Shown here: positions 1 through 64,000 of the stretch, piece by piece
How positions within the stretch are numbered: position 1 is the stretch's first letter
How the letters are laid out: each line of letters begins with the position of its first letter
From: Acidobacteriota bacterium
Lineage (GTDB): Bacteria > Acidobacteriota > UBA6911 > RPQK01 > JAJDTT01
Length of the DNA stretch: 64,000 nt
Assembly (NCBI GenBank): GCA_965209055.1
Contig: OZ242374.1
Coordinates: 1,056,001-1,120,000 of the forward strand
Direction of reading: 5' to 3'
Program-made: the position numbers and the translations under genes
The notes under the pieces: model-generated
What the model was told of the DNA's origin: nothing
What the model saw: only the letters and a program-made list of their open reading frames with translations
Databases searched by the model: none

Positions 1-1704
1 CGCTACCAGGCCCGGCGGCAGGTTGCCGCCGAGTTGGAACGCCTGGGCTTGCTGGAGATGGTCGAGAAACACGATCACAACGTGGGACGGTGCCAGAGAT
101 GCCCGTCGGTGGTGGAGCCTCTGGTTTCGACGCAGTGGTTCGTCAGGGTAAAGCCGCTGGCCCAGACCGCTCTCCAGGCAGTGGAGGAGGGTTCGACCGT
201 CTTCGTCCCCGGCAACTACACGAAGATCTTTTCCGATTGGATGACCAACATCCACGACTGGTGCATCAGCCGGCAGTTGTGGTGGGGACACCGCATCCCC
301 GCCTGGACCTGCGAGGATTGCGACCACTCGACCGTGGCTCGAACCGAGCCCGAGGCCTGCTCCCGCTGCGGCAGTGCCCGCCAGGTCCAGGAATCGGATG
401 TCCTGGACACCTGGTTCAGTTCCGGCCTCTGGCCCTTCTCCACTCTGGGATGGCCGGACCGGACGCGGGACCTGGAGACCTTCTATCCCACCAGCACTCT
501 GGTCACGGGATTCGACATCATCTTCTTCTGGGTCGCCCGCATGATGATGCTGGGCCTCCGCTTCCGCGGCGACGTGCCGTTTCGGAGAGTGCTCATCACC
601 GGACTGGTCCGCGACCAGCATGGACAGAAGATGTCCAAGTCCAAGGGAAACATCATCGACCCTCTTGAGGTCATCGAAGAGTACGGATGTGACGCCGTCC
701 GCTTCACATTGGCGGTTTCAGCCGCACCCGGAGCCGACATCCCCTTCTCCATCCGCCGGATGGCCGGCTACCGGGCCTTCTGCAACAAGATCTGGAACGG
801 CGCCCGCTATCTGCTTTTGAACCTGGATCAGGGACTGACCGCCGATGAGGAGGAGATCGGCAGGCTTTGGGAGCAGGGTTCCCTGCGGCTGGAGGACCGC
901 TGGATTCTGGGCCGGCTCCAGCAGATCAACCAGGACACGGAAAGGAACCTGGAGCGGTTCTTCATTCACAGCGCCAGCAATGATCTCTACCATTTCTTCT
1001 GGCATGAGTTCTGCGACTGGTACGTCGAACTGATCAAAGGGCGAATCAGCGGCGGCGACACCGTTGCCGCCCAGGTCGCCGCCCATGTTCTGGAACGCTC
1101 CCTCCGCCTGCTTCATCCCTTCGTGCCCTTCCTGACGGAGGAGCTTTGGCAGCGGCTTCCGCATGCGGGCGAAACCATCATGCTGGCCCCGTTTCCCGAG
1201 CCCCGGCCGGGATGGATCGACCAGGACCACATCGACCGCATGACCCAACTCCAGGAGTTGATCACGGCGCTGCGAACGGCCCGCGCCGAGAACAACATCG
1301 ACCCCAGGAGGCGCCTTCCCGCCGAGTTCACCTGTTCGTTTCCGGTCCGCGATTTCCTGGAGTCGCAGAGCCACCACCTGAAGAATCTGGCCCGACTGAG
1401 CGAGATCGAGTTCCGGGACGGGCTGAGCCGGGAGGGACTGCGCATCACCGGCGTGGCCAACACGACCCAGTTCGCCCTGCGGCTGGACGAGGCCATCGAT
1501 CTGGCCGCGGAGAAAGACCGGCTGCAACGGCAGATCGGACGGCTGGAGGAAGACCGGAGCCGGCTCGACCGCAAACTGGACAACGAAAATTTCGTTCGAA
1601 AGGCTCCGGCCCACATCGTGGACGGCGCGCGCCGGCGCCGCCAGGAGGTCGGGACGAAGCTGAAACGGCTTCAGGACATGCTCCATGGACTTCCTGAGCC
1701 TTGA
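1..1704 (+). CDS. valS: Valine--tRNA ligase (5' part lies outside the window)
   Basis: Frame open from base 1; DWCISRQLWWGHRIP, DVLDTWFSSGLWPFSTLGWP, GFDIIFFWVARM, KMSKSKGN, C-terminal coiled coil (NENFVRKAP). Confidence 0.98.
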   Translation, partial: RYQARRQVAAELERLGLLEMVEKHDHNVGRCQRCPSVVEPLVSTQWFVRVKPLAQTALQAVEEGSTVFVPGNYTKIFSDWMTNIHDWCISRQLWWGHRIPAWTCEDCDHSTVARTEPEACSRCGSARQVQESDVLDTWFSSGLWPFSTLGWPDRTRDLETFYPTSTLVTGFDIIFFWVARMMMLGLRFRGDVPFRRVLITGLVRDQHGQKMSKSKGNIIDPLEVIEEYGCDAVRFTLAVSAAPGADIPFSIRRMAGYRAFCNKIWNGARYLLLNLDQGLTADEEEIGRLWEQGSLRLEDRWILGRLQQINQDTERNLERFFIHSASNDLYHFFWHEFCDWYVELIKGRISGGDTVAAQVAAHVLERSLRLLHPFVPFLTEELWQRLPHAGETIMLAPFPEPRPGWIDQDHIDRMTQLQELITALRTARAENNIDPRRRLPAEFTCSFPVRDFLESQSHHLKNLARLSEIEFRDGLSREGLRITGVANTTQFALRLDEAIDLAAEKDRLQRQIGRLEEDRSRLDRKLDNENFVRKAPAHIVDGARRRRQEVGTKLKRLQDMLHGLPEP

Positions 1705-2533
1705 TCCCCTGCTTCGCCAAGCCCTCCAAGAGGACCTGGGACGAGGAGACATTACGACCGAGGCCATACTGCAGGCCAACCCCCGTGCCGATGGGGTCGG
1801 GACGGCCCGGGTTCTGGCTCGGCAGCGAATGATTCTGGCGGGATGGCCGGTCTTTCTCCGGGTTTTTCGCCTGCTGGGCCCGGTCACCGGCCAGGCCCGG
1901 TACGACGAAGGGGATTGGGTCGAGCCGGGCTGCCTGGGAACCCTGGAGGGGCCCGTTTCGACCCTCCTGCAGGCCGAGAGAGTCGCCTTGAATTTCCTCC
2001 AGCGGCTCTGCGGGATCGCCACCCGGACCCGCGGCTGCGTGGACCGGGTCGGTTCCAGCCGTGTCCGCGTCCTGGACACTCGGAAGACGACGCCACTCTG
2101 GCGCAACCTGGAGAAATATGCGGTCAGAATGGGGGGCGGTCAGAACCACCGGATGGGTTTGGATGACGGCGTACTCATCAAGGAGAACCACATCGCCGCC
2201 GCCGGGGGCGTCCGGGCGGCCGTCGAGGCGTGCCGGGAGCGCTCCGGACATCTGCAGCAGATCCGGGTGGAGGTCACCAACCAGCAAGAACTGGCCGCGG
2301 CTCTGGACGCGGGAGCGGACGCCGTCCTGCTGGACAACATGACGGTGGAGCAGGTCCGGCGGTCCGTCGCCGCCTGCGCCGGCCGGTGCCTGGTGGAGGC
2401 CTCGGGGGGCATCACCCGCCGGAACCTTCAAGCTTACGCCGAGACCGGCGTCGACTTCATTTCCATGGGCTCCCTGACCCACTCCGTCGCCTCCAGCGAC
2501 ATCAGCCTGATGCTGGATGTTGGCGGACCCTGA
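1685..2533 (+). CDS. nadC: Nicotinate-nucleotide diphosphorylase (quinolinate phosphoribosyltransferase)
   Basis: EDLGRGDITT, ERVALNFLQRLCGIATRT, DTRKTTP, NHRMGLDDGVLIKENH, LLDNM, EASGGIT. Confidence 0.97.
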   Translation: MDFLSLDPLLRQALQEDLGRGDITTEAILQANPRADGVGTARVLARQRMILAGWPVFLRVFRLLGPVTGQARYDEGDWVEPGCLGTLEGPVSTLLQAERVALNFLQRLCGIATRTRGCVDRVGSSRVRVLDTRKTTPLWRNLEKYAVRMGGGQNHRMGLDDGVLIKENHIAAAGGVRAAVEACRERSGHLQQIRVEVTNQQELAAALDAGADAVLLDNMTVEQVRRSVAACAGRCLVEASGGITRRNLQAYAETGVDFISMGSLTHSVASSDISLMLDVGGP

Positions 2534-2541
2534 GTTCGAAG

Positions 2542-3150
2542 ATGCGTTTCAGGCAGTTGGACTACATGGCCAGAGTCGACTCGACCAGCGACTACCTGAA
2601 GCCGTTCATCGAATCGGGGAAGGCCCGAATGGCCGTCGCCGAAGAGCAGACCGGAGGACGCGGACGCTTTGGACGATCCTGGCATTCCCCCGCAGGCATG
2701 GGACTCTACGCGTCCTATCTCTGCTTTCCCGCCTCCGAGATTCGCCAGGCGGAGGACCTGACCCGGGCCGCGGCTCTGGGTGTGGTTCGAGCCATTGGCG
2801 CCTGGAGCGGAACGGGGGCGCCGCTGCGCATCAAGCTGCCCAACGACGTCCTGTTGAAAGGCAGGAAATGCGCCGGCATTCTCATCGAGATGGGGACCCA
2901 GACGGATCGAATCCAGTGGGCCATCATCGGCATCGGAGTCAACCTCTTTCATCGGTCGTTCCCCGACGAATTGGCCTCCACGGCCACCTCCCTGTCTCTG
3001 GAGGGAATACGCGTCCCGAATCTGATGACTTTCTTTCGGGAGCTGACGCGCCAACTGGAGCGGACCCTGTCGAGCCTGGAACAGGGTCACCGGCGTCAAC
3101 TCACGGTGGCTTTCCAGGAATACATCCTGGCCGGCGGGGGCAACGAATGA
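2542..3150 (+). CDS. birA: Biotin--[acetyl-CoA-carboxylase] ligase, catalytic domain only (no HTH)
   Basis: VDSTSD, AEEQTGGRGRFGRSWHSP, K(L)PNDV, KCAGILIE, GIGVN; ATG 2542 chosen just after the nadC stop. Confidence 0.9.
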   Translation: MRFRQLDYMARVDSTSDYLKPFIESGKARMAVAEEQTGGRGRFGRSWHSPAGMGLYASYLCFPASEIRQAEDLTRAAALGVVRAIGAWSGTGAPLRIKLPNDVLLKGRKCAGILIEMGTQTDRIQWAIIGIGVNLFHRSFPDELASTATSLSLEGIRVPNLMTFFRELTRQLERTLSSLEQGHRRQLTVAFQEYILAGGGNE

Positions 3151-4088
3151 TGAACCCCTCAACGCCGAAAGAACGGCCCGGTTATTTCGAACGCCTGAAA
3201 AGTGCGCTTCAGGCGACCCGCCGGGAACTGAGCCGCAGGATCGACGAATTGCTGGGACCCCGGGAGAGCCCCATCTCCCCGGATCAACTGGAGGAGCTGG
3301 AGTATCTTCTCATCGGGGCCGACCTGGGTGTCGAGACCAGCGAAAGCCTGGTGGCGAAGATCCGTCAAAGCAGCCGGGGAAAACGGCCCATCAGTTCCGG
3401 GCAGGCGCGCAAACTCCTGGCTTCCGAGCTCCTCGAACTGTTCGAGGTTCCCGGTTGGCAGGAAGAATGGGCCGCCAGACCGCATGTGGTCCTGGTGGTG
3501 GGAGTCAACGGTGTGGGCAAGACCACGACCATCGGCAAACTGGCCCACCGTTACGCCCGGGCCGGCAGGAGCGCCATCGTCGCGGCGTCGGACACGTTTC
3601 GCGCCGCCGCCGTGGAACAGTTGAGCGTCTGGTGCCGCCGCAGCGGGGCCGATCTTGTCATGCAGCGGGGCGGGACCGATCCCGCGGCGGTCTTGCATGA
3701 CGCCTTGCAGGCGGCGAAGGCCCGCAACAAGGACGTCCTCCTCGCCGACACGGCCGGCCGGCTGCACACCAAGCGGAATCTGATGGAAGAGGTCAAGAAA
3801 ATGGCCCGGGTCGCAGGCCGGCTGGTCCCCGGCGCGCCCCATGACGTCTACCTGGTTCTGGACGCGACGACGGGACAGAACGGTCTCATCCAGGCTCGGG
3901 AGTTCTTGACCGCCCTCGGCGTCACCGGAATCGTCGTCACCAAGCTGGACGGCACCGCAAAAGGGGGGATCGTCGCGGCGATCGCCAGTCAACTGAAGAT
4001 CCCCATCCGTTTCGTCGGCACGGGAGAAGGGCTGGAGGACCTGGCGCCCTTCGATCGTCAGACCTTCGTGGACTCCATCCTCACCTGA
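3147..4088 (+). CDS. ftsY: Signal recognition particle receptor FtsY
   Basis: GVNGVGKTTTIGKLA, DTFRAAAVEQL, DTAGRLH, LDATTGQNG, TKLDGTAKGG; ATGA overlap with birA. Confidence 0.97.
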   Translation: MMNPSTPKERPGYFERLKSALQATRRELSRRIDELLGPRESPISPDQLEELEYLLIGADLGVETSESLVAKIRQSSRGKRPISSGQARKLLASELLELFEVPGWQEEWAARPHVVLVVGVNGVGKTTTIGKLAHRYARAGRSAIVAASDTFRAAAVEQLSVWCRRSGADLVMQRGGTDPAAVLHDALQAAKARNKDVLLADTAGRLHTKRNLMEEVKKMARVAGRLVPGAPHDVYLVLDATTGQNGLIQAREFLTALGVTGIVVTKLDGTAKGGIVAAIASQLKIPIRFVGTGEGLEDLAPFDRQTFVDSILT

Positions 4089-5241
4089 ACACCGGCGCCA
4101 CGGCCGCCTGCATGGCCGCCGTGATGCCGGTCCCCAGTTTGACGGGAGCGCCCAGTTCCAGAAGACAGATCTCGATGGCCGAAATCACCGCGAAGACATC
4201 CACCAGATCGAAATAGCCCAAGTGTCCGATACGGATGATCTTCCCCTTCAGCACGCCCTGCCCGCCCGCCACGACGATCCCGAAGCGCTCCTGAAGATTC
4301 TGGATCAGCCTGGCCGCGTCGATCCCGGGAGGCGGAAAGCATGCCGTCAAGGCGTTGGCCGGCGCGGAGGAGAGTTGCCTGAAACCGAGGGCTTCCAATC
4401 CTCTCCGCGTGCAACGCGCCCGGACCTCGACCTGCTCCAGAATCCGGTCCAGGCCCTGATCGACCATTTCCCGGCTCGTCCGGTTCAAGGCCTGCACCAG
4501 GGCCACGGCGGGGGTCAGTCCCGTCTGTCCCCGGCGCTGCCCGTTCACTTCCTTGAGGAGATCGAAATAGAACCGGGGTCCGGGACAAGCCCGGATGGTT
4601 TCCAAAGCCCTGGGGCTCAGAGACAAAAAGGACAGGCCGGGCGGAATCGCAAACGCCTTCTGGGCGCCGCCGATGACCACGTCCAGACCCCAGGCGTCCG
4701 TCTCCACCGGCTGACTCCCCAGAGCCGTAATCGCGTCCACCACCACCAGAACCCCGGGACAACGGCTGCGGACCGTCCGAGCGATGGATTCCAGGTCGTG
4801 GATGGTGGCCGTGGAACTCTCGCAGCCCTGGATCAACAGGGCACGGATATCCGGGTTGGCCTCCAGAGCCCGTTGGATCTCCAAGGCCGAGGCTGCTTCA
4901 CCGTACGGTTTCTCCAGAACGTCGCACGGAACGTTGAAGGCCCGGCAGATTTGGACCCAGCGATCACCGAACTTTCCGGCCGAGACGGCCAGGGCACGGG
5001 ACTCGGAGGAGAGGAGGTTGTTCACCGCGGCTTCCATGGCTCCGGTTCCGGATGCGGTGAGGATGACGACGTCGTTCCTGGTCTTAAAAAGAGCCTGAAG
5101 GTGGGTTCGGGTCTCGAGCAGCAATTCCCGGAACTCGTCCTTGCGATGGTGGACCAGGGGACTGGCCATGGCCAATTGCGCAGACGGCGCGACCGGAGTC
5201 GGTCCTGGGGTGAATATCCGGGTTCGCCTCATGCGGCGCAT
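4081..5241 (-). CDS. PLP-dependent class V aminotransferase (serine/alanine-glyoxylate aminotransferase family)
   Basis: FTPGPTP, SGTGAMEAA, GKFGDRW, VDAIT, GAQKAFAIPPGL, RIGHLG. Confidence 0.93.
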   Translation of the reverse strand: MRRMRRTRIFTPGPTPVAPSAQLAMASPLVHHRKDEFRELLLETRTHLQALFKTRNDVVILTASGTGAMEAAVNNLLSSESRALAVSAGKFGDRWVQICRAFNVPCDVLEKPYGEAASALEIQRALEANPDIRALLIQGCESSTATIHDLESIARTVRSRCPGVLVVVDAITALGSQPVETDAWGLDVVIGGAQKAFAIPPGLSFLSLSPRALETIRACPGPRFYFDLLKEVNGQRRGQTGLTPAVALVQALNRTSREMVDQGLDRILEQVEVRARCTRRGLEALGFRQLSSAPANALTACFPPPGIDAARLIQNLQERFGIVVAGGQGVLKGKIIRIGHLGYFDLVDVFAVISAIEICLLELGAPVKLGTGITAAMQAAVAPVFR

Positions 5242-5306
5242 AATATCACGGCGCCAAACCCGGACTCCGGGAAAGAGAGTGGGTCAAATCAGTCGATTAC
5301 CCGCCT

Positions 5307-6269
5307 TCAGGCTGAAATGGCGACCGAGCCGGATCGCAACAGCGAGAGCCGGGGAGCGGCGTCGCATCCCGCCCGGATCCCCACCCAACCGGGCAGAATC
5401 CCGGCGAAGACGTTGCGAAAGTCCACCGTGTGAACCAGGTCTCCGGACGGCGTCAACTCATGGGGAGACAGGCCCGGGTGGCGCCCGTGAAGCCCCGCGA
5501 AGACCCTCTTTCCCACGATGAATACGGGATTGGCGGTTCCGTGGTCGGTGCCGAAAGTCTCATTCTCCGCCAGACGCCGTCCGAACTCGCTGAAGATCAC
5601 GACGACCACATGCTCGTCCCGGCCTCGGCGGGTCAGGTCGTCCAGGAAGCCGGTGACGGCCGCGGAGAGCATGGAGAGGAGCCGGGCATGGATCCCCCGG
5701 GTCGGATTCCCCGGGACAACCTGAAAGGCATGGGTGTCGAAGCCGCCCATGGACGTGTAGAACACCCGCACTCCCGTCCCGGCTGCGATGCACCGGGCGA
5801 TGACCGCCAGATTGGCCCCAAGAGCTCCGTCCGTCACCCGCATTCCAAGTTCCGGCAGGCATCGGCGGTCCGGACTGTCCCCTTCCGCCGCCGTTCCCAC
5901 CCGCGCCGTATGCCAGATCTTTCTGGACCGAAAATGGGATCGATTCGGATCGGGATAGCCCACTCCCTGAACCAGAGCCACATTTCCCCCGTCGAACAGC
6001 CTTTTGAACCCGTCCAGGGAGGGATGGAATCCGACGGTGTCGTCCAGCTTCAGGACGTCCGCGGGAGAAATGGCCAGATGCGGACGCTGCCGGTAGTAAT
6101 CCTCCAGGCCATGCGGGACCACCGTGTTGAGGCCATCGCAGCCTCCAGCCAATTCGATGAACACCGACACCGGCCGCGGGTCGATACTCCCCGCCGGCGA
6201 ACGCATGCCGGCGGCCAGAGAGACGCCGGAAACCAGGCACGACTTCCGGAGAAACTCTCGCCGTTTCAC
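5307..6269 (-). CDS. DUF1501-family protein with Tat-like signal (compact variant)
   Basis: MKRREFL, LAGGCDGLNTVVP, GVGYPDPNRSHF, GGFDTHA, SEFGRR, GTDHG, VDFR. Confidence 0.85.
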   Translation of the reverse strand: MKRREFLRKSCLVSGVSLAAGMRSPAGSIDPRPVSVFIELAGGCDGLNTVVPHGLEDYYRQRPHLAISPADVLKLDDTVGFHPSLDGFKRLFDGGNVALVQGVGYPDPNRSHFRSRKIWHTARVGTAAEGDSPDRRCLPELGMRVTDGALGANLAVIARCIAAGTGVRVFYTSMGGFDTHAFQVVPGNPTRGIHARLLSMLSAAVTGFLDDLTRRGRDEHVVVVIFSEFGRRLAENETFGTDHGTANPVFIVGKRVFAGLHGRHPGLSPHELTPSGDLVHTVDFRNVFAGILPGWVGIRAGCDAAPRLSLLRSGSVAISA

Positions 6270-6393
6270 CTGATCCTCCGGTGTTTTCCAGCCTTGGGAG
6301 TTCGCCGCATCCCGTGGAGACTTTCGACGCAGCTTCCTATACTACAGCACGAACAGTCGGCGATTCGGCCGAAGTGGCGACGGGGGTGGCATC

Positions 6394-7236
6394 TTGCGAC
6401 TGAGACACGCGATCTGCAGTGAGATCTTTGGGGGACAGGACCTGGCCCAAACCTGCCGGACGGTCCACGCACTCGGCTATCGGGGCCTGGAGGTGGCTCC
6501 GTTCACGCTGGCCGACTCGGTGGATGAGATCCCGCCCCGGCAGCGGCGGCAGATTCGGGAGACCATCGAAGGAGAGGGAATGGTCTGCTCGGGGATCCAC
6601 TGGCTCCTGGTCAAGCCCAAGGGGCTGCATCTGACGACTCGGGACCGGACCCTGAGGGACAAGAGTTGGTCCTATCTCTCGCGCCTCATCGACTTCTGCG
6701 GTGACCTGGGCGGACATCTCATGATCCTCGGCTCGCCCCATCAGCGGAGCACTCGGGACGGAATGACGGCCCGGGAAGCACTGGGCCGGCTCGCCGAGGG
6801 TCTGGCCGAGCTGGCCCCCTCGGCGCGCGATCGGGAGGTGACGCTCCTGATGGAGGCCGTTTCGAGCGAGGAGACGGATGTGGTCTCCACTCTGGCGGAG
6901 GCGGTCGAAGTGGTGGACCGGGTCGCCCACAGTCACGTCCAGACCATGTTCGATTGCCACAACGCCGCCGACGAGGGGGGCGACTTCCTCCACCTGGCCG
7001 AGCGTTACTGGTCCCGAATACGCCACGTTCACGTCAACGAGATCGACGGCCGCCATCCCGGCACCGGAGACGTGGACTTCGAACGCCTCCTGCGATTCCT
7101 ACGGGATCGGGACTATGGAGGCTGGGTCTCCTTGGAGGTCTTCGATTTCCGGGCCGGCGGCGAGCGGATCGCCCGGGAAAGCATCTCCTACCTCCGGGAG
7201 ATTGAATCGAGGCTGGAATCGGCCTCGGACCGTTGA
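6394..7236 (+). CDS. Sugar phosphate isomerase/epimerase (xylose isomerase-like TIM barrel, D-psicose 3-epimerase-like)
   Basis: GYRGLEVAPF, GSPHQR, metal ligands MEA / DCHN / HVHVNE / GWVSLEVF. Confidence 0.88.
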   Translation: MRLRHAICSEIFGGQDLAQTCRTVHALGYRGLEVAPFTLADSVDEIPPRQRRQIRETIEGEGMVCSGIHWLLVKPKGLHLTTRDRTLRDKSWSYLSRLIDFCGDLGGHLMILGSPHQRSTRDGMTAREALGRLAEGLAELAPSARDREVTLLMEAVSSEETDVVSTLAEAVEVVDRVAHSHVQTMFDCHNAADEGGDFLHLAERYWSRIRHVHVNEIDGRHPGTGDVDFERLLRFLRDRDYGGWVSLEVFDFRAGGERIARESISYLREIESRLESASDR

Positions 7237-7243
7237 CACCACC

Positions 7244-8566
7244 ATGTTGCCATGCCGAGCGGACGGCCTGGACCGTCGTGACTTCCTGATCGCCACGGCG
7301 GGCCTCGGATCGTCGGCCGGCTCCCTGTTTGCGACCGCACCGAGGCCGCAGGGGCCTCCCGGGCGGAGAAGGACCGGACCCATGAAAATCACCGGATTGA
7401 AGACCTACATGTTCAACGTGCCGACCGGAAGTCCTCCCCCCAGGAAGGGAGTCCGACGGAGCATCGCCAGCACCTTCAAGACCTGGCTGTTCCTGAAGAT
7501 CGAGACCGATACGGAACTCTCAGGCTGGGGCGAGGGGAGCATCGAATGGCTCTCGCCGGTGGTCAGGACGACGCTGGAGGGCTGGCGGGAACTCCTGGTG
7601 GGACAGGATCCGCTCAACGTGGTCGCCCTCTGCGACGACATCTCGGACCGCCTCCCCTGGAAGGGCGGACCGGTCCTGGGTACGGCCCTGGCGGCGGTGA
7701 ACATGGCCCTCTACGACATCGCCGGAAAAGCCTGGGGGGTCCCGGTCTACCAGATCCTGGGCGGCCGGAAGCGGGACCGCATCCGCGTCTACCATGGCGG
7801 CATCAGCTTCGAATCCGTCCAGGAAGCCGTGGCCAAGGCGCGGGCCGCCGTCGCCTCGGGCGTTCGAGGTCTCAAGGGGAACCCTCTGGAGATGCGGACG
7901 TGGCCCATGGACCGGGCTGCCTTGGACGAGTGCGTCCGAATCGTGGCGGCGGTCCGGGAGGAGGTGGGACCGGAGATCGACCTGATGCTGGACACCCACG
8001 GCAGTCCCAATCCGGCCCTGGCCATCGCATTCGCCGAAGCCGTGGCGCCCTACAAGCCGCTCTTCCTGGAGGAGCCTTGCAAGGTCGGGTCCATCGCGGC
8101 GCTCAAGGAGATCTCGGCGCGCAGTCCGGTTCCCATCGCCACCGGGGAAAAATTCTTCTCCTACCGGGAGTTCAAGGAAGTCATCGATGCCCGCGCCTGC
8201 GCGTTCCTCCAGCCCGACCTGAGCCATGCCTTCGGAATCACCCAGTTCCTGGCCGTCTCGCGCCTGGCCGAGGAGGCGCAGATCCTGATGGCGCCCCACA
8301 ACGCGTCGGGACCTGTCCATTTGGCAGCCCTGTTTCAGGCGGACGCCGTCATCTCCAATTTCCTGGTCCAGGAAGCCTGGGGATTGGAGCGGATGGACCG
8401 GTACGTGGAGCACGACCTCACCCTGACAGACGGCCACGTCCGGCTCAGCGACCGGCCCGGGCTGGGGATCCGGGTCAAGGAAGCGGACATCGCCAAGCTC
8501 CGCTATGACGCCGACATGTCCTACCGCCAGTACCGCCATGCCGACGGCAGTTGGAAGGGTTGGTAG
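7244..8566 (+). CDS. Mandelate racemase/muconate lactonizing enzyme family (galactonate dehydratase-like) with Tat-like leader
   Basis: DRRDFLI leader, GWGEG, MALYDIAGKAWGVPVYQILGG, MLDTHG, FLEEP, IATGEK, QPD, APHN. Confidence 0.88.
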   Translation: MLPCRADGLDRRDFLIATAGLGSSAGSLFATAPRPQGPPGRRRTGPMKITGLKTYMFNVPTGSPPPRKGVRRSIASTFKTWLFLKIETDTELSGWGEGSIEWLSPVVRTTLEGWRELLVGQDPLNVVALCDDISDRLPWKGGPVLGTALAAVNMALYDIAGKAWGVPVYQILGGRKRDRIRVYHGGISFESVQEAVAKARAAVASGVRGLKGNPLEMRTWPMDRAALDECVRIVAAVREEVGPEIDLMLDTHGSPNPALAIAFAEAVAPYKPLFLEEPCKVGSIAALKEISARSPVPIATGEKFFSYREFKEVIDARACAFLQPDLSHAFGITQFLAVSRLAEEAQILMAPHNASGPVHLAALFQADAVISNFLVQEAWGLERMDRYVEHDLTLTDGHVRLSDRPGLGIRVKEADIAKLRYDADMSYRQYRHADGSWKGW

Positions 8567-8614
8567 GAGGAGCCGCGGTTTTCCTACCGCCGACCAGGGG
8601 GGGTGGGGACGGCA
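8567..8614 (+). repeat. REP-like hairpin plus left half of a composite repeat; ends in the attL core GGGGACGGCA (8605-8614)
   Basis: GAGGAGCCGCGGTTTTCCTACCGCCG directly after the TAG stop, then G-tract and core; same architecture as copies at 31872-31960 and 38928-39083. Confidence 0.8.
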
Positions 8615-8762
8615 ACACACCCATTGAATCCAGAGATATCCCAAGAGATCCCGGAATATATTTTAAGTGGTTGTTTTTCTTTAGTTTAGACCTGTTCTCA
8701 CCCCGTTTCTTCCTCCCCTGACGTCCCTTGATATCCATCTCCATCCCGTTTATTATGGTGTA

Positions 8763-9998
8763 ATGGGTGATGTAATCAGTGCTCCCCTTTTGCCCCGGAA
8801 GACCAAGCCGAAGGGCCGCCACCCCCACAAGGCGCTCTCCGCCGCTTTCGTGCGCTCCGCCCCACCGGGCAAACACTGCGACGGCAACGGACTCTACCTC
8901 TTCGTCAAGCCTAACGGAGCACGAAGCTGGATCCAACGCCTCGTCATCCGCGGCCGCCGCCGCGACTTCGGACTCGGCGGTGTGGCACTGGTGTCCCTGG
9001 CCGAGGCCCGCGAGAAGGCGCGGGCCAACCGCAAGCTGGCCCGCGAAGGTGGGGATCCCCTGACCGAGAGACGCCGCACGCACAACATGCCCACCTTCGC
9101 CGAAGCCGCCGAGCGGGTGGTGGAGCAGAAGCGGTCCGGCTGGCGCAATCAAAGGCAGGCCCACGACTGGATGGCGAGCTTTCGACGCTACGCCTTTCCT
9201 CACATCGGCCGGATGCCGGTCTCGGAGGTGACCAGCGGCGACGTCCTGGAGATCCTCGTGCCCATCTGGCACGTGAAGTCGCGCACGGCCCGGACCGTGC
9301 GTCAGCGCCTCCGCACGGTCCTGGAGTGGGCCGTGGCGATGGAATACCGGACCGACAACCCCTGCGACCGGGTCGTGTCGGTGCTCGGAGCACAGGACGA
9401 CGTGGTGCGGCACATGCCGGCCTTGCCGCATCGCGAGGTGGGGGCGGCCCTCCGGAAGGTGCGGGCCTCCAACGCGATGCCCGTGTCCCTGCTGGCCTTC
9501 GAGTTCCTGGTGCTCACGGCGGCGAGGTGGGGCGAGGTGCGGTGGGCCGAGTGGCTGGAGATCGATCCGGCGCAAGGGATGTGGACGGTTCCCGCAATCC
9601 GCATGAAGACCAAACGGGCGCACCGGGTGCCTTTGTGCCGCCGGGCGAATGAGATCCTGGAGAAGGCACGCACGCTGGATCATGGAGCCACCCGGTTGAT
9701 CTTCGCCCGAAGGGGCGGAAAGCCGCTCGGCTCCGGCCGGTTGCGCAAGCTGCTGCGCCGGAACGGGATCGCCGCCGTGCCGCACGGGTTCCGGTCGAGT
9801 TTCCGGGACTGGGCGGCCGAGGAGACGGATCATCCACGCGAGGTGGTCGAGGCGGCGCTGGCACATGTGGTGAAGAACAAGGTCGAGGCGGCGTACCGGC
9901 GCACGGACCTGTTCGAGCGTCGGCGTCGGCTCATGGAGGACTGGGCGAACTATCTGGCTGGCGAGAGTCCGGAACGGGTGGCCGGCCGGCTCCGTTGA
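8763..9998 (+). CDS. P4/IntA-like tyrosine recombinase (arm-binding + core-binding + catalytic domains)
   Basis: DGNGLYLFVKPNGARSW, SLAEAREKA, LTAARWGE (R), RMKTKRAHRVPL (K), HGFRSSFRDW (HxxR), ALAH, AAYRR (Y). Confidence 0.96.
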   Translation: MGDVISAPLLPRKTKPKGRHPHKALSAAFVRSAPPGKHCDGNGLYLFVKPNGARSWIQRLVIRGRRRDFGLGGVALVSLAEAREKARANRKLAREGGDPLTERRRTHNMPTFAEAAERVVEQKRSGWRNQRQAHDWMASFRRYAFPHIGRMPVSEVTSGDVLEILVPIWHVKSRTARTVRQRLRTVLEWAVAMEYRTDNPCDRVVSVLGAQDDVVRHMPALPHREVGAALRKVRASNAMPVSLLAFEFLVLTAARWGEVRWAEWLEIDPAQGMWTVPAIRMKTKRAHRVPLCRRANEILEKARTLDHGATRLIFARRGGKPLGSGRLRKLLRRNGIAAVPHGFRSSFRDWAAEETDHPREVVEAALAHVVKNKVEAAYRRTDLFERRRRLMEDWANYLAGESPERVAGRLR

Positions 9999-10184
9999 TC
10001 CGCCGTGGTGGTTCTCCCGGCAGGCTTCGTGATCTGGGGTTCGAGCCGGATTCCGGGAGGTCGATCTTGACCGCTGAAAAGTGGGGTTCCGTGCCGCTCG
10101 GGGAGTGCACCTGAGACAATGGGCGGCATGTGCACCATGAGGGCTCTTCGATGTGCACGGCACCGTTCCTCTAACTTGCTGTCC

Positions 10185-10365
10185 CCATTCGGGTTACGGC
10201 TCGCCTCGCGGCTCGGCGGCACCGCTCGGGGAAAGCGGAGGTGGACGGGAGCGACCCCCCTTTTTTGCCTCCCGGATCGGCAAAGCGGGGCAGGCTGATG
10301 CGCACTGACCGTGCCATCGCCTCGGGGGGTCGCTCCCGTCCCAATGATCCCTGCCGGGAAGGCCT
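10185..10365. repeat. Long stem-loop unit 1 (18-bp perfect inverted repeat 10243-10260 / 10324-10341)
   Basis: GGACGGGAGCGACCCCCC ... GGGGGGTCGCTCCCGTCC; flanks homologous to unit 2. Confidence 0.85.
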
Positions 10366-10809
10366 CTGGATCGCCTGAGCGCGTGGCGGTGCACCACGGA
10401 ACGGCGCGGTGGGCAGGCCGCCGCGTGCCAGTGCTCGTACCAGCGTCTGTGGACGGCCCCGATGGCTGGACGGAGTGATCTGGCGGATCGAACAGGCAAT
10501 CTTCTTCCAGAAATGCGGAGTGTGCTGAAAGGGACGCGGGCCGATTCGACGGCTATGGCAGCGTCAGGGCCTCGCTGAGACCGGCCATCGAGTGGCGACC
10601 AGGGGCGGAAGATCGCGCCGCCGGCGTGGAGATCGACGACGACGTTCGCGACGCTCTCGTGGCGGGCGACACGCTTGCCGGGGAGCTCATTTTGACGGGT
10701 ACAGAGCGCCCCACCGTGTCGATCCGGGAGTGTAAGGGAGACAACGGGGGCAACTTACATCATGGGAGTCTGCCAACTTACACACGCGATTTCCCCGATC
10801 TCTTTGTCG

Positions 10810-10990
10810 CTCATGCTGTTACGGCCATGTTTTCGGCTCCGCCGTGCCCGCACGGGGAAAGCGGAGGTGGAAGGGAGCGACCCCCCCTTTTTCCTGCCCG
10901 GTGCGGGCGCGGGGGTGTGGCGCAACTTACATCTGCGCCACACCCCCTGGGGGGGTCGCTCCCTTCCAAAATATCCCTGCGGGAAGCCCC
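10810..10990. repeat. Long stem-loop unit 2 (20-bp inverted repeat 10868-10887 / 10949-10968, nested 14-bp hairpin 10911-10947)
   Basis: TGGAAGGGAGCGACCCCCCC ... GGGGGGGTCGCTCCCTTCCA; nested GGGGGTGTGGCGCA/TGCGCCACACCCCC. Confidence 0.85.
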
Positions 10991-11763
10991 CGGAGAAGAA
11001 TCCGGAAGACCTGTTAGGGCTCTGCCAAGCCTCCATCCTCGACACGCGGTGCAGGATCCAGGCATGACCACAGGCGACACGTGCCACTGGGGTCCGCAGG
11101 TGCAGGTGGATCTTCGGCGTCCTCTTGGACGAGGAGTTGGACCGAACCCCGGAAGGTCTGAACTCGGAACGGCAGGCGGAGGTTCGCGTCGGGGTCCGCT
11201 CCAGGCCCAGCCCCCGATCCAGGGCCTGGCCGACGAGGCGGCCGGTGCGGGTGGTGGTGGTCCGGCCGTCGAGAGCCAGCTCCACGCCGTGGTGGCACCG
11301 GAGCAAGCGGCGGTCGAAGCGCAGGGCGCGGTTTCTCCGGCAACCCGGAACGGATGACGGACCGGGGGAACCGATCCCCCCAGACCCCTCAGTGGCGCCA
11401 GAACCCCTGGCGGCTCACCTTGCCGCCAGTGAACCTGGCGCTTCTGTTCGTCGCGCGTCCCATGAGAATGGGACCCTCACGCGGTCTCCTCGGCCTTCCA
11501 GCCGGGAGTGAGACGTTCGCCCGTTTCCGGCAGTCCTGGCCAATCGGACCCGGTCAGCTCCGAATGTCCGCCCCCAATTCCCGGAGCGCGCAGGCGCTTG
11601 AAACCTGGGAGTCGAGGCGAGAAACTCGTCCATGGAGTCCACGGACCTCCAATAGGGTCGAATGGAATCCCGTTCAGAAGGTGGGATGTAATGATGTAAC
11701 CTGCTCGGGAGAATAGATCATAACTCTATTATTATCAGATACTTAAGAGATCTTTTCCGTAGA

Positions 11764-11849
11764 GGGGACGGCAGTCCCCCCTTTACGCTTTCCAACCGCC
11801 GAATTGCCCAACAACACGCAAAGATGGGCGATTAGGAAATCGCCCCTCC
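11764..11849 (+). repeat. attR core plus right half of the composite repeat, ending in an inverted REP (GGGCGATTAGGAAATCGCCC-CTCC)
   Basis: About 59/69 identity (hand alignment) to the reverse complement of 38928-38996. Confidence 0.85.
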
Positions 11850-11888
11850 ATCCCATGGAATTATTCGCCGCGTCGTTATCAGATAGAC

Positions 11889-12992
11889 ATGAACCAGGAA
11901 TCCCGTCTCTGGCTCGCCCTGTCCCGCGTCCCCGGGATGCCCGCCCGCATCACCCGGTCCCTGATCAAGGGGGAGCGGCCGTTGTCATCTTTCTTCGGCT
12001 TGTCCAGAAAATCCCTCCAGAGCCTCCGGCTGCCTGAGAAATCCATCGGCGCCATCGTCGGCGGGTCCGCGCTCCGGACGGCCGACCGGGAAATCCGCCG
12101 GCTTCCGCGGCTGGGGCTGCAGTTGGTGACCCTGGACAGCCCCCGCTACCCTCGACTCCTCCGCCAGATTCACGATCCGCCTCCCGTCCTTTACTGTGCC
12201 GGGCGGATCGAGACCCTGTCCGGACCCTCGGTGGCTTTGGTGGGATCCCGCCGGCCCACCGTCTACGGAAAGGAGGTCAGCCGCAAGCTGGCCCGGGAAC
12301 TCTCCGCGCTGGGACTCTGCGTGGTGAGCGGACTGGCCCGCGGCGTCGATTCCCAGGCCCATTGGGGAGCCCTGCAGGCGGAAGGCGGGACCGTCGGGGT
12401 CCTGGGTTGCGGCATCGACGTGGTCTACCCCCCGGAAAACGGGGAGTTGTTTCGCCGGGTGCGGAAACAGGGTTGCCTGGTCAGCGAGTTTCCCCGCGGC
12501 AGCCCCCCGGCGCGCCACCGCTTTCCGGCCCGCAACCGGATCATCAGTGGACTGGCTCACGGGACCATCGTCACCCAGGCGGCCAAGGGGTCCGGTTCAA
12601 TCATCACCGCGAACCTCGCCCTGGAACAGGGACGGGACGTCTGGGCGGTGCCGGGAGCCATCACCCTGTCCCTGAGCTGGGGTCCCAACTGGTTGATCCA
12701 ACAGGGGGCCAAGGCGGTCCTTTCGGTCCAGGACGTGTTGGAGGAGCTTCCCCCCTCCGTACTGGGACGGCTCGAGGAAAAGAACGCCCAAGCCTCGCCG
12801 GCGCCCCGGCCCACCGCTCGGGAAGAGGCGGTGCTCGACTTGCTGGCCGTCGATTCGACGCTCCATATCGACGCCATCCTGACCCAATCGGGTCTGGACC
12901 TTTCCGGGCTCAGCGACATCCTTCTGAGTCTGGAAATCAAGGGCCTGATCCGCCAGAGTCCGGGCCGCCAGTACAGCCGGCGCCTGTCTTGA
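11889..12992 (+). CDS. dprA: DNA-processing protein DprA
   Basis: YPRLLRQIHDPPPVLY, VGSRRPT.YG, VSGLARGVD, FPARNRIISGL, SGSIITA, C-terminal winged helix. Confidence 0.96.
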   Translation: MNQESRLWLALSRVPGMPARITRSLIKGERPLSSFFGLSRKSLQSLRLPEKSIGAIVGGSALRTADREIRRLPRLGLQLVTLDSPRYPRLLRQIHDPPPVLYCAGRIETLSGPSVALVGSRRPTVYGKEVSRKLARELSALGLCVVSGLARGVDSQAHWGALQAEGGTVGVLGCGIDVVYPPENGELFRRVRKQGCLVSEFPRGSPPARHRFPARNRIISGLAHGTIVTQAAKGSGSIITANLALEQGRDVWAVPGAITLSLSWGPNWLIQQGAKAVLSVQDVLEELPPSVLGRLEEKNAQASPAPRPTAREEAVLDLLAVDSTLHIDAILTQSGLDLSGLSDILLSLEIKGLIRQSPGRQYSRRLS

Positions 12993-13102
12993 AGCTATTT
13001 TTGTTGCTCCCGGCGGAGGCGCTTGTGCTATAGAAAGGGCGGCTCGGCGGACGCCGTGGCGCCGCGGGACGCAGACTTGACGAGGAAAAGAGACTTTCGA
13101 CC

Positions 13103-15679
13103 ATGACTGATCTGGTGATTGTGGAGTCGCCCGCCAAGGCGAGAACGTTGGGGAGATACCTGGACAAGGGAACCAAGGTCGAGGCCTCGGTGGGCCACGT
13201 GCGCGACCTGCCCAAGAAGGGTCTGGGAGTGGACGTGGAGGCCGGCTTCGAGCCTGAGTACGTGACCATCGAGGGCAAGGGGTCCGTGCTCCGGAAGCTG
13301 CGGGCGGCCGCCAAACGAGCCGACCGGATTCTTCTGGCCACCGATCCGGATCGCGAGGGGGAGGCCATCGCCTACCATATCGCCCAGGAGCTGGGGGCCG
13401 GGAAGCGGGAGCACGCCGGACGCTTCCGGCGCGTGTCCTTCAACGAGATTACGCCCGGCGCCGTGAGGGCGGCCATGGAGCACCCCGGCGAAATCGACAC
13501 GGACCGGGTCGACGCCCAGCAGGCCCGCCGCGTGCTGGACCGCCTCGTCGGATACAAGCTCTCGCCGCTGCTCTGGAAAAAGATCCGGCCCGGCCTTTCC
13601 GCGGGCCGCGTCCAGTCCGTGGCCGTCCGCCTCCTGGTGGAGCGTGAAAGGGCCCGGCGGGCGTTCCACTCGGCAATCTACTGGGACCTCAAGGCGCACT
13701 TGGCGGCGCACCGCAAGCCGTTCATCGCCGGTCTGGTGGAAGTGGACGGCCGGCGGACGGCCACGGGCCGCGACTTCGACGAGGCGACGGGCAAATTGAA
13801 GGCCGGGCGCAAGGTCCTCCTGGTCGACAAGACAATGGCGGACAGCCTCAAAAAGCGACTGACCGAAGAGACGTTCCGGGTCCAGTCGGTACAGAAAAAG
13901 CAATTCCGGACCAATCCGGCCCCCCCTTTCACCACAGCCACCCTGCAACAGGAGGCCAACCGCAAGCTGAATCTGGGCTCGCGGGAGACCATGCGGCTGG
14001 CGCAACGGCTCTACGAACGAGGTTTGATCACCTACATGCGGACCGACTCGGTCAACCTCGCGGGCGATGCCATCTCCCAGATCCGTTCCACCGTCAAGGC
14101 GCGCTACGGGTCCGAGTACCTGAGTCCCCAGCCGCGGCGTTACCGGACCCGCTCCAGTTCGGCCCAGGAAGCCCACGAAGCGATTCGTCCGGCCGGGGCC
14201 GACATGAATACGGCGGCCGAGCTCCGTCTCTTGGGAAAAGAGCGGTCGCTGTATGAACTCGTGTGGCGGAGGGCCGTGGCGACGCAGATGGCGTCGTCGC
14301 TCCAACGCCGGGTGACCGCCATCATCGGAGCGGCCGAGGCCAGATTTCGCGCCCGGGGCAAGACCATCGAGTTCCCGGGTTTTCTCCGAGCCTACGTGGA
14401 AGGGTCCGACGACCCGGAGGCGGTGTTGGAAGACCAGGAGATCCTCCTGCCGGACCTGGTGGAAGGGCAGGAATTGGATCTCAACAAGCTGGAGAGCTTC
14501 GAGCGGCGCACCAGGCCGCCCGCCCGCTACACGGAAGCTTCGCTGGTGAAGGCCTTGGAGGAGAAGGGGATCGGCCGTCCCTCCACCTACGCGGCGATCA
14601 TTTCAACCATCCAGAATCGCGGCTATGCCGAGCTCAAGAAGAAGAATTTGCATCCGACCTTCACCGCTTTTGCCGTGACTCTCCTGATGGAGAATCATTT
14701 CCCCGATCTGGTGGACACCGGCTTCACGTCCAGAATGGAGGAGTCCCTGGACCATATCGCCCGCGGCGACATCGACTGGCGGGAGTATCTGAAGGGCTTC
14801 TACAAGGGAGAGAACGGATTCGAGGCGCGCCTGAACCAGCAGCAGGACAACATCGACCCGCGCGCCGCTTCCACCGTCGAGCTCGCCGGCCTCACGCCGC
14901 GCGTCAGGATCGGCCGGTACGGTCCCTACCTGGAAGAAGACGGCCGGGAAAAACGGCGGACGGCCCCTCTCCCGGACGGGATGCTCCCCGCCGACCTCAC
15001 CGCCGAGCAGGCGGACGAGATCCTGCGCCGCCGCGACCAGGGGCCGGTCGATCTCGGGAAGGATCCGGAGACAGGAGATTCCATCTACCTGCTGGATGGC
15101 CGTTTCGGCCATTACGTGCAACGGGGCGATACGCAGCAGGGAAAAAAGCCGCCCCGCCAAGGGCTTCCGCCGGGCACTACTCCCGAGGAAGTGACCCTGG
15201 ATCTGGCCCTGCGTCTGCTGGCGCTGCCCCGTCAGGTGGGGGAGCATCCGGATTCGGGAGAGCCGGTCAGAGCCGGCTTGGGCCGCTACGGTCCTTACGT
15301 GGTGCACAAGCGGGACTTTCGCAGCCTTGCCCCCGGGGACAACCTGTTCACCATCGGATTGGACCGGGCGCTGGAGTTGCTCTCGACCCCCAAGCGGGGC
15401 GCCAGGACCCCCATCCGGGAGATCGGAGAGCACCCGGATGACGGGGCCCCCATCGAATTGTTCAAGGGGCGCTACGGGCCGTACGTCAAGCACGGCAAGG
15501 TCAACGCCTCCATCGGGAAGGACGTCGACCCGGCCGACGTGGACCTCCCCGCCGCCCTGGAGCTCCTCAAACGGCGTCTGCAACGCGACCAGGCCCGGCG
15601 AGGCGGCCGCAGGACCCGCCGCACATCCGCCAGAGGACGCCGGACCAGCCGTCGCCGGGCATCCCGCCCGCGGCGTTGA
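13103..15679 (+). CDS. topA: DNA topoisomerase I with C-terminal Topo_C repeats
   Basis: LVIVESPAKA, ATDPDREGEAI, SAGRVQS, LITYMRTDS (catalytic Y), QEAHEAIRP, GIGRPSTY, repeated GRYGPY motifs. Confidence 0.98.
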   Translation: MTDLVIVESPAKARTLGRYLDKGTKVEASVGHVRDLPKKGLGVDVEAGFEPEYVTIEGKGSVLRKLRAAAKRADRILLATDPDREGEAIAYHIAQELGAGKREHAGRFRRVSFNEITPGAVRAAMEHPGEIDTDRVDAQQARRVLDRLVGYKLSPLLWKKIRPGLSAGRVQSVAVRLLVERERARRAFHSAIYWDLKAHLAAHRKPFIAGLVEVDGRRTATGRDFDEATGKLKAGRKVLLVDKTMADSLKKRLTEETFRVQSVQKKQFRTNPAPPFTTATLQQEANRKLNLGSRETMRLAQRLYERGLITYMRTDSVNLAGDAISQIRSTVKARYGSEYLSPQPRRYRTRSSSAQEAHEAIRPAGADMNTAAELRLLGKERSLYELVWRRAVATQMASSLQRRVTAIIGAAEARFRARGKTIEFPGFLRAYVEGSDDPEAVLEDQEILLPDLVEGQELDLNKLESFERRTRPPARYTEASLVKALEEKGIGRPSTYAAIISTIQNRGYAELKKKNLHPTFTAFAVTLLMENHFPDLVDTGFTSRMEESLDHIARGDIDWREYLKGFYKGENGFEARLNQQQDNIDPRAASTVELAGLTPRVRIGRYGPYLEEDGREKRRTAPLPDGMLPADLTAEQADEILRRRDQGPVDLGKDPETGDSIYLLDGRFGHYVQRGDTQQGKKPPRQGLPPGTTPEEVTLDLALRLLALPRQVGEHPDSGEPVRAGLGRYGPYVVHKRDFRSLAPGDNLFTIGLDRALELLSTPKRGARTPIREIGEHPDDGAPIELFKGRYGPYVKHGKVNASIGKDVDPADVDLPAALELLKRRLQRDQARRGGRRTRRTSARGRRTSRRRASRPRR

Positions 15680-15710
15680 CCCGCTGAGGAATCAGGGCTG
15701 GAGGTTGTCG

Positions 15711-16730
15711 CTACTTGCCGTAGAGCAGGTAGCAGCTCCGGCAGGCCTGCGGGTAGTCTCCGCTGACGAAGCCGCCGCGAAAACTCCGGAACGAGGGGTC
15801 GTTCCAGACCTCCATGAAAGTCTGCTTGCGAATGTCGCCGTAGAAGAGGGAGGAGGGAGGTTCGAGCCGTCCCTCGAAATACCGGCTCACGTGGTGCCCG
15901 AAATGGCAACAGGGGGCCATTCTGCCCTCGTAGGAGAAATAGACCGACTCGAGAGGCGTGGCCAGGCAGTGGCGCGGAGTCATCCGGGAAGTCATGGGGA
16001 ACTCGGAATGGAGCGCGACCTCGATGCCCGACCCCCGAGCCCGCTCCAGGAGCCGGGAGATGCGGCTTTCCAGGTCTTCCAGAGAGCCGGAGCCGGCGGA
16101 ACCCGGTTCCAGGCGATACTTCAGGAAGCTCTGTTCCCAGTCCCAGGAATTGGAGACCACGTTCAACTGCTTCAAATGGAGCACGCGGGCCCCGCACGAC
16201 TCCATCCAGGGAAGCACCAGGTCCAGTTCGCGGGCATTCTGCTCCTGAACGGTGAAGGCGATCCCCAGCAGCAGGGAACTGCCCGTCTCTCTCACCAGCC
16301 GGGCGAACTCCGTCACCTTCTTCGTGACCGTCTCGAAGGAGGCCCCCAGGCGGATGCTGTCGTAGGTCGCTTCCGTCATGCCGTCCACCGAGACGGTGAG
16401 CCGGTCCATCCCCGCCTCGATCAGGGCCGACGAATTCCGCCGGTTCAGGATGGTCCCGTTGGTGGTCATGCTGGTGACGCATCCCTGCTCCTTGGCCATG
16501 CGCACCATCCGGTAGATCTCCCGGTGCAGCATGGGTTCTCCCCAGCCGGTGAAATCCACCGTATGGGCGTAGACCATGTCCCGGCGAATTCTGAGATAGG
16601 TGTCCATGGACATGTCCAGATGGGGATCCTCACTGGAGAAACGGGGACACATCTCGCATTCCAGGTTGCAGCGGAAGGTCGGCTCCAGGTTGAAGGAGAC
16701 GAATCGGCTGGATGGGTTGGGACCGTTCAT
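15711..16730 (-). CDS. Radical SAM protein with SPASM/twitch domain
   Basis: CNLECEMC (CxxxCxxC), GWGEP, TTNG, VSVDG; C-terminal C...PCC...GDI...W...CRSC. Confidence 0.9.
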   Translation of the reverse strand: MNGPNPSSRFVSFNLEPTFRCNLECEMCPRFSSEDPHLDMSMDTYLRIRRDMVYAHTVDFTGWGEPMLHREIYRMVRMAKEQGCVTSMTTNGTILNRRNSSALIEAGMDRLTVSVDGMTEATYDSIRLGASFETVTKKVTEFARLVRETGSSLLLGIAFTVQEQNARELDLVLPWMESCGARVLHLKQLNVVSNSWDWEQSFLKYRLEPGSAGSGSLEDLESRISRLLERARGSGIEVALHSEFPMTSRMTPRHCLATPLESVYFSYEGRMAPCCHFGHHVSRYFEGRLEPPSSLFYGDIRKQTFMEVWNDPSFRSFRGGFVSGDYPQACRSCYLLYGK

Positions 16731-16769
16731 GACTCGGCGCCCCCTGACCGATGGGGAGCGAATTCCGTC

Positions 16770-17132
16770 TTAAAATAACAGAGAGACGGTGTTGGACGTC
16801 TTGCCCTTGCCGTTCTGGTTGAATCCCCGAACCCGGTACGAGAAGGCTCCGGTGACGTACTTGCCGATCTCGTCCCTGTACCGGGACGAGTTGGCGCCCA
16901 CGATCCCGACGACCCGAAACTCGGACCCGCTGTCGGAGCGGAGAATTTCGAACCCCAATTCATTGTCGGAACGGTCTTTCCAGGTCAGCTCGGTGGTGGC
17001 CATGGCGCCCTTGAAGCGCTTGACGCCCTTGAGATCGGTCGGCGCTTCGGGGGGCTCGCCCGGCGCTGCCAGGGCCGCACCCGGAGCGATCCAGAACAGA
17101 AGCCACGAGACCAATACCGCTCTACGCCTCAT
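16770..17132 (-). CDS. Secreted fibronectin type III-like domain protein
   Basis: Signal peptide; PEAPTDL, LTWKDRSDNELGFEILRS, YRVRGFNQNG.SN. Confidence 0.8.
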   Translation of the reverse strand: MRRRAVLVSWLLFWIAPGAALAAPGEPPEAPTDLKGVKRFKGAMATTELTWKDRSDNELGFEILRSDSGSEFRVVGIVGANSSRYRDEIGKYVTGAFSYRVRGFNQNGKGKTSNTVSLLF

Positions 17133-17247
17133 CGTTACGTCTCCCTTGTTCTCAGGTGTGATTCCAGTCTACTACGGAAGAGAAGTCTTGGCTTTACAGG
17201 CAGGCTTCCGCTCGGCTATTTTGCACTGAGCCGATCGGAATTGATCG

Positions 17248-17823
17248 ATGCAGACCCCTCCCGTCTACTACCCCGTATTCCTGGATCTTCGAGGCCGTTC
17301 CTGCCTGGTGATCGGAGACGGGGAGTTGGCCGAAGAGAAGGCGAGGAGCCTGGAGGAAGCTGGAGCCCGGGTTCTGCGTTCCCGCACCTTCGATCCGGAG
17401 GTCAGCGACGTTTTCCTGATCGTGGCCGCCACCTCCGATACCGGTCTCGGCCGCCGGATCAAGGAGTTCGCCGACCGGAAGGGAATCCTGGTCAACGTGG
17501 TCGACCAGACACCCAACTGCGGTTTCATCGTCCCGGCCATCGCCCGGCGCGGAGACCTGGTTCTGGCCATTTCGACATCCGGCAGGAGCCCGGCCCTGGC
17601 GCGCAAGATCCGGAAACAGCTCGAGGCGCAGTTCGGACCCGAGTACGCGGACCTGGTCCAGGCGCTGGGAGAGGTTCGGCCGCTGGTCAAAAAGCGCCTG
17701 AATTCCTTTCGGGAGCGGAGTGAGTACTATAATCGGATGGTGAGAGATCCGGACCTTCTGGAAATCGCCCGGCGCCGCGGTGTGGCGGCGGTCCGGTCCC
17801 GGCTGGAGGAAAACCTGCAATGA
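17248..17823 (+). CDS. Precorrin-2 dehydrogenase/sirohydrochlorin ferrochelatase (CysG N-terminal/SirC-like)
   Basis: YYPVFLDLRGRSCLVIGDG, VNVVD...CGFIVPA, AISTSGRSPALARKIR. Confidence 0.9.
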   Translation: MQTPPVYYPVFLDLRGRSCLVIGDGELAEEKARSLEEAGARVLRSRTFDPEVSDVFLIVAATSDTGLGRRIKEFADRKGILVNVVDQTPNCGFIVPAIARRGDLVLAISTSGRSPALARKIRKQLEAQFGPEYADLVQALGEVRPLVKKRLNSFRERSEYYNRMVRDPDLLEIARRRGVAAVRSRLEENLQ

Positions 17824-18626
17824 AGATTCTCCGGCCACGAACCGGACGCGTCGTCCTGGTGGGCGCCGGTCCCGGCGATCCGGAACTGCTGACGGTCAAG
17901 GCGGTTCGTTGCCTGAGCCGGGCCGACGTGGTCATCTACGACCGGCTCGTCGATTCCCAGGTCCTGGAACTGATTCCCGAATCCGCCGAGGCCATTCCGG
18001 TGGGAAAGAAGGGGGGGCACTACGGCTTTCCCCAGGAGAAGATCCATGAGCTGATGGTGTCCCGGGCACGCGCCGGCAAGGAGGTGGTCCGCCTCCAGGG
18101 AGGAGACCCTCTCATCTTCGGGCGGGGCGGGGAAGAGATGGACTACCTGTCGGCTCACGGCGTCCCCTTCGAGATCGTCCCCGGGGTCAGCGCCGCTTTC
18201 GGAGTCCCCACGGCCGCCGGAATTCCCCTGACTCACCGGGAGCTCTCCTCCTCCGTGCTGGTCCTGAGCGGTCATCGCGCTTCGGGGTCGGACCTGGACC
18301 GGTCCTGGACCCTCGCCGCCCGGGCCGACACCGTCGTTTTCCTCATGCCCCTAGGCAACCTCAAGCAGATCATCTCCCAGTTGGTGCTTCATGGACGGCC
18401 GCTGGACACGCCGGCCGCCGTCATCGGATCGGGCACCCTGGAGCGGCAGCAGGAGGCCAACGGGACCCTGAGAAACATCGTCGGGCGGACCCGGACCGCG
18501 GACATTCGCTCGCCCGCTCTTCTGGTGGTCGGAGAGGTGGTTCGTTTCCAGGCCTTGAAGCGAAGTTCGGCGGAGAGCCCGCCCCGGGTCGAGACCGAAC
18601 TGGCGGCCACCGGCAAGAAGCCCTGA
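17820..18626 (+). CDS. cobA: Uroporphyrinogen-III C-methyltransferase
   Basis: VGAGPGDPELLTVKA, YDRLV, RLQGGDPLIFGRGGEE, VPGVSAA, GIPLTHR. Confidence 0.95.
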   Translation: MKILRPRTGRVVLVGAGPGDPELLTVKAVRCLSRADVVIYDRLVDSQVLELIPESAEAIPVGKKGGHYGFPQEKIHELMVSRARAGKEVVRLQGGDPLIFGRGGEEMDYLSAHGVPFEIVPGVSAAFGVPTAAGIPLTHRELSSSVLVLSGHRASGSDLDRSWTLAARADTVVFLMPLGNLKQIISQLVLHGRPLDTPAAVIGSGTLERQQEANGTLRNIVGRTRTADIRSPALLVVGEVVRFQALKRSSAESPPRVETELAATGKKP

Positions 18627-18784
18627 CAGCCCGTGGCAAAAGTCGTCACGGCATTCGACCGTCCCTGCATCCCGGCGGACTGCGTTGCGATTCGGGCACA
18701 TACTCCTGGTATGCACCCGAATCGCGCCTTGTCCGGCGGGCGCAGGAACGGTCTCGGTGCTCGCGAGACTTTCGCCACGGACTG
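18627..18784. mobile_element. MITE copy 1 (158 bp; TIRs CAGCCCGTGGCAAAAGTC / GACTTTCGCCACGGACTG; flanks CTGA / TTGA)
   Basis: Imperfect terminal inverted repeats, internal hairpin, strong similarity to 24535-24693. Confidence 0.85.
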
Positions 18785-18808
18785 TTGACGCAGACGCCGG
18801 CCGCCCGG

Positions 18809-19105
18809 CTACTGGACCCGGTCCGTCACCGGGTCCATGTCCTCCATGATGATCGATTCCCGGGCGGCGAAATCCTGCAACTGGGTCCTGAGCTTCTCGT
18901 TGAGCAGAACCATGGATCGGATGCTCTGGTAGTTCAAGGGCTCCTTCTTCCCGTCATCGTTCACGACGAACGGGGGATTCGCCTGCACCAGAAAGGCGAT
19001 GAGCTGAATCAGGAAGTTGCACTCTCCGGCCGACAGGCGCCAACTGTAGTCGCGATTCAGAAACTCTTGAATCCGGCGTTGCTGTTCGATTTTGGTCTGG
19101 TCCAT
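18809..19105 (-). CDS. Hypothetical protein (98 aa)
   Basis: ATG start, protein-like composition, follows 19127-19744 in the same orientation. Confidence 0.7.
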   Translation of the reverse strand: MDQTKIEQQRRIQEFLNRDYSWRLSAGECNFLIQLIAFLVQANPPFVVNDDGKKEPLNYQSIRSMVLLNEKLRTQLQDFAARESIIMEDMDPVTDRVQ

Positions 19106-19126
19106 AGGGGGCTCTTTCCGCCGCTT

Positions 19127-19744
19127 CTACCGCTCTCGGTAGGACTCGGCGTAGATGCGTCTCAAAGGGGCGAGACAGTAAGTTTCCAGCAGGTCCTTCA
19201 GGAGTTCTTCACGGCCCATGAGCCGATCCTCATGGCGTGAATTGAGGACGAATGTCAGGCGAATGATGTCGGCCTTGTCCTTGCGGATGTCCAGCGATAC
19301 CGAGTGGGACATTCTGGGATCGAAGTGGAGCAGATCGCTGAAGCTGAAGTGATCGAACTCCGGGTCGGTCCACGGCTTCTCATGGCGGCATTCCCAGTAG
19401 TAGTCCCGGAGCCGTCCGGTAAATTGATCATAGTCGAACCCGGCGGACTTGTTGTTGACGCTGGCCTCCACGCAGAGCCGCGTATCCTTCCTCAGCGCAC
19501 CCAGGCCGTAGGTGACTTCCAGTTCCCGCCTGCGGGAGAACTTGATGCGATGGTTGCCGCGGCGGTGGAATCGCTTGACTTCGGGCTCGACTCCCACTTC
19601 CCGGCTGTCCTCCTGGGTGACGTAGCTTCCCTTGGCCCGCTCGTACCATTCGTCCACGATCCCGCGCGCGATCCGGTCGAGCAGACGAAGCTGAAGATCC
19701 CTGGAACTCATGGCAGGCGGTATTCTCACAAAATTGTCGGCCAA
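19127..19744 (-). CDS. Hypothetical protein (~195-205 aa; start may be ATG 19711)
   Basis: Long ORF with protein-like composition; no motif recognised. Confidence 0.7.
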   Translation of the reverse strand: MADNFVRIPPAMSSRDLQLRLLDRIARGIVDEWYERAKGSYVTQEDSREVGVEPEVKRFHRRGNHRIKFSRRRELEVTYGLGALRKDTRLCVEASVNNKSAGFDYDQFTGRLRDYYWECRHEKPWTDPEFDHFSFSDLLHFDPRMSHSVSLDIRKDKADIIRLTFVLNSRHEDRLMGREELLKDLLETYCLAPLRRIYAESYRER

Positions 19745-19761
19745 TTGTAAATTGTTGTAAA

Positions 19762-20655
19762 TTGGAGCGGATGCGTCCTATCCGTGCCCTTCTCTGGATC
19801 GGCCTCTGGATGCTGTGCGCCTTTCAGCAGACCCCGATTCGAGTCGAGGTCGAAGCCGTCAACGTCCTGGTCACCGTGACCGACCGGAAGAACCGGTTCG
19901 TCACCAATCTCCAGAAGGACCGGTTCCACATTTATGAAGACGGCCGGCGCCAGTTCATCACCAATTTCAGGCATGAGACCTCCCTGCCGTTGAGAATCGG
20001 ACTGCTCGTCGACACCAGTTCCAGCGTCCGCTTGAAGTTGGAGTTCGAGAAGCGGGCCGCGACCCGGTTCGTCCATTCCATCCTGCGGCCTCAGGACCAG
20101 GTTCTCCTGGTGGAGTTCGACTCGGGTGTCTCTCTGCTGCACGACTTCACCTCGAACCCCAGGTCCATCGCCAAGGCCATCCGGGGCCTGAAGGCGGGAG
20201 GAGGAACGGCCCTGATGGACGCCTTGTTGAGCGTCTCCGCCGAGAAGATGACGGACTACGAAACGCGGCAGGCCATCGTGATCCTCTCCGACGGCGTCGA
20301 TCGCGACAGTGAGAATACGCTGGAGGACGTCATGCGGGGTATCCATCGCTCCGGTGTCACCGTCTACAGCATCGGCACCAGCCGTTTCGGGGCGGATCAG
20401 CAGAAAAAGGGGGAAAAGGTCCTCCGGTTGCTTTCCCGCGAAACGGGCGGACGAGCCTTCTTTCCCTACACCGCCGACGGACTGCAGCAGACCTTCGACC
20501 TCATCGACGAAGAGCTCAGATCCCAGTACAGCCTGACCTACGTCCCCAGAAACCGGGCTCGAGACGGCAAGTTCAGGGAGATCGAGGTCAAGCTGATGCG
20601 GAACAAGGGTCTGAACATCAGGCACCGCAACGGCTACTACGCCCCCGCCACGTAG
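19762..20655 (+). CDS. VWA domain protein, acidobacterial type
   Basis: IRVEVEAVNVLVTVTDRKNRFVTNL, MIDAS DTSSS, GGTALMDA, SDGVD, ETGGRAF, ELRSQYSLTY. Confidence 0.9.
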   Translation: MERMRPIRALLWIGLWMLCAFQQTPIRVEVEAVNVLVTVTDRKNRFVTNLQKDRFHIYEDGRRQFITNFRHETSLPLRIGLLVDTSSSVRLKLEFEKRAATRFVHSILRPQDQVLLVEFDSGVSLLHDFTSNPRSIAKAIRGLKAGGGTALMDALLSVSAEKMTDYETRQAIVILSDGVDRDSENTLEDVMRGIHRSGVTVYSIGTSRFGADQQKKGEKVLRLLSRETGGRAFFPYTADGLQQTFDLIDEELRSQYSLTYVPRNRARDGKFREIEVKLMRNKGLNIRHRNGYYAPAT

Positions 20656-20681
20656 GAGGAGCGGCGGTTTCCCAACCGCCG
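20656..20681 (+). repeat. REP-like palindrome after the stop codon
   Basis: TAG-GAGGAGCGGCGGTTTCCCAACCGCCG. Confidence 0.8.
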
Positions 20682-20720
20682 ATTCCTGAGTCGCCGGGAA
20701 ACGCGAGCAGTAGCGGGTGA

Positions 20721-20930
20721 TCAGGAAATCGCCGTTCCAAACCGCCGGAACTCCAGCCTGATCTGTTTCTTCAGGAGTTCGACGGCTTCGTCCCGGTCGG
20801 TGCCCAAGGCGGAGAATGGGCGTATCCGCACGTAGGGACCCAAATCCGCGACCCGGGCCGACGCCAGAACCAGCGGGCCCAGTTCCTGGGTCGAGACGGC
20901 GAAACGCATTCCCTTGTGCTCCCATTCCAT
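20721..20930 (-). CDS. Small hypothetical protein (69 aa)
   Basis: MEWEHKGMRFAV...; ATG just downstream of the thioesterase in the same operon. Confidence 0.6.
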   Translation of the reverse strand: MEWEHKGMRFAVSTQELGPLVLASARVADLGPYVRIRPFSALGTDRDEAVELLKKQIRLEFRRFGTAIS

Positions 20931-20940
20931 GGTGGACACG

Positions 20941-21417
20941 TCAGCCTCCGGGGCGGTTGCCGGCACACAGTCTCCGGACCCGGTCCGGAACCCGCATCTT
21001 GGACTCGGCAACGTAGTCCCACGACACGCAAACGGTTTTCCCCCGGGCGACCTTCCGCCCGGTTTCGCGTTCGGTCATTTCGTATTGGAAGTCGAAGCTG
21101 GTATTGCCGACTCGGGGAATCCAGACCTGGACCAGAAGAATCTCTCCCCAGTGAGCCGGCGAGAGAAACCGGCAGGAGGCTTCCACCGCGATCATCTGCA
21201 GGTCATGAATCTGCCGGGCGTCCAGAAAGTGGCGGAAAAAGGCCACGCGAGCCGCTTCCATGAAGGTGAAATAGCGAACGTTGTTGACGTGCCCCATGGC
21301 GTCCAGGTCGTGAAACTCCACTTCCATGGGGATCACCAGAGCCTTGCTGCCGCCGATGGAGGTTTCGGTCGGGTCGGACGCGGAGCCGGCTCTGACCGCG
21401 TGAGTCATCACTGTCAT
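20941..21417 (-). CDS. Acyl-CoA thioesterase (4HBT/YbgC family)
   Basis: FHDLDAMGHVNNVRYFTFMEAAR, VGNTSFDFQY. Confidence 0.92.
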   Translation of the reverse strand: MTVMTHAVRAGSASDPTETSIGGSKALVIPMEVEFHDLDAMGHVNNVRYFTFMEAARVAFFRHFLDARQIHDLQMIAVEASCRFLSPAHWGEILLVQVWIPRVGNTSFDFQYEMTERETGRKVARGKTVCVSWDYVAESKMRVPDRVRRLCAGNRPGG

Positions 21418-21434
21418 TTTAGCGGGAATTCCGC

Positions 21435-21992
21435 TCAGGAGGCGCCCACGCCGGCGGCCGCGGGCTCCGGGTCCGCCGCCACTTCCAGCACCAGGGCCAG
21501 GCGGTTGATCATGTTGAAGAACCCGATCAGGGTGATCATCTCTACCACCTGGTCCGAGGTGTAGTGGTTGTCCAACTGCATCCAGAACTCCTCCTGGACG
21601 TCGTCCGGACTCAGGCTGGTCAGTTCAGCCAGACGGATGGCTTCTTTTTCGTAGTAAACGAACAGTTCGCTTTCGGCCGCCTGGTCGATGGCGTCCACCT
21701 GCTCGCCGGTCCAACCCGCCTCCCGCGCCCGTTTCAGGGCGGGACCCGCCGTATAGGCGCATCTGTTCACCTGGCAGGTCCTGAGGATGACCAGCGAACG
21801 GATCTTCTCACTCAGGCCGGTCTCACCCATGACGGTGCCGTACAGGGCCGCCACCGACTCCACGAAGTTGTCGCTGTGGGCCCAAGTCTTGATGAAGTTG
21901 GGCACGAAACCCTGTTCATTCTCCAGCGCCGAGTAGAGATTCCGAACCTTGTCATTTGCCGCATCCGGCTGCACCGGCAAATACCTGGGCAT
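21435..21992 (-). CDS. Carboxymuconolactone decarboxylase/AhpD-family protein
   Basis: GFVPNF..WAH, LVILRTCQVNRCAY, QVVEMITLIGFFNMINRL. Confidence 0.85.
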   Translation of the reverse strand: MPRYLPVQPDAANDKVRNLYSALENEQGFVPNFIKTWAHSDNFVESVAALYGTVMGETGLSEKIRSLVILRTCQVNRCAYTAGPALKRAREAGWTGEQVDAIDQAAESELFVYYEKEAIRLAELTSLSPDDVQEEFWMQLDNHYTSDQVVEMITLIGFFNMINRLALVLEVAADPEPAAAGVGAS

Positions 21993-22031
21993 TTTGCCTG
22001 ACTCCTTTCTGACTGATTCTTACGGTCCGAC

Positions 22032-22940
22032 TCAATTGTACGCCTGTCGGGCTTTTTCGGTGTTCGTCCGGAGTTGGGCGAACTGGCGGTCGGCCAGATA
22101 GCTGGACCGGACCAGGGGGCCGCTCTCCACGTGGTCGAACCCCAGGCGCATTCCCGTCTCCCCCCAATGGCGGAACTCATCCGGGTGGTAGTATCGATCC
22201 ACCGGAAGGTGCCAGTTCGTGGGTCTCAGATACTGCCCCAGCGTCAGGATGCTGACCCGCCGCTCCACCAGGTCCTCCATGACCTGCAAAACCTCGGCCT
22301 CCCGCTCTCCCAAGCCCAGCATCATGCCCGTCTTGGTCACCGTGTCCGGCGAGATCCGCCGGGAGTTGCTCAGGAGATCCAGGGATCGTTGGTAGTCGCC
22401 GCCGCCCCGGGCGACGGGAAACAGCCGGGGCACCGTCTCGATGTTGTGGTTCAGGATGTCGGGACCCGCGTCCAGCACCGTCCTCAGCGCCGCGTCGTCG
22501 CCCTGGAAATCGGGGATCAGAACCTCGACCACACACCGGCGGTGCAGCTCTCGAATGGCCTGGATCGTCTCGGCGAAGATGAAGGCGCCGCCGTCCGCCA
22601 GGTCGTCCCGGTCCACGGAGGTGACCACGACATGCTTCAGTCCCATCTGCCGCACTGCCTCGGCCACCCGCCGGGGCTCCTCCCGGTCCAACACCGGGGG
22701 ACGGCCCTTGCTGACGGCGCAGTAGCGGCAACCTCGAGTGCAGACCCGCCCCAGGATCATGAACGTGGCCACGCCATGGGCCCAGCATTCACCCAGATTG
22801 GGGCACATGGCCTCCTGGCAGACGGTGTTGAGACCCAGGCCTCCCAGAAGCCCTTTCAGTTCGTGGACGCCTTCGCCGAACGGAGCGCGGACCTTGATCC
22901 AGGGTGGATGGCGCCGCCGCTTTCCCTTTCCCGCCGCCAT
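22032..22940 (-). CDS. lipA: Lipoyl synthase
   Basis: TVCQEAMCPNLGECW, CTRGCRYC, VTSVDRDDL, NHNIETV, GQYLRP, GPLVRSSY. Confidence 0.98.
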   Translation of the reverse strand: MAAGKGKRRRHPPWIKVRAPFGEGVHELKGLLGGLGLNTVCQEAMCPNLGECWAHGVATFMILGRVCTRGCRYCAVSKGRPPVLDREEPRRVAEAVRQMGLKHVVVTSVDRDDLADGGAFIFAETIQAIRELHRRCVVEVLIPDFQGDDAALRTVLDAGPDILNHNIETVPRLFPVARGGGDYQRSLDLLSNSRRISPDTVTKTGMMLGLGEREAEVLQVMEDLVERRVSILTLGQYLRPTNWHLPVDRYYHPDEFRHWGETGMRLGFDHVESGPLVRSSYLADRQFAQLRTNTEKARQAYN

Positions 22941-22951
22941 GGCGCATTACC

Positions 22952-22973
22952 TTAACAGTCCGTGGTGAAAGTC
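22952..22973. mobile_element. Isolated terminal inverted repeat of the MITE family (TTAA-CAGTCCGTGGTGAAAGTC)
   Basis: Exact reverse complement of the 18-bp right TIR of 24535-24693. Confidence 0.65.
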
Positions 22974-23087
22974 GCCAAGACAATGCGCGTGTCGTGGGCG
23001 GAGGTTTTTCCCTTTTCTCTTTTCTCCCTTCTCAACGTATACTGTGGCGGTTTGGCGGACGGGACCGGAAACCGGATCGAGTGACTC

Positions 23088-23450
23088 ATGACTGGCACGG
23101 AGGGCTACCTCGGCTTTCTTCTGCTCCTCGTTTTTGCCGGCGCCACGGCCGGTGGGATGGTTCTCATCACCCAGTGGTTGGGACCGAAGGGCGGAGGCCC
23201 GGTCCACGAGATGCCGTTCGAGTGCGGCAATGAACCTGCCGAAATTCGCCGGGGCCGGATTTCCGTGAAATTCTTCCTGGCGGCGCTGCTTTTCGTCCTC
23301 TTCGACGTGGAGCTGATTTTTCTGTTCCCGTGGGCCGTCGTCTACCGGGAGCTCGGTTGGTTCGGGTTCTTCGAGATGCTGATTTTTCTGCTGGTCGTCC
23401 TGTCCGGGCTCTATTACTCGGTCAAGAGGGGAGCGCTGGATTGGAAGTAG
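23088..23450 (+). CDS. nuoA: NADH-quinone oxidoreductase subunit A
   Basis: PFECG, FFLAALLFVLFDVELIFLFPW, KRGALDW. Confidence 0.96.
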   Translation: MTGTEGYLGFLLLLVFAGATAGGMVLITQWLGPKGGGPVHEMPFECGNEPAEIRRGRISVKFFLAALLFVLFDVELIFLFPWAVVYRELGWFGFFEMLIFLLVVLSGLYYSVKRGALDWK

Positions 23451-23920
23451 ACTTCAAGGGCACCCCCGAGCTGGGTTTCTTCACCAGCCGCCTCGACGAC
23501 GTCGTGGGGTGGGCGAGGCAGTACTCGATTTTTCAATACCCCTTCGTGACCGCCTGTTGCGGCATGGAGTACATGGCCACCGCCTGCGCCCACTACGACG
23601 TGGACCGCTTCGGCGCCGGACTCCCCCGTTTTTCCCCGCGCCAGGCCGACGTCCTCTTCGTCGTCGGGACCATCAGCCAGAAGATCGCTCCGGTGCTGGT
23701 CAACGTCTACCAGCAGATGTGCGCCCCCAAGTGGGTCGTGGCCTTCGGGGTCTGCACCTGCACGGGTGGTTTCTACGACAACTACGCTACGGTTCGCGGA
23801 ATCGATCACGTGATTCCGGTGGACGTCTACATCCCCGGATGTCCTCCCCGGCCGGAGACCGTGCTGCAGGGGTTGATGATGCTGCAGGAGAAGATCCGGA
23901 AGCAGAGACAGGAGGTCTAA
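23441..23920 (+). CDS. nuoB: NADH-quinone oxidoreductase subunit B (TTG start)
   Basis: TACCGME, SPRQAD, PKWVVAFGVC, PVDVYIPGCPPRPE. Confidence 0.96.
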   Translation: MEVDFKGTPELGFFTSRLDDVVGWARQYSIFQYPFVTACCGMEYMATACAHYDVDRFGAGLPRFSPRQADVLFVVGTISQKIAPVLVNVYQQMCAPKWVVAFGVCTCTGGFYDNYATVRGIDHVIPVDVYIPGCPPRPETVLQGLMMLQEKIRKQRQEV

Positions 23921-24054
23921 GGGAGGGAAGAGAAAGCCGGGGCGCCCCGCAGGCGCGCCCCCGTTTCGCGGTTTTTCCGGGCTGATCATTTGCGGCGTAT
24001 CCGCGCGCCACGGGCGCCTCGATCCCATTTAGCCGAAGGACGTTCGTCATTCCG

Positions 24055-24534
24055 ATGCAGAGCACATCCCTGACCCGCCTCCAGGAAAACTTTCCGGACG
24101 AGATCGTGGGGACCCACTCCAGGCTGGGAGAGGATACGGCGATTCTGAAACCGGAGGCGCTGCTTCGGGCCGCGCGTTTCCTGAAGGAGGAACCCGGGCT
24201 CCGGTTCGACTTCCTGATGGACCTCACGGCCGTCGACTACTGGAAGCGGAAGCCCCGCTTCGAGTTGGTCTACCACCTTTATTCCCGGTCGACGAACGCC
24301 CGGCTGCGGTTGAAGGCGCCGCTGGGCGGCGCTTCGCCCGAGGCTCCCTCTTTGGCGGCCGTCTGGCCGGCCGCCGACTGGTACGAGAGGGAGGTGTTCG
24401 ACATGTTCGGGATCCGGTTCCGGGGACACCCGGACTTGCGCCGCATCCTGATGTACAAGGAATTCCGGGGGCATCCCCTGCGGAAAGACTATCCCATCGA
24501 CAAGCGGCAGCCCCTGGTGGGCCCCCAGGATTGA
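24055..24534 (+). CDS. nuoC: NADH-quinone oxidoreductase subunit C
   Basis: DLTAVDY, RFELVYHLYS, WYEREVFDMFGIRFRGHPDLRRIL, GHPLRKDYP. Confidence 0.96.
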   Translation: MQSTSLTRLQENFPDEIVGTHSRLGEDTAILKPEALLRAARFLKEEPGLRFDFLMDLTAVDYWKRKPRFELVYHLYSRSTNARLRLKAPLGGASPEAPSLAAVWPAADWYEREVFDMFGIRFRGHPDLRRILMYKEFRGHPLRKDYPIDKRQPLVGPQD

Positions 24535-24693
24535 CAGCCCGTGGTAAAAGTCGTCACGGCATTCGACCGTCCCTGCACAGGCGCTGACTGTGTTGCGCCT
24601 CGGTCACATCTGGTCGAATATGCTCCCTCGTCGCGCCCTGTCCGGCGGGCGCAGGAACGGTCTCGGTGCTCGCGGGACTTTCACCACGGACTG
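24535..24693. mobile_element. MITE copy 2 (159 bp) between nuoC and nuoD, with TTGA target duplication
   Basis: TTGA(24531-34)-CAGCCCGTGGTAAAAGTC...GACTTTCACCACGGACTG-TTGA(24694-97). Confidence 0.85.
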
Positions 24694-24707
24694 TTGAAAC
24701 CGGCGCC

Positions 24708-26033
24708 ATGACTGAGACCTCCCGGACCATGCTGCTGAACGCGGGACCGGCCCATCCGGCCATGCACGGCGTCATCCGCATCGAATTGGGCCTGGACGGA
24801 GAAGTGGTCCGCCAGGCCGACGTGGAGATCGGGTTCCTCCACCGGGGTTTCGAAAAGCATTGCGAGGCGTCCAGCTACACCCAGTGTTTTCCCTACACCG
24901 ACCGGCTCAACTACGTCTCCCCGCTCATCAACAACTTCGCGTTCGCCGCGGGCGTCGAGAAGCTGATGGGCCTGGAGGTCCCGGAGCGCTGCCAGTACAT
25001 CCGGGTGCTCATGAGCGAGATCTCCCGGATCTGCGACCACCTGACCTGTATCGGAGCCTCGGCCATGGAGTTGGGGGTGTTCTCCGTGTTCCTGTACATG
25101 ATCAAGGCCCGGGAGTGGCTGTGGGAACTGGTGGAGGAGGTCACGGGCGCCCGGCTCACCGTCTCCTACGGGCGGATCGGCGGCGTCAAGGCGGACCTCA
25201 CCGCCGATTTCGCCGAGCGCTGCCGGGAGGTGACGGCAAAGGTGTCCGAGGTTCTGGTCGAGGTGGATGAGCTCCTCACCCGCAATCGCATCTTCTACGA
25301 CCGGATGCGGGGAGTGGGCGTCATCTCCGCCGAGTCCGCCGCCGGATACGGCATCACGGGACCCTTTCTGAGGTCCACCGGCATCGACTACGACGTTCGC
25401 AAGGCTTCTCCCTACTTTGTCTACGACCGCATGGATTTCGATGTGCCGGTGGGCGGGCAAGGCGATAACATGGACCGCTACCTGGTTCGGATGGAGGAGA
25501 TGCGGCAGTCGTTGCGGATCGTCGAGCAATGCCTGGAACAGATGCCCGAGGGGCCGACCAACGTGGATCCGGACGGAAAACTGATCTCCCCCGACCTGAT
25601 GGCGGATCTGGGGAAGTTCGGCAAGACCCAGGGCCTGTTGAGCAACGAGGTTCTGATCGAGCCGACCCTCCAGGGATCGGAGAAGCGCTTCCACGACCGG
25701 GTCTACTCCGCCGACAAGGCGAGCCGGCTCCCGGCCAAGGAGCAGGTCTACTCCAACATCGAGGCCCTGATGAATCACTTCAAGATCGTGATGATGGGCC
25801 ACGGGATCCGCCCTCCCCGCGGAGAAGTCTATTTCCCGGTGGAGGGCGCCAACGGCGAGTTGGGATTCTATATCGTCAGCGACGGGAGCGACCGGCCCTG
25901 GCGTGTCCGGTGCCACCCGCCCTGCTTCCCCATCATGGCCGCCCTCTCCAGCATCCTGGAAGGGGACCAGATAGCGGACATCATTCCCACCTTCGGATCG
26001 GTCAACATGATCGCGGGAGAACTGGACCGTTGA
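24708..26033 (+). CDS. nuoD: NADH-quinone oxidoreductase subunit D
   Basis: GPAHPAMHGV, IGFLHRGFEK, DRLNY, RIGGV, EGANGELG, C-terminal GELDR. Confidence 0.96.
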   Translation: MTETSRTMLLNAGPAHPAMHGVIRIELGLDGEVVRQADVEIGFLHRGFEKHCEASSYTQCFPYTDRLNYVSPLINNFAFAAGVEKLMGLEVPERCQYIRVLMSEISRICDHLTCIGASAMELGVFSVFLYMIKAREWLWELVEEVTGARLTVSYGRIGGVKADLTADFAERCREVTAKVSEVLVEVDELLTRNRIFYDRMRGVGVISAESAAGYGITGPFLRSTGIDYDVRKASPYFVYDRMDFDVPVGGQGDNMDRYLVRMEEMRQSLRIVEQCLEQMPEGPTNVDPDGKLISPDLMADLGKFGKTQGLLSNEVLIEPTLQGSEKRFHDRVYSADKASRLPAKEQVYSNIEALMNHFKIVMMGHGIRPPRGEVYFPVEGANGELGFYIVSDGSDRPWRVRCHPPCFPIMAALSSILEGDQIADIIPTFGSVNMIAGELDR

Positions 26034-26587
26034 GCTTCGAGTTCACCCGCGAGCGGCGGGAGCGCCTGGATTCCCTCCTCGAGATCTACCCGACCCGGCG
26101 AGCCGCCCTGCTCCCCGCTCTCCACCTGGTGCAGGAACAGTTGGGATACATCTCCCCCGAGGGGGAGGAGCACGTGGCCCGGATTCTGGATCTGCCGGTC
26201 ATCGACGTCCACGAGGTCCTGACCTTCTACACCCTTTACCGGACCCGTCCCATGGGACGCCGGCACATTCGCGTCTGCACCAGCATCTCCTGCTGGGTCC
26301 GGGGCTGCCGCGGCGTCCAGAGACACCTGGAGGAGAAACTGGGCGTCGCCAGCGGAGGAACCACCGCCGACGGCGAGTTCAGTTGGGAGGCGGTCCAGCA
26401 GTGCATGGGGGCCTGCGAACTGGCTCCCATGATGCAGGTGGGGGACGACTACCATGGCCCTCTGGATGGGGCTGAAGTGGATCGGATCCTCGATGGAGAG
26501 CGAGAGCAAGGTCGGAACGGGCGATTGGAAATCGCCCCCCCGGTGGACCGGATCCGGGACGGCGAGACCTCGCGGGGAGAGGCGTGA
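26030..26587 (+). CDS. nuoE: NADH-quinone oxidoreductase subunit E (TTG start)
   Basis: RAALLPALHLVQ, TFYTLY, VCTSISC, CMGACELAP. Confidence 0.94.
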   Translation: MSFEFTRERRERLDSLLEIYPTRRAALLPALHLVQEQLGYISPEGEEHVARILDLPVIDVHEVLTFYTLYRTRPMGRRHIRVCTSISCWVRGCRGVQRHLEEKLGVASGGTTADGEFSWEAVQQCMGACELAPMMQVGDDYHGPLDGAEVDRILDGEREQGRNGRLEIAPPVDRIRDGETSRGEA

Positions 26588-27909
26588 TGGGCCGGCTCCG
26601 ACTCATCTCGCGCGACTTCGGCAATCCCCAGGCTCGAAAGCTCGAGTACTACCGCGCGCACGGCGGCTACGAGGCGGCGCTCAAGGCCCTGGACCAGATG
26701 GCCCCGAAACGGATCACCGAGGAGGTGATCAAGTCGAATCTCCGCGGCCTGGGAGGCGCCGGCTTCCCGGTGGGGCGGAAGTGGAGTTTCGTTCCTTCCG
26801 GCACGGGCAAACCCATCTACCTGGTGGTCAACGCCGACGAGGGGGAGCCGGGGACCTTCAAGGACCGCTACATCATGGAGTGGGACCCCCACCGGCTCCT
26901 GGAAGGGATGATCATCTGCGCCCGCGCGGTGGGAATCCATACCGCCTATATCTACATCCGCGGCGAGTACGTCCATCCCGAACGGATCCTCCGGGAGGCC
27001 ATCGAAGAGGCCTATCGGGCCGGTATTCTCGGGAATCGGGTTCTGGGCCGTGATTTCTCGCTCGACGTCCACATGCACGTGGGAGCGGGGGCCTACATCT
27101 GCGGCGAGGAGACCGGCCTCCTGGAGTCGCTGGAGGGCAAGAAGGGATGGCCCCGGCTCAAACCGCCCTTCCCGGCGGTGGTGGGCGCCTTCGGGTGCCC
27201 CACGGTCATCAACAACGTGGAGTCCCTGACCTATCTTCCCCACATCGTGACTCACGGCGGGGAGTGGTTTGCGAACCTGGGCTCGGAGCGCAACGGAGGC
27301 CTGCGCCTGTTTTCCCTCTCTGGCGACGTCAAGCGGCCCGGGGTCTACGAGCTCCCCATGGGGACCCCCCTGAGAGAGCTGATCTACGACTGCGGCGGGG
27401 GGATGGCCGACGGCAAGAAATTGAAGGCGGTGATCCCCGGAGGAAGCTCGGCCGCCGTCCTCACCGCCGACGAGATCGACGTTCCTCTGGATTTCGACCA
27501 CCTGGCCGGGATCGGTTCCATGCTGGGTTCCGCCGGGATCGTGGTCATGGCCGAGGATGTCTGCATGGTGAAGGCCATACGCGTGATCAGCCATTTCTAC
27601 GCTCACGAGTCGTGCGGCCAGTGCACTCCCTGCCGGGAGGGCACCGGTTGGGTGGCCCGGACGTTGGACGCCATCCTCTCGGGCCGGGCGCGGCGGCGTT
27701 CGGTGGAAGATCTGCTGCAGATCGCGGACGACATGTCGGGAACCTCCATCTGCGCCCTCTGTGACGGCGCCGCCATGCCCTTGAGAAGTTTCCTGGTCAA
27801 GTTCAGAGACGAGTTCGACCAATACCTGAAGCACGGAAGCGGCAAACAGGAGCGGCCGGTCCCGGCCGGAGCCAAAAACGTGACGGCGCTCCGGCAGAGC
27901 GCCGGCTGA
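26587..27909 (+). CDS. nuoF: NADH-quinone oxidoreductase subunit F
   Basis: LRGLGGAGFP, NADEGEPGTFKDR, GAGAYICGEET, ESCGQCTPCREG. Confidence 0.97.
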   Translation: MGRLRLISRDFGNPQARKLEYYRAHGGYEAALKALDQMAPKRITEEVIKSNLRGLGGAGFPVGRKWSFVPSGTGKPIYLVVNADEGEPGTFKDRYIMEWDPHRLLEGMIICARAVGIHTAYIYIRGEYVHPERILREAIEEAYRAGILGNRVLGRDFSLDVHMHVGAGAYICGEETGLLESLEGKKGWPRLKPPFPAVVGAFGCPTVINNVESLTYLPHIVTHGGEWFANLGSERNGGLRLFSLSGDVKRPGVYELPMGTPLRELIYDCGGGMADGKKLKAVIPGGSSAAVLTADEIDVPLDFDHLAGIGSMLGSAGIVVMAEDVCMVKAIRVISHFYAHESCGQCTPCREGTGWVARTLDAILSGRARRRSVEDLLQIADDMSGTSICALCDGAAMPLRSFLVKFRDEFDQYLKHGSGKQERPVPAGAKNVTALRQSAG

Positions 27910-27913
27910 TCGG

Positions 27914-29497
27914 GTGAACCTCATGGTCACGGTCAATATCGACGGACAGGACATCCAGGTCGAACCGGGCACCAACGTCCTGGAGGCGGCGGAGCGGTTG
28001 GGGGTGATGGTCCCCCGTTACTGCTACCACCCGGGGCTCAGCGTCGCCGGCAGTTGCCGCATGTGCGCCGTCGAGATCGAGGGCATGCCCAAGCTCCAGA
28101 TCTCCTGCCACACGCAGGTCCGGGCCGGCATGAAGGTCTCCACCGATTCGGCGCCGGTCGTCCGGATGCGCCAGGCCATGCTGGAGTTCCTGCTGGTCAA
28201 CCATCCACTCGACTGTCCCGTGTGCGACCAGTCGGGAGAGTGCGACCTCCAGAACTTCTACATGGAGCACGGCCTGCACGAGAGCCGGGTCTTCGAGGAC
28301 AAGATCAAGCGGAAGAAGGCGTTTCCCATCGGCCCCCACGTCATGCTGGACCAGGAGCGGTGCATCCTCTGCACCCGTTGCGTCCGCTTCTGCGAGGAGG
28401 TCTCGGAGAGCCACGAGCTGGGGGTCCTGGACCGGGGCGACCGGTCGGTCATCGACCTGTTTCCCGGCCGGGAGCTGGACAACAACTACTCGGGCAACGT
28501 CATCGACATCTGTCCGGTGGGGGCGTTGACCGAGCGGGAGTTCCGTTTCCAGTGCCGGGTCTGGTACCTGTCGCAGGAAGCGTCCATCTGCAACGGGTGT
28601 TCCCGAGGCTGCAACATCGCGGTCCACTTCAATACTCAGCGCAGCTACAAGGCCGACGGCCGGAGGGTGCAGAGGCTCAAGCCCAGGTTCAACCCGCTGG
28701 TGAACCGTTGGTGGATGTGCGACCAGGGCCGCTTCGGCTACGGGTTCGTCGACCGGGACCGCATCGAGAACCCCTGCCTGCGCGTTGGAGGGGAACTCCA
28801 GCCTCGCGCCTGGGACGAGGTTCTGGAGGAGGTGGCCACCGCTTTGCGGGCCGCCGTCGAGAAGTTCGGCGGGGAGGGACTGGGCGTCATCGCTTCTCCC
28901 CAGCAATCCAACGAGGAGCTCTACCTGGTCCGGAAGTTGTTCCGGGAGTTGCTGGGCGTCGCCCGAATCCCGTTCCGGAATCCCTGGGAGGAAGAGTCGG
29001 CGGCGGACGGAATCCTGCTGCTGGAAGACCGGAACCCCAACGGCCGCGGCGCCGCCGATCTGGGACTGCGGGGAGATGCCCAGCGGACCCTGGAGGACGC
29101 GGCGGCGGGTGCGGTGAAAATCCTCTACGTCTTCGGGCATGACTTCGATTCGGACCAGGCCCGGGAGTTGATCCGCCGGGCCGAATACGTGGTGTTTCAG
29201 GGGGCCAATTGGAACTCCACCGCCCGAATGGCCCACGCCGTCCTGCCCGGCGCCACCCACATGGAGAAGGAAGGGACGTTCACCAATTTCGAGGGACGGG
29301 TTCAGCACTTTGCCGAGGCGCTGCCGCCGCTGGGAGAGTCCAGGCCGGACCTGGAGATCCTGTGCGATCTGGCCCAGCGGTTGGGCCATGGCCTGTTGCA
29401 CCCCGAACCCGAGGATCTCTTCTCCGAGTGGCGGGGCAAGAGCTACCAGGACCTGGGAGAGTTCGGGGAGGTCCTCGGCCCGGGCGGCGCCGGCTGA
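27914..29497 (+). CDS. nuoG: NADH-quinone oxidoreductase subunit G (short form, 527 aa)
   Basis: CYHPGLSVAGSCRMC, HPLDCPVCDQSGEC.LQ, RCILCTRCVRFC, DICPVGAL, CNGCSRGC. Confidence 0.93.
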   Translation: MNLMVTVNIDGQDIQVEPGTNVLEAAERLGVMVPRYCYHPGLSVAGSCRMCAVEIEGMPKLQISCHTQVRAGMKVSTDSAPVVRMRQAMLEFLLVNHPLDCPVCDQSGECDLQNFYMEHGLHESRVFEDKIKRKKAFPIGPHVMLDQERCILCTRCVRFCEEVSESHELGVLDRGDRSVIDLFPGRELDNNYSGNVIDICPVGALTEREFRFQCRVWYLSQEASICNGCSRGCNIAVHFNTQRSYKADGRRVQRLKPRFNPLVNRWWMCDQGRFGYGFVDRDRIENPCLRVGGELQPRAWDEVLEEVATALRAAVEKFGGEGLGVIASPQQSNEELYLVRKLFRELLGVARIPFRNPWEEESAADGILLLEDRNPNGRGAADLGLRGDAQRTLEDAAAGAVKILYVFGHDFDSDQARELIRRAEYVVFQGANWNSTARMAHAVLPGATHMEKEGTFTNFEGRVQHFAEALPPLGESRPDLEILCDLAQRLGHGLLHPEPEDLFSEWRGKSYQDLGEFGEVLGPGGAG

Positions 29498-29520
29498 CGG
29501 GGGGCCCGCACGCGAACAAG

Positions 29521-30606
29521 ATGAGCACCCTGATCGTTCTGGCCAAGGTCTTCTTCCTTTTCAACGTGGTCATGGGCTTCGTCTATCTGCTCACCTGGCT
29601 GGAGCGGAAGCAGAGCGCCGTGATGCAGGATCGAATCGGCGCCAACCGAGCCAGCATCTTCGGGCTGCGCGCGCTGGGACTCTTTCACCCCATTGCCGAC
29701 GCCCTCAAGATGCTGACCAAGGAAGATTTCATCCCCAAGCAGGGGAACCGCCTGGTCCATACGCTGGCTCCCATCATCGCCCTTTTTTTCGCCCTGGTGA
29801 GCTTCGCCGTCATACCCTTCGGCGGCATCTACGAATGGGGGGGGCACACGGTGTCGCTCCAGATCCTGGATCTGAACGTGGGCCTGCTCTACGTGTTGGC
29901 CACCATGAGCATGGGGATCTACGGCTTCGTTCTCGCCGGCTGGTCTTCCGCCAACAATTTCGCCCTGCTGGGAGGCCTGAGAGCCGCCAGCCAGATGATC
30001 GCCTACGAAATCACCCTGGGCGCCACCCTCATCGGCCTGCTCATGGTCTTCGGGACGCTCCATCTCCAGGAAATGGTGCTCCAGCAGGGTGAGCTGTTGC
30101 TCGGCTGGCTCCCCCGCTGGGGAATCGTCCTGCAGCCGCTGGGCTTCATCCTGTTCACCACCGCCGCGCTGGCCGAGACCAAGCGCGTCCCCTTCGACAT
30201 TCCGGAAGGGGAATCGGAGATCATCGGGTATTTCGTCGAATACAGCGGAATGAAGTTCGGCATGTTCTTCACCGCCGACTTCGTGGAGACGGTGCTGGCG
30301 GCTTCGCTGGTCACCACCCTGTTTCTGGGGGGCTGGCAGGTGCCGTACCTTGCGGCGGGCGGATTCGAGTTTCCGTGGGGCGCCGCCTGGCCTCTGCCCC
30401 AGGCCGTGGTGCTGCTGCTCCAGGTCGGCGCGTTTCTTTTCAAGGTCTCGGTCTTCTGCTTCATCTTCATGCTCATCCGCTGGACCCTCCCCCGTTTCCG
30501 GTGGGACCAGCTCCTGAGACTGGGTTGGACCATGGTGCTGCCCCTCTCCATCCTCAACATCCTGGTGACGGGAGTGGTCCTCCTGTGGCAGGAGGCGAGC
30601 TTGTGA
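29521..30606 (+). CDS. nuoH: NADH-quinone oxidoreductase subunit H
   Basis: WLERK...QDRIG, ADALKMLTKED, AETKRVPFDIPEGESE, EYSGMKF, RWTLPRFRWDQL. Confidence 0.96.
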   Translation: MSTLIVLAKVFFLFNVVMGFVYLLTWLERKQSAVMQDRIGANRASIFGLRALGLFHPIADALKMLTKEDFIPKQGNRLVHTLAPIIALFFALVSFAVIPFGGIYEWGGHTVSLQILDLNVGLLYVLATMSMGIYGFVLAGWSSANNFALLGGLRAASQMIAYEITLGATLIGLLMVFGTLHLQEMVLQQGELLLGWLPRWGIVLQPLGFILFTTAALAETKRVPFDIPEGESEIIGYFVEYSGMKFGMFFTADFVETVLAASLVTTLFLGGWQVPYLAAGGFEFPWGAAWPLPQAVVLLLQVGAFLFKVSVFCFIFMLIRWTLPRFRWDQLLRLGWTMVLPLSILNILVTGVVLLWQEASL

Positions 30607-30690
30607 CGAAGCGCCTGTCTTGCAGACGGAGAGGCAGTCGGCGTAGTCTCACGGAGTGCGGACCGCCAGGGAAATGAACGGGAACTGATC

Positions 30691-31218
30691 ATGGCCATCA
30701 AGAAGGTCGAGGCCAGGCTGAGTTTCTGGGAATCCACCTATCTTCCGGAGATCCTGAAGGGACTCCGGCTCACCGCGCGCCATTTCTTCCGCAACCTCCT
30801 GGTCCACATGGCCCACCGGGTGGGTTTGGCGCGGCATCTCCGCGGCGCCGAGACCTATCAGTATCCGGAAGAGCGGCGGCCGCTGGCGTCCCGGCTGCGG
30901 ACCCTGCATCGGCTGACCCGGAGGGACGATGGATCGCCCCGGTGCGTGGCCTGCATGATGTGCGAGACGGCCTGCCCCGCCCGCTGCATCTACATCGTGG
31001 CCGGCGAGCACCCCAATCCCCAGATCGAAAAGTACCCGGTGCGTTTCGACATCGACCTGGGCCTGTGCGTCTTCTGCGGTTACTGCGTGGAGGCGTGTCC
31101 CGAGGACGCGATCCGGATGGACACGGGAATTCTGGAGTTCTCCTCCTACTCGCGGGAAGGGATGATCTACGACATGGAGAAGCTCCTGGAGCATTCACCC
31201 GCGCCGCAAAAGGATTGA
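30691..31218 (+). CDS. nuoI: NADH-quinone oxidoreductase subunit I
   Basis: TYQYPEE, CVACMMCETACP, CVFCGYCVEACP. Confidence 0.95.
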   Translation: MAIKKVEARLSFWESTYLPEILKGLRLTARHFFRNLLVHMAHRVGLARHLRGAETYQYPEERRPLASRLRTLHRLTRRDDGSPRCVACMMCETACPARCIYIVAGEHPNPQIEKYPVRFDIDLGLCVFCGYCVEACPEDAIRMDTGILEFSSYSREGMIYDMEKLLEHSPAPQKD

Positions 31219-31231
31219 TTCCTGCCGCCTT

Positions 31232-31852
31232 TCAGCCGAACACTCGCTGGAAGGAGCGCCAGTAGACCTCCTTGACCTCCTCCATGGCCGGCGCGGCTCC
31301 CGCCTCGGCCGCCAGGGAAGTCACCGGGCAGCCCGCCATGCCGCAGGGGTTGATCAACTGGAAGTACCTCATGTCGGGGTTCAGGTTCAGGGCGAAACCG
31401 TGCATCGTCACCCAGCGGCGCACGCCCACGCCGATGGACCCCAACTTGCCGCGCCGGGTCCAGATGCCGGTCAGGCCCTCCCGGCGGAACGCCTGAACCC
31501 CGAAATGGGCGGCCGTGTCCAGCAGGCTCTGCTCCAGGGTCCGCAGGAACAACCCCACGTCGCGTCCCCGTCCCCGCAGGTCCAGATGCGGGTACCCTAC
31601 CAGTTGCCCCGGCCCGTGATAAGTCACGTCGCCGCCGCGATTGATTCGAACCAGGTCGATGGCATGCCCGTCGGGATCCAAGGAAGCCAACAGGTTCCGG
31701 GCGTTCCCCCCGCTCCCCACCGTAAACACATGGGGATGCACGACCAGGTGGAGCGTCTCCTCCTGGCGGCCGGCCGCAACCCGGCGGACCGACTCGTCCT
31801 GAAGCGCATAGGCCTCCGCAAATGGCAGCACCCCCAGGTCATGCAGAATCAC
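31232..31852 (-). CDS. lipB: Octanoyltransferase LipB
   Basis: HPHVFTVG, RGGDVTYHGPGQLVGYP, KLGSIG, VTMHGFALN, INPCG. Confidence 0.96.
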   Translation of the reverse strand: MILHDLGVLPFAEAYALQDESVRRVAAGRQEETLHLVVHPHVFTVGSGGNARNLLASLDPDGHAIDLVRINRGGDVTYHGPGQLVGYPHLDLRGRGRDVGLFLRTLEQSLLDTAAHFGVQAFRREGLTGIWTRRGKLGSIGVGVRRWVTMHGFALNLNPDMRYFQLINPCGMAGCPVTSLAAEAGAAPAMEEVKEVYWRSFQRVFG

Positions 31853-31871
31853 GTGAGAATCTTAGCATCGG

Positions 31872-31960
31872 GGAACGGCGACATGGAGCGGCGACATGGA
31901 GCGGCGACATCCCTGTCGCCGAGGGGGGGTTAGGGGGGACGCAGTCCCCCCTGTACACTT
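31872..31960 (+). repeat. Composite REP-like repeat with a stuttered 13-bp unit (GGAGCGGCGACAT, about x3) and GGGGGGAC-GCA-GTCCCCCC hairpin
   Basis: Same architecture as 38928-39083; core reads GGGGACGCA (1-nt deletion versus GGGGACGGCA). Confidence 0.8.
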
Positions 31961-32048
31961 CCTCTCCCCCCTCCCAAACCGCCGTCCCGCCAATTTTTGT
32001 TAAATTGTCCGCTCCCGGGATAAGCGGCGGGGGCACGACACCGAGTCA

Positions 32049-34379
32049 ATGACCAAGATCAACAAGCTCATCAACCAGGAGATCACGCCGCCTTTCCTGA
32101 TCACGCTCCTGTTTCTCACCTTTGCCGTCCTGACCCGGGAGTTCGGCCGCCTGACCGAGATCCTCATCCGAGCCGACGCTCCCATCCTGACGGTCGTCAG
32201 GACCGTGCTCTCGATACTTCCCAGCATCCTGGTCTTCAGCGTTCCCCTCTCCTTCCTCATCGGGACGCTGATCGGATTCAGCCGCCTCTCCACCGACAGC
32301 GAGATCGTTGCCATGCGAGCCTGCGGCATCGGCATCCACCGGATGGTGCGCCATGTGGTCAACATCGGGTTGCTGGTGAGCCTGCTCACGCTGGGGCTGA
32401 CGCTGGTGGCGCTGCCGGCCGGGAACTGGAGCCTGCAGACGCTCCGTCATGAGATGGGGGTCCAGCCGGTCCTTTCCCGGATCAAGCCGCGCGTCTTCTA
32501 CGAAGGGTTGCCGGGGGGGGCCGTGCTCTACGCCGCCGACGTGGATCTGAGAAACGGTTTCTGGAACGGAGTCTTTCTTTCCAACGGCAACGACGCGGAG
32601 ACGGAAATCGTCCTTTCCCGGGGCGGAGAGGCCCTGATCGACCAGGACAAGCGCCGGATTCAACTGCACCTCAAGAACGGGCTGCGCTACAAGACCCCGC
32701 GGGACGCTCCCGAAAAAATGACGCTGACCCGGTTTCGCGTTCTGGACTTCGCCCTCCAACTTCCTCCCGTGGAAGAGAGCTCGAACGGTCCCAAGCGCCC
32801 CGAAGACAAGGCGCCGATCCAACTCTGGAGGGAGATCCGAGGCGATCCTGGCGCCACGCGGGACCAGAGTTGGCTGGAGTTGAACCGCCGGTTGGCGCTG
32901 GCGGTTTCGCCGATCATCTTCGCCGTGCTGGGAGTCGCCCTGGGCGCCCGCAATCATCGCGGCGGGCGCGGCTACGGACTGGTGGCCAGCGTGGTGGTGG
33001 CGCTGGCCTACTATGTCCTCTTCGCCACCGGCTTCGAATTGGCCCGCGGCGGAATGCTGCATCCCCTGGCCGGCGTGTGGGGAACCAACCTGTTGACCGG
33101 TCTGCTGGCTTGGGCGGCGTTCCGTTACGGCGCCCTGGATGCCCGGCCGTTGCGCTGGCGGCACGTCTACCCCCGCCTGGACCGGAGGTTGACCCGGGCC
33201 GCCCGCGCATTGCGGCGGGTGCTCTCCAGGATCCGAAGCAGCACCGCCTTCCAACCGCGACGGTCCCGCCTGGTCCAGATGAGGCCCAGGACGGCTCGCG
33301 TCATCGATCTGTACCTGGTGAAGACCTTTCTCCTCTACTCCGTCCTCGCCCTCTCGGTCACGATGGCGCTCTTCTATCTCTTCACCTTTTTCGACCTCAT
33401 CGACGACGTCCTGGAAAACGACCGTCCCTACGGCTTGTTGGCCTCCTACTTCTTCTACCTGGCGCCGCACATCCTCATGTTGCTGGTGCCCCTTTCCATT
33501 CTCATCGGGACCCTCGTCACCTTCGGCCTGCTGGACAAGACGGGGCAGATCACGGCGCTCAAGGCCTGCGGCGTCAGCGTCTACCGCGTCAGCTTGTCGG
33601 TGCTGGGGATGACTCTGCTGGTCGGGAGCTTCCTCTACGTGCTTCAGGAATACGTCCTTCCCTACGCCAACCAGCGGCAGGACAGCCTGCGCACCATCAT
33701 CAAGGGCCGTCCCGCCCAGACGTTCTACCAGCAGGGGCGGAACTGGATCTTCGGAGAGGGGAAGCGGCTCTACCACTACAACTATTTCGACGTCCACCGG
33801 GGCTTGTTCGGCGATCTCTCCATCCTGGATCTGGACATTCAGACCGGAAGGCTGAAACGGCACGTCTACTCTCAGAAGGCCGTCTGGGACCGGAGCGCCG
33901 GCCGTTGGGTCCTGTCCCAGGGTTGGATCCGCGACCTGGAACACCCGGATCGAAAGGACTTCATCCGGTTCGAGAGCCGTGACTTCGAATTGAGCGAGGG
34001 CCCCGAGTACTTCGCCCGTGAAGTGAAGGAATCCAGCAAGATGACCTACCCGGAGCTGAGCCGGTACATCCGGGACCTGCAGCAGGGGGGCTTCGAGGTG
34101 GACCACCTGAAGACGGATCTCTACACCAAGGTCTCCCTGCCCCTGGTCACGCCCATCATGGCCATTCTGGGCATCCCCTTCGCCTTCTCCATGGGCCGAA
34201 AAGGGGCGCTCTACGGCATTGCCGCCGGCGTGCTCATCGGGATCTGCTACTGGGGCGCCTTCGGAGTCTTCGGCATGATGGGCGCCAACGGCCTGCTCTC
34301 CCCGCTGCTGGCCGCCTGGGGGCCCAACTTCCTGTTCGGTTCCGGCGCCATTCTCCTGTTTTCCATGGTCCGAACTTGA
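32049..34379 (+). CDS. Fused LptF-LptG LPS export ABC permease
   Basis: Two tandem YjgP/YjgQ modules (RLSTDSEIVAMRACG; GQITALKACGVS), ends PLLAAWGPNFLF. Confidence 0.9.
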   Translation: MTKINKLINQEITPPFLITLLFLTFAVLTREFGRLTEILIRADAPILTVVRTVLSILPSILVFSVPLSFLIGTLIGFSRLSTDSEIVAMRACGIGIHRMVRHVVNIGLLVSLLTLGLTLVALPAGNWSLQTLRHEMGVQPVLSRIKPRVFYEGLPGGAVLYAADVDLRNGFWNGVFLSNGNDAETEIVLSRGGEALIDQDKRRIQLHLKNGLRYKTPRDAPEKMTLTRFRVLDFALQLPPVEESSNGPKRPEDKAPIQLWREIRGDPGATRDQSWLELNRRLALAVSPIIFAVLGVALGARNHRGGRGYGLVASVVVALAYYVLFATGFELARGGMLHPLAGVWGTNLLTGLLAWAAFRYGALDARPLRWRHVYPRLDRRLTRAARALRRVLSRIRSSTAFQPRRSRLVQMRPRTARVIDLYLVKTFLLYSVLALSVTMALFYLFTFFDLIDDVLENDRPYGLLASYFFYLAPHILMLLVPLSILIGTLVTFGLLDKTGQITALKACGVSVYRVSLSVLGMTLLVGSFLYVLQEYVLPYANQRQDSLRTIIKGRPAQTFYQQGRNWIFGEGKRLYHYNYFDVHRGLFGDLSILDLDIQTGRLKRHVYSQKAVWDRSAGRWVLSQGWIRDLEHPDRKDFIRFESRDFELSEGPEYFAREVKESSKMTYPELSRYIRDLQQGGFEVDHLKTDLYTKVSLPLVTPIMAILGIPFAFSMGRKGALYGIAAGVLIGICYWGAFGVFGMMGANGLLSPLLAAWGPNFLFGSGAILLFSMVRT

Positions 34380-34403
34380 GACCATCTTCCGGGCGGTGCT
34401 GAA

Positions 34404-35204
34404 ATGGGAACGGTGAGTCGAGCTCGGAGGAAGCCCGAGGGCTTTCAGATCATTGCCCACGAACGGACCTTCTTCAAGGTCCTGGACCTCATGGACCGCC
34501 TGCCCCGCGGCAAGGTCCTGGACATTCCGTCCGGCGAGGGAGGAATCTCCCACTGCCTGCGGGAGATGGGTTTCCGGGTGGTGGCGGCGGACCTGGACCC
34601 GGGGTTCTTCAAGTGCGCCGGGGTGGAGTGCCGGGGACTGGACATGAACCGTCCCCTGGACCTGCCGGACGAGTCGTTCGACTACGTGGTCTGCCTGGAG
34701 GGGATCGAGCATCTGGAGCATCCCTACCGCTTCATCCGGGAATGCCACCGGGTCCTCAAGTGGCGGGGCAGGCTCATTCTGTCCACACCCAACATCCTGA
34801 ACTCGGCATCCCGGCTGAAGTATTTCCTGACCGGGTTCTATTCCCTCTGTCCCCGGCCTCTGAACGAGTTCGTCCATACGCCCGTCTTCGACCACATCAA
34901 CCCCATGACCTACTACCAGCTCCGGTACGGGCTCCACAGCAGCGGCTTTCGGATCACCCGGGCCACCACCGACCTCTGGCGCCGCTCCTGCTGGCCGCTG
35001 CTCCTCTTCTACCCGTTTCAGCGGCTCTACTCCATCCGGACCATGCGCAAGGAGGCCGACCCCCGCCAGCGGGAGGCCAACAAGGACGTGCGCCGGGCCA
35101 TGCACAGCCTGGATCTGCTGGCCGGCCGCACGCTGGTGCTGGAAGCGGTGAAGGATCATGCTCCCGGGATCGAGAGGATCGACGCCTCCGAAGCGAGGTC
35201 GTAG
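34404..35204 (+). CDS. Class I SAM-dependent methyltransferase
   Basis: VLDIPSGEG, ESFDYVVCLEGIEHL, RVLK..G.LILSTPN. Confidence 0.9.
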   Translation: MGTVSRARRKPEGFQIIAHERTFFKVLDLMDRLPRGKVLDIPSGEGGISHCLREMGFRVVAADLDPGFFKCAGVECRGLDMNRPLDLPDESFDYVVCLEGIEHLEHPYRFIRECHRVLKWRGRLILSTPNILNSASRLKYFLTGFYSLCPRPLNEFVHTPVFDHINPMTYYQLRYGLHSSGFRITRATTDLWRRSCWPLLLFYPFQRLYSIRTMRKEADPRQREANKDVRRAMHSLDLLAGRTLVLEAVKDHAPGIERIDASEARS

Positions 35205-35283
35205 GAGTGGCGACATTCCTGTCGCCCGCGCGGAGGGGCGACTTTCCTGTCGCCCACCGGGAGGGGCGACTTTCCTGTCGCCC
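35204..35283 (+). repeat. Three tandem REP-like palindromes (28-bp period)
   Basis: GGAG(T/G)GGCGAC(A/T)TTCCTGTCGCCC at 35204, 35232 and 35260. Confidence 0.9.
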
Positions 35284-35461
35284 GCCGGGAAGGACGATCT
35301 CCTGACCCGGCATAGCCGGAACCAGGAAACCTTCGGATTCTGATTTCTTCATGAACGTCCACGAGGAGAGACGTCATGAAGAACCCGTTTGTTCAGCTTT
35401 TCCGGATCCTCAATATGCCCCGGGCCAGGGGAGAGAGCTTCCAGGAAGAAAGTTGTCCGGC

Positions 35462-37960
35462 TTACTTTGCAGCGAGCCACCAGGAGGCTCCGAAGGCCGA
35501 GTTTGGGGTGACGAATTTCAAGACGAATTGAGCTGTCGTGACGAACGTACGGTTTGCCGTCTCCTTCTCCACCACCACGGTGCCGCCGATGAACGACCGC
35601 TTGTCCTGAGAAGGAACGCCATCGGGAATCTCGATTGAACTGTCGGATGGATCTCCGTCTCCGAAGTCCTCCGTGCATGTCACCTGGGTGCGCTGGAACG
35701 CCACCCATCCCGGCGAGGCATTCATTGCCGGGTCGAGGAGGGTTTCAAGACCGGCAAAATCTTTCGTCCCCTCGGTTGCCGAAGGGACGATCTCCGTAAG
35801 GTCGGCCAGACTCCAACCCTCCACCCGGTCATTCCCACGGCACTCCGCCACCGACGCATTCGGCCTGACTCCGATGCCATCGACCAGGATATGGAGTCCC
35901 GCTGGGGGCTCAGGCGCGGGGAATCCACCGAACACCGGTTCAACCAGATAGGGGTCCGGCAATGTGTTTCCCATCGCGTCGAAAAGCATCACTTTGTAGA
36001 GGGTCTTGGCGGCAATGAGTTGGTACTCGCCGGGGTCTCCGTAGTCGTCCGCCACCGACAGGAACTCGACCCGCTGATTCTTGTGAGCGCGCCCATGCAG
36101 AGACGACGACAGCAACGCGCCACCGTTGACGACCCGGTTGTTCTCCGAGGGGGTCGGTTCCAGCGCAACCGGCGGTCCGCTGCCGCTATCGTCTGCCCGG
36201 TTGTCGTCGTCCGTTGCGGCGTTATCCCCCTCTGCACCACCGTGCAGCATCGGCGCCAGGCGGGTGTCGTCCGTTCCGTCAAGCACGGTGTAGGCGGAAT
36301 CGATCAGGCCGTGGGTCACGCTGTCGCGCCCGCGGGTGGTCCCGACAGCCGGCCGCACCAGAGCGTTCACACCCCAGGAGACGCCGCCGGTTTCGCTGGA
36401 AACCTGTGCCGCCGTGTGGTGTCCGAGCAGGTAGTTGAAGGCCACGGGCTCATAGTTGTGTACCGTCAAGGGGCCCACGTTCCTGGTTGTCGCATCGGCC
36501 TCGTTTTCCGTGGCGCCCGGTTCGTCCTCCCTGCAATCGAATACTCCTTGGGGTCCGTTCCCGGTGTACCCGAGACCCATGCCGTCGAGCGAAATATTTC
36601 CGCAATTGTCGATGTTGCCGGTCCCATGCATGCCTGCCGCCAGGAAGTCGGGGAAAAGTATGTTCGCCGTGTTCACGGTGTTGGTGCCGTTGCCGTCATC
36701 ATCGACCGAGTTTGCCCCCACCGCCGTAACCACGATCAGAAAACGGCCGGAATTGACACCGGGACGAAGATTTTCGTCCTCATCCGTGAAACTCGTCGCA
36801 GGCAGCTCGCCGAGCAAATCGCTCACGTTGGTGTAATTCTCGCCGTCCTCGTCGTCCGTGCCTGGAATGCTGTGGTCGAAGGGGTCGACCAGGGAGTTTC
36901 CGCCTCCCGGGATGACTCTCAGGTACCAGAGCACCGGCGCCAGCTCGTCGTTGTGGTACTGAACCAACACCGTAACCGCCCTGCCGTCGTTGACGTTGGC
37001 AACGGAGATGAAGTTCTTGTGGGCCATGTCGGCGATGAATAGCAACTGGGAACCCATGCCGGCGTCGACTCCCGGATCCGTCAGCCACTCTGGAGGTGGC
37101 GGATCCTCGTCGTCGAGGATCTCCAACGGCGTCCAGCTCGTCACATAAGTCGCCACTCCCGATTGTCGCAACACCCTCACGTACAACAACTTCTTAGGCT
37201 CGGGATCGTCCTCGTCGTTGTCCACCGCCGTGATGGTCACGAGCCCGGTGCTTGCCGTCGAACCCTGCGGGATCGTCAAAAGTAGATTCGTGCTCAGTGT
37301 GTAGTCGCTGGAATCCGCCCCCTCTCCCTCCGGCAATAAACCCACCTGAACTTGATACTCTACTGGTCCTCGCTCGGAGGGATGGCTCAGCTCCGCCGTG
37401 ACCGTGCAGATCCCCCCGTTCTCTTCGATAATCGAAGGCGTCAGTGTCGCCGTCGTCACGGGAGATTCCTCGTCATCCAGAATCAGGAACTCCCGAACCC
37501 CCCCCAACTGGGCATTGTTCGTTGTCACCTGAGCGTTTACCCGGAGTCGCTTGTGCGGGCGACTGTCCGCGTTGTCGTCCACCGCTGTGATGGTCACAAG
37601 CCCAGTGCTTGAGGTCGACTGCGGAGCAAACGTCAAAATCGTATTCGTGCTCAAAGTGAAGTCGCCATTGTCAGACGGTTCCAAGGCCTGAACATTCGTT
37701 TGCACGGAGATCGTCACCGACACCGCTGTTGACGACGCTTTGTCCATAGTCGCCGTTATGGTCATCACGCCACCGTTTTCGTGGATGATGCCGGTCAATC
37801 CGGCGGCGCCGCTTGTTGCAGTCAGCACCAGTGACACTGTCGGGAGATCCTGCGCCTCCGCCTCGACCGCTCCAATTCCGACGAGATGCGCCAGAATCAG
37901 CAACGGCTCCACGAATCGGATCAGGCGCGCACGATACTCACTGTCTGTGAAGATGGCCAT
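35462..37960 (-). CDS. Secreted acidic protein with two Calx-beta/Ig-like repeats and an unknown C-terminal region
   Basis: Signal-like hydrophobic stretch ending AEAQ; duplicated motif I.ENGG...VTA...DFTLSTN..LT....ST.STGLVTITAVD.....I.DDE. Confidence 0.75.
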   Translation of the reverse strand: MAIFTDSEYRARLIRFVEPLLILAHLVGIGAVEAEAQDLPTVSLVLTATSGAAGLTGIIHENGGVMTITATMDKASSTAVSVTISVQTNVQALEPSDNGDFTLSTNTILTFAPQSTSSTGLVTITAVDDNADSRPHKRLRVNAQVTTNNAQLGGVREFLILDDEESPVTTATLTPSIIEENGGICTVTAELSHPSERGPVEYQVQVGLLPEGEGADSSDYTLSTNLLLTIPQGSTASTGLVTITAVDNDEDDPEPKKLLYVRVLRQSGVATYVTSWTPLEILDDEDPPPPEWLTDPGVDAGMGSQLLFIADMAHKNFISVANVNDGRAVTVLVQYHNDELAPVLWYLRVIPGGGNSLVDPFDHSIPGTDDEDGENYTNVSDLLGELPATSFTDEDENLRPGVNSGRFLIVVTAVGANSVDDDGNGTNTVNTANILFPDFLAAGMHGTGNIDNCGNISLDGMGLGYTGNGPQGVFDCREDEPGATENEADATTRNVGPLTVHNYEPVAFNYLLGHHTAAQVSSETGGVSWGVNALVRPAVGTTRGRDSVTHGLIDSAYTVLDGTDDTRLAPMLHGGAEGDNAATDDDNRADDSGSGPPVALEPTPSENNRVVNGGALLSSSLHGRAHKNQRVEFLSVADDYGDPGEYQLIAAKTLYKVMLFDAMGNTLPDPYLVEPVFGGFPAPEPPAGLHILVDGIGVRPNASVAECRGNDRVEGWSLADLTEIVPSATEGTKDFAGLETLLDPAMNASPGWVAFQRTQVTCTEDFGDGDPSDSSIEIPDGVPSQDKRSFIGGTVVVEKETANRTFVTTAQFVLKFVTPNSAFGASWWLAAK

Positions 37961-47380: not shown

Positions 47381-48106
47381 ATGGCGCCTGAACTTGCCCA
47401 GTGGATCACTCCCGCGATTTTCGTTTCCGGCTTCTTGTACCTGGTCCGTTCCATCCGTTCCGTACGCGGCGAGTTGCGGGCAGACATGGGCGCAATGCGG
47501 GCAGACGTGGGCAAGTTGCAGTCGGACATGGGCGCAATGCGGGCAGACGTGGGCAAGTTGCAGTCGGACATGGGCGCAATGCGGGCAGACGTGGGCAAGT
47601 TGCAGTCGGACATGGGCGCAATGCGGGCAGACGTGGGCAAGTTGCGGTCGGACATGGGCGCAATGCGGGCAGACGTGGGCAAGTTGCGGTCGGACGTGGA
47701 CGAATTGCAGTCGGACGTGGGCGAATTGCGGTCGGACGTGGGCGAATTGCGAACGGACATGGGCGAATTGCGAACGGATTTCAATGACTTGCGTGACCGG
47801 GGGGATCGTCAGATCGGAGATCTCCGCGACCATGGGGATCAGCAGGTCGGCAATCTCCGCGACCACGTGGATCACCAGATCGGCGATCTCCGCGATCAAG
47901 TGAATCACCAGTTCGGCGATCTCCGCGACCATGGGGATCGGCAGGTCGGCAATCTCCGCGATCATATGGATCGGCGCTTCGGTGAATCCCGCGACCACGT
48001 GGATCACCAGTTCGGCGATCTCCGCGACCGAATGGGGCGGGTCGAAGGGGCTGTGGATGTGCTGCGGGATTTCCTCGTCCGCAATGGCCGCGGCACCGCC
48101 GCTTGA
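47381..48106 (+). CDS. Membrane-anchored coiled-coil tandem-repeat protein
   Basis: N-terminal TM helix; heptad repeats DMGAMRA/DVGKLQS; 11-aa repeats of the DLRDHGDRQVG type; C-terminus RMGRVEGAVDVL. Confidence 0.8.
   Translation: MAPELAQWITPAIFVSGFLYLVRSIRSVRGELRADMGAMRADVGKLQSDMGAMRADVGKLQSDMGAMRADVGKLQSDMGAMRADVGKLRSDMGAMRADVGKLRSDVDELQSDVGELRSDVGELRTDMGELRTDFNDLRDRGDRQIGDLRDHGDQQVGNLRDHVDHQIGDLRDQVNHQFGDLRDHGDRQVGNLRDHMDRRFGESRDHVDHQFGDLRDRMGRVEGAVDVLRDFLVRNGRGTAA
47483..48030 (+). repeat. Coding tandem repeats: 5 x 42 bp (47483-47692), ~4 x 21 bp, ~7 x 33 bp
   Basis: Unit GACATGGGCGCAATGCGGGCAGACGTGGGCAAGTTGC(A/G)GTCG; later degenerate 33-bp units. Confidence 0.92.
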
Positions 48107-48160
48107 ACTCGACGCCGGCCCGGATGGCCGGACCTGGCCGGGCGCCGCGGAATCGAGCGC

Positions 48161-49513
48161 CTACTCTTCTCCCAGCAGCGTCAACGAGTCGATGCGGTCC
48201 AGCAGATCGCCCCTGCTCCGTGACAACGTCCTGATCTCGATTCCCGGCGACAGACCGGTGATGACCGATTTCGCGATCAGGAACCGCCCCGAGATCGACT
48301 CGTCTTTGGAAGCCGTCCGCAGTCCCCAGATGGTGTGAAACGCCGCCGGAGAGCCCCGGAAGGCTCCGAGATAGAGCATGACGTGGCCCCGAATGTTCAG
48401 CAGCGTGCGGAAGGGGACCGCCGTTTCCAGAATTCGCTTTCGTTTTTCGTCCGGGGAAAGTTCCGAGATGTCCACGACTCTCCCCGCGGCTGCCTGGTTC
48501 CTGGAATTGCGCGGCAGGGGAAGGCCGAAGGGCAGAAAGATGTCCAGGACCGTGGAGGAGCAGTCCCGGTGTCCGCCCAGCCCGCCCCATCCGTAGGGCT
48601 GACCCATGATCTGGTTGATCAGCTCGGCCAGCCGGTTCTGGGAGAACGGAAATGGAATCGGCGCGGCGTCGTCCTCCGTCAGCCGGACCTGCGACAGGGC
48701 CGCCCGGCGGCTCTCGTCGCTCACGGGAGCCAACAGGCGGACGACGCCCGTTCCGGCTCCGTCCACCAGGGGCAGCAGCATCCCGACGCGGCCCTCGAAG
48801 AGGAACCCGCCGGGGTCCCCGGAAATCGGGATCCGGTCGCGCCGCAGGGCGGCCAGGCGGGGATGCCGGTAGGCCGCCATGAATTCCTCGTCGACGGTCG
48901 CCACGTCCCGCGCATCGATCCAACCGCAGGTGTAGGGTGATTCGGCGCCCACGAACCGTCCGTCCCCGGAAACGTGCGTCAGCAGAAGGGGCGTCCCCGC
49001 CCAGACGGCCGAATTCTGGTTGTAGTCGAACGGGTATCCTTCTCCCGCCTCGCGGAAGTCGAAATAGAACGGTTCGGCCGAAGGCAGCGCGCGCAGGGAG
49101 GTGTTGCGGACGGCGATCCCATATTCGGACCGGCTGGGATACTCGTCGAGCCGCGCATTGGCAACGACGGCTTTTACCTGCGAAGCGGAGAGCCTCAGCA
49201 GATTGGGGCCGAAGACCGGCTTCCTGGCGAACGATTCGGCGGCCCAGCCGAACATGGCCTCCGTGCAGACCGCGGGCCCGGTCCGCTCCCAGGGCCCGTA
49301 CCAGTAGGCTTCGAACTTCTCGAGCCGGTCCTCGTCGGCTTCCAGGATGGGACGGTCTCCGCTCTCGGTAAAGATGGCGGCGTCCTGGGGAATCCGGACC
49401 AGGTCGCGGAGGGGCCCGGTCGAGATCAGGGGAACCCGGACCGGTGTGCAGGCGGCGCCCCATGCCAGGGCCAACGCCATCATCGATCCGGCCAGCGGCG
49501 CGAGCTTTCTCAT
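48161..49513 (-). CDS. NlpC/P60 family lipoprotein endopeptidase with SH3-like domains
   Basis: Lipobox-like AWGAAC; GEGYPFDYNQNS, GQPYGWGG...RDCS, LPRNSRNQ, GHVMLYLG. Confidence 0.9.
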   Translation of the reverse strand: MRKLAPLAGSMMALALAWGAACTPVRVPLISTGPLRDLVRIPQDAAIFTESGDRPILEADEDRLEKFEAYWYGPWERTGPAVCTEAMFGWAAESFARKPVFGPNLLRLSASQVKAVVANARLDEYPSRSEYGIAVRNTSLRALPSAEPFYFDFREAGEGYPFDYNQNSAVWAGTPLLLTHVSGDGRFVGAESPYTCGWIDARDVATVDEEFMAAYRHPRLAALRRDRIPISGDPGGFLFEGRVGMLLPLVDGAGTGVVRLLAPVSDESRRAALSQVRLTEDDAAPIPFPFSQNRLAELINQIMGQPYGWGGLGGHRDCSSTVLDIFLPFGLPLPRNSRNQAAAGRVVDISELSPDEKRKRILETAVPFRTLLNIRGHVMLYLGAFRGSPAAFHTIWGLRTASKDESISGRFLIAKSVITGLSPGIEIRTLSRSRGDLLDRIDSLTLLGEE

Positions 49514-49670
49514 GGCGGGAAACAACCTAGCACAGGGGGGGCGACTTCCCGGCCGCCCGTCGGAACGGCGGCCGCAGGGCCACCGGACGCCGCCCGCGAA
49601 TTCTTTACTCATCTTCGGTTGCCCGGAAAGCGTTTTCCGGTGTAGGTTTGAAACCAGCGAGACGACGAAC

Positions 49671-52586
49671 ATGGTACGCAATTTCTGGCTGACGCCGTTG
49701 GCCTGCCTGATTCTCGGACCTGCCGTTCCGGCCTCCCGGTCCGATGCCTCAGACTTCGAAAGGGACATTCTCCCCATATTCGAAAGGACCTGCCTGCAGT
49801 GCCACAGCGGCGCCTCTCCCCAGGGGGAACTCCATTTGGACAGGCTCGAGTCCATGTTGGCCGGAGGGAAGTCGGGCCCCGCCCTGGTGCCGGGAGCTTC
49901 GGACCGGAGCCTGCTGGTCTCCAAGCTGGTCTCGGGCGCCATGCCTCCAGGCGACGTCAACCTGTCCCGGGAAGAGATCGGGGCCATCCGGCTCTGGATC
50001 GACGGACAGTCCGCGCACACCGCCGGCGTGGCGTACACCGAGAAGGACGTGCTGCCCATCTTCCAAATGCACTGCGTCAACTGTCACGGAAAGGCGAAGC
50101 AGGAGGCGGGACTGGACCTGCGGACCCGCGCCGCCCGTCTCCGGGGAGGCGAGTCGGGTCCGGCCATCGTCCCCGGCGACCCGGGCCGGAGCCTGCTCTA
50201 TTCCCGCATCATCTCTCAGGAGATGCCTCCCCTGGACGAGATCCGGCCGCCCACCACGGCCGAGGTGGAAGTTCTGAGGCAGTGGATTCTGGCCGGCGCC
50301 CGCGACGACCCACCCGGGACGGAAGCCGTCGCGGACCGTTCCCTGGCCCCTGAAGACAAGGAGTTCTGGTCCTTTCGCTCCCCCCGGCCACCGGCGCTGC
50401 CCCGGGTCCTCCACCCCGAACAGGCTCGCAATCCCATCGACCTCTTTCTGCTGTCACGGCTGGAGTCCAAGGGTCTGGGCTTCTCTCCCGAGGCCGAGCC
50501 CCTGGTCCTGTTGCGCCGGGCCTACCTGGACCTGACCGGGATGCCTCCCACCTCCCGGGAAGTATTGGACTACCTGGAGGACCGGGAGCCGGGAGCCTAC
50601 GAGCGGCTTCTGGACCGACTGCTGGACTCTCCCGCCTACGGAGAGCGCTGGGCCCAGTACTGGCTGGACCTGGCCGGATACAGCGATTCGGAGGGAATCG
50701 TCGACGAGGACAAGGTCCGCCCCCATGCCTGGCGCTATCGCGACTACGTCATCCGGGCGCTGAACGGCGACACTCCCTACGACCGTTTCCTGACGGAGCA
50801 ACTGGCAGGCGACGAGTTGGTGGACTACAAGAATCAGGAGAGGGTCACCCGGGAACTGGTGGATGTCCTGGCCGCAACCGGGTTCCTGCGGCTGACCCCC
50901 GACGGGACGTACAACCAGCCCAACCGGTCGCTCCAGGACAAGATGGACATCATCGCCGACGAGCTTCAGGTCCTGGGCTCCTCGGTTCTGGGCCTGACCG
51001 TCGGATGCGCCCGCTGCCACGATCACAAGTACGATCCCCTGAGCCAGCGCGAGTACTACAGCCTGGCCGCCATCCTCCAGACCGCGCTGGACCCCTACGA
51101 CTGGCGCCCGCCCACCGAGAGGGTCCTGCGCGTCGCGTTGGAGGCGGACCTCAAGGAGATCGAGGCCCACAACGCCCCCCTCCAGGTCAAGCTCCGGAAC
51201 CTGGAAAAGGAGTTGGAGGACAAGGCCCGGCCCTACAAGGAGAAGTTCCGGAAGGAGGCGCTGGCCGCCCTTCCTCCCAACCTGCAGGCGGACCTCAGAA
51301 CCATCGCCGAAACGCCGAAAGGGAAGCGGACCAGCCTGCAGCGTTTTCTGGCCCGGAAGTTCAAGGAGGTCGTGGAACCCACTTACGCCGCCCTCGGCGA
51401 CGAGTTCCCCGAGTTCAAGGAGTCCGCGAGCCAGTTGCAGACGGACATCGAGCACATCAAGAACTCCAAGTACGGTTCGGAGACCAACTTCCGCGACAAG
51501 ACCAAGTACCGGACCCTGCCCGGCATCCGGGCGCTCTACGACATGGGAGGCGACGCCTCCCCCGCTTATCGCCTGAACCGGGGCGAAGCCCGGTCGGTGG
51601 CGGAACGGGTGTACCCCGGCGTGCCCCGCGTCCTGTCCGGCAACGGATTGGAGCCCTACCGGCCGCTGCCGCCGCCTGGCCGGGACACCAGCGGAAACCG
51701 CCTGGGCCTGGCCCGCTGGCTGACTCAGGAGGGGCACCCTCTGACGTCGCGGGTCCAGGTCAATCGGATCTGGGGCCATCACTTCGGCCGCGAACTGGTC
51801 ACCACCCCGGGGGACTTCGGCCGGACCGGGTCCCAGCCGTCCCATCCGCGGCTCCTGGATTGGCTGGCGGCCGAGTTCGAGGACCGGGGGTGGAGCATGA
51901 AGGCCATGCACCGGCTGATCATGACCTCGGCGGCCTACCGGCAGACGTCCCGGGTCGGTCCCGGAGCGAGCCGACAGGACCCGGACAACCTGCTCTTCTC
52001 CCGGATGCCCCTGAGGCGGTTGGACGCGGAAGCCATTCACGATTCGGTGCTGCGGGTGACGGGGCGCCTCGACCCGACTCTCTTCGGAATCCCCGTTCAC
52101 CTGAAGGAGGAATCCAGCGGCGAGGTGGTGCCCGAATCGACCCCGGGCGGGTGGCGCCGGGCCGTCTACGTGCTCAAGCGGCGCCGCATGCCCGTCTCTT
52201 CCCTGGAGGCCTTCGACTATCCGGTGATGATCCCCAACTGCGGCCAGCGCCGGCAGTCCAACGTCCCGTTGCAGGCGCTCCAGCTCGTCAACGGAGAGCT
52301 GATGCGCGGCCACGCCCGCTACCTGGCCGGGCGGCTCATGGACCAGTCTCCGGGAGACCCGGCGGGCCAGATCGAGGGCCTCTACCTGGAGGTCCTGGGC
52401 CGATATCCCACATCCGGGGAGAGCCGGCGTATCGAGAAGTCGCTGCAGCGCCTCGAGCGGGAGTGGCGCAGCCACCTGGAACGGAAGAACGATCCGGCGC
52501 CGCGGGGCCCCGGGGCCCGCTGGTCGGCGCTGAGCTCGGTGGCCCTCACTCTCCTCAATTCGGCGGAGTTTATGTATATTGATTGA
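49671..52586 (+). CDS. PSD1/PSCyt2 protein with two N-terminal planctomycete cytochrome c domains
   Basis: CLQCH, CVNCH, CARCHDHKYDP, GERWAQYWLD, PSHPRLLDWLA, VPLQALQL. Confidence 0.92.
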   Translation: MVRNFWLTPLACLILGPAVPASRSDASDFERDILPIFERTCLQCHSGASPQGELHLDRLESMLAGGKSGPALVPGASDRSLLVSKLVSGAMPPGDVNLSREEIGAIRLWIDGQSAHTAGVAYTEKDVLPIFQMHCVNCHGKAKQEAGLDLRTRAARLRGGESGPAIVPGDPGRSLLYSRIISQEMPPLDEIRPPTTAEVEVLRQWILAGARDDPPGTEAVADRSLAPEDKEFWSFRSPRPPALPRVLHPEQARNPIDLFLLSRLESKGLGFSPEAEPLVLLRRAYLDLTGMPPTSREVLDYLEDREPGAYERLLDRLLDSPAYGERWAQYWLDLAGYSDSEGIVDEDKVRPHAWRYRDYVIRALNGDTPYDRFLTEQLAGDELVDYKNQERVTRELVDVLAATGFLRLTPDGTYNQPNRSLQDKMDIIADELQVLGSSVLGLTVGCARCHDHKYDPLSQREYYSLAAILQTALDPYDWRPPTERVLRVALEADLKEIEAHNAPLQVKLRNLEKELEDKARPYKEKFRKEALAALPPNLQADLRTIAETPKGKRTSLQRFLARKFKEVVEPTYAALGDEFPEFKESASQLQTDIEHIKNSKYGSETNFRDKTKYRTLPGIRALYDMGGDASPAYRLNRGEARSVAERVYPGVPRVLSGNGLEPYRPLPPPGRDTSGNRLGLARWLTQEGHPLTSRVQVNRIWGHHFGRELVTTPGDFGRTGSQPSHPRLLDWLAAEFEDRGWSMKAMHRLIMTSAAYRQTSRVGPGASRQDPDNLLFSRMPLRRLDAEAIHDSVLRVTGRLDPTLFGIPVHLKEESSGEVVPESTPGGWRRAVYVLKRRRMPVSSLEAFDYPVMIPNCGQRRQSNVPLQALQLVNGELMRGHARYLAGRLMDQSPGDPAGQIEGLYLEVLGRYPTSGESRRIEKSLQRLEREWRSHLERKNDPAPRGPGARWSALSSVALTLLNSAEFMYID

Positions 52587-52602
52587 CCGGGCGAGACATC
52601 CC

Positions 52603-54048
52603 ATGACCCACTTCGGAACGAAATTCCGCGGCTCCCGGCGGGACTTCTTCTCCCGTCTCGGCGACGGAGTCCACGGCGCGGCCCTGGCTTGGCTTCTGCA
52701 GAAGGACCTTCCGGGTTCGCCGGGCCCCGGCCACGGCCGGCCCCGGATCGACTTGACTCCTCAGGCCCCCCACCGTGAGCCGAAGGCCAAGTCGGTCATT
52801 CACCTGTTCATGAACGGCGGCCCCAGCCAGGTCGACCTCTTCGACCACAAGCCGACCCTGGCTCGAATGGCGGGAGGCGCCGCCCCCCGCGACCTGCTCA
52901 ACCAGATCGAGAACATGGATCAGGTGGGCACTCTGATGCCGTCCTACTGGGAGTTCTCCCGGCACGGGAAGTGCGGGATGGAGCTGTCGGAGCTCCTGCC
53001 GCATACGGCCACCATCGTGGACGACATCACCCTTGTCCGGTCCATGTACAGTGAGCACTTCAATCACGAGCCCGCCATCAACCTCTTCCACACGGGCCGG
53101 ACCATTACCGGCCGCCCCACCATGGGGGCCTGGGTGACCTACGCGCTGGGCACCGAGAACCAGAACCTGCCGGGATATGTGGTTCTGGAGGACACGAACC
53201 TCCCGGTCAATGGAATTCAGAACTGGCAGGCGGGCTGGTTGCCTCCCACGTATCAGGGCACCCGGTTCCGGGAGAAGGACCCGGCCGTGCTCAACCTGAA
53301 CCCCAGGGAGCGGTTGCCCAACCCGCTGATCGAAGCCGAACGGTCGTTGTTGCGCAGCCTGGACCATTCCCATCGCATGGAACGTCCGTGGCAGCCGGAC
53401 CTGGCTGCCCGGATCTCCTCCTACGAACTGGCCGCCCGCATGCAGTTGGCCGCCAGCGACGCCCTGGACCTCTCCCAGGAGAGCGAGGCCACCAAGGAGA
53501 TGTACGGTCTCAACAACGAGGCCACCGCCTCCTACGGGAGACGCTGCCTGCTGGCCCGGCGGTTGGTGGAGCGGGGCGTGCGCTTCGTCCAGATCTTCAT
53601 CGAGTACCAGATCTGGGACAATCACCATAGCTTGAAGGAGAAACTGGAATACTGCTGCCGGAAGACCGACCAGCCGTCCGCCGCCCTGGTTCGCGACCTG
53701 AAGCAGCGGGGGCTGCTGGACGACACGCTGGTCGTCTGGGGAGGGGAATTCGGCCGCATGCCCATCTCCCAGGTTCGGGACGGCGGCGCCGCCGGCCGGG
53801 ACCACGGTCCCGACGGCTTCAGCCTCTGGATGGCCGGGGGGGGAGTCAAGGCCGGCTACGTCCATGGCGCCACCGACGACATCGGCCACAAGGCCGCCGT
53901 GGACCGGGTCAGCGTCCACGACTTTCACGCCACCTTCCTGCACCTGCTGGGCCTGAACCACCGGGACCTGGTCTTCCGCCGCCACGGCCTGGAGGAGCGC
54001 CTCACCGATCAGTACCCGGCCCGGCTGGTCCATGAGATCCTCGCCTGA
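52603..54048 (+). CDS. DUF1501 family protein (planctomycete type)
   Basis: SRRDFF, IHLFMNGGPSQVDLFD.KP, CLLARRLVERGVRFVQ, WDNH, GEFGRMP, GRDH. Confidence 0.92.
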   Translation: MTHFGTKFRGSRRDFFSRLGDGVHGAALAWLLQKDLPGSPGPGHGRPRIDLTPQAPHREPKAKSVIHLFMNGGPSQVDLFDHKPTLARMAGGAAPRDLLNQIENMDQVGTLMPSYWEFSRHGKCGMELSELLPHTATIVDDITLVRSMYSEHFNHEPAINLFHTGRTITGRPTMGAWVTYALGTENQNLPGYVVLEDTNLPVNGIQNWQAGWLPPTYQGTRFREKDPAVLNLNPRERLPNPLIEAERSLLRSLDHSHRMERPWQPDLAARISSYELAARMQLAASDALDLSQESEATKEMYGLNNEATASYGRRCLLARRLVERGVRFVQIFIEYQIWDNHHSLKEKLEYCCRKTDQPSAALVRDLKQRGLLDDTLVVWGGEFGRMPISQVRDGGAAGRDHGPDGFSLWMAGGGVKAGYVHGATDDIGHKAAVDRVSVHDFHATFLHLLGLNHRDLVFRRHGLEERLTDQYPARLVHEILA

Positions 54049-54126
54049 CCGAAAGTCAGAAGGAAAGAGAAAAGAGGCGCCGCCGGGCAGACGCTGGCGC
54101 CGCACGATCGATTTGGAGAAATTCGC

Positions 54127-55263
54127 ATGAAGCTCGACCCTGTTTCCCTGACGCGGGATCTCGTCGCCATCAAATCGGTCAGCCGCTGGAGCAATGCCCT
54201 GATCTCCGACCTGGTGGAGGAGCGGTTTCGGGAGCATGGCTTCGAGACCGAACGCCTGGACTACGTCGACGAGAACGGGGAGACCAAGGTCAGCATCGTC
54301 GGCCGGAAGGGATCGGGAACCGGAGGCCTCGCCTTCTTCTCCCACACCGACACGGTGCCGGGACAGGAAGAGGACTGGGACCCCTACGACCCGGTGTTGG
54401 GCGACGGAAAGATCTCCGGACGGGGGTCCTGCGACATGAAGGGCCCTCTGGCGGCCACCATGGCCGCCGCCGCCGCCGTCGACGAAGAGGAACTGGAGCA
54501 ACCGGTCCTGGTCATGGCCACCGCCGACGAGGAAGTGGGCGGAGGCGGAGCCAAGCAGGTCGTCCGGGAATCGCGTTTCTTCAGCGAAGCGCGTCCCCGC
54601 TACGCCGTGGTGGCCGAACCCACCGAGTTGTGGCCGGTCTACGCCCACAAGGGCGGGGCCTTGGTCATGGCCACGGCCCGGGGAACAGCCGCCCACACCA
54701 GCACCGATCTGGGCACCTCGGCGAATTTTCTGATCGCTCCGTTCCTGGCTGAGATGGCCGAGCTGGCCAAGGAGGTGAAGCAGGACCCGCGCTACCGGAA
54801 CCAGGACTTCAATCCCCCCACCAACGGGTTCAACATGGTCTTCGACGACGGCGGCACCCGTCCCAACGTGAGCGCGGCCCGAAGCACCTGCCAGATCGGG
54901 TTCCGGCCCATGCCCGGCGACGAGAGCCGGGACTTGATGGAGATCGTCGCCGGGCGGGCCCGGGCCCATGGGCTGGAGGTGGAGACCAGGTACAAGGGTC
55001 CTTTCTACGTTTCTCCCGGCGCCGACCTGGTGCAACTGGCCTCCCGGGCCGGCGGCGGACGGAAGCCCAAGACCGTCCCCTACGGAACCGACTCCATCTG
55101 GATCAAGGACCAGGTCGACGAGCTGGTGGTCCTGGGTCCCGGCAATATCGCTCAGGCCCACACGGTGGGAGAGTGGATCTCCATCGGACAACTCGAGGAG
55201 GCGGTGGAGATCTATCGCCGGATGATCCGCGAAATCTGCGGAAATGGGGCGGCGGTTTCCTAA
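54127..55263 (+). CDS. M20 family metallohydrolase, acetylornithine deacetylase (ArgE)-like
   Basis: SHTDTVP, GRGSCDMKG, DEEVG, AEPT, GPGNIAQAHT.GEW. Confidence 0.88.
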   Translation: MKLDPVSLTRDLVAIKSVSRWSNALISDLVEERFREHGFETERLDYVDENGETKVSIVGRKGSGTGGLAFFSHTDTVPGQEEDWDPYDPVLGDGKISGRGSCDMKGPLAATMAAAAAVDEEELEQPVLVMATADEEVGGGGAKQVVRESRFFSEARPRYAVVAEPTELWPVYAHKGGALVMATARGTAAHTSTDLGTSANFLIAPFLAEMAELAKEVKQDPRYRNQDFNPPTNGFNMVFDDGGTRPNVSAARSTCQIGFRPMPGDESRDLMEIVAGRARAHGLEVETRYKGPFYVSPGADLVQLASRAGGGRKPKTVPYGTDSIWIKDQVDELVVLGPGNIAQAHTVGEWISIGQLEEAVEIYRRMIREICGNGAAVS

Positions 55264-55384
55264 CCGCCGAATCTTCGAGCCCCGGTTTCCTAACCGCCGA
55301 ATCTTGGCCCGCCCGTTATTCCCAACCGCCCGATCCCCTCCGTTCGCCAATGTCAAATGAATCGGCGGTAAGAAAGCCGCCGCC
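55246..55384 (+). repeat. Cluster of REP-like palindromes (direct copies plus a terminal inverted copy); the first supplies the TAA stop of the M20 gene
   Basis: GGCGGCGGTTTCCTAACCGCCGAATCTT, then CGGTTTCCTAACCGCCGAATCTT, then inverted CGGCGGTAAGAAAGCCGCCGCC. Confidence 0.82.
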
Positions 55385-55904
55385 TGCCAGGTTCAAACAG
55401 CCTCGTCCCAGCCAACACCCTGATCCGACAGGATCGCACCCGGTTGCCCGTAGCACCCCGCCGGGCGCGCCCGTGCTGCGCGAACCGGACCGATCACCTG
55501 CTCACAGAGACTGAGACTGAACCCTTCACGGACCAATGACATCAGAAGGAAGTGCCCGGGATTCAGAATCCACACCTTGCAACATGGATACTCCCAAAAC
55601 CCTCAACCCGCGCCGGCGTTCATCCACCGTTCACCAATTGTTAAGCTATATGGTGAACGAAACGCCGGCGGAGGAATAAACATGACACGTAAGTCGGTCG
55701 CGGCGGCACGGCCTGTCTGCGGATGGAGAGAGTCGTTCTCTGTGCGCCTGACAGCCACAACATCGAAGACGCGACCCTGAACCGGTGCCGGGTCACCTTC
55801 ACGGCGTGTAGGGACAAGAGCGGGAACTGGACGATTTCCAAAGTTTCCATATCGGCGGATTGAAATCCCCGGCGGGGAACTCTCGCCGGATGAGCAGGTG
55901 GACT

Positions 55905-58900
55905 ATGCGGAAAGCAGACAAGAGAACCATCGGAGTCCTGGCGGCGGTGGCCGTGGCCGCAATTCTGGCGGGACTGGTCCCCTACACCAGGAAGCCCGTC
56001 GAACGGCAAGAGGCGTCGCTGACGGGAAAGGCCATGGCGACCCGTGCCGTCATGGCCCGGATCGAAGCGGAAAGCCGTGGAATCGTCCGGGAACCCGGGA
56101 TTCAGGCCGCTCCCCGCATGGCCGAAGCACCGGCCGCCGCCGAAAGGCCGGCGGAGGACACGGTTCCCTCGCCGCCCGAAGGCTACTCCTTCGTCTCCTA
56201 CCACGGGAACATGCCCCGGGCCCGGATCACAGCCGGCGCCGAAACCGGGGACGAGCGGTCCGGTCCCGTTCCGGACTGGCTGAACACGGCCGCTTCCATC
56301 GAAACCATCGTCGACCAGGCGACCGCCGCCGGACGCGACTGGTCCTTCGGCTGGGTCCGGGCGGCCCGGGACGCCCAACCGAACGGCGTAGCGGCGTCCC
56401 TGGGCGAGTTCGGCGCGACGGCCCTGGGCTCATCGGGCAACCTTGTCCGCGCCGAATTGCCTGCTGATCCGGCGCTGCTGCACGAGATCGCGGCGTTGCC
56501 GGAAGTCGACGGCCTGGGAGCCGTCCCTCCGGAGCGGAAACTTCCGGAGGCGTTCGCCCGCGAATTGGCGGAACTGTCCCCTTTTGATCAGGCGCCCGTC
56601 TTCATCACCCTGATGGCGGACGATCCCGACGGCCGGTGGCGGCGGGAACTCGAGGGCCTGGGCGCGGTGGTGGGCCGTTTCGATCCGGACCTGCGAGCCT
56701 ACGCGGCCAACGTGTCCTACGGCCAGGTGGAGGCCATCGCGGCCGCGGACTACGTGCTGGCCGTCGAGCCGGTCGGCATCGTCCGGCCCGCCCACGACAC
56801 CTCGGTTCCCGCCATGGGAGCGGACGCCCTGCGAACCTACGACGGTATCCCGGGGATTTTCTCGGGCATGGGCGGCGCTTCCGTCCCCATCGCCGTCATG
56901 GACACGGGGCTCAACATCAACCACCTGGACATCGCGTCGAACCGCGAGAGCATCTGCGGCGCCAACTTCTCCTGGCTCTCCTTCATTTCCCCTCCCGCCG
57001 AAGAGGCCGCGGATCTGTGGGTCGATGCAGGGCTGCACGGGACCCACGTCACCGGGACCATGATCGGCAACGGGACCGTCCAGCCCCGCTTCGCCGGCAT
57101 GGCGCCCTCGGTGAGGCACATTCGGTTCGCCAGAGTGCTCGGCAGCCTTGGCTTCGGTACGGCGGACTCGATCATTCGCGGGATGGACTTCCTGTCCGAA
57201 GCCACGGAGTGTGCCGGGCCGGGCGAGGCGCCCGAGCCTCTCAAGCCCCTCATCGTCAACATGAGCCTGGGCGGTTCCTCCAGGCGTTTCGGGGGCAGAG
57301 GCTTCAGCGAACGCAAGCTGGACTCCGTCGTCTGGGGACATCGCCAACTGTACGTCGTCGCCCAGTCCAACGAGAGCATTGACGGCTTCTCCAATTTCGG
57401 AGCCGCCAAGAGCTCCCTCGCCGTGGGCGCCGCGCTGGACAGTGGCGACATCGCGTTCTTCAGCAGCCACGGGCCCACGGCGGACGGCCGCCTGGCGCCA
57501 CAGGTGGTCGCTACCGGCGTCCGCGTGCATTCGGCCCTCGGCGGCGGGAGCCGCGGCGAGTATCGGGCCATCAGCGGAACCAGCATGTCCTCCCCCACGG
57601 TGGCGGGGGTGGCCGCCCTCTTGATGGATGCGGCCCCGGAGCACCGGGAGCATCCCGCGTTGGCCCGGGCCCGGCTCATGGCCGGGGCCATCCGGCCGGA
57701 CGCCTGGTTGGACGCTCCGGACGCCTTCCCCACCACCAATACCGGCGGACCGGGGCCGATGCAGGCCCAGTACGGCCTGGGCAAGGTTTCGGCCCGCACC
57801 AGCGCCCTCAGCCGGGACGGATCCGGCGGCTGGATCGGCGGCGGCGCGATTTCGGAATTGCAGGAGGGGGAGTACGCCCACCACGACATCGAGGTGCCGG
57901 AGGGAACCAGCCGCCTCGACCTGGTGATGACCTGGGACGAGCCGCCGGCGGACGCGATCGCCAGCACGGTGTTGAACGACCTGGACCTGTGGCTGGACCG
58001 GGACGGCGATTGCGAAGAGGCCGCGTGCGGGGAGCAGTCTTCCGCGTCCCGCGTGGACAACGTGGAGTGGATCGTCCTCAGGAATCCACAGCCCGGGACG
58101 TATCGGGCGAAGGTGGTGGCGCGGAGAGTCTACACGGCGCCTCCCCGGGCGGCGCTGGCCTGGACGGTGATCCGGGGCAAGTCCACACCGAAACTGGTGG
58201 TCGCAACCGACCGGACCCTCCTGGCGGGGAACGAGGAGCAGGAGTTGACCGTGACGGTGACCGCGGACGAGTACGTGGCGGCCGGGACGCGGCTGCACCT
58301 GGATTGCCGGGATATCGGCGAGTCCTCGGGATGCGGACAGATCCGGATCCACTCCATGGCCGTGTCTCGTGAGGACGGCATCTGGGTCGACCTGTCGGAC
58401 GAACTCGAATCCGCGGTCCAAAGACCGCAACCGGGCGAATTGGCGCTTCCACGTCCTCCCGTTTCGGCGATCCTGCCGGGTTCTCCGATCCCTCTGGGCT
58501 CGTCGATCCCGCTCGGTGAGGTCGCCGCCGGCGAGAGCCAGGAAGTCCGGTTCACGGTTTCGTCCGCCGGAAACGGGGAGCCGGCCCGCCTCTATTTCAG
58601 GGCGAGCGCCTGGAACGCCAGGGGAGCGTCCGCACCGGTGGACGTCGCACCCGGCGGAGCCGCCGGTTCCCGGAAGGTCCGGCGCCCCGCCAACGACGAC
58701 TTCGCCGCGGCCGCCGTCATTGAAAAAGGACGGGGTCTCCGAACCGTGGACCTGTTGCTGGCCACACCGGAACCGGGAGAACCGTTGTTCGGCGCCCTTG
58801 AGGGCCGGCCCGCGGGTTCGGTCTGGTACCGGTGGACGGCGCCGGCAGACGGTGCGGTCCGCTTCAACATCAACCCGCCGGGCGGGACCGGGGTTCAGCG

Positions 58901-61730
58901 CAACGATCGCGTTGACGTTTTCCGCGGCGACGCCATCTCGGGTCTGGAACTGGTCGCCTCGGATCAGTGGGGTGCGCTCTTCTTTGCCGACCAGGGAGAA
59001 ACCTATCGGGTCCGCGTGAGCCACATGCGGCGGGGAACCGTCGTCGACCTCCGTTGGTCTCAGGGGAACCGCCCGGCCAACGACGACTTCGACCGGGCCG
59101 CCATGCTGGAGGGTGCCGACGGCGCCGTTTCCGGCAACAGCCAGGGAGCCACCCTGGAGCCGGGCGAGTGGTTCGGCCTCGACGCGGGCACCACCTGGTA
59201 TCGCTGGACCGCACCCGGCGACGGCTGGTGGGGCTTCTCGAGCGGCCCGTCGAAGCGCGTGTTCGTATTCGAGGGGGACGGCATTGCGGCCCTTCGGCTG
59301 GTCTCCCATCTGCCCCGTTCGCAGGCTTCGTTCCCCGCGGCCGCCGGCAAGGAATACCGCATCGCGGTCGCCGCACCCGGCGCCGATGCGCCCAGTGGTC
59401 CCTACGAGTTGAGATGGGAAGGACTGGTGCGGGCAGCCGTCCTCGACAACGATCAATGGATCGGCGCGATCCCCCTGGAGAGTGTCCCCTCGTCCCAGTT
59501 CCTGATGGGCATCGACCCCCTGTCGACGGTGGACCCGGGCGAGCCCGTCGAGACCGGGGTGCGGACCCGGTGGTGGGTCTGGGAAGCCCCGGAGGACGGC
59601 CGCTACACCTGGAGGCTCCAGGATTTCCTCACCTATTCGACTTTGCGGGTGACCGTGTTCACCGGCTCATCCATGGAAGATTTGGAGCTGGTGGCGCAGA
59701 ACCGTCCCCACGCGGCTCCTTCCGATTTCGTGTTTCAGGCCGCGGCGGGGCAGCGGTATTGGATCGCGGCCGGATTTTCGGCGCGAAGCCTGGAAGCCTA
59801 CCTGCTGGGCGGCGCGTTCGTCCCGGTGATCTGGGGGGCCACTCCGGGCAACGACAACCTGGCCGGCTCGGCGCCGTTGGAGGGTGCGTCGGGATCCGTC
59901 GCCGAATCGAATCTCTTTGCCACCACCGACCGGGGAGAACGGAGTGCGCTCCTGGGCCACTCCTCCCTCTGGTGGACTTATGAAGCTCCCGCCGCGGGTT
60001 GGTATCGCTTCTGGCTGGACGATCCCTACAGTCCCAATGTGCTCGCGGTGTACCGGGACCGCGAGGACGGCTCCGGCTCCATCGAGTTCGTCAGGAGCAG
60101 CCACCAGCCCGAGGGAGTCGAGTCCGACGCCGTGGAGGTCGTCTTCCGTGGCGAGGCGGGAAGCCGCTACACGATCCGGTTGGGAGCCCGCGGCGCCTCC
60201 ATGGGCGGCGACTTCACCCTGAACTGGGAGGAGACCGATCCGCCGATCTGGCTCAGGTACGCCGGACGGCCGGCCGACGGCGGCCGGGACGACAACGGCG
60301 CCCCGGTGCGGCTCCGGGGCCCCGCCAGCCTGGCCCTCAACCACCGGGGCACGGCTCTGTATGCGGCGTCTAAGCTGGGGCTGCAAGTCTTCGAACGCGA
60401 CTCCGGGACCGGCAGTCTGACTTCCGTCCAGCTATTGGAAGCCGACGGGTTGGAAGGCAGTTCACTGGTCTGGGACCCGCATCGGGACCGGCTCTACGCC
60501 CATCGCTGCGGGACCTGGCGCAGTTTCGCGCCTCTCGATGAGACCCAAAGGGAATTCGAGGACGAGGGGACGATTCCGGTCACCGGGGATCCGCCCGACA
60601 CCGGCGAGTGCGGCGCCGGCGTGTTCGGCGACGTCTTCATGGACGCCGGAGGCTCGTTCCTGAACGCGATTCTTCCCGGCTCCGGCCAGTTGCAGGTCCT
60701 GGCGCTGGATACCCCGGGCGAACTGCCGCATGTCCAGACCGTGGAGGTCCGCGGACTCAGGCGTGCCTTGATCTCCAATGCCGGAAGCCACGTCTATGCG
60801 GGGACGGGCCACTCCTTGCACGTCTTCGAACGCGACGCCGAAACGGGGATGCTCACGGACGTCACCAGGGACAGGATTCCGCTCCCGCGCCTGGAAGCGC
60901 TGGCCATCACCGGCGACGACCGGCACCTGTTCGTCTTTCACGGCGGCGGCCAGAGCGCGACGGTCTTCGACCTGGAAGCGGATCCCACCGATCCGAGTCC
61001 GTTGGGAACGCTCGGATCGACTTTGGGCGGGCGTGGAATGGCCGGCGGCTTCGACCAGCTCCCAGGGTTTCTCCCCTTCCGGCCGGGCAGCCGGTGCGGG
61101 CTCGCCGGCGTCCGTCATGGGATCCCTGCGGTGGACGTGTTCTGTACGGATCTCGCTTACGATGTCGAGTGGCGGCCGGGAGCCGATGACGCCGGGATCG
61201 TCGACGAGGTGCTTGATGAGGCCCTACCCGGTGAAGTCGTCCTGACCGACTATGTGTCGGTCCGGCAACCGGACCGTTTCAACAATCCGGTGCCCGAATT
61301 CGGCGAGACCCGGAGCCTCGCGGCCAGTCCCGACGGCAGGCACGCCTACGTCGACACGGCGGATGAAGGCATCGTGATCTTCGAGCGGGTTGGAGCCGGA
61401 GCCGGCAAAACCGGTTTGGAAGGCGGCGCCTACACGCGGCTGGAGATGCTCTCGGTGTCGGCCGGCAGAGTGACGTTCGGCCCCATTTCCACGGCAGGCT
61501 GCATCGGGTTGGAGGACGCCGTCGTCGAGGGCGCCCACTACTCCGTGGCCGGTTCGGGATGGCAGACTCGAGCGTCCTCGGAGGCCGACTGGGCCGACGT
61601 CGAAAGCACCCGGACCACCGGTCAGCTCTGTGCCGGCACGCCGCCGGCGGGAGGAGAACACCGGCTGGTGGTTGAGATCCGGATCGACGGAGAATTGGGC
61701 AGGTATGCCAGCAACGCCATTGGGGAGTAG
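55905..61730 (+). CDS. Very large S8 (subtilisin-like) serine peptidase with repeated beta-sandwich modules and a C-terminal beta-propeller-like region
   Basis: Triad MDTG / HGTHVTG / SGTSMSSPTVAG; about four PANDDF...GE...WYRWTAP modules; repeated VFERD...G.LT and ASPDGRHAY motifs; N-terminal TM/signal. Confidence 0.9.
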   Translation: MRKADKRTIGVLAAVAVAAILAGLVPYTRKPVERQEASLTGKAMATRAVMARIEAESRGIVREPGIQAAPRMAEAPAAAERPAEDTVPSPPEGYSFVSYHGNMPRARITAGAETGDERSGPVPDWLNTAASIETIVDQATAAGRDWSFGWVRAARDAQPNGVAASLGEFGATALGSSGNLVRAELPADPALLHEIAALPEVDGLGAVPPERKLPEAFARELAELSPFDQAPVFITLMADDPDGRWRRELEGLGAVVGRFDPDLRAYAANVSYGQVEAIAAADYVLAVEPVGIVRPAHDTSVPAMGADALRTYDGIPGIFSGMGGASVPIAVMDTGLNINHLDIASNRESICGANFSWLSFISPPAEEAADLWVDAGLHGTHVTGTMIGNGTVQPRFAGMAPSVRHIRFARVLGSLGFGTADSIIRGMDFLSEATECAGPGEAPEPLKPLIVNMSLGGSSRRFGGRGFSERKLDSVVWGHRQLYVVAQSNESIDGFSNFGAAKSSLAVGAALDSGDIAFFSSHGPTADGRLAPQVVATGVRVHSALGGGSRGEYRAISGTSMSSPTVAGVAALLMDAAPEHREHPALARARLMAGAIRPDAWLDAPDAFPTTNTGGPGPMQAQYGLGKVSARTSALSRDGSGGWIGGGAISELQEGEYAHHDIEVPEGTSRLDLVMTWDEPPADAIASTVLNDLDLWLDRDGDCEEAACGEQSSASRVDNVEWIVLRNPQPGTYRAKVVARRVYTAPPRAALAWTVIRGKSTPKLVVATDRTLLAGNEEQELTVTVTADEYVAAGTRLHLDCRDIGESSGCGQIRIHSMAVSREDGIWVDLSDELESAVQRPQPGELALPRPPVSAILPGSPIPLGSSIPLGEVAAGESQEVRFTVSSAGNGEPARLYFRASAWNARGASAPVDVAPGGAAGSRKVRRPANDDFAAAAVIEKGRGLRTVDLLLATPEPGEPLFGALEGRPAGSVWYRWTAPADGAVRFNINPPGGTGVQRNDRVDVFRGDAISGLELVASDQWGALFFADQGETYRVRVSHMRRGTVVDLRWSQGNRPANDDFDRAAMLEGADGAVSGNSQGATLEPGEWFGLDAGTTWYRWTAPGDGWWGFSSGPSKRVFVFEGDGIAALRLVSHLPRSQASFPAAAGKEYRIAVAAPGADAPSGPYELRWEGLVRAAVLDNDQWIGAIPLESVPSSQFLMGIDPLSTVDPGEPVETGVRTRWWVWEAPEDGRYTWRLQDFLTYSTLRVTVFTGSSMEDLELVAQNRPHAAPSDFVFQAAAGQRYWIAAGFSARSLEAYLLGGAFVPVIWGATPGNDNLAGSAPLEGASGSVAESNLFATTDRGERSALLGHSSLWWTYEAPAAGWYRFWLDDPYSPNVLAVYRDREDGSGSIEFVRSSHQPEGVESDAVEVVFRGEAGSRYTIRLGARGASMGGDFTLNWEETDPPIWLRYAGRPADGGRDDNGAPVRLRGPASLALNHRGTALYAASKLGLQVFERDSGTGSLTSVQLLEADGLEGSSLVWDPHRDRLYAHRCGTWRSFAPLDETQREFEDEGTIPVTGDPPDTGECGAGVFGDVFMDAGGSFLNAILPGSGQLQVLALDTPGELPHVQTVEVRGLRRALISNAGSHVYAGTGHSLHVFERDAETGMLTDVTRDRIPLPRLEALAITGDDRHLFVFHGGGQSATVFDLEADPTDPSPLGTLGSTLGGRGMAGGFDQLPGFLPFRPGSRCGLAGVRHGIPAVDVFCTDLAYDVEWRPGADDAGIVDEVLDEALPGEVVLTDYVSVRQPDRFNNPVPEFGETRSLAASPDGRHAYVDTADEGIVIFERVGAGAGKTGLEGGAYTRLEMLSVSAGRVTFGPISTAGCIGLEDAVVEGAHYSVAGSGWQTRASSEADWADVESTRTTGQLCAGTPPAGGEHRLVVEIRIDGELGRYASNAIGE

Positions 61731-61885
61731 GAAGGGAGGCCGCCGCTCCCCACCATCTTGACATTCCGAGAGGGCCCAAATTAGAATCCGGTTCCGGAGT
61801 CTTGGTTGGCGCCGGATGGCTGATGAGGCGCCCCGGGACGTAAATCCGCGGTCGGACACATCTTCATCGCTCAAAGCAGACGACA

Positions 61886-62764
61886 TTGTTCAAAGCCGGC
61901 GACACTTACACGCTGATCATCGCGCGTTCCGGGAGGGAAGGCGCCAGGAAGTATTCCGCCTCCGTGGCCCTGACCACCGTGATCGGTCTGCTCGGCGGCG
62001 TCCTGATTCTCTCCTTCATGTTCTCCATGCTCCACTACTGGTGGATGGCGGAACGGACCGTCCACGTGTTCGAGCTCGAGTCGGAGGTCGCCCGCATGCG
62101 GCAGGAAAATGCGGGTCTGAGAGCCGTCTCCGGCAAGTTGACCGACAAGATCTCCTCGCTGGAGGTGACCGCCACCCGGCTCAAGTTTCTCTCCGAGACC
62201 GATGACGACGGCCTGGGCGGCGCCGGTGGTCCCACGAAAGTGGCCCGCCCACTCCTGACCCTGGATCATGGAGACCTCTTGAAGCGTTTCCGGACCCTGG
62301 ACGGGCGGCGGATGACTCTGGAGAGCGAGTTGCGCCGGCTTCAGGACTACTACACGACTCGCAGCATCCTTCAGTCCGCCCTGCCCACCCTGATGCCGGT
62401 GCGGGGGTATCCGTCGGGCGCATACGGCTACCGGAACGACCCCTTCACCGGAAAAAGGGAATTCCATCCCGGAGTCGACATTTCGGCTCCCCGCGGCGCC
62501 AAGGTCGTGGCCACCAGCGACGGCGAGGTGACCCAAGCCGGCTGGCACCACGGGTACGGCCGGTTGGTCACGCTCCGCCACCGTTTCGGCATCGTGACTC
62601 GCTATGGCCATCTGGCCGAGACCAATGTCAAGGTCGGGCAGAAGGTCCAGCGGGGCGACATCGTCGGATACGTCGGTTCCACGGGCCGCACCACCGGCGT
62701 GCATCTCCACTACGAAATCCAGTTGGGCGGCCGCCCGCTGAATCCTGTCCGGTTTTTTCGGTAG
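61886..62764 (+). CDS. M23 family metallopeptidase with N-terminal TM and coiled coil
   Basis: FHPGVDISAPRG, GYGRLV, TRYGHL, VGSTGRTTGVHLHYEI. Confidence 0.93.
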   Translation: MFKAGDTYTLIIARSGREGARKYSASVALTTVIGLLGGVLILSFMFSMLHYWWMAERTVHVFELESEVARMRQENAGLRAVSGKLTDKISSLEVTATRLKFLSETDDDGLGGAGGPTKVARPLLTLDHGDLLKRFRTLDGRRMTLESELRRLQDYYTTRSILQSALPTLMPVRGYPSGAYGYRNDPFTGKREFHPGVDISAPRGAKVVATSDGEVTQAGWHHGYGRLVTLRHRFGIVTRYGHLAETNVKVGQKVQRGDIVGYVGSTGRTTGVHLHYEIQLGGRPLNPVRFFR

Positions 62765-62767
62765 TAG

Positions 62768-62800
62768 AAGGAGGGGCGATTTCCAATCCCAACCGTCCCT
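62768..62800 (+). repeat. Degenerate REP-like copy after the stop codon
   Basis: TAG-AAGGAGGGGCGATTTCCAATCCC. Confidence 0.5.
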
Positions 62801-63110
62801 CAGTCAATAACTACTAAACATTAACGTTTTCAATGGCTTACCGGGTTCTTCGCCGAATCGGTAAAGTGGTTGACTCCCTATGTTTGACGTGCTGAACAGG
62901 CAACAAACAGGCAGCCGCATCGGTTCCTGAACGCCGACAATCTCTTCTCTTTTCCCTTGTTCCCCAGGTTCCATCACATTATGCGTGCGCTGTGTCGATC
63001 TTTGGACAGCGATGCTCGGAAACGCTTGAACCCTGACAAATTCGTTTCCCATTAACAACGGCTTCCCGTCTTCACTCACCTTCATCACAAGGTGATCCTT
63101 GAAAAAATAT

Positions 63111-63671
63111 CTAATTGCCGGACTTCGATTCCAGTCGGCCAGCACCACCCTGGCTCCATTCTCCTCTTTGCGACGGAGGGATCTCGTAAATGCCACCCAT
63201 CTTTGAGCCCATGAAAAACGGGATGGAGACACCGACGGGAAGGGCAATCCCGAATAAAACCTGGGCACTCGGAGCAAAGTCGTCATTCAGGAAACCTGAG
63301 CAAAGCGCCAATCCCAGGCCCAGGGCAACCCATCCAGCCCATCGCTTGCCGAAGTCACGCTCGACCAGCACCTTGCGGATGTCCGGTCGCTGGAACGTCT
63401 GCGACGTCCCATCCGTGGACACGATCGTCATGGACCGGGAGGACGCCCCGTAGAACTGCCCCGTGTACTTGGCAGGGCCGGCACCAAGAGTGTTGTCCTC
63501 ATACAGTTCCACCCGCGTGTTCGCGTTGTCACGGATGTTCTCCAACTTCTCCCAATCCGGCATGTGCCGCGCGACACACCCCGGCAAGACCACTAGGAGC
63601 AGCAAGGGAACCAATCCCGCTGCCATCGTTTTCCGGAACCGCCTGTTGCGCATGCCTTTAAGGATTCTCAT
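63111..63671 (-). CDS. Hypothetical lipoprotein/membrane protein
   Basis: Lipobox VVLPGC; two C-terminal hydrophobic helices. Confidence 0.65.
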   Translation of the reverse strand: MRILKGMRNRRFRKTMAAGLVPLLLLVVLPGCVARHMPDWEKLENIRDNANTRVELYEDNTLGAGPAKYTGQFYGASSRSMTIVSTDGTSQTFQRPDIRKVLVERDFGKRWAGWVALGLGLALCSGFLNDDFAPSAQVLFGIALPVGVSIPFFMGSKMGGIYEIPPSQRGEWSQGGAGRLESKSGN

Positions 63672-63912
63672 GATGCCACCTCCCAGTCGTGATCAGACTC
63701 GCATCATGAAATGTGTATTTTTCTCCGCAATCGGCTCACTGGGTACGTTCAGATGGCGTGAATTTAGGGAAGGGCTGAACCAGCCTACGGTCCTCTAGCG
63801 GAGAGTCTGACCTCTTCCCTCGCCTTGGCGGGAGATGACTCCGGCTGAGTTTCCCGGGAAGAATGAAGAATGTTGCCATCTGGCCGTCGGCTGCCCGCGA
63901 GAAGCGATTTCC

Positions 63913-64000
63913 CTAGCCCCTGATGAGCGTCAAGATCACGGTTTCGTGGTACGCATAGGCGTGGAACATCACGCCCGCCAGTGAGCCACCGGCAACAATC
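63913..64000 (-). CDS. C-terminus of a possible membrane protein entering from outside the window
   Basis: ...IVAGGSLAGVMFHAYAYHETVILTLIRG*. Confidence 0.35.
   Translation of the reverse strand, partial: IVAGGSLAGVMFHAYAYHETVILTLIRG

Follow-up and report, generated by a model that had tools for sequence, protein, structure and literature searches.

A small tyrosine-integrase element within a multicopy REP-type hairpin repeat of a sponge-associated acidobacterium

Organisation of the 3.17-kb element

The window analysed here, a stretch of 64,000 nt, revealed an element of 3.17 kb at positions 8605-11773. As the initial annotation had described, it is bounded by the 10-bp direct repeat GGGGACGGCA; both copies were confirmed, the attL core at 8605-8614 (+), with the same junction in 5/5 genome copies, and the attR core at 11764-11773 (+). 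Four exact matches to GGGGACGGCA were found in the window (0.52 expected), a number reached in 1 of 100 shuffles. Read from the end sequences, the element ends ACACACCCATTG... and ...TTTTCCGTAGA do not form inverted repeats. The left arm (8615-8762, +) is AT-rich (GC about 0.48-0.55), conserved among the copies, and harbors AAGAGATC/GATATCC-type motifs, which are candidate arm-type sites, as well as a sigma-70-like promoter TTGATA-17-TATTAT (8728-8756, 10/12 matches in a promoter scan). The right arm (11519-11763, +) with its AT-rich end ...ATCAGATACTTAAGAGATCTTTTCCGTAGA is common to all copies of the group described below as group A and to a sister element with a different core; within it, conservation of a block at about 11618-11730 extends even to Gemmatimonadota elements.

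The only ORF of the element with a family match encodes a tyrosine integrase of 411 aa (8763-9998, +), and no DDE/DEDD or HUH transposase was detected among the ORFs. Conserved domains comprise the N-terminal arm-type domain Arm-DNA-bind_3 (PF13356, E 6.9e-18, residues 25-105) and the core-binding and catalytic domains Phage_int_M (PF22022, 4.6e-25) and Phage_integrase (PF00589, 1.6e-12), with PDB domain matches to the CP4-like integrase 3jtz (E 6.4e-8, arm domain) and to 2khv. Catalytic-type motifs were located at AAR255, MKTKRAH (281-287), H341GFR344 (H341-x-x-R344), H368, and Y378, and putative catalytic roles were assigned to the single residues by motif resemblance. Identity to phage integrases reached up to 41%, and the score against NCBIfam PRK09692 (139.4 bits, cut-off 434) marks this model as a domain-level relative only. 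Judged by its domains, the enzyme is a P4/CP4-57-like tyrosine integrase. The integrases of the five genome copies revealed no internal stops and a dN/dS of 0.27-0.52 among copies, by which measures the gene is intact and constrained.

The interior (9999-11518, no strand assigned) is apparently non-coding. Its eight ORFs (75-243 aa) matched no Pfam family at E<=1, and neither an excisionase or transfer gene nor cargo was found among these ORFs of the window copy with Pfam. Comparison with the other copies and with all loci by tblastx resulted in matches in all frames with no frame-specific conservation, and an Rfam search of 8000-12500 yielded one chance-level match only (mir-563, E 0.85). Self-comparison showed two copies of a repeat, here named M, with 50-63 copies in the genome: a partial first copy at 10040-10364 (+), with a long hairpin (arms 10243-10260 and 10324-10341) and the terminus ATCCCTGCCGGGAAGGCC at 10347-10364, and a full second copy at 10716-10998 (+), with hairpin arms 10869-10887 and 10949-10967 and the terminus ATATCCCTGCGGGAAGCC at 10971-10988. 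A loose regular expression for the M termini gave 742 matches and was rejected as a copy count, being used only for clusters at about 948 and 1115 bp.

The REP-type composite and its occupancy

Both flanks of the element are halves of a composite repeat. The left half (8566-8604, +; nhmmer match at genome positions 1064567-1064624) consists of a REP-type hairpin GCGGT-TTTCCT-ACCGC, a run of seven G, and a T; a mandelate racemase/enolase-family gene (Pfam MR_MLE_C/N) has its stop codon directly 5' of it. The right half (11774-11806, +) starts with the right hairpin arm GTCCCCCC, followed by TTTACGCTTTCC..., upstream of dprA (11889-12992). The core had been placed in the arm and loop of a GGGGAC-GGCA-GTCCCC hairpin, and this assignment stands, the core site being the left arm and the loop of GGGGGGAC-GGCA-GTCCCCCC.

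Two unoccupied composites were found in the window, one with the exact core and thus a potential attB (38957-39035, -; genome 1095035-1094957, nhmmer), which folds as two DNA hairpins (z -3.89), and a variant with a 3-nt loop (GACGCAGTC) and without the exact core (31891-31965, +; genome 1087891-1087965). The proposed resemblance of the in silico excised site to both was borne out, with 68/83 identical columns against the first and 50/67 against the second, the excised site itself being a hybrid. A genome-wide nhmmer search with the composite resulted in 73 matches, 10 of them split halves; the composite has about 60 copies, and a loose pattern for the REP unit gave about 380 matches. Copies were seen between genes and after stop codons, and the repeat shows the features by which REP and BIME sequences are recognised, namely short GC-rich imperfect palindromes in high copy number, an extragenic position, and mosaic clusters. 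The RAYT (Y1 transposase) model PF01797 gave two weak genome matches of 30.8 and 23.6 bits (cut-off 23).

Occupancy depends on the context beyond the 10-mer. Among the 85 occurrences of GGGGACGGCA in the genome, 5/15 in a composite context were occupied, compared to 0/65 in other contexts (Fisher p 1.2e-4, or 6.7e-4 with copies 4 and 5 counted as one event). Only exact-core sites carried elements, and none of the approximately 45 variant-loop composites was occupied.

As stated in the initial annotation, no tRNA adjoins the element: ARAGORN found none in the window, and the nearest one lies 144.5 kb from the window copy. The same annotation had offered secondary-site integration at a tRNA-Glu mimic as an alternative. 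In this reading the primary site would be the 3' end of tRNA-Glu (or of another tRNA) and the hairpin an accidental mimic of occasional use. It draws on the motif GGGGACG shared by the core and the 3' end of the genome's own tRNA-Glu(UUC), and on locus L011, which is among the basal rows of the family tree and has a tmRNA gene about 140 nt before it. However, the shared motif amounts to 7/10 bases, no element was found at that gene, and neither of the two tRNA-Glu genes has an integrase within 35 kb. In this genome, each of the 16 family members lies at a distance of more than 1.2 kb from any called tRNA (0/16 at a tRNA), in contrast to five of five distant, classical integrase paralogues of the same genome, which lie 160-195 bp from tRNA-Ala, tRNA-Ile, tRNA-Phe, tRNA-Leu, and tmRNA. 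Moreover, the hairpin recurs in 5/5 copies here and at three loci of other genomes, and no non-composite 10-mer (0/65) was occupied. We therefore give the tRNA-Glu mimic next to no credence.

Copies, empty sites, and exchanged flanks

The integrase family of this element has 16 copies in the genome, five of which belong to elements of 2.5-16.4 kb with identical junctions and one orientation (group A). The left junction reads REP..G-run..(T)AGGGGGGACGGCA followed by ACAC(A/T)(C/T)CCATTGAATCC in 5/5 copies, and the right junction reads CCGT(A/G)G(A/T) followed by GGGGACGGCA GTCCCCCC TxTACGCTT, likewise in 5/5. These shared attL and attR sites in the same composite support the earlier suggestion that the integrase has been retargeted to a repeat with many copies, among which it spreads like a transposon. 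Group-A copies occupy at least four different loci, with distinct flanking genes for copies 1, 2, 3, and 4/5. Since copies 4 and 5 have homologous flanks on both sides, they probably represent a duplication and not a new insertion, while the DNA identity of 98.3-98.8% among copies 1-3 points to recent spread. Regarding cargo, copy 3 harbors a frameshifted trypsin-like gene and copy 4 genes for Dcm, HATPase_c_3, Z1, DUF4420, and AIPR; the largest element (16.4 kb) carries a defence-gene cluster. A sister element encodes an integrase of 81% identity and possesses the same arms, keeping the arm ends ...TTCCGTAGA, core, and A(C/T)ACA(C/T)CCA..., with the core CCCTGCGG at an unrelated, non-composite site. 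This combination of the same arm ends with an unrelated core and an unrelated site is the main hint that the core may largely set the target.

The predicted empty sites were found in related genomes as unsplit composites at orthologous loci. Genome G008 has them after MR_MLE and before dprA (dprA locus L032), and G004 has one at the locus of copy 3. For copy 2, different REP arrays occupy the orthologous left flanks in G001, G002, G004, and G006, and the sequence to its right belongs to a further multicopy element. Altogether, the element displays a terminal integrase, flanking direct repeats, empty orthologous sites, and cargo in some copies, as expected of an integrative element.

These empty sites also bear on the idea that the element's termini include the REP and hairpin halves, which would travel along with it, so that the composites would be footprints or solo ends. 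The element is indeed always accompanied by the repeat halves, and the attP side resembles attB past the core (CGTAGAGGGGACGGCA versus GGTAGGGGGGACGGCA). Nevertheless, relatives without the element there have unsplit composites at the orthologous intergenic positions, the REP unit alone is found in about 380 loose-pattern matches, composites with other loops are common, and the sister element combines the same arms with a different core outside any composite, all of which makes this explanation highly unlikely.

The flanks of the window copy descend from two different ancestral composites. By sequence comparison this is a reciprocal exchange between two composites, the crossover being confined to about 45 bp at the hairpin and its surroundings. 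Since the flanks are hybrid, the in silico excised site is a hybrid as well and not the original attB, and the insertion event of the window copy itself is not simply reconstructible. A single inversion relative to a G001-like order was rejected as the source of the exchange, as the loci are in direct orientation in G001-G005, 500-590 kb apart, and at least two rearrangements are therefore needed.

Among the matches listed, 19 sequencing runs from 8 studies, including sponge and coral-reef metagenomes, contain part of the stretch. Four of these runs were aligned to it, and the single raw-read run among them (X20) contributed no reads. A circle junction (a go-back joint of about 3.16 kb) was not found among the 15 Logan-contig joints listed, out of 17. 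Element-skipping joints in Logan contigs (8592 to 11765 in X15, X1, and X4; 8601 to 11764 in X1) were rejected as evidence for an empty site, as they comprise 22-25 nt on one side and any unsplit composite could yield them.

Integrase family, proposed mechanism, and known systems

Relatives from other genomes, taken as the best 80 of 143, show that the family ranges over Acidobacteriota and Gemmatimonadota, including many sponge- or coral-associated MAGs, with at least 11 copies in some other genomes. Comparison of homologue flanks, as the initial annotation had proposed, placed L051, L052, and L053 at the same composite with the left junction of group A. L052 revealed the matching right junction too, giving a 2.5-kb element; right ends of L053-L057 were not found within the 6-kb flanks. 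L054 and L056 have the hairpin junction in the opposite orientation (GTCCCC(T/C)C followed by AACACCC), and L055 and L087 adjoin a different motif, CCTTCCCG. Deviating loci account for 4/13 in the clade (L056 is not a tree row), and a further two rows belong to the sister pair at CCCTGCGG.

Every subclade has a short recurrent target of its own. On the family tree (105 rows used), target classes required 18 changes compared to a shuffled mean of 62.9, with 0/200 shuffles as low. The REP-hairpin rows fall within one clade of 13 rows (99*), whose sister uses a single-copy site. Around elements of other clades, the automatic direct-repeat search gave mostly noise, with L068/L069 the only case inspected; their 15-bp direct repeat, 2,286 bp apart, held on inspection, and for L081 an 11-bp repeat (3,355 bp) is based on a k-mer search and a matching tblastx block.

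A different route of spread has to be weighed here, namely an integrase-mediated first insertion, after which the flanking repeat halves would have undergone homologous recombination or gene conversion with empty composites and the integrase would no longer be needed. Every copy is flanked by repeats of about 45 bp (REP and G-run) and about 30 bp (right arm and TxTACGCTT) which are common to some 55-60 empty composites, and conversion via such halves of about 30-50 bp would yield the same junctions; in addition, reciprocal exchange between two composites has happened in this genome, and copies 4 and 5, homologous on both flanks, are probably a duplication. On the other hand, these homology arms are short and imperfect, occupancy is confined to 5/15 exact-core composites with 0 of about 45 variant-loop ones, the integrase is intact in 5/5 copies with dN/dS <1, and other integrase clades in other phyla have recurrent targets of their own, which fits enzyme-directed targeting. 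We thus regard spread by gene conversion as unlikely.

With high probability, then, this is a minimal integrative element whose integrase recombines attP with the top of a REP hairpin in a multicopy composite and which spreads in a transposon-like manner. It consists of two AT-rich arms, a single integrase gene preceded by its own putative promoter, and non-coding DNA of about 1.8 kb. Its attachment site would join the right-arm end ...CCGTAGA, the core GGGGACGGCA, and the left-arm start ACACACCC..., and the chromosomal site would be the top of the GTAG-tagged REP-type hairpin GTAG-GGGGGGAC-GGCA-GTCCCCCC-TxTAC inside the composite of about 60 copies. Crossover within the left arm and loop would duplicate 10 bp and split the hairpin. 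Because many near-identical attB sites exist, the element would have been able to colonise several of them, giving the behaviour of a site-specific transposon, and it can also carry cargo, in an element of up to 16.4 kb. The two G-rich hairpin arms might plausibly act as two inverted core-type half-sites, an assignment that is guesswork, since 10 bp of identity leave little room for an overlap in addition to two core sites. The core-type and arm-type sites named here are putative, and the element would presumably excise as a circle, need a directionality factor, and have some route between cells. An ORF of about 135 aa (ORF-X) found beside other family members would be a candidate for such a factor.

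More tentatively, the family as a whole could represent cross-phylum, minimal, integrase-only 'tyrosine IS-like' elements in which an attP core of 8-15 bp would largely set the target. Possibly, lineages retarget to abundant short host sequences (REP hairpins, palindromic repeats of other kinds, the termini of a different repeat, or a coding motif that recurs), reach more than 10 copies per genome, transport defence genes as cargo, and rearrange chromosomes through recombination between att sites, though we hold this broader view with considerable doubt. On the main reading, an arm-binding integrase lineage has moved to multicopy repeats and multiplies within genomes, blurring the line between site-specific integration and transposition. 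In Acidobacteriota and Gemmatimonadota associated with sponges and corals, it may thereby drive genome plasticity in a way not described so far, through the delivery of cargo and through large rearrangements. Such closely related integrases, which differ in their short targets, also offer a natural series useful for studying the evolution of att specificity, and they could serve as retargetable tools if the target is set by the core alone.

In textbooks, tyrosine integrases of the phage type figure as enzymes with a single site, mostly in tRNA genes. With P4/CP4-57 (IntA-like) integrases, the enzyme shares Arm-DNA-bind_3, Phage_int_M, and the catalytic domain, its arm domain matching a solved CP4-like integrase, and the element shares the integrase at one end and a short bounding direct repeat. 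While classical members in the same genome adjoin tRNA or tmRNA genes, the element uses a multicopy REP-type hairpin, has a 10-bp identity block only, can be integrase-only (2.5-3.2 kb), and occurs in several copies per genome, and its PRK09692 score is far below the cut-off (139 versus 434 bits). Repeated chromosomal elements also serve as multiple attB sites for integrase-type enzymes of the prophage-like element phiRv1, which inserts into REP13E12 repeats of Mycobacterium tuberculosis by a large serine integrase, and of Neisseria filamentous prophages, which reside in dRS3 repeats and use an IS110-like enzyme; both differ from the present element in their prophage size and in the small number of target copies. 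Tyrosine recombinases also act on palindromic or hairpin-forming sites in integrons (attC hairpins) and in XerCD-dependent elements (dif), whereas the integrase described here possesses an arm-binding domain, as is typical of phage-type attP complexes, and our data gave no evidence for single-stranded folded substrates or host Xer use.

No account of REP targeting by a tyrosine integrase came up in the literature searches. In the parts of the work by Tobes and Pareja (2006, PMC1525189) that deal with REP-targeting insertion sequences, five IS families are given, with no tyrosine recombinase among them: IS1397/ISKpn1/ISPsy8 (IS3), IS621/ISPa11/ISPpu9/ISPpu10 (IS110), and also members of IS4, IS256, and IS5. 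As far as described there, these insertion sequences resemble our element in that they target repetitive extragenic palindromes specifically, occur several times per genome, and use intergenic safe sites, but they rely on DDE or DEDD transposases, whereas the element reported here encodes an arm-binding tyrosine integrase and possesses att-type arms in place of terminal inverted repeats.

The element and its composite target repeat

The window belongs to a single 6.08-Mb contig (genome 1,056,001-1,120,000), in which the element is bounded by two direct copies of the 10-bp core GGGGACGGCA at window positions 8605-8614 and 11764-11773. Exact core matches number four in the window against 0.52 expected, a count reached in one of 100 shuffles, and the element ends are AT-rich (GC 0.48-0.55 vs. 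about 0.67 in the surroundings). One long ORF was identified, an integrase gene at 8763-9998, and this copy lacks a second gene. The remaining 1.8 kb or so between the core copies revealed no convincing gene: eight other element ORFs gave no Pfam match at E<=1, comparison with other copies showed homology without frame preference, and an Rfam search returned nothing credible.

Three domains were recognized in the deduced integrase (Arm-DNA-bind_3, Phage_int_M, and Phage_integrase), and solved structures of CP4-like and phage integrase fragments match the arm and core-binding ones. Its score against NCBIfam PRK09692 was 139 bits at domain level, below the cut-off of 434, and identity to phage integrases was at most 41%. 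The protein has motifs resembling the catalytic set (R255, HxxR at 341-344, H368, and Y378), and a promoter-like TTGATA-17-TATTAT site ends 7 nt upstream of the ATG.

Each flank is one half of a composite repeat, which consists in order of a REP-type hairpin (GGCGAC/GGCGGT...GTCGCC/ACCGCC), a G-run, (G/T)TAG, the hairpin GGGGGGAC-GGCA-GTCCCCCC, and TxTAC(G/A)CTT. The initial annotation had reported that excision in silico restores a site like the unsplit repeats nearby, and this observation stands, with 68 of 83 columns identical to the repeat near 38,957-39,035 and 50 of 67 to a variant near 31,891-31,965. As single-stranded DNA, the composite forms two hairpins (dG -24.9 kcal/mol, z -3.89; equaled by none of 200 shuffles). 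A profile search of the genome resulted in 73 matches at E<=1e-3 with varying loops; since ten of these are halves at elements, five from each side, about 55-60 composites are unsplit. The REP unit by itself matched about 380 times in the genome when searched with a loose pattern, and Y1-transposase matches were limited to two weak ones. The G-run beside the core is a hypervariable homopolymer, having grown to 26 G in attL of copy 4 (genome 818,150-818,193) vs. 6-8 elsewhere.

Copies, junctions, and site preference

Five integrase elements (group A) were found in the source genome. Copy 1 in the window (3.17 kb, no cargo) shares 98.8% identity with copy 2 (2,970,865-2,974,033, about 3.17 kb), copy 3 (470,134-463,389, 6.7 kb) carries a frameshifted trypsin-like gene and a family-less 405-aa ORF, copy 4 (818,193-801,798) extends over 16.4 kb, and copy 5 (185,959-183,455, 2.5 kb) is again without cargo. 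The cargo of copy 4 is a defense-type cluster carried by a group-A integrase element, encoding on the minus strand a C-5 cytosine methylase, an HATPase_c_3 ATPase, Z1, DUF4420 (PD-(D/E)XK), and AIPR split over two ORFs (locus L133, genome 800798-819193, positions 2584-12815). Directly right of copy 2 lies a second multicopy element (locus L131, 4270-5169), probably an insertion sequence, with at least nine near-full matches of 85-89% identity in the genus relative G004.

All five copies agree in their left junction (...G-run-(T)AGGGGGGACGGCA joined to ACAC...), their right junction (...CCGTAGA joined to GGGGACGGCA GTCCCCCC...), and their orientation with respect to the composite. Copies 4 and 5 have homologous flanks on both sides and may go back to one insertion plus a duplication, so that at least four independent loci are occupied. 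None of the five integrase genes contains an internal stop, and dN/dS values among them and a sister copy with a different core were 0.27-0.52.

The core occurs 85 times in the genome, 10 times at element ends, 10 times in unsplit composites, and 65 times elsewhere, mostly in coding sequence. Five of 15 composite contexts are occupied vs. none of the 65 others (Fisher p 1.2e-4, or 6.7e-4 with four events), with an exact core in every occupied composite. This restriction to composite contexts indicates that the enzyme requires more than the 10-mer.

Besides retargeting to a multicopy repeat, the initial annotation had considered secondary integration at a tRNA-Glu mimic. The tRNA-Glu(UUC) of the source genome has GGGGACG in common with the core; no integrase was found within 35 kb of it. 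ARAGORN called no tRNA anywhere in the window, in agreement with the earlier statement that none is adjacent, and 69 tRNA/tmRNA genes in the whole genome. All 16 family members lie more than 1.2 kb from the nearest call, including one at 1.28 kb whose neighbor, an 85-nt tRNA-Val(TAC) call (3841235-3841319) within a copy of the hairpin repeat M (3841060-3841333), is probably an artifact of the hairpin. Five classical paralogs with about 30% identity to the family provide a built-in control, as they sit 160-195 bp from tRNA/tmRNA genes (1243508 by tRNA-Ala, 1580727 by tRNA-Phe, 1990076 by tmRNA, 2526224 by tRNA-Ile, and 476245 by tRNA-Leu). Measured against these paralogs, the tRNA reading is not supported. 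An unsplit composite was also seen about 140 nt upstream of the tRNA-Ala gene with its adjacent classical integrase.

Empty sites, exchanged flanks, and the wider family

The integrase family is present in all eight other genus genomes searched. Relatives carry unsplit composites at orthologous sites: G008, the closest by DprA and MR_MLE (96-97% identity), has one after the MR_MLE gene and another upstream of dprA, the latter running on into sequence matching the right flank of copy 1. The locus of copy 3, between a DUF1501 gene and an outer-membrane barrel gene, holds an unsplit composite in G004, an element in G008, and other REPs in G001 and G002. Close homologs in other genomes (L051, L052, and L053) repeat the group-A left junction within different flanks, and L052 has the corresponding right junction as well, at a distance of about 2.5 kb. 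Deviating loci are L054 and L056, with the junction at a hairpin in opposite orientation, and L055 and L087, which adjoin a CCTTCCCG motif. The same left junction is also present in a different sample: a sponge-metagenome contig (X4; 8,190 nt, 17 differences) covers MR_MLE sequence and extends 110 nt into the element.

The flanks themselves have been exchanged reciprocally between two composites (window 8566-8614 and 11764-11806) relative to all eight genus relatives, in which MR_MLE, a composite, and gene Y form one locus and gene X, a second composite, and dprA another. In the source genome, MR_MLE, attL, element, attR, and dprA are contiguous, and X-composite-Y lies inverted 663 kb away (1,730,860-1,730,969). 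The crossover falls between ...CTCTTGGGGGGG and CTTTCCCC..., about 45 bp including the hairpin. Such an exchange may have been made by the integrase (attR x attB) or by homologous recombination between composites, before or after insertion. The complete relatives G001-G005 have both loci in direct orientation at a distance of 500-590 kb, and with the inversion seen here this means that at least two rearrangements separate the arrangements.

The source genome encodes 16 full-length paralogs, one with two stops, in four groups. Group A (five copies, 91-100% identity to the window integrase) targets the REP hairpin, and the single sister copy (81%) targets CCCTGCGG at the tip of another palindrome; this site is single-copy, and G001 has an element at the same locus (L057). 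Groups B1 and B2 (five copies each, about 64%) adjoin a palindromic repeat of about 190 nt and the M-repeat terminus motif GCCTTCCCGCAAGG, respectively. The B1 repeat, starting with CAGTCCGTGGTGAAAGTC..., forms a second repeat family, flanking the five elements on the left (68120, 580087, 2485194, 3838719, and 4968589); it is unsplit in G006 (L039, upstream of dprA).

A family scan with one genome per species yielded 143 relatives; the best 80 of these 143 came from Acidobacteriota, including Ca. Versatilivorator and Vicinamibacterales, from Gemmatimonadota (Longimicrobiales, Ca. Palauibacter), and from a few Gammaproteobacteria-labelled bins, two genomes giving at least 11 loci each. Left junctions recur within clades, namely ...GTCACCGTCACTGT joined to AGC and boundaries after ...GTAGCTCCGGCGGCT, ...TGCTGCCGCCGCCGCAAC, and ...CAGCTTCCTGTGCAG. 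The first class makes up a whole integrase clade of 18 tree rows (L061-L084, Gemmatimonadota; junction at about 5849). Its flanking ORF ends in ...AVTVTVA* in four of five loci inspected, the stop being supplied at the junction, so these elements border on, or cut short, genes that contain an Ig-like repeat motif. L068/L069 represents an element of 2,286 bp that has a 15-bp direct repeat; for L081, a size of 3,355 bp and a putative 11-bp repeat come from k-mer matching and a tblastx block in agreement with it. In a quick maximum-likelihood tree of 105 rows (proteins <370 aa dropped: L056, L010, and G0_3143647), the family forms a 96-row clade (95*). Target labels required 18 changes vs. a shuffled mean of 62.9, with none of 200 shuffles as low, a clustering inflated by near-copies. 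One of the basal rows, L011, is located about 140 nt past a tmRNA gene, and no tRNA is present within 1.5 kb of the other outgroup rows.

Accessory sequences, mechanism, and known systems

Two M repeats lie within the window element (10040-10364 and 10716-10998), only 75% alike over 149 nt. The repeat, of about 290 bp with 50-63 genome copies, forms a long hairpin (GGA(C/A)GGGAGCGACCCCCC...GGGGGGGTCGCTCCC(G/T)TCC) with the terminus ATCCCTnnCGGGAAGGCC. It constitutes the right terminus of B1 and B2 elements, and several Versatilivorator-type loci have a short block matching its arm after the integrase stop; candidate roles are target, terminus, or separate MITE. In contigs from other samples, window 10090-10720 is affected between M modules, with 629 nt skipped (X1) and 628 nt gone back (X4), suggesting variants with one or three modules. 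ORF-X, a conserved protein of about 105-135 aa without Pfam family (minus strand at 70032-70436, about 10 other places, and about 7780-8100 in L089, L090, L102, and others), adjoins B1 and B2 integrases and four tRNA/tmRNA-adjacent ones; Versatilivorator loci have it about 600 bp past the integrase. The window element lacks ORF-X, which may act as a directionality factor or regulator.

REP targeting has been reported for IS3, IS110, IS4, IS256, and IS5 elements (Tobes and Pareja 2006, PMC1525189), GTAG-tagged REPs are the topic of Di Nocera et al. 2013 (PMC3733652), and hitcher elements that of a 2024 review (PMC11389934). Our literature search found no description of a REP-targeting tyrosine integrase.

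With five copies, identical junctions, and empty sites in relatives, the reading first proposed is supported: the P4-like integrase of this integrative element has been retargeted to a REP hairpin present in many copies, and the element multiplies within the genome. For it we infer a circle, binding sites, directionality control, and a transfer route. The most likely mechanism would be conservative site-specific recombination between attP on the circular form and the hairpin top. Under this model, the inverted core-type half-sites would be the G-rich hairpin arms, and the N-terminal domain would find its arm-site region in the AT-rich element arms. Systems for comparison are phiRv1 with REP13E12, the Neisseria dRS3 prophages, integron attC, and Xer/dif.
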